This document shows positions 1 through 32,000 of a stretch of DNA of 32,000 bases, in pieces (within the stretch, counting starts at the first letter, position 1; each line of letters starts with the position of its first letter). The stretch comes from Gammaproteobacteria bacterium Psp_hYS2021 (GTDB lineage Bacteria > Pseudomonadota > Gammaproteobacteria > G963455285). Both the position numbers and the translations under genes were made by a program. The notes under the pieces are model-generated. The model was not told the DNA's origin. It made no database searches and saw nothing but the letters and a program-made list of their open reading frames with translations. The DNA lies in the NCBI GenBank assembly GCA_963455285.1, contig OY734021.1, positions 1,054,613-1,086,612 of the forward strand, read 5' to 3'.

Positions 1-1725
1 TTTTCTTATACTATTTAGTAATGTGTCTCTTTTTGGGGTACCAATAATCGTTAATGGTTTTATTAGTTGACCTTTGGTATCAAAAAATAAGAAGGTAGGC
101 GGGCCAAATATATTAAAATTTTTCATTAGTTCAGCTGTTTCATCGTTATTATATGTAACATCAGCTATAATAAAACTAATATTTTCTGTTATTTCAGTTA
201 ATATTTCTTCTTCTTGCAAAGTTGTCCTTTTTATTATTTCACAAGTTACACACCAGTCAGCCGTAACATATATGACAGTTGCAACCTCTTCGTTGGTATT
301 TTGAAATAACAGTTCATTTAATTTTTCAAGGGTATTTACTACAATCTCATCACTAAAAGTATTTTCTAATTTATAGTTCAAGATAAAGTCTTTATTTAGC
401 CATAGGATAGAAGATAAGGTTAATATAGGTAAGCTTACAAAAATTATTTTAGGTATTTTTGATTCACCATAGCCATTTTTAATTCTAATAAAAATAACAA
501 AAGCACAAATAGATAGTATAAATAAAGCAGCCCAATTGAAATAAAAAGGAGTTATCTTACTTACTATGTATAATGCCATATATAAAAGTAGAAATCCTGT
601 TAAAATATTAAGCGCCTTTTTCAAAAATGTGTGTTGATTCAACTTACGTATAGATGATAAGCCCAATGCAAGAAATATCAGAGGCACTCCCATGCCCAAA
701 GCAAATATCCACAATATAGAAGCTCCCCAGATTAAGTCATTGGTTTGACTAATGTAAAGTACTATTCCTACAAATGCAGGGCTAATACAAGGACCTATTA
801 TAGCAGCAGATAAAACTCCTAAAATAATAGCTTGTATAGGCTTAGGTAAAGAACTGCCTGTGGTATTTATATTGATAAAGTTTGGTATTTTTAGCTGATA
901 TAAACCAAATGAAGATAATGCTAAAAGAACCATTACTAAAGCTATGGATATAAGTATCCATTGATTTTGTAAAAATAAATTTAAATTTACCCCTAGTACT
1001 GCGCTTATAATTCCAATAGAGGCAAAAACTAAAGATGTAGATAGAATATATATAGATACAAGATATAACTTGCCTAATCTAGATAAGACTTCACCTTTGG
1101 TTAATATAGCAAGAGTTATTGGGTAGGTCGGTAATACACATGGTGTAAAGCTCAATAATAGTCCTGCGAAGAAAAAGATTATTAACGCAAATACAGAAGA
1201 GGAATTTAATATATCTGTAAAGAAGCTATCTGACAAATTATCTGATGAGTATACATCAATTAAATTTTGAATATTATTATTGCTAAACTCTTCTGTCAGT
1301 CTAAAAGTTATAGTTTCCGGAGGATAACATACTCCTCCATCCCAACAACCTTGGTATTTAACTGAGATGGCAACAGTATCATCTTTGATAGGTATAGTCA
1401 AGTTAGAGGTATACCTATATACATCTTGAAGCCCAAAAAAAGCATCATCTTTTTCTACGAAATTATTCGAAAAGCTTATTTCATCAGCTTTATTAGAATT
1501 TCCTTGATTGTCTATATAGTAAACTTCTATTCTATCCTTGTATAGATAGTATTTATCAGCGACCTCAAAATCGATATAAATTTCTTGGTCATTATTTATT
1601 AGTTCAAAGTCAACCTTAAAAGCTAAATTAGGAGGAAGAGGTGTTTCATCTTGGTGGTTAAATGCACTTATCGATAAGTATAATAAAATTATAATTATTG
1701 AGCTAAGTATTTTTTTACTATACAT
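1..1725 (-). CDS. dsbD: Thiol:disulfide interchange protein DsbD (C-terminal end runs off the left window edge)
   Basis: Absent from the supplied ORF track because it is open at the window edge. Reverse-strand translation from the ATG (complement of 1723-1725) gives MYSKKILSSIIIILLYLSISAFNHQDETPLPPNLAFKVDFELINNDQEIYIDFEVADKYYLYKDRIEVYY, i.e. a signal peptide plus the DsbD N-terminal domain. A long hydrophobic multi-TM core follows. A C-terminal thioredoxin fold carries ADWCVTC (CxxC, complement of 241-261). The frame stays open to nt 1 (exactly 575 codons). Confidence 0.85.
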   Translation of the reverse strand, partial: MYSKKILSSIIIILLYLSISAFNHQDETPLPPNLAFKVDFELINNDQEIYIDFEVADKYYLYKDRIEVYYIDNQGNSNKADEISFSNNFVEKDDAFFGLQDVYRYTSNLTIPIKDDTVAISVKYQGCWDGGVCYPPETITFRLTEEFSNNNIQNLIDVYSSDNLSDSFFTDILNSSSVFALIIFFFAGLLLSFTPCVLPTYPITLAILTKGEVLSRLGKLYLVSIYILSTSLVFASIGIISAVLGVNLNLFLQNQWILISIALVMVLLALSSFGLYQLKIPNFININTTGSSLPKPIQAIILGVLSAAIIGPCISPAFVGIVLYISQTNDLIWGASILWIFALGMGVPLIFLALGLSSIRKLNQHTFLKKALNILTGFLLLYMALYIVSKITPFYFNWAALFILSICAFVIFIRIKNGYGESKIPKIIFVSLPILTLSSILWLNKDFILNYKLENTFSDEIVVNTLEKLNELLFQNTNEEVATVIYVTADWCVTCEIIKRTTLQEEEILTEITENISFIIADVTYNNDETAELMKNFNIFGPPTFLFFDTKGQLIKPLTIIGTPKRDTLLNSIRK

Positions 1726-1785
1726 AAAACAAGCATATATTTAGAGTCAGAGAATATTGTGTTTTATATAATTGCACTTAATAAC

Positions 1786-1821
1786 TAAAAAGGCAATTAG
1801 ATTGGAAAATCTAATTGCCTT
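1786..1821 (-). terminator. Rho-independent terminator downstream of the pal-like gene
   Basis: Perfect 14-bp inverted repeat aaggcaattagatt (1790-1803) / aatctaattgcctt (1808-1821) with a 4-nt loop. On the minus strand the stem runs into GCCTTTTTAG. It lies between the pal-like stop (1862) and the dsbD start (1725). Confidence 0.7.
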
Positions 1822-1861
1822 GAATCAACAGTTAAAATATATTTTTATAATTATTTACAAA

Positions 1862-2428
1862 TTAATTAGGAAGAACTATTTCTGCTCTTCTGTTAAGTGC
1901 CCAAGCTTCCTCATTTTGTCCTTGTGCAACCGGTCTATCTTCTCCCCAGCTAGTAGTATTTATGTTATTAGCTGGAACCCCTCTAGCTCTCAGATAGCGA
2001 GATACTGCTTGAGCACGTCTCATTCCTAGTGCTTGGTTATATTCCCTAGAGCCTCTTTCATCAGCGTGACCTTCTATTGATATAGTATACGTTGGGTCAA
2101 CATTCATAGTCTCAACTAGTATGGGAGATTGACTGTCAAGCAACTCAGTACTTCTTGGCTTTAAGTTCGATCTATCGAAGTCAAAATAATATACTAGATT
2201 AGCGCCAGAGAATAGTGTAGCTATATCAACTACTTGTTGATCTTCATCCACAGCATCAACTTGATCAACTTGTTCTTGTGAATCAGTGCTAACATCAGTT
2301 GTATCCTCTTCTGGCGTTGTTTCTTCAATAACTTCTGGTTGCTCCTCCTCTTGAGTTGGGGTAGAGCTACAGTTAACTAAACCTAGAGTTAATAAGAATA
2401 TTGCTACTAGTCTCAATGTATTTGTCAT
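1862..2428 (-). CDS. pal: Peptidoglycan-associated lipoprotein (Pal / OmpA-family)
   Basis: Signal peptide plus lipobox (LTLGLVNC|SS), then an acidic low-complexity linker. The C-terminal OmpA-like domain shows the Pal-type pattern YYFDFDRSNL...IEGHADERGSREYNQALGMRRAQAV..YL...GV......SWGEDRP......EEAWALNRRAEIV. It is not next to tolQRAB here, so the pal symbol is tentative. Confidence 0.8.
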   Translation of the reverse strand: MTNTLRLVAIFLLTLGLVNCSSTPTQEEEQPEVIEETTPEEDTTDVSTDSQEQVDQVDAVDEDQQVVDIATLFSGANLVYYFDFDRSNLKPRSTELLDSQSPILVETMNVDPTYTISIEGHADERGSREYNQALGMRRAQAVSRYLRARGVPANNINTTSWGEDRPVAQGQNEEAWALNRRAEIVLPN

Positions 2429-2749
2429 AATAAAATCTCCTAAAATTTATTTGTAACTGTCGCTATTAATTTAAATTATAAATAAAATAAATGCCTTAAT
2501 AATTGATAAGTATTGTCCACTTACTCTTAATAATTATATAACACACAATTATAAAATCAATATACAAAACATCTAAAAAGTCACACTAAATTAGATTATT
2601 TATTTTATGAATTGAAAATTACAAATCGTTTTATATCTACAATTGAAATTAAATACATAAATATATAAAATATATGCATAATATATTTAACACATACTTT
2701 TATATAAGTATATTATAATTTTAAAAAACAGCATTATAAAAATAAACTT

Positions 2750-4417
2750 ATGAACGACTTAGAGATAGCACAAAGCACAAAACCATCCCCTATTTTAGAA
2801 ATAGCACGAAAACTCAATATATCAAATGATGATGTAGATTTATACGGTAAATACAAAGGAAAAATACCATTAAAATTAAGGAGTGAAGAAAATATATCTA
2901 ATTCTAATTTAATATTGGTTACAGCCATATCTCCTACTCCATTAGGAGAAGGAAAAACAACTATTTCTATAGGATTAAATGATGCCTTGAATAGAGTAGG
3001 TAAAAAATCAGTTGTTGTTTTACGAGAACCTTCTTTAGGTCCTGTATTTGGAATTAAAGGAGGAGCAGCTGGAGGCGGATATAGTCAAGTAATACCTATG
3101 GAAGATATTAATCTACATTTCACAGGAGATTTTAATGCTATAGAAAAAGCTAATAATTTACTTTCAGCTATGATAGATAATAATCTACGCAGTAAATCCA
3201 GAAATGTTGGTTTAGACCCAGACTTGATAACTTGGAAAAGAGTTATTGACTTAAATGATCGCTCTTTAAGAAATATAGTCATTGGATTAGGTGGCAAAAC
3301 GAATGGATTTGTAAGGGAAGATAGATTTAATATTACCGCTGCATCAGAAATAATGGCTATATTATGTATGGCCGATGACTTACAAGATCTAAAAAAACGC
3401 TTTGAAAAAATATACATAGGAGATAAAAGAGATGGAACTGCTATTTTTGCAAAAGATGTAAGCGCTTCCGGAGCTATGATGGCTTTAATGAAAGAGGCTA
3501 TAAAACCTAATTTAGTGCAAAGCTTAGAAAAAAATCCTGCTATAATACACGGAGGTCCATTTGCTAATATTGCTCAAGGAACTAACTCTATTATAGCTAC
3601 GAAATTAGGAATGAGCTTGGCAGACTATACAGTTACAGAAGCAGGTTTTGGTGCAGATTTGGGTGCAGAGAAATTTCTAAATATAAAATGTCGCCATGCA
3701 GGCATATCCCCTAAATCTGTTGTTATTGTTGCTACTATTAGAGCATTAAAGTACCATGGTGGAGCTAATTTAAAATCTTTAACCGCAGAAGATTTAAATT
3801 CATTAAAAAAAGGATTACCTAATTTAGAAAAACATATCGAAAATATTAAAAGCTTTAATTTACCTGTAGTTGTAGCTATAAATGCTTTTAGCATAGATAC
3901 ACAAAATGAAATCGATATGGTTAAAAATCATTGTAGTGAACTAGGAGTAGAAGCTTCCGTAGTAACAGCATGGTCAGATGGAAGTAAAGGAGCTGAAGAC
4001 TTGGCACATTGTGTAACAAGGTCAGTAAATAAATACAATGGCAAATTTATTCCTACCTATGATCTAAACGATAGTATCGAAGATAAAATAAATAAGATAG
4101 CTTCTAATATCTATGGTAGTGATGATGTTGTCTTCGCAAATAAGGCATTATCTCAAATAAAACGATTTAATGAGCTTGGTTTTGATAAGCTAGCTGTATG
4201 CATTGCTAAAACACAAAAATCTCTATCTGATGATGATAAGCTTTTAGGTAGACCTTCAAATTTCAAAATAAAAATTAACGAATTTGAAGTAGCTGCAGGA
4301 GCAGGGTTTATTATACCTATAGCAGGTAATATAATGCGTATGCCTGGTTTACCTGAAATTCCATCCGCTGAAAATATAGATATTAATGATAAAGGAGAAA
4401 TATCAGGACTATTTTAA
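2750..4417 (+). CDS. fhs: Formate--tetrahydrofolate ligase (N10-formyl-THF synthetase)
   Basis: 555 aa, the right length for the family. Diagnostic nucleotide-binding motif PTPLGEGKTT (SPTPLGEGKTTISIGL) and conserved EPSLGPVFGIKGGAAGGGY segment. Confidence 0.93.
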   Translation: MNDLEIAQSTKPSPILEIARKLNISNDDVDLYGKYKGKIPLKLRSEENISNSNLILVTAISPTPLGEGKTTISIGLNDALNRVGKKSVVVLREPSLGPVFGIKGGAAGGGYSQVIPMEDINLHFTGDFNAIEKANNLLSAMIDNNLRSKSRNVGLDPDLITWKRVIDLNDRSLRNIVIGLGGKTNGFVREDRFNITAASEIMAILCMADDLQDLKKRFEKIYIGDKRDGTAIFAKDVSASGAMMALMKEAIKPNLVQSLEKNPAIIHGGPFANIAQGTNSIIATKLGMSLADYTVTEAGFGADLGAEKFLNIKCRHAGISPKSVVIVATIRALKYHGGANLKSLTAEDLNSLKKGLPNLEKHIENIKSFNLPVVVAINAFSIDTQNEIDMVKNHCSELGVEASVVTAWSDGSKGAEDLAHCVTRSVNKYNGKFIPTYDLNDSIEDKINKIASNIYGSDDVVFANKALSQIKRFNELGFDKLAVCIAKTQKSLSDDDKLLGRPSNFKIKINEFEVAAGAGFIIPIAGNIMRMPGLPEIPSAENIDINDKGEISGLF

Positions 4418-4482
4418 ATTTATAGAATTTTTCTATATAATATATGAAATATAGTAATTGACAAATTAATATAGTGTAAATT

Positions 4483-5061
4483 ATGAAAAAATTCTCAAAA
4501 ATAACGGCTAAAGTATCTTATTTGCCTATAACTAATGTTGATACAGATAAAATTATTCCTAAAGAATACTTAAAAACTATAAAAAGATCTGGATTAGGAA
4601 AATATTTATTTTCTGAGCTAAGGTATGATAGCCAAGGTTATCCAATAGAAGATTTTATATTAAACAAAAGAGCAGATACTAAGATACTATTGTCAGGAGA
4701 GAATTTCGGATGTGGCTCTAGCAGAGAACACGCTGTGTGGTCAATTTTGGATTTTGGTATAGATGTTGTAATAGCACCTAGCTTTGCTGATATTTTTTAT
4801 GGTAATAGCTTTAAAAATGGTTTGTTGTTAGTAATCATGCCAAAGACTACAATAGAAGCCCTTGCTAAGGAAGATTCCTTAACTGTCGATTTAGAAAATC
4901 AAAAGATTATATCGGAAGATAAAGCTTATGATTTTTCGATAGAGCCATATCTAAAAGATATACTACTCAATGGATTAGATGATATAGAAAAAGCACTAGA
5001 ATGGAAAGACGATATATACAATTTTGAACGCTTTTATAAGCAGAAGTATAGTTGGTTATAA
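4483..5061 (+). CDS. leuD: 3-isopropylmalate dehydratase small subunit
   Basis: 192 aa. N-terminus ...PITNVDTDKIIPKEYLKTIKRSGLGKYLF and the GENFGCGSSREHAVW motif are typical of LeuD. No leuC is adjacent. Confidence 0.88.
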   Translation: MKKFSKITAKVSYLPITNVDTDKIIPKEYLKTIKRSGLGKYLFSELRYDSQGYPIEDFILNKRADTKILLSGENFGCGSSREHAVWSILDFGIDVVIAPSFADIFYGNSFKNGLLLVIMPKTTIEALAKEDSLTVDLENQKIISEDKAYDFSIEPYLKDILLNGLDDIEKALEWKDDIYNFERFYKQKYSWL

Positions 5062-5113
5062 AAATCAATTTTAAACTATTTTTATTAATAATTTCTAAAT
5101 AATAAAACTTAAA

Positions 5114-6193
5114 GTGTATAAGCTATTGATTATAGAAGGTGATGGAATAGGGCCTGAGATTATGAATGAGGCAAGAAAAATTTTATCTATATTATCAGAT
5201 AAAATACCTATTTCGATTGAAGAAAGTGCTTTAGGAGGTAGCGCTATAGATGCTTTTGGCAGTCCTTTTCCAGAAGAAACTAAGGAAAAAGGTCAAGTTT
5301 CTGATGCTGTTTTACTTGGAGCTGTTGGCGGTTCAAAGTGGGATTCTCTACCTATAGACCAGCGTCCGGAAAAAGGTTTATTAGGAATTCGTAAAACTCT
5401 AGAGCTATATGCAAATATAAGACCTTTGGACATTTTTACAGAATTATCATCAGCGTCTTCATTAAAGCCTGAAGTAATAAAAAATACATCTATGATTGTT
5501 ATACGAGAGCTTACAGGAGATGTTTATTTTGGAGAGCCTAGAGGAAAGGATGTAGACAATGATGGAGTTCGTAAAGCATTTAATACAATGGTTTATAGTG
5601 AGGATGAAATAAAAAGAGTTACTAAAATAGCATTTGAAATAGCACGTAAACGTAGGAAAAAAGTATGTTCGGTAGACAAAGCAAATGTCTTAGAGAGTAT
5701 GGTTTTATGGAGAGAAGTTGTAACCGAATTATCTAAAGAATACCCTGATATAGAGCTTGATCATATGTATGTAGATAATGTATCTATGGCAATAATTCAA
5801 AGACCAGCAGTATTTGATGTATTATTAACACCTAATATGTTTGGAGATATTCTTTCTGATGAAATGTCTGCTATTGGTTCATCGCTTGGGCTTATGCCTT
5901 CAGCTTCACTAGGCTATGAAAAGGCTCTTTATGAACCTATACATGGAAGTGCCCCTGATATAGCAGGTAAAGGCATAGCTAATCCTATAGGCATGATATT
6001 GAGCCTTGCAATGATGTTGGAGTTTTCCTTTAAGCATGAAAAGATTAGTAAGATTTTAAAAAATGCCGTTGGTAAAACTATATCAAAAGGCTACAGAACC
6101 AAAGATATCTACACAGAAGGTACTGAATTACTCAGCACTTCAGAGATCGGTGACAAAATCGCAAAATACTTTAAAGAAGAATTAGATAGTTAA
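5114..6193 (+). CDS. leuB: 3-isopropylmalate dehydrogenase
   Basis: 359 aa with a GTG start. Shows EGDGIGPEIM, the LLGAVGG.KWD motif, and the NMFGDILSDE and HGSAPDIAGKGIANP motifs of the isocitrate/isopropylmalate dehydrogenase family. Confidence 0.92.
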   Translation: MYKLLIIEGDGIGPEIMNEARKILSILSDKIPISIEESALGGSAIDAFGSPFPEETKEKGQVSDAVLLGAVGGSKWDSLPIDQRPEKGLLGIRKTLELYANIRPLDIFTELSSASSLKPEVIKNTSMIVIRELTGDVYFGEPRGKDVDNDGVRKAFNTMVYSEDEIKRVTKIAFEIARKRRKKVCSVDKANVLESMVLWREVVTELSKEYPDIELDHMYVDNVSMAIIQRPAVFDVLLTPNMFGDILSDEMSAIGSSLGLMPSASLGYEKALYEPIHGSAPDIAGKGIANPIGMILSLAMMLEFSFKHEKISKILKNAVGKTISKGYRTKDIYTEGTELLSTSEIGDKIAKYFKEELDS

Positions 6194-6212
6194 TAGCTAA
6201 TATTATTAAAAA

Positions 6213-7079
6213 ATGAAAGCAATTATATTAGCAGGTGGTAATGGTACGAGGTTATATCCAATAACTAAATCTATATCTAAACAGCTACTACCTGTTTATG
6301 ATAAACCAATGATTTATTATCCACTATCTGTATTGATGTTAGCTGGAATAAAGGATATATTAATTATTACAACACCTCATGATATAGATAACTTTAAAAA
6401 GTTATTGTCAAATGGTGTTCAATGGGGGGTAAACTTAAGCTATGAAATTCAGGAAAGGCCGGATGGCTTAGCACAAGCATTTATTATAGGAGAAAGTTTT
6501 ATAGGAAGTGATAATGTTTGTTTAATTCTCGGAGATAATATTTTTTATGGTCAGGGATTTTCAAATATATTAAAAAGAGCAGTTCTGCTAAAAGATGGAG
6601 CAATTGTTTTTGCATATCCTGTTTTTGATCCGCATAGGTTTGGTGTAGTAGAGTTTGATAAAAATAATAAAGCTTTGTCCATCGAAGAAAAACCGGAAAA
6701 GCCTAAATCAAAATTTGCCGTTACCGGGCTTTATTTTTACGATAATAATGTAGTCAAAATTGCAAAAGAGATAAAACCATCAGCTAGAGGAGAGTTAGAA
6801 ATAACATCTGTTAATCAAGAATATTTAAAAAAGAGTAAACTACATGTAGAAGTTCTTGGTAGAGGTTTTGCTTGGCTTGACACTGGGACAGTTGATACAC
6901 TAATTGATGCAGGGCAGTTTGTTCAAACTATAGAAAACAGGCAAGGTTATAAAATAGCTTGTTTAGAGGAAATTGCATATAATAATGGATGGATAACTAA
7001 GGATAATCTACTGAAAATCGCTGAACAATACAATAATACTTATGGGTTGTATTTGAAAGGAATTATTGAACATGGATAA
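6213..7079 (+). CDS. rfbA: Glucose-1-phosphate thymidylyltransferase
   Basis: 288 aa. [46 protein letters not shown] is the canonical RmlA N-terminus. It starts only 19 nt after the leuB stop. Confidence 0.93.
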
Positions 7080-8094
7080 TATACTTATCACAGGTGGAGC
7101 AGGCTTTATAGGTTCTAACTTTATTTCATATATTCTTAATAAATATCAGGAATATTCTATTATCAATCTAGATAAATTGACTTATGCAGGTAGCTTAGAA
7201 AACTTGAAAGAGGTAGAAAATCATAATCGTTATACTTTTGTAAAAGGAGATATTATCGATGAAAATCTAGTTGAAAATATATTTAAAGATTATGATATAA
7301 GAAACGTAATACATTTTGCAGCAGAGTCACATGTTGATAACTCAATAGAGACACCTTTAATTTTTACTCAAAGTAATGTTGTTGGGACTCATGTATTGCT
7401 TAATGTAGCTTATAAATATTGGTTTGAAGAGCCATTTAAATATAAAAAAGAATATAATAACTCAAGATTTCATCATATATCGACAGATGAGGTTTACGGA
7501 ACATTAGGCAAAACAGGATATTTTACAGAAAACACTCCATATACACCGAATTCTCCATATAGTGCAAGTAAGGCGTCTTCTGATATGTTAGTAAGAAGTT
7601 ATTTTCATACATATAGATTAAATACTATAATAACAAACTGTTCTAACAATTACGGACAGAAACAGCACGATGAGAAATTGATTCCGACTATTATTAGAAA
7701 TGCCTTAAAAGAAAATAAAATTCCAATCTATGGCGATGGGAAAAATATTCGTGATTGGTTATATGTGGAAGACCATTGTAATGCGATAGATATAGTTTTT
7801 CATAAAGGAAAGGAAGGAGAAACATATAATATCGGGGGAAACAACGAACAGAATAATTTGGATTTGGCGAAGTTAATATGTTCTGTTTTGGATAAAGAAA
7901 AACCCAGAGGAAATAATAGACCGTATTCGGAATTAATAACCTTTGTAAAAGACAGACCAGGTCATGACAAAAGATATGCGATTGATTCTTCAAAGATATT
8001 TAATGAGTTAGAATGGGAAGCTAACAGTAATTTTGAGGATCTGTTATTAAAGACAATTAAATGGTATATAAATAAATATGATTCCGGTAACTAA
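7066..8094 (+). CDS. rfbB: dTDP-glucose 4,6-dehydratase
   Basis: 342 aa. Rossmann motif [15 protein letters not shown] catalytic YSASKASSD (YxxxK), and the [13 protein letters not shown]-terminal signature. It overlaps rfbA by 14 nt, suggesting translational coupling. Confidence 0.93.
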
Positions 8095-9139
8095 ACCATA
8101 TCTTCCTGATAGGAAAAAACTCAATTCATACATAGATAGGATATACGAAGCTAATCAGCTCACCAATAATGGATATTTACTCCAATCTCTTGAAGAACGC
8201 TTAAGAGAATATTTAAACATAAAAAATTTACTATTAGTTACAAATGGAACACTGGCGTTGCAGGTGATCTACAAAATACTTAGGATTCAAAAAGAAGTTA
8301 TAACTACGCCTTTTTCCTTTGTTGCAACGACAAGTTCTTTAGTTTGGGACGGGATAAAGCCGAGTTTTGTTGATATTGACAGAAAAACATTAAATATCGA
8401 TTTTTCCTTAATTCAAGAAAAAATTACAAATGATACCGAAGCTATACTCCCTGTACATGTTTATGGTAATGTTTGTGACGTTGAGCAAATTGATACAATT
8501 GCCAAACAAAACAATTTAAAAACAGTTTATGATGCGGCACATACCTTTGGCGTTCGGTATAAAAATAAAAGTATATTAAATTATGGGGATGCCTCAATAT
8601 TAAGCTTTCACGCAACTAAATTATTCCACACAATAGAAGGAGGAGCGATAGTATTTAAGGAGAAGGAAAATATTGATATAGCGAAGGAAATGATTAACTT
8701 TGGATTGTCAAACGGAGATATTAAAGAGCTTGGTATAAATACTAAAATGAACGAATTTCAAGCAGCTATGGGTTTAGCTGTATTGGATGATATTGAATAT
8801 ATTTTTGAAGAGCGCAAAAGACTATGGAATTTATACTATAGTTCTTTAAAAGATTTCGTAGAATTCCCCCAGTGGAATAATAATTCTAGCAATAATTATT
8901 CGTACTTCCCTATAATATTAGAAAGCAAAGAAAAACTTCTTAATATAGTCGATAAATTAAATGGAGAGAATATATTCCCAAGAAGGTATTTTTATCCTTC
9001 TTTAAACAAATTGAACTATGTTAACTATCAGAGATGCGTTATATCGGAAGATATTTCAAGACGAATATTGTGTCTTCCTTTTTATGTAGGATTAAGTAAT
9101 AATATTATTAATATGATAGCAGAGATTATAAAGCGATAA
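8078..9139 (+). CDS. DegT/DnrJ/EryC1/StrS-family PLP aminotransferase (dTDP-4-keto-6-deoxyhexose 4-aminotransferase, WbtI/WecE/VioA-like)
   Basis: 353 aa. IPVTKPYLP start, NGTLAL, DAAH, and SFHATK (PLP-lysine context) are typical of sugar aminotransferases. It overlaps rfbB by 17 nt. Gluco versus galacto product stereochemistry cannot be read from sequence. Confidence 0.85.
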   Translation: MIPVTKPYLPDRKKLNSYIDRIYEANQLTNNGYLLQSLEERLREYLNIKNLLLVTNGTLALQVIYKILRIQKEVITTPFSFVATTSSLVWDGIKPSFVDIDRKTLNIDFSLIQEKITNDTEAILPVHVYGNVCDVEQIDTIAKQNNLKTVYDAAHTFGVRYKNKSILNYGDASILSFHATKLFHTIEGGAIVFKEKENIDIAKEMINFGLSNGDIKELGINTKMNEFQAAMGLAVLDDIEYIFEERKRLWNLYYSSLKDFVEFPQWNNNSSNNYSYFPIILESKEKLLNIVDKLNGENIFPRRYFYPSLNKLNYVNYQRCVISEDISRRILCLPFYVGLSNNIINMIAEIIKR

Positions 9140-9158
9140 ATTGTATTGGCAAGAAAAC

Positions 9159-10727
9159 ATGCAAAAAAAAGAGAAAAAACTTTTACCCTTAGGAATTCAA
9201 ACCTTTGCAAAAATTCGTGATTCTAAAATGAATTATGCCTACGTTGATAAAACAGCAATGGCGTATGAAATGATACGAAAAGGAGGCTTTTGTTTTTTAT
9301 CTCGTCCGAGGCGTTTTGGTAAAAGTTTGTTTTTGGATACTTTGGCTGAAATATTCAAGGGCTCTAAAAAGATGTTTGAAGGGCTGTATATCTATGACAA
9401 ATGGGATTGGGAAACTAAATATCCGGTGCTAAAAATTAGTCTTGGTGGTGGTGGAGTTTATAAAAAAGAAAAACTAGATGGAAAATTACGAGATATTGTT
9501 TATTGGAATTCAAAATATCTGGAAATCGATCCAGAGATAAATGATCAGGAACCTCACCGCTTATTGAGTAATTTGATCCAATTAGCCCATAAAAAATACA
9601 ATCAACAAGTTGTAATTCTTGTTGATGAATACGACAAGCCTCTTTTGGATAATATTGGTAACGATGAACATATTGAAGAAATCAGAAGAACTATGCGCTC
9701 CTTTTATGCAGAGATTAAAAATAACGATGCATACATTCGTTTTGGCTTCATTACCGGAATAACTAAGTTTTCTCAGATGAGCTTTTTTAGTGATTTGAAT
9801 AATCTTACCGATATTAGTTTAGACCCTAGATATTCTACAATTACCGGCTACACTCAAAATGATTTGGAAGAAGTCTTCTCCGAATTTCTGGACGGTGTTG
9901 ACTTAGAGGAAGTGAGAAAATGGTACAATGGCTATATTTTTCTTGGTGAACCACTTTATAACCCCTATGATATTCTTAACTTTTTTGACAAACAAAACGT
10001 TTTTAAGAACTACTGGTGGCAAACCGGACAGCAAAGTTTTTTGACAAAAATGATGAAAGGAAAAAATTATCATTTACCAAACTTAGAGAACATTACCGTG
10101 GGGGAAGAAATACTGGAAAAGTTTAATATCGAAGATATAAATATAGTAGCACTATTGTGGCAAAGTGGGTATTTGACCTTTGATACAGTGGAACAAGATC
10201 CTTTTACAAAGACATTTTCATATAAATTGAGAGTACCTAATTTGGAAGTGCAGGCGTCGTTGAATTTACTGTTTTCCGCTTATTTGACCGATAAAGTTAC
10301 TGAAGATATAGTAGCCCGCAACGATATAGTAAAATCGCTTTATAATAATAATTTTGAGAAAGTAGAAGCATTGCTAAGGACTTTGTTTTCAAGCATTCCA
10401 TACGATAATCATGTAGGTAATACAATGTCGAATTATGAAGGATATTATGCCTCAGTAATTTACGCTTATTTAGCAGCTCTAGGTGTACCTTTGCTCTCTG
10501 AAGATCATTCAAACTTAGGACGGGCAGATATGACAATGTTTTTTCCTAACTCTATAATCATAATAGAGTTTAAGGTAGATAAGAATGAAGATGCGATAGA
10601 ACAAATAAGACACAAAAAATACTATGAGAAATACTTATCTGACAGTCGAGAAATATATTTAGTCGGTATAAAGTTTAGTAGCGAAGAAAAAAATATTACT
10701 AGCTTTGTTTATGAGAAACATGAATAA
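9159..10727 (+). CDS. Predicted AAA-ATPase fused to a PD-(D/E)XK nuclease domain (DUF1703-like; expected Pfam AAA-ATPase_like plus PDDEXK_9), copy 1
   Basis: P-loop-like FLSRPRRFGKSLFLDTL near the N-terminus and Walker-B-like QQVVILVDEYDKPL. C-terminal nuclease signature GRADMTMFFPNSIIIIEFKVDK (D...ExK). The ATG at 9159 (MQKKEKKLLPLGIQTF) is preferred over the track's TTG at 9141 because copy 2 has the same ATG context. Family assignment is from memory of the motif layout, not a search. Confidence 0.75.
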   Translation: MQKKEKKLLPLGIQTFAKIRDSKMNYAYVDKTAMAYEMIRKGGFCFLSRPRRFGKSLFLDTLAEIFKGSKKMFEGLYIYDKWDWETKYPVLKISLGGGGVYKKEKLDGKLRDIVYWNSKYLEIDPEINDQEPHRLLSNLIQLAHKKYNQQVVILVDEYDKPLLDNIGNDEHIEEIRRTMRSFYAEIKNNDAYIRFGFITGITKFSQMSFFSDLNNLTDISLDPRYSTITGYTQNDLEEVFSEFLDGVDLEEVRKWYNGYIFLGEPLYNPYDILNFFDKQNVFKNYWWQTGQQSFLTKMMKGKNYHLPNLENITVGEEILEKFNIEDINIVALLWQSGYLTFDTVEQDPFTKTFSYKLRVPNLEVQASLNLLFSAYLTDKVTEDIVARNDIVKSLYNNNFEKVEALLRTLFSSIPYDNHVGNTMSNYEGYYASVIYAYLAALGVPLLSEDHSNLGRADMTMFFPNSIIIIEFKVDKNEDAIEQIRHKKYYEKYLSDSREIYLVGIKFSSEEKNITSFVYEKHE

Positions 10728-10740
10728 TGGGCAAGAAAAC

Positions 10741-12312
10741 ATGCAAAAAAAAGAAAAAAAACTTTTACCCTTAGGAATTCAAACCTTTGCAGATATACGC
10801 GATCCTAAAAGAAACTATGCCTACGTTGATAAAACAGCAATGGCATATCAAATGATATCCGGAGGTACTAAATATTGTTTTTTATCTCGTCCGAGACGTT
10901 TTGGGAAAAGTTTGTTTTTGGATACTTTGGCTGAAATATTCAAGGGCTCTAAAAAGATGTTTGAAGGGCTTTATATCTATGACAAATGGGATTGGAATAC
11001 TAAATATCCAGTGCTAAAAATTAGTCTTGGTGGAGGTGGAGTTTATAAAAAAGAAGAACTAGATGGAAAATTACGGGATATTGTTTATTGGAATTCAAAA
11101 TATCTGGAAATCGATCCAGAGATAAATGATCAGGAACCTCACCGCTTATTGAGCAATTTGATTCAATTAGCCCATAAAAAATACAATCAGCAGGTTGTGA
11201 TTCTTGTTGATGAATACGACAAACCTCTTTTGGATAATATTGGCAATGATGAACATATTGAAGAAATCAGAAGAACTATGCGCTCCTTTTATGCAGAGAT
11301 TAAAAATAACGATGCATACATTCGCTTTGGCTTCATTACCGGAATAACTAAGTTTTCTCAGATGAGCTTTTTTAGTGACTTAAATAATCTTACTGATATT
11401 AGTTTAGATCCAAGATATTCTACAATTACAGGCTACACTCAAAATGACTTGGAAGAAGTATTCGCCGAGTTTTTGGATGGGGTTGACTTAGAAGAGGTGA
11501 GAAAATGGTACAATGGCTATAATTTTCTTGGTGAACCACTTTATAACCCCTACGATATTCTCAATTTCTTTGACAAGCAAAACGTTTTTAAGAATTACTG
11601 GTGGCAAACCGGACAGCAAAGTTTTTTGACAAAAATGATGAAAGGAAAAAATTATCATCTACCAAACTTAGAGAACATTACCGTGGGGGAAGAAATACTG
11701 GAAAAGTTTAATATCGAAGATATAAATATAGTAGCACTATTGTGGCAAAGTGGATACTTGACCTTTGATACAGTGGAACAAGATCCTTTTACAAAGACAT
11801 TTTCGTATAAATTGAGAGTACCTAATTTGGAAGTGCAGGCATCGTTGAATCTGCTTTTTGCCACTTATTTGACCGATAAAGCCACAGAGGATATAGTAGC
11901 CCGCAACGATATGGTGAAATCGCTTTATAACAATAATTTTGAGAAGGTGGAAGAATTGCTAAGGACTTTGTTTGCAAGTATTCCGTACGATAATCATGTT
12001 GGTAATACAATGTCGAATTATGAAGGGTATTATGCTTCAGTAATTTATGCTTATTTAGCAGCTCTAGGTGTACCTTTGCTCTCTGAAGATCATTCAAACT
12101 TAGGACGGGCAGATATGACAATGTTTTTTCCTAACTCTATAACCATAATAGAATTTAAGGTTGATAAGAATGAAAACCCGATAGAACAAATAAAGCGAAA
12201 AAAATACTATGAAAAATACTTATCTGATGGTCGGGAAATATATTTAGTTGGAATCAAATTCAGTAGCGAAGAAAGAAATATTACTAGCTTTGTTTATGAA
12301 AAATATGAATAA
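10741..12312 (+). CDS. Predicted AAA-ATPase fused to a PD-(D/E)XK nuclease domain, copy 2 (paralogue of 9159..10727)
   Basis: Same motifs as copy 1: FLSRPRRFGKS, VILVDEYDKPL, GRADMTMFFPNSITIIEFKVDK. The reading frame is intact. Hand alignment shows about 25 substitutions plus one extra codon relative to copy 1. The ATG at 10741 lies 13 nt after the copy-1 stop. Confidence 0.75.
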   Translation: MQKKEKKLLPLGIQTFADIRDPKRNYAYVDKTAMAYQMISGGTKYCFLSRPRRFGKSLFLDTLAEIFKGSKKMFEGLYIYDKWDWNTKYPVLKISLGGGGVYKKEELDGKLRDIVYWNSKYLEIDPEINDQEPHRLLSNLIQLAHKKYNQQVVILVDEYDKPLLDNIGNDEHIEEIRRTMRSFYAEIKNNDAYIRFGFITGITKFSQMSFFSDLNNLTDISLDPRYSTITGYTQNDLEEVFAEFLDGVDLEEVRKWYNGYNFLGEPLYNPYDILNFFDKQNVFKNYWWQTGQQSFLTKMMKGKNYHLPNLENITVGEEILEKFNIEDINIVALLWQSGYLTFDTVEQDPFTKTFSYKLRVPNLEVQASLNLLFATYLTDKATEDIVARNDMVKSLYNNNFEKVEELLRTLFASIPYDNHVGNTMSNYEGYYASVIYAYLAALGVPLLSEDHSNLGRADMTMFFPNSITIIEFKVDKNENPIEQIKRKKYYEKYLSDGREIYLVGIKFSSEERNITSFVYEKYE

Positions 12313-12326
12313 TGGAAAAAGGAAAT

Positions 12327-12565
12327 ATGAAGCTAGCAATAATGCAACCTTACTTTTTCCCGTATATAGGGTACTTTCAATTGATTAATGAAGTAGAGAA
12401 GTCGGATAGAGAGAATATATTTCCACAAAGGTATTTTTATATATCTCTTAATAATTTGATTATCATAAATGTTCTGTTTCAGAAAATATTTCGAAGTGTG
12501 TTTTGTGGATTCCTTTTTATGTGGAACTGGAAGAAGGTATTGTGGAAAAATTATTTGAGTCATAA
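12327..12565 (+). pseudogene. Chimeric gene remnant: 5' stub of a WbqC-family gene fused to a frameshifted 3' remnant of a DegT-type aminotransferase
   Basis: MKLAIMQPYFFPYIGYFQLINEVEK (12327 to about 12401) is the characteristic WbqC-family N-terminus and then stops matching. From 12409, ENIFPQRYFYISLNNL parallels ENIFPRRYFYPSLNKL of the intact aminotransferase (8964 onward). After a +1 shift, DYHKCSVSENISKCVLWIPFYVELEEGIVEKLFES* parallels NYQRCVISEDISRRILCLPFYVGLSNNIINMIAEIIKR*. The remnant's stop at 12563-12565 sits 9 nt before the formyltransferase ATG. Confidence 0.75.
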
Positions 12566-12574
12566 AAAAGAATT

Positions 12575-13300
12575 ATGGAAATATTAGTTTTAACAGATAA
12601 TGAATTTCTTTACGATGGATTTTTGAAAATAATAGGCGGTGAGATGTATTCTGGCTATAGCTTTACATTTCGTTATTCTCCTGGAAACCTGGAGTTTGAG
12701 AAAAAGTACAACAAAGACCATTTTAAAGCATTGGACGTTAAGACAGTGTTAGAATCAAAAATAGATTATGCTGTTATAATATCTCTTCATTCGAAGCAAA
12801 TTTTCCCAAATGATTTAATTAATAATATAACTTGTATAAATGTCCACCCGGGTTTTAACCCCTATAATAGAGGATGGTATCCTCATATTTACAGTATTAT
12901 TAACGGAAAACCTGCAGGTATTACAATACATTTAATAGATGAAAAAATTGATCATGGGCGAATAATATATCAAGAAGAACTTGAAATATACAACACTGAT
13001 ACATCTTATACTATCTATGAAAGAATAATTAATAAAGAACTGCTAATTTTAGAAGATAAGCTTATGGATTTAATTATAGGAAAATATAGAACAAAACCTA
13101 TGAATTCTAAAGGGAATATAAACTATAAAAAAGACTTTAATGCAATATGTAAACTAGATTTAAATGAAAAACTCACTATGAGAGAAGCTATTAACAAATT
13201 AAGAGCATTAACCCATTTGGATCACAAAAATGCTTTTTTTGTAGATGAAAAAACTAAAGAAAAAATATATGTTTCTATTCAATTAGAAAAAGATGAATGA
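12575..13300 (+). CDS. dTDP-4-amino-4,6-dideoxyhexose N-formyltransferase (WbtJ/VioF-like, N10-formyl-THF dependent)
   Basis: 241 aa. Formyltransferase core SLHSKQIFP...INVHPGFNPYNRGWYPHIYSIINGKPAGITIHLIDEKIDHGRIIYQ carries the catalytic N/H/D-type pattern (NVHPG ... DHG). Size and layout match the small sugar N-formyltransferases. Confidence 0.8.
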   Translation: MEILVLTDNEFLYDGFLKIIGGEMYSGYSFTFRYSPGNLEFEKKYNKDHFKALDVKTVLESKIDYAVIISLHSKQIFPNDLINNITCINVHPGFNPYNRGWYPHIYSIINGKPAGITIHLIDEKIDHGRIIYQEELEIYNTDTSYTIYERIINKELLILEDKLMDLIIGKYRTKPMNSKGNINYKKDFNAICKLDLNEKLTMREAINKLRALTHLDHKNAFFVDEKTKEKIYVSIQLEKDE

Positions 13301-13340
13301 TTTAAATTATGAAAAGATAATTAAAATATTAAATCTATTT

Positions 13341-14504
13341 CTACTTGCTATTTAAGTTATTTAAAGCAACATTTATTAATTTTTTTGTTTTATCATCTAT
13401 AGAGACTCTACTATAGATAGCATCAATGAGCAGTTTGTTCACTTCAGCTTGCTTTATAGTTAATAGTGAACCCCAGTTTGGTCTTTTTAGATCATCCAGT
13501 TCGAATATAAAAAAACCTTTTTCTTTTAAAAAATGATAGATAGGATTACTCTTATCTAAAAATACCTTTGCTCCCGAATAAAGAAGCATAAGTATATTAC
13601 CAAGTCCTTGTTGTCTTTTATGAGGCATAATCCCATATGAGCACGATGCAATGATTTTCACATAGTCATCAAAAGAGAGAAAGTCATCTAAAAAAACTAT
13701 TTCCCCACTGAAGTTTGTCTTTGCATATTCCTTAACTATATTAGTATAAGCTTTCTCACCATAATTTAATGGAATAATAAGCTTTGACTTAGCGGTATCT
13801 ATATCCTTTAAATAATCAATACCTTTAATATGATTACATGTAAATGTAGCACTATTTCCCAAAAGAATATTTTTCTTATTAGGAAAAGTATTGGTATTAA
13901 ATGCTTTTCCCCAGTGATCCTCTACAGTTCCATAGTTCCAGTCCATTAGTTTAGGTTTTATATTTGCAGGCCATTTTATCATGTTATATTCTGTCATAAT
14001 AACTGGACAAAAATAATCAATTTGCTTAATAAATTTATTTCTAATGCTGATTTGGTATTTTTCCCAAAAAATTAGTTTTTTGATGAGTTTTTTTATAGTT
14101 CTGATAATTTTTATGATAAAAGAATGGTTATAATAATTGAGGCCTTTAAAAACCTTCAAAGTTTTCTTACATAACAATTTTTCATATGGGAAAATCATAT
14201 CATAATAATCATATCCCCAGCCAAGCCAGATTGTTTTTACGCGTTTAGGGATTGTAATATTGTGAGTACAAAGAGAATGTAGTACTAATATATCTATATC
14301 CTTCCAAAATAACTTATCTTTAGATTTTTTATTTACATCCATATTAGACAGAATAAGTTTATTTTGAACTTTTACATGAATTAGAACTTTATCATCAGAT
14401 ATAATAATCAGTTTATTACTACCGGGTACTACTCTCTCGAATGATTTAATCCCCATGTCTATAAACTTCTCGTCAGGTGCAATATGTAAAATCCCTAATC
14501 TCAT
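13341..14504 (-). CDS. WecF-like (GT56 family) 4-amino-4,6-dideoxyhexose transferase
   Basis: 387 aa. The blocks LLGNSATFTCNHIKGIDYL...LIIPLNYG and GIMPHKRQQGLGNILMLLYSGAKVFLDKSNPIYHFL resemble E. coli WecF (LVGNSGDRSNEHIAAL...[40 protein letters not shown]). The comparison is from recalled sequence, so confidence is moderate. Confidence 0.6.
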   Translation of the reverse strand: MRLGILHIAPDEKFIDMGIKSFERVVPGSNKLIIISDDKVLIHVKVQNKLILSNMDVNKKSKDKLFWKDIDILVLHSLCTHNITIPKRVKTIWLGWGYDYYDMIFPYEKLLCKKTLKVFKGLNYYNHSFIIKIIRTIKKLIKKLIFWEKYQISIRNKFIKQIDYFCPVIMTEYNMIKWPANIKPKLMDWNYGTVEDHWGKAFNTNTFPNKKNILLGNSATFTCNHIKGIDYLKDIDTAKSKLIIPLNYGEKAYTNIVKEYAKTNFSGEIVFLDDFLSFDDYVKIIASCSYGIMPHKRQQGLGNILMLLYSGAKVFLDKSNPIYHFLKEKGFFIFELDDLKRPNWGSLLTIKQAEVNKLLIDAIYSRVSIDDKTKKLINVALNNLNSK

Positions 14505-14686
14505 AAAATGGTATTTGGTAAATAAGCATTAGATAATGTAAAATCACAATATTATTATAAAATAATTTATCCTAATAATAGTTACATTATTATAGAATTT
14601 CCTATCGTTTTTATTATGTTTTGATAGAGGATGTAAATTTTTTATATCTAATACTTACGAGTTATATGTTATTTCTGGATTAAACA

Positions 14687-17395
14687 GTGTTATGGATAAT
14701 ATTTGGTATTTTAGGTATTTCATTGGCTTTGGCTCAATCTCAGCTGTTGAGTATAGAGGTTTCACAAATAATTATTTTCATTCTAGCAGTCCCCACACTT
14801 TTTTTATTATTTTTAAATAAGTTATCGTCTTTACGTATAAAAAAAAATTGTAAATGGTCTTTAAATAATTTTAAGCGATATTTACTTTATATATTTTTAT
14901 CAGCTTTTACATTTAGTATAAGCAATATATATTTTCAAAATCAAATTCTATCACAGCTTACAAATAGGTCAGCAAATGCATATGCTTTAGTGCAGTTAGA
15001 GGTTTTGGATATATCGCATAAATCATCTTTTAGTACTATAAAAGATGATAATAAATCTCTTAGTTTTAATGGAAAGGTTTTAGGTATAAAAGCTGTAGGA
15101 CATAAAAAGATCGAACCAAAAGATTTCTGGAATGAAGACTTAAATAAATTAGAAAAACTAAGACTAGCTTGGTACCCACCTACTCCTGAAATTAAAGAAG
15201 GTGATGTTTGGCAACTTAAGGTAAGATTAAAACCACCAAGAGGATATTTTAATGGCGTAGGATTTGATTATGAAAAATGGTTATTTCAAAAAGAAATAGG
15301 CGCAAGAGGGTATATTGTAAAATCTGATTTTAATAAAAAACTATATGAGAGCTCATTTAGCTTTTCGAAAATACGTGAGAATGTTTTAGAGAGACTACTA
15401 TCATCTTTAAGTAGTCCTCCTATAGATAATCAAAGTATAGATGATAATAACATTGATTATTATAATAAATCTCTTGCTTTAATAATTGCACTGATTACTG
15501 GAGAGAATCGTTTTTTTGATCAAAGCGATTGGAGTCTATTTTCTAGAACTGGAATTACACATTTAGTTATAATTTCAGGGTTTCATTTTACTTTAATTTT
15601 TGGAATCGTTTATTTTCTTTTTAAGTTTTTAATTTCACGCATAATTTACTATAAAAAAAAATTTGAGCTCTTTGTATTAAAAGACTATAAAGACTTAAAT
15701 TTTGCTAAAAATAAAATATATTCTTGGATACTAAAAATATTAAATTATGCAGAATTTTTGTCGTTTATAAAAAGTGATAAATTCATAGTATTTATAAGTT
15801 TAAATTTATTAATAATCTATGCTTTTTTTGTTGGTTTTTCTTTACCGACTCAAAGAGCGTTATTTATGATAATAATACTGATAATATGGTTTATTCTTAG
15901 ACGTAATCAACCTTTCCTATTTCATTTTTTACTAGCTTTAGCTGTAGTAGTTTTAATAGATATTCACTCATTATTTTCCAGTAGTCTTTGGCTATCTTTT
16001 GGTGCTACTTTTGTTATATGGCTTCATATACATACAAGAAAGAAATTAGTTAATCATACAAATAAATTAAATAATATTAAAATATTGAACAATGAAAATC
16101 TACGAACCAACCATTCGCATAACATCTATAATCAATTTCAAAAAATTTATCAGTACTCTGCTAAAGCTATTATAGAGCTTTTTATAATTCAGTTAAAAGT
16201 CTCTGTAATAGTGATACCCATAGTTGCATATTTTTTTGGTAAAGTTTCCCTTTTTTCCCCTTTTATAAATTTATTAGCAATACCTTTACTGGGTATAGTC
16301 ATAACGCCTATAGCACTTTTATCCTTTTTGTTATTTCTAATATTCGAGCCTATTGGAGTAGTACTCTTAAAATCAATAATTTATATAACTGAATTTTTAT
16401 ATCAATCTCTATATTGGATAGATACATTTAGCGTTGTGTGGAGTGTGGATATATCTTTATCAGTTACATTTATAACTATTTTAATAGGTTTAGTGTTATC
16501 GTTTAATTTATTTCCATACAGATTATTTTTACTATTTTTATATATACCAGTCCTTTATAGTTACTACAGCTTTAGCAATAACATTAAAGAAGGTGAATTT
16601 ATTTTAAGTGTAATAGATGTAGGTCAAGCCAATGCTACTTTGGTACAGACACAAAATAATAATTATCTTATAGATACTGCTGCCACAAATAACTTCAATA
16701 ATATATTAGAGTCTATGGCTGTAGATAAAATCGATGCTATATTTATATCCAGTTATGATAGTGATCACAGTGGAGGATTATACAACATTCTTGCAAGTAT
16801 AGAAGTAGATGAGTTATTTATAAATAAAGAAAAAAGATATGTAGATTTTGAAGACAAATTAAATGACTTAGAAAAAAAACAAACAGTAAAGATAAATACT
16901 TGTACAAGAGGTAAATCCATAATTTCAAATGGAGTTATATTAGAAATTGTTCACCCGAGTAATAATTTTCTTAAGCAAAAGAATAAACACAATAATTATT
17001 CGTGTGTAATAAGAGTACAAGGTTATGGCGGTTCAGCTTTAATACCAGCTGATATAGAAAGACAAGCAGAAGAGTATATTTTAAATAATGTAGATAATCA
17101 CAAAATAAAAAGCGATATCTTAATTATCCCTCATCATGGCAGTAAGAGCTCTTCAAGTATTGATTTTATAAATTCTGTTTCTCCATCTATAGGTATTGTT
17201 TCGTCCGCATACTTAAATAGATATGGACATCCGCATAGAGAAATAATAGAACGTTATGAATCAAATAATATAAAAATATATAGGACAGACTATGTGGGAG
17301 GGATAAGTGTATTTTTTAGAAAGGATAAAATAGATATAAAAAGCTCCAGAGAAGAAAACTCAAGGTTTTGGAATCACAATATAGAAATGATGTAG
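14687..17395 (+). CDS. comEC: DNA internalization competence protein ComEC/Rec2
   Basis: 902 aa with a GTG start. N-terminal TM plus OB-like region, then a polytopic competence domain (FSRTGITHLVIISGFHFTLIFG). C-terminal metallo-beta-lactamase domain: VIDVGQANATLVQ, SSYDSDHSGG, IPHHGSKSSS, GHPH. Confidence 0.88.
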   Translation: MLWIIFGILGISLALAQSQLLSIEVSQIIIFILAVPTLFLLFLNKLSSLRIKKNCKWSLNNFKRYLLYIFLSAFTFSISNIYFQNQILSQLTNRSANAYALVQLEVLDISHKSSFSTIKDDNKSLSFNGKVLGIKAVGHKKIEPKDFWNEDLNKLEKLRLAWYPPTPEIKEGDVWQLKVRLKPPRGYFNGVGFDYEKWLFQKEIGARGYIVKSDFNKKLYESSFSFSKIRENVLERLLSSLSSPPIDNQSIDDNNIDYYNKSLALIIALITGENRFFDQSDWSLFSRTGITHLVIISGFHFTLIFGIVYFLFKFLISRIIYYKKKFELFVLKDYKDLNFAKNKIYSWILKILNYAEFLSFIKSDKFIVFISLNLLIIYAFFVGFSLPTQRALFMIIILIIWFILRRNQPFLFHFLLALAVVVLIDIHSLFSSSLWLSFGATFVIWLHIHTRKKLVNHTNKLNNIKILNNENLRTNHSHNIYNQFQKIYQYSAKAIIELFIIQLKVSVIVIPIVAYFFGKVSLFSPFINLLAIPLLGIVITPIALLSFLLFLIFEPIGVVLLKSIIYITEFLYQSLYWIDTFSVVWSVDISLSVTFITILIGLVLSFNLFPYRLFLLFLYIPVLYSYYSFSNNIKEGEFILSVIDVGQANATLVQTQNNNYLIDTAATNNFNNILESMAVDKIDAIFISSYDSDHSGGLYNILASIEVDELFINKEKRYVDFEDKLNDLEKKQTVKINTCTRGKSIISNGVILEIVHPSNNFLKQKNKHNNYSCVIRVQGYGGSALIPADIERQAEEYILNNVDNHKIKSDILIIPHHGSKSSSSIDFINSVSPSIGIVSSAYLNRYGHPHREIIERYESNNIKIYRTDYVGGISVFFRKDKIDIKSSREENSRFWNHNIEMM

Positions 17396-17448
17396 TTTTT
17401 TAGGTGAAAGCCAGAATAAATTAAGTCTGATAGTTATTATGGTAAATA

Positions 17449-17476
17449 GCATGTATAAATGGATATTTATACATGC
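17449..17476. terminator. Perfect hairpin between convergent comEC and ilvC (possible bidirectional terminator)
   Basis: gcatgtataaat (17449-17460), ggat loop, atttatacatgc (17465-17476): a 12-bp perfect stem. The flanking U-tracts are weak, so terminator function is inferred from position only. Confidence 0.5.
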
Positions 17477-17510
17477 ATAAGTTTAAGTGCAAAATGTTTA
17501 ATTTTAATGC

Positions 17511-18545
<1,035 letters not shown>

Positions 18546-19296
18546 TTAATTTTTTTTGTTTGCTAATAATGATAAATAATGATAAAACTAATTCCTAAAA
18601 AGATTATGTATATTACCTATTACATAATCGATTTGACAAATTTTTAAGTCAAGTATCACGTATTCTTACAGTTTAAGATCACTATATACTAATAAATACT
18701 TTATAGTGTTTAGCTATATTTACAGTTGCTAGTATAACATTTTTTATTAAAGTTAGGGCTACAGTTTATTTTTTAATATAATTAAATAAATATAATTTTA
18801 AGTATAAATTTTGGTAAAATTAATTAGAGTTATTACTTAATACGCAGGTACATAAAGTTTAAATATCTATTATATGGTACCTAATTAAACAATATATATT
18901 AGTCATTAGGTAAGAATAAGTATGAAAATCTAAATTATAATTAAAATTAAAGATACTGTTAATTTTAGTGTTGATTAGATGCAATTATTGTATTTAATGC
19001 ATGATTTGTGTATTATTATATATACTGAAACTAAAAATAACTTAGGATTTTATGAGTTAATTATTAGTTTGACTTTATAAATAGAGTTTGTAAAATAATT
19101 GTTATTTTGGAGTGAAAAACTCTAAAAGAATTTTATGCTCTGTTGGATTATAAGTTAAAATCATTAGTATAAATTAATAACTATGAGTTAGTTTAATCTT
19201 TTTGTTCAGATTATTAGTTAATGAAATTTTTGTCTAATTTTAAGTTTTTTAATAAATACTAGGCTTTATTTAAGGTAAAGCCAGGGTGGTAATGCT

Positions 19297-19644
19297 ATGA
19301 ATGATTGTATTTTTTGTAAAATAGTAAATAAAGAGATCTCTTCTAATATTATATTTGAAGATTCAAAAGTATTGGCTTTTAAGGATATAAAGCCAGCTAC
19401 TAAGATACATTATTTGATAATACCTAAAGAACATATTTCGACTATTAATGACTTACAAAAAGATAATCAAGATTTTGATAGTGATATTTGGAGTCATATG
19501 ACTAAAACGTGTTTAGATATAGCGAAAAATGAGAATTTTGCTGACTTTGGTTATAAATTGCAAGTCAATTGTAATCCAGGCGGTGGGCAGGAAGTGTATC
19601 ACATACATATACACTTACTATCTGAATATTCAGCTTTAAATTAA
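19297..19644 (+). CDS. HIT-family (HinT-like) nucleotide hydrolase
   Basis: 115 aa. N-terminal CIFCKI and the histidine-triad motif VYHIHIHLL. Confidence 0.85.
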   Translation: MNDCIFCKIVNKEISSNIIFEDSKVLAFKDIKPATKIHYLIIPKEHISTINDLQKDNQDFDSDIWSHMTKTCLDIAKNENFADFGYKLQVNCNPGGGQEVYHIHIHLLSEYSALN

Positions 19645-19681
19645 ACAATTAATTAAACAATTATAGATAATAAATTATAAA

Positions 19682-20542
19682 TTGAAAAATCATAACCTAT
19701 CGCAGATCAATTTTATGTTCAGAACAGGCTTTGCTACAGATATGGGTAATTACAAATCTGTAAATGAAGATACTCTATTATGTGATTATGATAGAGGTTT
19801 ATTTTTGGTTTGTGATGGAATGGGTGGTTATGAAGGTGGCAGTGTTGCAAGTACTATAGTTACAGATGTTATTTCTGAAGAACTCACTAACGGCAAAACA
19901 CTGGTAGATGCTATTCATTTGGCAAATAATAAAGTGATAGAGGCTGCAGAGAAAGGTTTAGGCTCTAGCAGTATGGGCTCCACTGCTGTTTGTATAAACT
20001 TAAATGAGTTTGGATTTTTTGACTTAGCATGGGTAGGTGATAGTAGGGCTTACTATATAACAAAAGATGACATGATTATGTTAACAGAAGACCATACCTT
20101 TGTAGGTTTACTGTTACGGGAAGGATATATAAAAGAATCTGAAGTATATGACCATCCTTATAAGCATATATTGTTACAAGCAGTAGGTGGAGGTAAAAAA
20201 GAAATATATGTGAGCCATGGTATTGGTAAATTAGAGAAAGACGCTACCATATTACTTTGCTGTGATGGACTTACTAATGAAATATCAGATGATGAAATTC
20301 ACAAAATAATCATAGAGGCTGAAACCTTGCAAGAAGCAGCAGATAAGTTAGTCAATACAGCTGTAGACTATGGAGGCAGAGATAATATAACTGCTGTTTT
20401 ATTTTCTATGGATATAGATGAGGCAGATAGTAATAAAAATGCTAAAACGCAAGCATCGGTTGCTATAGATGAGGATAATTATGATGAATCAGACATACTC
20501 TCAAAAACTAATATTTCAAAGTCTGTAAATAATAATAACTAA
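19682..20542 (+). CDS. PP2C-family Ser/Thr protein phosphatase
   Basis: PPM motifs are all present: GFATDMGNYKSVNEDT, LVCDGMGG, WVGDSRAY, CCDGLTN, GGRDNITAV. The track start is TTG at 19682. The ATG at 19715 (MFRTGFATDMG) is the more likely start. Confidence 0.88.
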   Translation: MKNHNLSQINFMFRTGFATDMGNYKSVNEDTLLCDYDRGLFLVCDGMGGYEGGSVASTIVTDVISEELTNGKTLVDAIHLANNKVIEAAEKGLGSSSMGSTAVCINLNEFGFFDLAWVGDSRAYYITKDDMIMLTEDHTFVGLLLREGYIKESEVYDHPYKHILLQAVGGGKKEIYVSHGIGKLEKDATILLCCDGLTNEISDDEIHKIIIEAETLQEAADKLVNTAVDYGGRDNITAVLFSMDIDEADSNKNAKTQASVAIDEDNYDESDILSKTNISKSVNNNN

Positions 20543-20563
20543 TAGTTTATTGATTTAATTATT

Positions 20564-23194
20564 ATGCCTATTATAACTAAGCGTAATGAGGTCCCAGGTT
20601 ATTTAGTCCAGCGCCTGATAGGTCGAGGTGGTATGGCTGAGGTATACTTAGCCAAAGATGTAAAGACTGAAGAGGAATTTGCATTAAAAATAATGTCTGG
20701 CAATATTATAAATGACCCACATTTTAAAATTCGTATAACTAAAGAAATACAGGTTTTAGAAAATTTATCTCATAATAATATTGTAAAATTTTTTGGTTTT
20801 GGCCAGGAAAAAAGCTTTTTTATGTATATGGTTTTAGAGTATATACAGGGACCAGATCTAAAAAAGAGAATTTTATCAGGAAATGTAGATATAAATAGAA
20901 TTATCCGCTGGTTAAACGAAATAGCTGATGGGTTAGACTATGCTCACAGTATAGGTTATGTTCATCGAGATATAAAGCCTGAGAATATATTATTACGCAA
21001 AAATGACAGTGCGGTTATAACAGACTTTGGTATAGCAAAAGCTATGAATTCATCTACTAAAGTGACAGGCACTGGAATGTCTATAGGTACTCCATATTAT
21101 ATGAGTCCTGAGCAGGCTAGAGGGCAAAAATTAGACTATAGAACTGATATATATTCCTTAGGCATAATGATGTACGAAATGTTGGTAGGGCAGGTTCCAT
21201 TCGGAGGAGCTGATTCTATATCAATAGGAATAATGCATATTAGCAAACCTATACCTAAATTGCCTTCCAAATTTGTCTACTGGGAGCCATTATTGAATAA
21301 GTTAACTGCTAAAAAAAGAGAAGACAGATATGATAACCTAAAGTTATTTATAAATGATTTAAAAGAGCTCGAAGCCAGTGGAAAAGCTATTATTTCTGAT
21401 GAAGAAGTAGAAAAAACAAAATCGCTTTTATCAGCACCGCCTGCTACTTCTGCATCGCAACCGCAACAACAATTTAATATTGAACAAAATAGTACCTCCT
21501 CTAGTATTGATTCTAGTCTTGTTGATGAGCAACCATTACCATCTTCAACATCATCTAAAGGGCGTACATCTTCTAGACGATCTTATGTGAGCCAAAATAC
21601 AAGAATTAGGAAAACAAGTAGATTAACACCTATAATTGTATGGACTGTTATGGTATTGGGTCTTGTAGGACTTTCTTATATAGGTTATATTTTATTCTCT
21701 CAGTCATTAGAGCATACAGCAGATACAAGGAGTAGTTTATTATCTGATGCAAGAGAACAAGTAGATTCAGGGAATTATTTTGAACCAAGCAATAATAATG
21801 CTATGAATACCATATCTGGAGTTTTATTAAATGAACCGTCGAGCTCTTTAGCTTGGGGATTGTTAGATAATATGATAAGTGATTATGATGATATAACAAA
21901 TAGTGAGATTCAAAGAGTTCTAATATTCTTACGTGCTAATGGCAATATAAATAATGTCTCTAATACTTATACTTCTAATATATTCGATACGCTAATACAA
22001 AGAAAAATATCTCAAGGTCAATTAGTTACACCTACCACATCTAGTGCTGTTTATTTAGTAACTCAAGCAAGGGAAATATTACCTAATAATACAGCTGTAA
22101 ATCAGTTATACAATAATGTTTTATCGCAAGTAAGACAAAATGCTCAAAATATAGCTAGTCAAGGTAACACCCAAGGTGCAGTTGATTTTCTTTCTAATGC
22201 ACAAAGCTCAGGTGATAATACATTAGCGACAGCTAACCAAATAAATCAGTTAAGAGCTTCACTAGTAGCTAATACTACTACATCACCACCTCCCCAGCAG
22301 ACTGTAACAAATATAAATAATAGTAATAATACAAACTCATCATTAACATCAAGATTACAAGCTCCTACTTCGTCATCACCTTCTTCATCTAGAAAATCGT
22401 TGGTTTCTCCTTCAGGAGGAAGCAATACTTTAGCACAAAGATCAGCAACAACACCTTCATCTAATGTGCCTACTTCTGAAATAGAAAGAGTTGTAAACCA
22501 AATAATTCAGGAAATGCAATATATAAGAGGAGGGACATTTAAAATGGGCAATCAATCAGGTAATGTGGACTATGGTGAAGAGTTGCCTGTTATAGATGTA
22601 ACAGTTGGTAATTTTTACATAAGTAGATTTACGATTACTTTTGAGGAGTATGATGTTTTTGCAAGAGCTACAGGAAGACCTTTACCAAGTGATGCTGGTT
22701 GGGGTAGGGGTAGACGACCGGCGATAAATATAAGCTGGAATGATGCTCAGGATTTCACACGATGGCTTACAAGTGTTACTAATATAACTTTTAGGTTACC
22801 TACAGAATCTGAATGGGAATATGCATCTAGAGCTGGTTCTGATGAAGTTTATACATGGGGAACAACTTTCGTTGATGGATTTTCAAACTGTTCTGATTGT
22901 AATACGCCTTACTCCAATCAAACAGCTCCAGTGGGTAGCTTTAAACCAAATAGGTGGGGGTTATACGATATGCATGGTAATGTGTGGCAGTGGGTCCAAG
23001 ACTGTTGGCAAGGAAATTTAAGTTCTGTTCCTAGAAATGGCTCTGCTGCAAATGTTCCTGATTGTAAAGAGCGAGTTTTGAGGGGAGGGTCTTGGTATAA
23101 TCCTTCGGATTCTTTGAGAGCTTCTAGAAGAGATAGATCACCACCAAGTTCTAGATCTAATTATGATGGATTTAGAGTAGTTATGATTACATAA
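20564..23194 (+). CDS. Transmembrane Hanks-type Ser/Thr protein kinase with C-terminal FGE/SUMF1-like (formylglycine-generating-enzyme fold) domain
   Basis: Kinase domain, about aa 13-268: GRGGMAEVY, ALKIM, HRDIKPENILL, DFGIAKA, GTPYYMSPEQ. A basic stretch RRSYVSQNTRIRKTSR precedes one TM helix LTPIIVWTVMVLGLVGLSYIGYILF (aa 354-378, nt about 21623-21697). Next come about 190 aa of helical-repeat-like sequence and then an S/T/P/N-rich linker. FGE-like domain, about aa 651-874 (nt about 22514-23185): GGTFKMG, WNDAQDF, RLPTESEWEYA, GLYDMHGNVWQWVQD, RVLRGGSW, GFRVV. Confidence 0.88.
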   Translation: MPIITKRNEVPGYLVQRLIGRGGMAEVYLAKDVKTEEEFALKIMSGNIINDPHFKIRITKEIQVLENLSHNNIVKFFGFGQEKSFFMYMVLEYIQGPDLKKRILSGNVDINRIIRWLNEIADGLDYAHSIGYVHRDIKPENILLRKNDSAVITDFGIAKAMNSSTKVTGTGMSIGTPYYMSPEQARGQKLDYRTDIYSLGIMMYEMLVGQVPFGGADSISIGIMHISKPIPKLPSKFVYWEPLLNKLTAKKREDRYDNLKLFINDLKELEASGKAIISDEEVEKTKSLLSAPPATSASQPQQQFNIEQNSTSSSIDSSLVDEQPLPSSTSSKGRTSSRRSYVSQNTRIRKTSRLTPIIVWTVMVLGLVGLSYIGYILFSQSLEHTADTRSSLLSDAREQVDSGNYFEPSNNNAMNTISGVLLNEPSSSLAWGLLDNMISDYDDITNSEIQRVLIFLRANGNINNVSNTYTSNIFDTLIQRKISQGQLVTPTTSSAVYLVTQAREILPNNTAVNQLYNNVLSQVRQNAQNIASQGNTQGAVDFLSNAQSSGDNTLATANQINQLRASLVANTTTSPPPQQTVTNINNSNNTNSSLTSRLQAPTSSSPSSSRKSLVSPSGGSNTLAQRSATTPSSNVPTSEIERVVNQIIQEMQYIRGGTFKMGNQSGNVDYGEELPVIDVTVGNFYISRFTITFEEYDVFARATGRPLPSDAGWGRGRRPAINISWNDAQDFTRWLTSVTNITFRLPTESEWEYASRAGSDEVYTWGTTFVDGFSNCSDCNTPYSNQTAPVGSFKPNRWGLYDMHGNVWQWVQDCWQGNLSSVPRNGSAANVPDCKERVLRGGSWYNPSDSLRASRRDRSPPSSRSNYDGFRVVMIT

Positions 23195-23254
23195 AATATA
23201 AAAAAATTAAAAACTTAGATAAATAAATTATTATTTGATAATTTGGAGGGATAA

Positions 23255-23731
23255 ATGCAACGTTTTCCTATGACGATTAATGGAGAAAAGTTATTAAGAA
23301 AAGAATTGGAATTCTTAAAAAAGGTAGAACGGCATAGAATTTCTGATATAATCGCATCATCAAGAGAAATAGGCGATCTTAAAGAAAACGCAGAGTATCA
23401 TTCGGCTAAAGAGCAGCAGTCTTTTATAGAAGGTCGCATTAGTGATATAGAAAATAAACTTTCTAATTCGCAAGTTATAGATGTAAAAAATATACCTCAA
23501 GATAATAGGGTAGTTTTTTCTTCTACTGTTGTTCTTATGGATATTAGGAACAATGTTGAAAAAAAACTAAATATAGTTGGTGAAGACGAAGCTGACTTAA
23601 AAAAATCTAAAATATCTATAAATTCTCCTATTGCAAGAGGTCTTATAGGTAAACATATAGATGAAATAGTTGTGATTAATACACCTTCAGGAGAGGTAGA
23701 GTATAAAATAATGGAAGTTTTATATATTTAA
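23255..23731 (+). CDS. greA: Transcription elongation factor GreA
   Basis: 158 aa. DLKENAEYHSAKEQQSFIEGRI coiled-coil signature and SPIARGLIGK in the C-terminal domain. A strong SD (ggaggg) lies 5 nt upstream. Confidence 0.92.
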   Translation: MQRFPMTINGEKLLRKELEFLKKVERHRISDIIASSREIGDLKENAEYHSAKEQQSFIEGRISDIENKLSNSQVIDVKNIPQDNRVVFSSTVVLMDIRNNVEKKLNIVGEDEADLKKSKISINSPIARGLIGKHIDEIVVINTPSGEVEYKIMEVLYI

Positions 23732-23746
23732 GGGCATAATAGTTAT

Positions 23747-24202
23747 ATGAGTTATATGAAAAAAGTTCTTTTAATTAACGGGCCAAACTTAAATTTATTA
23801 GGTAAAAGGGAGCCTCATATATATGGGACTGAGACTATTAGCGATGTGGTAGATGACCTAAAAGTACAAGCACATAAATGGAATATAGAATTAACTGATT
23901 TTCAATCTAATTCAGAATCAGAAATCATTGATAAAATCCATTCTGTTTTAGATAACAAAGTGGATTATATAGTTATTAACGCAGGTGCTTTTACCCATAC
24001 AAGCATTGCTATTAGGGATGCTCTGGCGGCTGTTAAAATCAAATTTATAGAAGTTCATCTTTCTAATACTAAGGCTAGAGAAACCTTTCGCAAACACTCT
24101 TATTTAACAGATATAGCATCAGGTGTTATTGAAGGTTTTGGGAAAAACAGTTATTATTTGGCCTTATACAGTATTTTTATAAATAGCGATGATAAAGAAT
24201 AG
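23747..24202 (+). CDS. aroQ: Type II 3-dehydroquinate dehydratase
   Basis: [37 protein letters not shown] and EVHLSNT motifs. The start may instead be the ATG at 23756 ([11 protein letters not shown]). Confidence 0.92.
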
Positions 24203-24263
24203 TAAATACATTGTATTTATATTATTTATAAATTGTAATAAACAATATAAAGAAGGTTAAAAA

Positions 24264-24707
24264 ATGAAAATAGAAGATATAAAACAGATAATCGATATAG
24301 TTGAAAACTCCAAAATTACAGAATTTAGGTACAAAACTTCAAATGGAGAAAGCATATTTCTCTCAAAATCTCAAAAAATAGGAATAGCTACAACCGAAGA
24401 ACAAATTAATACAGCTAGTACTACACCTCAACATACAATAAATATTCCTACAAAAATAGAAACAGAAGAACCTAAAAATACTATAAATGCACCTATAATA
24501 GGAACTTTTTATGTGGCCCCATCTCCTGATGCAAAACCTTTCGCAACTGAAGGCCAGCAAGTAAAAGAAGGAGATATAATAGGTATAATAGAGGCTATGA
24601 AAATCATGAATCAAATTCGTTCGGATAAATCTGGAAAAGTTAAATTTATAATTGCAAAGAATGGTCAGCCTGTAGAATATGATCAACCACTAATTGAGCT
24701 AGAGTAG
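24264..24707 (+). CDS. accB: Acetyl-CoA carboxylase biotin carboxyl carrier protein
   Basis: 147 aa. P/T/E-rich linker and the biotinylation motif IIEAMKIMNQI near the C-terminus. It sits in the conserved aroQ-accB-accC order. Confidence 0.92.
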   Translation: MKIEDIKQIIDIVENSKITEFRYKTSNGESIFLSKSQKIGIATTEEQINTASTTPQHTINIPTKIETEEPKNTINAPIIGTFYVAPSPDAKPFATEGQQVKEGDIIGIIEAMKIMNQIRSDKSGKVKFIIAKNGQPVEYDQPLIELE

Positions 24708-24773
24708 ATAGAATATTTTGATATTTATTTTTATACATAACATACTACTAAATATATTTTATAAAAGCCTTAT

Positions 24774-26126
24774 ATGATAAATAAAATTCTAATTGCCAAT
24801 CGTGGTGAAATAGCCCTTAGAGTTTTAAGGGCGTGTAGAGAACTAGGAATTAAGACAGTTGCTGTACATTCGCCAGCTGACAGAAACTTAAAGCATGTAT
24901 TATTAAGTGATGAAGCTATATGTATTGGACCTAATGATTCTAATAAAAGCTATCTTAGCATACCACTTATTATAAGTGCTTGTGGTATGACTAATGCTGA
25001 TGCTGTTCATCCTGGTTATGGTTTTTTAGCTGAAAATGAAGACTTTGCCGAACAACTAGAGCAAAGCGGATTTACTTTCATAGGACCTCCTGCTAGTGTG
25101 ATAGCAACTATGGGTAATAAAATAGAAGCTAAAAAAACTATGGGAAAATATGGAGTTCCAACAGTTCCTGGCTCAGAAAGTGCTTTACCTGAAGATGAAA
25201 ATGAAATAAAAGCTATAGCAAATAAAATAGGATACCCAGTATTGATTAAAGCAGCTTCTGGTGGTGGTGGTAGAGGAATGGCAATCGTGCAGGAAGAAGA
25301 AGATCTTATTCAAGCTATTCAAATGACTAAAAGTGAAGCTAGAGTCGCTTTTGGAGATGATAATGTTTACATGGAAAAATATCTAGAAAACCCGCGCCAT
25401 ATAGAAGTACAAATTTTAGCTGATAAGCATGGTAATGTTATTCATCTAGGAGAGAGAGACTGTTCAATGCAACGTCGTCACCAAAAAGTTATAGAAGAAT
25501 CTCCAGCTGTGAATATAGATGAGCAAAGTAAAAAAGAAGTTTTGGAAGTTTGTGTTGAAGCTTCGAGAAAACTTAAGTATGTAGGTGCAGGTACTTTTGA
25601 ATTTCTTTATGAAAAAGGGAAATTCTACTTTATAGAGATGAATACACGTATTCAAGTAGAACACCCAGTAACTGAAATGGTCACAGGTATAGATATAGTT
25701 AAAGAGATGTTACGAATTGCTAATGGTGAAAAACTAAAATATAAACAAAATGACGTTTATTTCAGAGGTCATGCCATAGAGTGCCGTATCAACGCAGAAG
25801 ACCCTGATACTTTTACTGCATCGCCTGGTAAAATTGATTTCTTGCATTTCCCTGGAGGAAATGGTATTCGTGTTGATTCACATATATATGATGGGTATAT
25901 AGTTCCTCCATATTATGACTCTCTTATTGCTAAATTAATTGCGCATAGCACCACTCGAAATAGTGCTATTAGCAAAATGAGCCATGCATTAGATGAAATT
26001 TTAATTAGTGGAATTAAAACAAATGTTCCTCTACACAAATCGTTGATATTAGACAATGTCTTTAAAGAATCTAATTATAACATTCACTATTTAACACAAA
26101 AACTCAAAAACAAGTTAGAGCAATAA
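24774..26126 (+). CDS. accC: Acetyl-CoA carboxylase biotin carboxylase subunit
   Basis: 450 aa. [22 protein letters not shown], the [10 protein letters not shown] motif, glycine loop [25 protein letters not shown]. Confidence 0.95.
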
Positions 26127-26145
26127 GTTATTTTAATAATTCATA

Positions 26146-26178
26146 TAAAAAAGGCGAACTTAAGTTTCGCCTTTTTTA
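26146..26178 (+). terminator. Rho-independent terminator after accC
   Basis: aaggcgaa (26151-26158) pairs with ttcgcctt (26166-26173) around a 7-nt loop. The stem runs straight into a T-tract (cttttttatt), 20-50 nt after the accC stop. Confidence 0.8.
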
Positions 26179-26368
26179 TTAACTAAATCTTAATTTTTAA
26201 GATATAAGGGTAGTATATACTTATTTATAAAATAATAATATATTGTAAAAGAAAATATTTCATAAATAAATTATTATGATAAACTAATTAATTTTATAGG
26301 CATATGCAGGTAAATTTTTAAAAGTAAAAATATTTTATTCAATCTAATTTATATTTTGAGCATTATTC

Positions 26369-28966
26369 ATGAATAATAAAATAGAAACTATAAATAATTT
26401 TCAACTAAAAAATAAAAATTACGCTCAGGAAATTCCAAACTTAAAAGTAATGAAGTTTGGTGGATCATCACTTGGTTCCCATGAAAGTATGATTCAAGCC
26501 GCAAGAATAATAAAGTCTGCTTATGAGGCAAATCCATATATAATTGTAACTGCTTCGGCAGCAGGTGATACTACAGATGATTTAATTGAAATTTATAAGC
26601 TAATCAAATCTCAAAAGCCTAAAAAAGCTATAGCACTCTACAATAGAATAGAAAAAAAACACTATACTATGCTAGGTGAGATACTTAAAAATGAGGAGTT
26701 TAATTATGTTTGGAAAAATGAGCTTCATCCTTTATTGTTAAAACTGAAAAATATAATTAAAGGTGCAAGTGTGTTAGGCGATATAACTGATCGTGGCTAT
26801 GCTCATATCTGTGCTTTTGGAGAAGGGCTATCTAATATATTATTCCATCAATTACTTCTATCTGAAGACTTGCCTAGCTATAGAATGAATACTGCTGATA
26901 ATAATATAGTCAGAACTGATAGTTCCTATAGCTTTGCAAATGTTAATTTTAAGAGCACAAAAAATGCTTTTCAAAAGATAGTTTTACCTTCAGTTAGAGA
27001 AAAACAAATACCATTATTAACTGGGTTTATAGGCAGAGATTCTAATGGAAATACTACATTGCTTGGTAGAGGAAGTAGCAATTATACGGCTACAATAGCT
27101 GCTTTTTGTTTGAATGCTACTTGTGTTGAAATTTGGACTGACACAGATGGTGTTTTAGTAGCTGACCCTAGAATTATCAAAAATGTTGCAACTATTAGTG
27201 AGCTTACTTATAAAGAAGCTATAGATTTAGCTTTTTTTGGTGCACAAATAATAAATCAAATGTCTATTTCTCCTGCTATGGAAGCAAATATTCCTATATA
27301 TATAAGGAATACATTCAATCCTACAGCAATCGGTACTGTTATAAAAAATAAACTGGATAACTATATATCTGTGAGTGAAGCACCTAAAGATAAGCCTCTT
27401 TTTAGGAGGAATATCAGAGTAGCAGGTATTACATGTATTAAACATGTAGCAGTATTTAGTCTTAATGGTCTAAATATGTCTGGCAAACCAGGAGTTTCAG
27501 AAAGATTATTTAGAGCTACTAGGCGTGCTAATGCAAGTGTTATTTTAATAACTCAAGCTTCATCAGAGCATGCTATTTGTTTTGCTACACACTTAGATGA
27601 TAATAAGAACTATCAAGCTTTAAGGTCATTAATTGAAGAGGAATTCAGTTTTGAATTTTCAAAGTTACTAATGAAATTAGATGTTGTTTTAGATCAAGCA
27701 ATTATATCTGTTGTTGGTGAAGATATGTCACTATTGCCAGGAATATCAGGTCGTTTACTAAAAACGATTGGTAAAGCTCATATTAACTTAAGGGCCATAG
27801 CACAAGGATCATCTGATAATAGTATATCTTTTGTTGTCAACGCTAGTGATGCAAATTTAGCAGTTGAGCTTTTACATGAAAATTTCTTTGCTAAAACAAG
27901 TACTATAAATATTGCCTTATTGGGCATAGGGAATGTAGGTACTAAGCTTATGGAAATTATGTACGAGCGGCAAAAAGCTTTTAAACTTGAAAATGGTATT
28001 GAATTAAAAGTATTTTTGATTGCAAATAGTCAGAAAGTACTATTTAATTCAAAAGGAATATCATTGAAAAACTGGCATAATGATTTCAAAAATAAAGCAG
28101 TGCCATATTCTGATGATTTACCAAAACGTATCTCAAAGACAAAGCTACACAATAGAGTTGTAATAGATTGCACAACGAGCATGGACATAGTCAGTCAGTA
28201 TAGTAACTTTATTGATTTAGCAGATTCTCACATTATAACACCGAATAAGCTGGCAAATTCATTACCATTAGAGCAATACAAAACTCTTATGAATACTTTT
28301 GCGATTAGAAATAAAAAATTTTATTATGAGACAAATGTTGGTGCAGCGCTTCCTATAATCTCTACTATTAAGGACCTTATTCTAACAGGCGATAATATCA
28401 AAAAAATAGAAGGAATTTTTTCTGGTACCTTGAATTATCTATTGGATCAATATGATGCTAAAAAATCTTTTGGTCAGCTATTAAAAGAAGCTAAAGAAGC
28501 AGGTTTTACAGAAAGTGACCCAAGAGATGATTTATCAGGTATGGATGTAGCTAGAAAACTATTAATTCTTGCCAGAGAATTGGGTTATGAAATTAATTTA
28601 GAGCAAGTAAAAATTGAAAGTATGCTTCCAGAGGCTGTCAAAAAAATTAAGGAAATAGATAAAATATATTCTCATTTCGGTGAATTTGATTTGAAAATAA
28701 AAAACCTATATACGGATGCTAAAAAGAAAGGGAAAATTTTGAAATACATAGGAGAAGTGTCTGCTAATACTGTCGAAGCTAAAATTGTAGCTATAGATCC
28801 TTTACATCCTTTTGCTACAGTGAAAGCTACAGATAATATTTTTGGTATTACATCGACTTATTACTCTAAAATGCTTATCATTCAAGGTTCTGGGGCTGGT
28901 AATACTATAACTGCAGTTGGAGTATTACATGACTTAATAAAGCTGGGTAAAGACCTTATTGAGTAA
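26369..28966 (+). CDS. thrA: Bifunctional aspartokinase / homoserine dehydrogenase
   Basis: Aspartokinase N-terminus VMKFGGSSLG, ACT-region segments, then homoserine dehydrogenase (LLGIGNVGT ... GFTESDPRDDLSGMDVARKLLILARE). The track start at 26369 adds 27 aa before the usual MKFGGS. The ATG at 26450 is an alternative start. Confidence 0.9.
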   Translation: MNNKIETINNFQLKNKNYAQEIPNLKVMKFGGSSLGSHESMIQAARIIKSAYEANPYIIVTASAAGDTTDDLIEIYKLIKSQKPKKAIALYNRIEKKHYTMLGEILKNEEFNYVWKNELHPLLLKLKNIIKGASVLGDITDRGYAHICAFGEGLSNILFHQLLLSEDLPSYRMNTADNNIVRTDSSYSFANVNFKSTKNAFQKIVLPSVREKQIPLLTGFIGRDSNGNTTLLGRGSSNYTATIAAFCLNATCVEIWTDTDGVLVADPRIIKNVATISELTYKEAIDLAFFGAQIINQMSISPAMEANIPIYIRNTFNPTAIGTVIKNKLDNYISVSEAPKDKPLFRRNIRVAGITCIKHVAVFSLNGLNMSGKPGVSERLFRATRRANASVILITQASSEHAICFATHLDDNKNYQALRSLIEEEFSFEFSKLLMKLDVVLDQAIISVVGEDMSLLPGISGRLLKTIGKAHINLRAIAQGSSDNSISFVVNASDANLAVELLHENFFAKTSTINIALLGIGNVGTKLMEIMYERQKAFKLENGIELKVFLIANSQKVLFNSKGISLKNWHNDFKNKAVPYSDDLPKRISKTKLHNRVVIDCTTSMDIVSQYSNFIDLADSHIITPNKLANSLPLEQYKTLMNTFAIRNKKFYYETNVGAALPIISTIKDLILTGDNIKKIEGIFSGTLNYLLDQYDAKKSFGQLLKEAKEAGFTESDPRDDLSGMDVARKLLILARELGYEINLEQVKIESMLPEAVKKIKEIDKIYSHFGEFDLKIKNLYTDAKKKGKILKYIGEVSANTVEAKIVAIDPLHPFATVKATDNIFGITSTYYSKMLIIQGSGAGNTITAVGVLHDLIKLGKDLIE

Positions 28967-29029
28967 ATAAAATACAAATCTACTGCCTATGTAAAGATAC
29001 GATGTATACATATTTTTAGAGTAAATTAT

Positions 29030-30043
29030 ATGAATGCTGAAACTCATTATTTGCAATCAAAAACTAAACAGTTTAAAAATAAATATGTTCGCTCTTTTGC
29101 TCCTGCCAGCGTTGCAAATTTGGGTGTCGGATTTGATGTTTTAGGTATGTCTATAGGCTCTTTGGGTGATGAAGTAAGTGCAAAGAGACTGCCAAAAAAG
29201 GGTGAGTTTATATTTAAAATGGACTCTAGTTTAGATGTAGACTTAACAGATAACCCTGATGATAATATAGCCGCACAAGTTGCAAAAAAAATATTATTTG
29301 ATTTTAATCCTGACTGGGGAGTCGAAATTACGTTACATAAAAATATGCCTATTGGTTCAGGCCTTGGTAGTTCTGCGTCTAGCTCTGTAGCGTCTGCTGT
29401 TGCAATAAATGGACTATTTGATGAACCTATGGATAAGAATAGCTTAATTCCTTATGTTTTATATGGTGAAGGCTTGGCAACAGGAGTAGAGCATGGTGAT
29501 AATGTTGTGCCATCTCTTATAGGTGGATGTTGTTGTATAGGATTTGATAGTAAAATAAAAGATGAAAATATAATAGATAAGTTTTATAGTATACCTATTC
29601 ATGAAAAATTTGTCTTTACAATTATTCATCCAAATTTAATAATCAATACTAAGGATGCAAGGAAAGTACTACCTGATACAGTAAGTCTTGCAACTATGAC
29701 AAGGCAAATAAGCCAAGCTAGTTGCCTCATATTTGGTCTAATGCAAGGTAATGAGAGTATTATAAGCAAGTATTTATATGATGATGTAGTTACTACTCCT
29801 AGATCAAAACTGATTGCTCATTTTAGTGATGTTCGTCAAGCTGCACTAAATAGTGGTGCAAGTGGAGTTGGGATATCAGGTTCAGGTCCTTCTTTATTTG
29901 CTATATCGACGTCACAAACAAAAGCACAAAATGCAGCCATTGCAATGCAGTCAGTTTTTTCAAGTAACAATATATTTTCTCGATACTACACTTCTAAAGT
30001 AGATAAAAAAGGTGCTCATATTATTGAAAGCTCTATAGATTAG
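29030..30043 (+). CDS. thrB: Homoserine kinase
   Basis: GHMP-kinase signature: FAPASVANLGVGFDVLG and PIGSGLGSSASSSVA. About 20 aa of N-terminal extension relative to typical ThrB. Confidence 0.9.
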   Translation: MNAETHYLQSKTKQFKNKYVRSFAPASVANLGVGFDVLGMSIGSLGDEVSAKRLPKKGEFIFKMDSSLDVDLTDNPDDNIAAQVAKKILFDFNPDWGVEITLHKNMPIGSGLGSSASSSVASAVAINGLFDEPMDKNSLIPYVLYGEGLATGVEHGDNVVPSLIGGCCCIGFDSKIKDENIIDKFYSIPIHEKFVFTIIHPNLIINTKDARKVLPDTVSLATMTRQISQASCLIFGLMQGNESIISKYLYDDVVTTPRSKLIAHFSDVRQAALNSGASGVGISGSGPSLFAISTSQTKAQNAAIAMQSVFSSNNIFSRYYTSKVDKKGAHIIESSID

Positions 30044-30236
30044 CTTGAATATCTATAAATATCGTCAAAATAGTTATAACAAGCTGTTATAATATTTTTA
30101 ATAAAGCAAAAAAATATCAATAAATATCAATAAAATAATTTAATATCCTTAGTTATTTAGTTTAAATAGGCTGAATTATAGAGTAAGCTGGCTATTAGAT
30201 TACTTTATCCAACTAATTATAAAAATTATATGAAAT

Positions 30237-31568
30237 ATGAAATGGCTAAACAGTAAAAATATAGAACAAAAAGTTACTCTAGAACAAGCAGTTTTCAATT
30301 CTTTACCTCCAGAAAAGGATAGTTTATATATTCCTGAAACCTTACCTAAAATCGTAAATAGTAACAATGTTAGAGGATTACAAAATTTAAACTATCAAGA
30401 GCTAAGTTATAAAATACTTACTCATTTTATAGATGAAGATGAGATTCCACCTGCCATATTGAAGTTAATTGTAGATGAAGCATTAAACTTCCAATTGCCT
30501 ATATTACCTGTAAAGAGAAGTATTGCAGTATTAGAGTTATTCCATGGGCCAAGTTTATCATTTAAGGATTTTGGTGCCAGATTAATGGCAAGCATTATGT
30601 CATATTTTCTAACTAAACAAGATAAAAAGCTTAAAATTATAGTTGCAACTTCGGGAGATACTGGAAGTGCTGTAGCTGAAAGCTTTCACTCTATGCCGAA
30701 TATAGATGTATTTGTTTTATATCCGAAAAATAAAATTAGTTTATTTCAAGAAAAGCAAATAACTACACTTGGAGAAAATATCCATGCTATATCTATTAAT
30801 GGAAATTTTGATGATTGTCAAAAATTACTTAAGCAGTCTTTATCAGATGATGATTTAAATAAAAAGCATTATATAACAACATGTAATTCTATAAATATAG
30901 GTCGACTACTTGCACAAATTACCTATTATGCTTATGTATCCTTAAAGTATGAAAATAAACCTAATATAGTAGTTCCTAGTGGAAACTTAGGTAATCTAAC
31001 AGCTGGAATTTACGCAAAACATTTAGGTTTTCCTATAGATAAATTTATCGCCGCTACTAATAGTAATGATACATTCACTAGATATTTAGAAACCGGAGAG
31101 CTAAACCCTAGAGAAACTATTCCTACTATTTCCAATGCTATGGATGTAAGCCGTCCAAGCAACCTAGAAAGAATTAGAAGTCTGTATAAAGACGATATAA
31201 ATTTAATGAAAAATGACTTAAAAAGTATAAGTGTTACACAAGAGCAAACTCTTGAAACTATAAAAAATACTTTTGAGTTATATAAAAAAATTATCTGTCC
31301 TCACACAGCTGTGGCACTTTATGCAGCGAATTATTATCAAGAGAAGAGTATTGAGGCTGCCCAGGCAGAAGGGAAGAAAGATCGAACACAATACCTAGTA
31401 TTAGCTACAGCTCATCCATCAAAATTTCAAGATGTCATTGAGCCACTAATACCAAATGCTAAGTTTGATTCTGTTGAGAGTTTTTTGGCCATTCCTAATT
31501 CTTCTACGTCACTAGAGTTAGAAAATGATTATGCTAGTTTGAAAAACATCATAGAAAAAAATAAGTGA
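30237..31568 (+). CDS. thrC: Threonine synthase
   Basis: 443 aa. E. coli-type N-terminus (VTLEQAVFNSLPPEKDSLYIPETLP), PLP-lysine context HGPSLSFKDFG, and ATSGDTGSAV. Confidence 0.9.
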   Translation: MKWLNSKNIEQKVTLEQAVFNSLPPEKDSLYIPETLPKIVNSNNVRGLQNLNYQELSYKILTHFIDEDEIPPAILKLIVDEALNFQLPILPVKRSIAVLELFHGPSLSFKDFGARLMASIMSYFLTKQDKKLKIIVATSGDTGSAVAESFHSMPNIDVFVLYPKNKISLFQEKQITTLGENIHAISINGNFDDCQKLLKQSLSDDDLNKKHYITTCNSINIGRLLAQITYYAYVSLKYENKPNIVVPSGNLGNLTAGIYAKHLGFPIDKFIAATNSNDTFTRYLETGELNPRETIPTISNAMDVSRPSNLERIRSLYKDDINLMKNDLKSISVTQEQTLETIKNTFELYKKIICPHTAVALYAANYYQEKSIEAAQAEGKKDRTQYLVLATAHPSKFQDVIEPLIPNAKFDSVESFLAIPNSSTSLELENDYASLKNIIEKNK

Positions 31569-31644
31569 ATCAACTAAATAGTATATTCAATTATAAATTC
31601 TTATAGAAGATATTTTTATCTTGAATATATATTAAAATACTGCT

Positions 31645-32000
31645 ATGTGTTCTGATAGTTCTAGTCATAGGTATAATCAGTGCTTTGAAACCAGTACAAA
31701 ATTAAACTGGGAGAGTCTTTTAAATAATGATAGGCTATACAAAAATGATTCACTGGATAACTTTGGACGGAGTTCTTTTGAGATAGATTTTGATAAGATA
31801 GTTTTTTCGTTAAGCCTACGCAGACTAGCTGATAAAACACAAGTACATCCACGAACTTATTTAAATATAGGTCATATTCACAATAGGTTAACCCATAGTT
31901 TAGAAGTTAGCTCTGTGGGTCGAAGTCTTGGCTGGTTACTTGGGAATTATTTGCAAGAGCAAAAAGTTTTACCTGAAAATAAATCTATAAATGACATAGC
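31645..32000 (+). CDS. dgt: dGTPase-family (deoxyguanosinetriphosphate triphosphohydrolase-like) HD-domain protein, 5' part only
   Basis: Not in the ORF track because it is open at the right edge. Translation from the ATG at 31645 gives ...FGRSSFEIDFDKIVFSLSLRRLADKTQVHPRTYLNIGHIHNRLTHSLEVSSVGRSLGW. This matches the conserved R..F..D.D.I..S..FRRL..KTQV ... H..RLTHSLEV..VGRSL N-terminal pattern of dGTPase-family proteins. Confidence 0.8.
   Translation, partial: MCSDSSSHRYNQCFETSTKLNWESLLNNDRLYKNDSLDNFGRSSFEIDFDKIVFSLSLRRLADKTQVHPRTYLNIGHIHNRLTHSLEVSSVGRSLGWLLGNYLQEQKVLPENKSINDI

Follow-up and report, generated by a model that had tools for sequence, protein, structure and literature searches.

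A tandem pair of DUF1703 ATPase–nuclease genes within a remodelled dTDP-sugar operon

We analysed a 32,000-nt stretch of the genome of Gammaproteobacteria bacterium Psp_hYS2021 (the window), in which two paralogous members of the DUF1703 family, combining a predicted AAA-ATPase (PF09820) with a PD-(D/E)XK nuclease (PF08011), lie head to tail inside a dTDP-sugar biosynthesis operon. The copies are old duplicates that have long been kept functional under strong purifying selection, and the evidence supports their entry into the operon by an old recombination, on a segment shared with a replacement aminotransferase. Because the family has already been described, the pair is an ordinary addition to it, its motifs, multi-copy habit and non-conserved context having been published between 2007 and 2019. 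What is new here is the age of the duplicates and the selection on them, a peak in third-position GC content (GC3), the anatomy of the scar beside them, the contexts of their relatives, the lack of any PADLOC match and a Cdc6/Orc1-like fold. As to function, we give about even chances to the reading that the pair encodes an autonomous, ATP-gated DNA endonuclease of the genetic-conflict type.

Both open reading frames are intact and lie on the + strand, copy 1 at 9159–10727 (522 aa) and copy 2 at 10741–12312 (523 aa). An earlier note, made from the sequence alone, had likewise described two back-to-back intact genes of about 522 aa, with outer bounds (9148 and 12315) that were off by a few bases. 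The open frame of copy 1 spans 9141–10727, with 9159 as the likely ATG, and its protein is identical to database protein P0122 (522 aa); that of copy 2 spans 10705–12312, the ATG homologous to that of copy 1 being 10741, and database entry P0121 uses another start, at 10711 (533 aa). Identity between the copies is 95% in protein and 93% in DNA. The family assignment proposed in the note holds: PF09820 (AAA-ATPase_like) matches both copies over its full profile (1–201 of 201; 198.5 bits, E 1.3e-58 for copy 1; 199 bits, E 1e-58 for copy 2) and PF08011 (PDDEXK_9) matches their C-terminal parts (69 bits, E 3.9e-19; 72.4 bits, E 3e-20), well above the Pfam gathering cut-offs of 26.1 and 25.5 bits, respectively. 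A search of both copies against the NCBIfam profiles returned no family at E≤0.01. The family comprises 26,624 cluster representatives (50% identity) at E≤1e-3, and in nearly all of the best 150 of these the length is 500–540 aa.

The motifs of an NTPase half and of a PD-(D/E)XK domain, which the note had picked out, are intact in both translations. Copy 1 carries an unusual, arginine-rich Walker A variant, RPRRFGKS (9303–9326, + strand), which is given in the 2007 description of the architecture by Knizewski et al. (PMC1913061), and a Walker B motif, DEYDK (9624–9638, + strand), both invariant in 63 homologues. The nuclease core (10500–10604, + strand) is complete for motifs I–IV, with an acidic residue in the first helix (E448), R455-x-D457, E470-x-K472 and a second-helix Q482, all again invariant in the 63 homologues; the GRAD and EFK segments fall at about 10518–10529 and at 10566–10574. 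The equivalents in copy 2 are RPRRFGKS at 10888–10911, DEYDK at 11209–11223, GRAD at 12103–12120 and EFK at 12151–12159. ATP hydrolysis by DUF1703 proteins stays putative, because the residues typical of AAA+ sensor 1 and sensor 2 are reported to be replaced or missing (PMC1913061).

An AF2 model of the whole copy 1 protein (pLDDT 86, pTM 0.86) and the secondary-structure map drawn from AF2 present each copy as one chain of about 520 aa that comprises an AAA+ base, a lid and winged helix, a variable helical linker and the PD-(D/E)XK nuclease. Residues 1–360, modelled separately (pLDDT 87), matched Cdc6 in the Drosophila ORC–Cdc6–DNA complex (7jgr_G; Foldseek E 6.6e-5, probability 1.0), archaeal Cdc6/Orc1 on origin DNA (2qby_A; E 2.2e-4) and Aeropyrum pernix ORC2 (1w5s_B; E 1.1e-3). 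These matches run the whole length (383–428 columns each) with low TM-scores (0.35–0.38) and roughly 10–12% sequence identity, so that the modelled N-terminal 360 residues resemble Cdc6/Orc1 in domain architecture and not as a rigid body. The C-terminal domain matched CinB/CidB and TSEN nucleases, the whole protein gave a weak match to the STAND defence protein Avs3 (probability 0.91), and a fold search of BFVD returned generic AAA+/RFC folds only.

Comparison of the two copies gave a dS of 0.31 and a dN/dS of 0.09, and the differences between them sit at positions that vary across the family. At least four DUF1703 paralogues are present in the 2.06-Mb source genome, including one that shares 98.5% identity with copy 1, and tandem arrays of five, three and two copies occur in other genomes, with members 56–86% identical. 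Such numbers could speak for a selfish mobile gene, whose ATPase–nuclease would spread itself in a homing-like or transposase-like manner, the pair and its paralogues being copies of the element. The Cdc6 clade also includes IstB and DnaC-type transposition helpers, DUF1703 genes are multi-copy in many genomes and often lie on short contigs or at contig ends, work on Cardinium counts DUF1703 fragments as MITE-like candidates (PMC12039267), and a stretch of about 50–150 nt upstream travels with the gene within lineages. However, the repeated unit of the pair is the gene plus 14 nt only, and no terminal or flanking inverted repeats or target duplications were found around it. The paralogues are old, diverged and under purifying selection, unlike copies of an insertion sequence; the upstream stretches look like lineage-specific promoters, no conserved downstream end of DUF1703 genes was found, and the pair was carried in on a recombined segment larger than itself. 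We therefore regard a self-spreading gene as unlikely, and the note's suggestion of a selfish element found no support. An insertion sequence or transposon proper was rejected on the missing flanking inverted repeats and on the divergence of the copies (93% nucleotide identity, dS 0.31).

The surrounding operon runs on the + strand from rmlA (glucose-1-phosphate thymidylyltransferase, 6213–7079; PF00483, E 3e-74) through rmlB (dTDP-glucose 4,6-dehydratase, 7066–8094; PF16363, E 6e-91) to an intact DegT/DnrJ/EryC1-type sugar aminotransferase (8078–9139; PF01041, E 4e-82), and then, beyond the pair, to a dTDP-4-amino-4,6-dideoxyglucose N-formyltransferase of the VioF/WbtJ type (12575–13300; NF005755, 249.8 bits against a 238-bit cut-off; PF00551 and PF18216). 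A convergent GT56 (WecF-like) glycosyltransferase on the − strand (13341–14504; PF07429, E 1e-18) marks its end. The pair is tightly packed, with gaps of 19 and 13 nt and a TAATG overlap, and no promoter or terminator signal of its own was seen within the operon. These flanks, including a fragment open reading frame (12312–12587) between copy 2 and the formyltransferase, are as the note had placed them.

The fragment proved to be a composite scar. It begins with the 5′ stub of a wbqC-like gene, 25 codons long (MKLAIMQPYFFPYIGYFQLINEVEK; 12327–12401, + strand), which matches positions 1–19 of 218 of the WbqC profile (PF08889, E 8e-5), and the stub is fused to a pseudogene remnant, the last 65 or so codons of a second, divergent aminotransferase (12385–12565, + strand), recognized by direct repeats, tblastn and translation. 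The 3′ end of the intact aminotransferase is repeated at 12385–12522 with about 72% nucleotide identity; the direct repeats D3 and D4 within the remnant are 70–75% identical to 8940–9087, and by tblastn two frames match residues 276–353 of the intact enzyme at 42–44% amino acid identity. The remnant has one frameshift, near 12458, and keeps its own stop codon at 12563–12565, 10 nt before the formyltransferase ATG.

This remnant occupies the position at which the normal partner of the formyltransferase stands in other genomes. In the three nearest retrievable formyltransferase loci (L161, L162 and L163) an aminotransferase is followed directly by the formyltransferase with a 4-nt overlap, and all three lack a DUF1703 gene. 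Read from the sequence, the scar thus appears to be what is left of the original aminotransferase partner, the intact aminotransferase is probably an incoming replacement, and, because the remnant sits in the partner's usual place, the pair would have arrived together with that replacement. The same evidence supports a recombination that left the wbqC stub joined to the original gene's decayed 3′ end. Composition agrees: GC3 in the two copies (0.298 and 0.307) is the highest in the window, 3.6–4 SD above the other 21 genes, and the intact aminotransferase belongs to the second highest class (0.26, z 2.2). The GC3 peak, the scar anatomy and the canonical arrangement free of DUF1703 in the three loci together argue for a secondary, foreign arrival, as the note had proposed. 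Its own compositional argument, a hand-counted stretch of about 37% G+C taken as a foreign sign, was not meaningful: total GC of the copies is unremarkable (mean 0.33–0.34, against 0.35 in the housekeeping gene accC), and comEC, its comparator, is an unusually AT-rich membrane-protein gene. The locus is a clean, small example of the remodelling of an O-antigen-type operon, in which a replacement aminotransferase and passenger genes recombined in.

The place of the pair between aminotransferase and formyltransferase, with minimal gaps, might itself suggest service to the polysaccharide pathway or its regulation, and one 66%-identical homologue sits amid MBOAT and polysaccharide genes. Yet homologous formyltransferase loci do without DUF1703, the 124 immediate neighbours of homologues show no preference for sugar genes, the domains are those of nucleic-acid enzymes and the scar indicates secondary arrival, all of which leaves such a role very remote. 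Synteny of DUF1703 with rmlA, rmlB, the aminotransferase and the formyltransferase, the pattern that the note had held would count against its reading, was not seen in any locus examined. The pair stands outside the dTDP-4-formamido-4,6-dideoxyglucose pathway.

The note's description of the family as widespread, multi-copy and without assigned function is borne out by the literature (PMC1913061, PMC3424549, PMC6387759) as well as by the number of cluster representatives, and biochemical or genetic data on any member were absent from the literature searched. Siozios et al. described the multi-copy habit in 2019, with a patchy distribution of 0 to 25 copies per genome (PMC6387759). No neighbour is shared: the 124 immediate neighbours of 89 homologues fall into 202 Pfam families, each seen at most three times, and the nearest homologues of the pair (66–68% identity) lie in unrelated contexts. 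Several relatives are on mobile DNA. On the Calditerrivibrio plasmid pCALNI01 a tandem DUF1703 pair adjoins a restriction–modification pair and IS elements; on an Azotobacter plasmid a copy lies amid RelE/ParE, HipA, MqsA and AbiEii genes; a Moraxella plasmid carries one flanked by partition genes and a resolvase; and distant members in integrative elements adjoin serine recombinases and an AAA_14+DUF4143 protein. The candidate of a bona fide phage gene was rejected: a PHROG search of the copies gave nothing significant, the strongest of its weak hits having E 0.005, all 30 INPHARED matches are unannotated metagenomic ‘Bacteriophage sp.’ fragments, and the IMG/VR matches examined are integrative elements with recombinases.

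This distribution bears on two further readings. A housekeeping factor of DNA metabolism, in which an ORC/Cdc6-like DNA-binding ATPase and a nuclease would act in repair, recombination or replication restart, would suit the Cdc6/Orc1-like fold with its winged helix, the strong purifying selection and the frequency of PD-(D/E)XK domains among repair enzymes, noted by Steczkiewicz et al. in 2012 (PMC3424549). The patchy occurrence, variable copy number (PMC6387759), lack of conserved context, presence on plasmids and integrative elements and foreign composition of the pair here make it improbable. An effector nuclease aimed at a eukaryotic host has been proposed for the expansion in Cardinium and could be drawn by analogy with CifB: DUF1703 is expanded in the intracellular symbionts Cardinium, Rickettsia and Simkania, where secretion is predicted (PMC6387759), and the nuclease domain matches CinB and CidB in fold. 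Here, however, the N terminus (MQKKEKKLLPLGIQTF...) is hydrophilic by eye, has no signal-peptide-like stretch and is part of the conserved domain; there is one nuclease domain and no CifA-like partner; and carriers of DUF1703 are mostly free-living environmental bacteria. In this case too a free-living host is suggested, since genes for the synthesis of Leu, Ile/Val and Thr lie in the window. We consider a host-directed role highly improbable.

The preferred reading, the autonomous endonuclease, would work as follows. The protein would act alone, as suggested by relatives without a conserved partner. In response to ATP binding, the Cdc6-like module would engage DNA through the winged helix and the protein would self-assemble there, and the DNA-bound assembly would permit the C-terminal nuclease to cut; ATP-regulated binding of double-stranded DNA is suggested by the Cdc6/Orc1 fold match over the 360-residue N-terminal part. 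A role in genetic conflict, whether in defence against incoming DNA (by restriction or abortively) or in stabilizing the carrier element, is suggested by the patchy, multi-copy, mobile distribution and by the company of toxin–antitoxin, restriction–modification, Abi and recombinase genes on plasmids and integrative elements. The tandem diverged paralogues may broaden the target range or build hetero-oligomers.

The searches for a link to known defence systems left the note's leaning towards phage or plasmid defence unestablished. None of the 5,027 system-protein HMMs of PADLOC-DB v2.0.0, which include RADAR RdrA, Avs, PARIS, OLD, Gabija and Septu, matched either copy at E≤1. A review lists weak PF09820 matches in RdrA, PARIS and OLD (PMC10952713); the reverse comparison, of the copies with the PADLOC models for these proteins, was negative. 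In a crude neighbourhood test, 40 PADLOC model families were matched among 124 adjacent genes and 20 among 124 control genes at least four genes away in the same loci, which is no clear enrichment, and the toxin–antitoxin, Abi and restriction–modification company seen on plasmids is anecdotal. The promoterless position inside a biosynthetic operon is also atypical for a defence island and speaks against such a role. A bolder proposal, that DUF1703 is an unrecognized, widespread single-gene immune or restriction system, is for us a tentative one, somewhat short of even odds: its Cdc6/ORC-like AAA+ part would be a switch that detects foreign DNA or loads onto it and sets off the fused nuclease, and tandem diverged arrays (two copies here, up to five elsewhere, 25 in a Cardinium genome) would form a specificity repertoire.

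DUF1703 amounts to tens of thousands of sequence clusters, spread over bacteria that range from gut Bacteroidales to insect symbionts; the pair matters only as a handle on what this family does. At 1.6 kb per gene both copies are small, and they are intact and kept by purifying selection, which makes the pair sensible material for a first round of biochemistry and of challenge with phages or plasmids; if DUF1703 were a single-gene immune system, the pair would be a convenient test case.

Among known systems, the Cdc6/Orc1 initiators (2qby, 1w5s, 7jgr chain G) have in common with the pair the AAA+ base, lid and C-terminal winged helix, whereas the pair has an arginine-rich Walker A, a fused nuclease and no link to a replication origin. 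McrBC offers a functional likeness, in that assembly of its AAA+ NTPase on DNA licenses a PD-(D/E)XK nuclease, but it is a GTP-dependent system of two polypeptides with a modified-base reader at the N terminus, and no homology to the pair was detected. STAND/Avs proteins (Avs3, PDB 8dgc) also join a P-loop NTPase switch and a PD-(D/E)XK-type nuclease in one polypeptide encoded by a stand-alone gene. Their domain order is reversed, the nuclease of the pair being C-terminal; they are about 2,000 aa long against about 520 aa; the pair has no TPR or other large sensor array, matches no PADLOC Avs model, and finds its best-matching ATPases in Cdc6/ORC and classical AAA proteins rather than STAND. 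The PD-(D/E)XK fold of the pair matches CifB/CinB (7et0, 7esz, 7fiw), and CifB is reported with an AAA-ATPase-like region (PMC12445526); CifB, however, is much larger, has two nuclease domains and needs its partner CifA. A CifB-like toxin was accordingly rejected on the single nuclease domain and the lack of a conserved neighbour or cifA partner. The AAA_14+DUF4143 proteins (PF13173 and PF13635) are likewise stand-alone and multi-copy, with an ATPase and a putative nuclease-like domain, and their genes adjoin DUF1703 genes in three MAG loci and in one integrative-element locus (L105); they belong to separate Pfam families with no detectable sequence relation to DUF1703, and may correspond to the PADLOC candidate PDC-S01, a guess from three neighbours that match both. 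With DUF1703 as published (PMC1913061, PMC3424549, PMC6387759) the pair shares domain order, length, RPRRFGKS, DEYD, the four nuclease motifs, the multi-copy habit and the non-conserved context, and nothing structural sets it apart; what is particular to it within the family at large is that two copies stand in tandem among dTDP-sugar genes, beside a recombination scar, and that purifying selection on them has been measured.

The two adjacent genes lie in an operon-like run on the + strand that extends from rmlA to a formyltransferase gene (6213–13300). This run consists of rmlA (6213–7079), rmlB (7066–8094), a DegT-type aminotransferase (8078–9139), the long ORFs of copy 1 (9141–10727) and copy 2 (10705–12312), a 91-codon ORF (12312–12587) and the formyltransferase (12575–13300), beyond which lie a convergent GT56 glycosyltransferase gene and then comEC. 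Counted from homologous ATGs, copy 1 encodes 522 residues (9159–10727) and copy 2 encodes 523 (10741–12312). The aminotransferase stop is separated from the first of these starts by TAA-19 nt-ATG and copy 1 from copy 2 by TAA-13 nt-ATG, and copy 2 overlaps the 91-codon ORF, which holds a wbqC stub, through TAATG. A promoter and terminator scan found hits at chance level (47 versus 49 expected) and no + strand terminator between the genes, and the window, when scanned for Rfam families and tRNAs, yielded neither.

Both long ORFs match PF09820 over the full profile (E ~1e-58) and PF08011 (E ~1e-19 to 1e-20), the architecture of the DUF1703 family, as the earlier note had predicted; searches of PHROGs, NCBIfam and PADLOC with the two proteins returned nothing. 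The note's reading of two intact neighbouring genes also holds, with boundaries shifted by a few bases, and the motifs that it quoted are invariant columns in our alignment of 63 homologues (50–83% identical). The invariant residues comprise R49-P-R-R-F-G-K-S56 and D156-E-Y-D-K160 of the ATPase, and E448, R455, D457, E470, K472 and Q482 of the nuclease. Both the family and its unusual traits have been described before, and the pair is a further member. Knizewski et al. (2007, PMC1913061) described DUF1703 as an AAA+ module with RPRRFGKS as Walker A and DEYD as Walker B, followed by a helical linker and then by a PD-(D/E)XK domain carrying motifs I–IV. Steczkiewicz et al. (2012, PMC3424549) noted that duplications leave its genomic context unconserved, and Siozios et al. 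(2019, PMC6387759), who counted 25 paralogues in one Cardinium genome, surveyed copy number across genomes, found fewer than four in most species and left the function open. A full-text literature search found no functional study of DUF1703. When 1.84 billion cluster representatives were searched with a profile, 26,624 matched at E ≤ 1e-3 (5,377 at E ≤ 1e-30), nearly all of them of around 520 residues. We propose that the DUF1703 protein would be an ATP-gated, DNA-binding endonuclease that works alone and may serve in genetic conflict, through defence, exclusion or stabilization. We give this reading about even chances, and the identity and history of the pair are much firmer than its function.

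Identity between the two copies is 95% at the protein level and 93% at the DNA level, and the unit repeated in tandem is the ORF plus a 14-nt leader. The copies are separated by 77 synonymous and 33 non-synonymous substitutions (dS 0.31, dN 0.026, dN/dS 0.09), and the 27 amino-acid differences fall at positions that are variable in the family (mean entropy 2.19 versus 1.40 bits). This divergence, together with the placement of the differences, indicates that the duplication is old and that both proteins have been selectively maintained; comparison of the copies gave no sign of decay in either. The pair is thus an intact DUF1703 pair under selection. Diversifying selection between the copies was considered and rejected, given the low dN/dS and the variability of the differing sites across the family. 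No inverted repeats flank the pair, and a transposon-like structure was likewise rejected. A self-propagating mobile gene, which could be imagined from the multi-copy habit of the family, is an unlikely reading, as the pair lacks element ends and its copies are old and diverged.

The 91-codon ORF between copy 2 and the formyltransferase gene, a gene-fragment scar, records how the pair came to this locus. It is composite: from 12327 it encodes the N-terminal 25 residues of a WbqC-like protein (positions 1–19 of the Pfam profile), and from about 12385 it contains a DNA repeat, 70–75% identical, of the upstream aminotransferase's 3′ end. Translated with one frameshift near 12458, this repeat yields the last ~65 aminotransferase residues, 42–44% identical to the intact enzyme, and ends at its own stop (12563–12565), 10 nt ahead of the formyltransferase ATG. 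In the nearest retrievable formyltransferase loci (L161, and the Fusobacterium-type L162/L163), a DegT aminotransferase lies directly upstream of the formyltransferase and overlaps it by 4 nt, and a DUF1703 gene is absent, so the remnant in the scar represents the original partner of the formyltransferase. The best explanation is that a single segment brought in the intact aminotransferase together with the DUF1703 pair and the wbqC stub, and that this segment joined illegitimately inside the old aminotransferase; no left-hand crossover was found.

Base composition agrees with this history when read at third codon positions. The earlier note had taken the G+C content of a stretch of about 120 nt in copy 1 as fitting a foreign origin. 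The total GC of the copies (0.33–0.34) is unremarkable within the window range of 0.25–0.37, for which reason we rejected that measure, and the contrast with comEC is uninformative because comEC is simply very AT-rich. GC3, however, is 0.298 and 0.307 in the two copies, 3.6–4 SD above the other 21 genes (mean 0.203, SD 0.026), and the intact aminotransferase is next highest at 0.26. The secondary arrival that the note proposed was therefore right, on the better grounds of scar anatomy, the arrangement in L161–L163 and GC3: the pair is foreign to the sugar pathway and arrived with a replacement aminotransferase. A role in that pathway, suggested by position within the gene run, is accordingly very improbable. 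The best relative of the formyltransferase is only 53% identical and the best named relatives of AccC are ~66% identical, indicating that the host belongs to an isolated gammaproteobacterial lineage.

The source genome (2,063,259 bp) carries at least four DUF1703 members, namely the two copies (P0122 and P0121) and the paralogues P0001 and P0002. P0001 shares 98.5% identity with copy 1, more than copy 2 does, a hint of recent duplication or gene conversion at another genomic site; P0002 is 83% identical. A scan of genome contigs found 568 relatives. The best 80 are 45–54% identical and belong to MAGs of Saprospiraceae, Campylobacterota, Deferribacterales, Desulfuromonadaceae, sponge symbionts and others; a single MAG often has more than one, and short contigs carry many of them. 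Tandem arrays recur across unrelated bacteria: five genes in a row, 56–86% identical, in a Deferribacterales MAG (L034:10001–17748), three in a Desulfobacteraceae MAG (L051:3700–11548), two each in L012, L013 and L029, and a pair on the Calditerrivibrio plasmid pCALNI01 (L164; NC_014749.1, 37428–40642) that adjoins a methyltransferase/HNH pair and IS elements. Paralogues at separate loci of one lineage share a conserved 50–150 nt directly upstream of the start codon, for example CCTTTACAATATAAATAGTTTTTAGTATCTTAGCAC in Saprospiraceae (L008, L011, L013, L020, L022 and L042) and a stretch with a promoter-like TTGCAG...TAGTAT motif in Desulfuromonadaceae (L060, L061, L068, L077 and L079), suggesting that each such copy brings a promoter or leader of its own; neither copy in the window has such a stretch.

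DUF1703 genes occur on 62 of 72,556 plasmids, mostly large non-mobilizable replicons and often in several copies. One in Azotobacter is surrounded by RelE/ParE, HipA, MqsA and AbiEii genes, and one in Moraxella has partition genes on one side and a resolvase on the other. IMG/VR holds 133 distant members (best-segment identity 23–46%, mostly ~24–36%); both loci that we inspected proved to be integrative elements that encode serine recombinases, SSAP and DUF932, one of them beside an AAA_14 + DUF4143 protein. DUF1703 is absent from curated phage genomes, where the 30 matches are unannotated faecal metagenome fragments, and PHROGs and BFVD hold nothing specific for it. Among the 124 immediate flanking genes of 89 homologues there are 202 Pfam families, none occurring more than three times, so the family has no conserved partner; the closest homologues (66–68%) have as neighbours either sulfatase and kinase genes or MBOAT genes beside a PIN toxin. 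Together, these data show an autonomous family that is patchily distributed, present in multiple copies and horizontally mobile. A housekeeping role in repair or replication is improbable in view of the patchy distribution and the plasmid-borne members. More improbable still is the secreted-effector role put forward for Cardinium, since the N terminus does not look signal-like and the carriers are mostly free-living. Literature mentions of 'AAA-ATPase-like domain' proteins in the whitefly Bemisia tabaci and on a mealybug B chromosome may reflect transfer of bacterial DUF1703 genes into arthropods.

Beside DUF1703 genes, 40 PADLOC model families were matched among 124 adjacent genes, versus 20 among 124 controls at least four genes away in the same loci, a difference that is suggestive at most. 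The defence role proposed in the earlier note would be a reasonable hypothesis outside current defence-system models, and the chief use of the pair is as a test construct for the function of the family. AAA_14 + DUF4143 proteins, which pair an ATPase with a putative nuclease-like domain and likewise form a stand-alone, multi-copy family, directly adjoin DUF1703 genes at L105:5894–7090 and in three unrelated MAG loci. The PADLOC candidate PDC-S01 matches three neighbours, the same number, and these may be the same proteins.

Elsewhere in the window, at 19682–23194, a PP2C-type phosphatase gene is followed by one for an 876-residue Ser/Thr protein kinase, whose long linker is of low complexity and rich in S/T/Q/N and whose C-terminal domain, on visual inspection, looks similar to formylglycine-generating-enzyme/sulfatase-modifying-factor domains (…RVLRGGSW…). 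A 766-nt gap (18531–19296) of ~21% GC between ilvC (− strand) and a HIT-family gene contains no ORF of at least 80 residues, Rfam family or tRNA. At the left end, an open − strand frame of at least 580 codons (1 to ~1750) continues past the window and adjoins a Pal/OmpA-like lipoprotein gene (1862–2428, − strand).

Searches of the PDB by sequence, with the protein and with the 63-sequence profile, gave chance matches only. An AlphaFold2 model built with the 63-sequence alignment is confident over the whole protein (pLDDT 86, pTM 0.86). Foldseek matched the whole model only weakly, to RFC and to the STAND defence protein Avs3 (prob 0.91, TM ~0.3), and the nuclease domain weakly to CinB, CidB and TSEN. 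A separate model of residues 1–360 (pLDDT 87) matched, nearly over its full length, Cdc6 of the Drosophila ORC–Cdc6–DNA complex (E 6.6e-5), archaeal Cdc6/Orc1 on origin DNA (2qby_A) and A. pernix ORC2 (1w5s_B), and further matched classical AAA domains such as Vps4 and p97. These matches indicate that the N-terminal two-thirds is laid out like a replication initiator, with AAA+ base, lid and winged helix, and the protein thus joins a Cdc6-like AAA+/winged-helix module to a PD-(D/E)XK site that is complete. The model agrees with the fold recognition of 2007, which gave 1fnn for DUF1703 (PMC1913061). With low TM-scores (0.35–0.38), the likeness to Cdc6/ORC initiators lies at the level of architecture.
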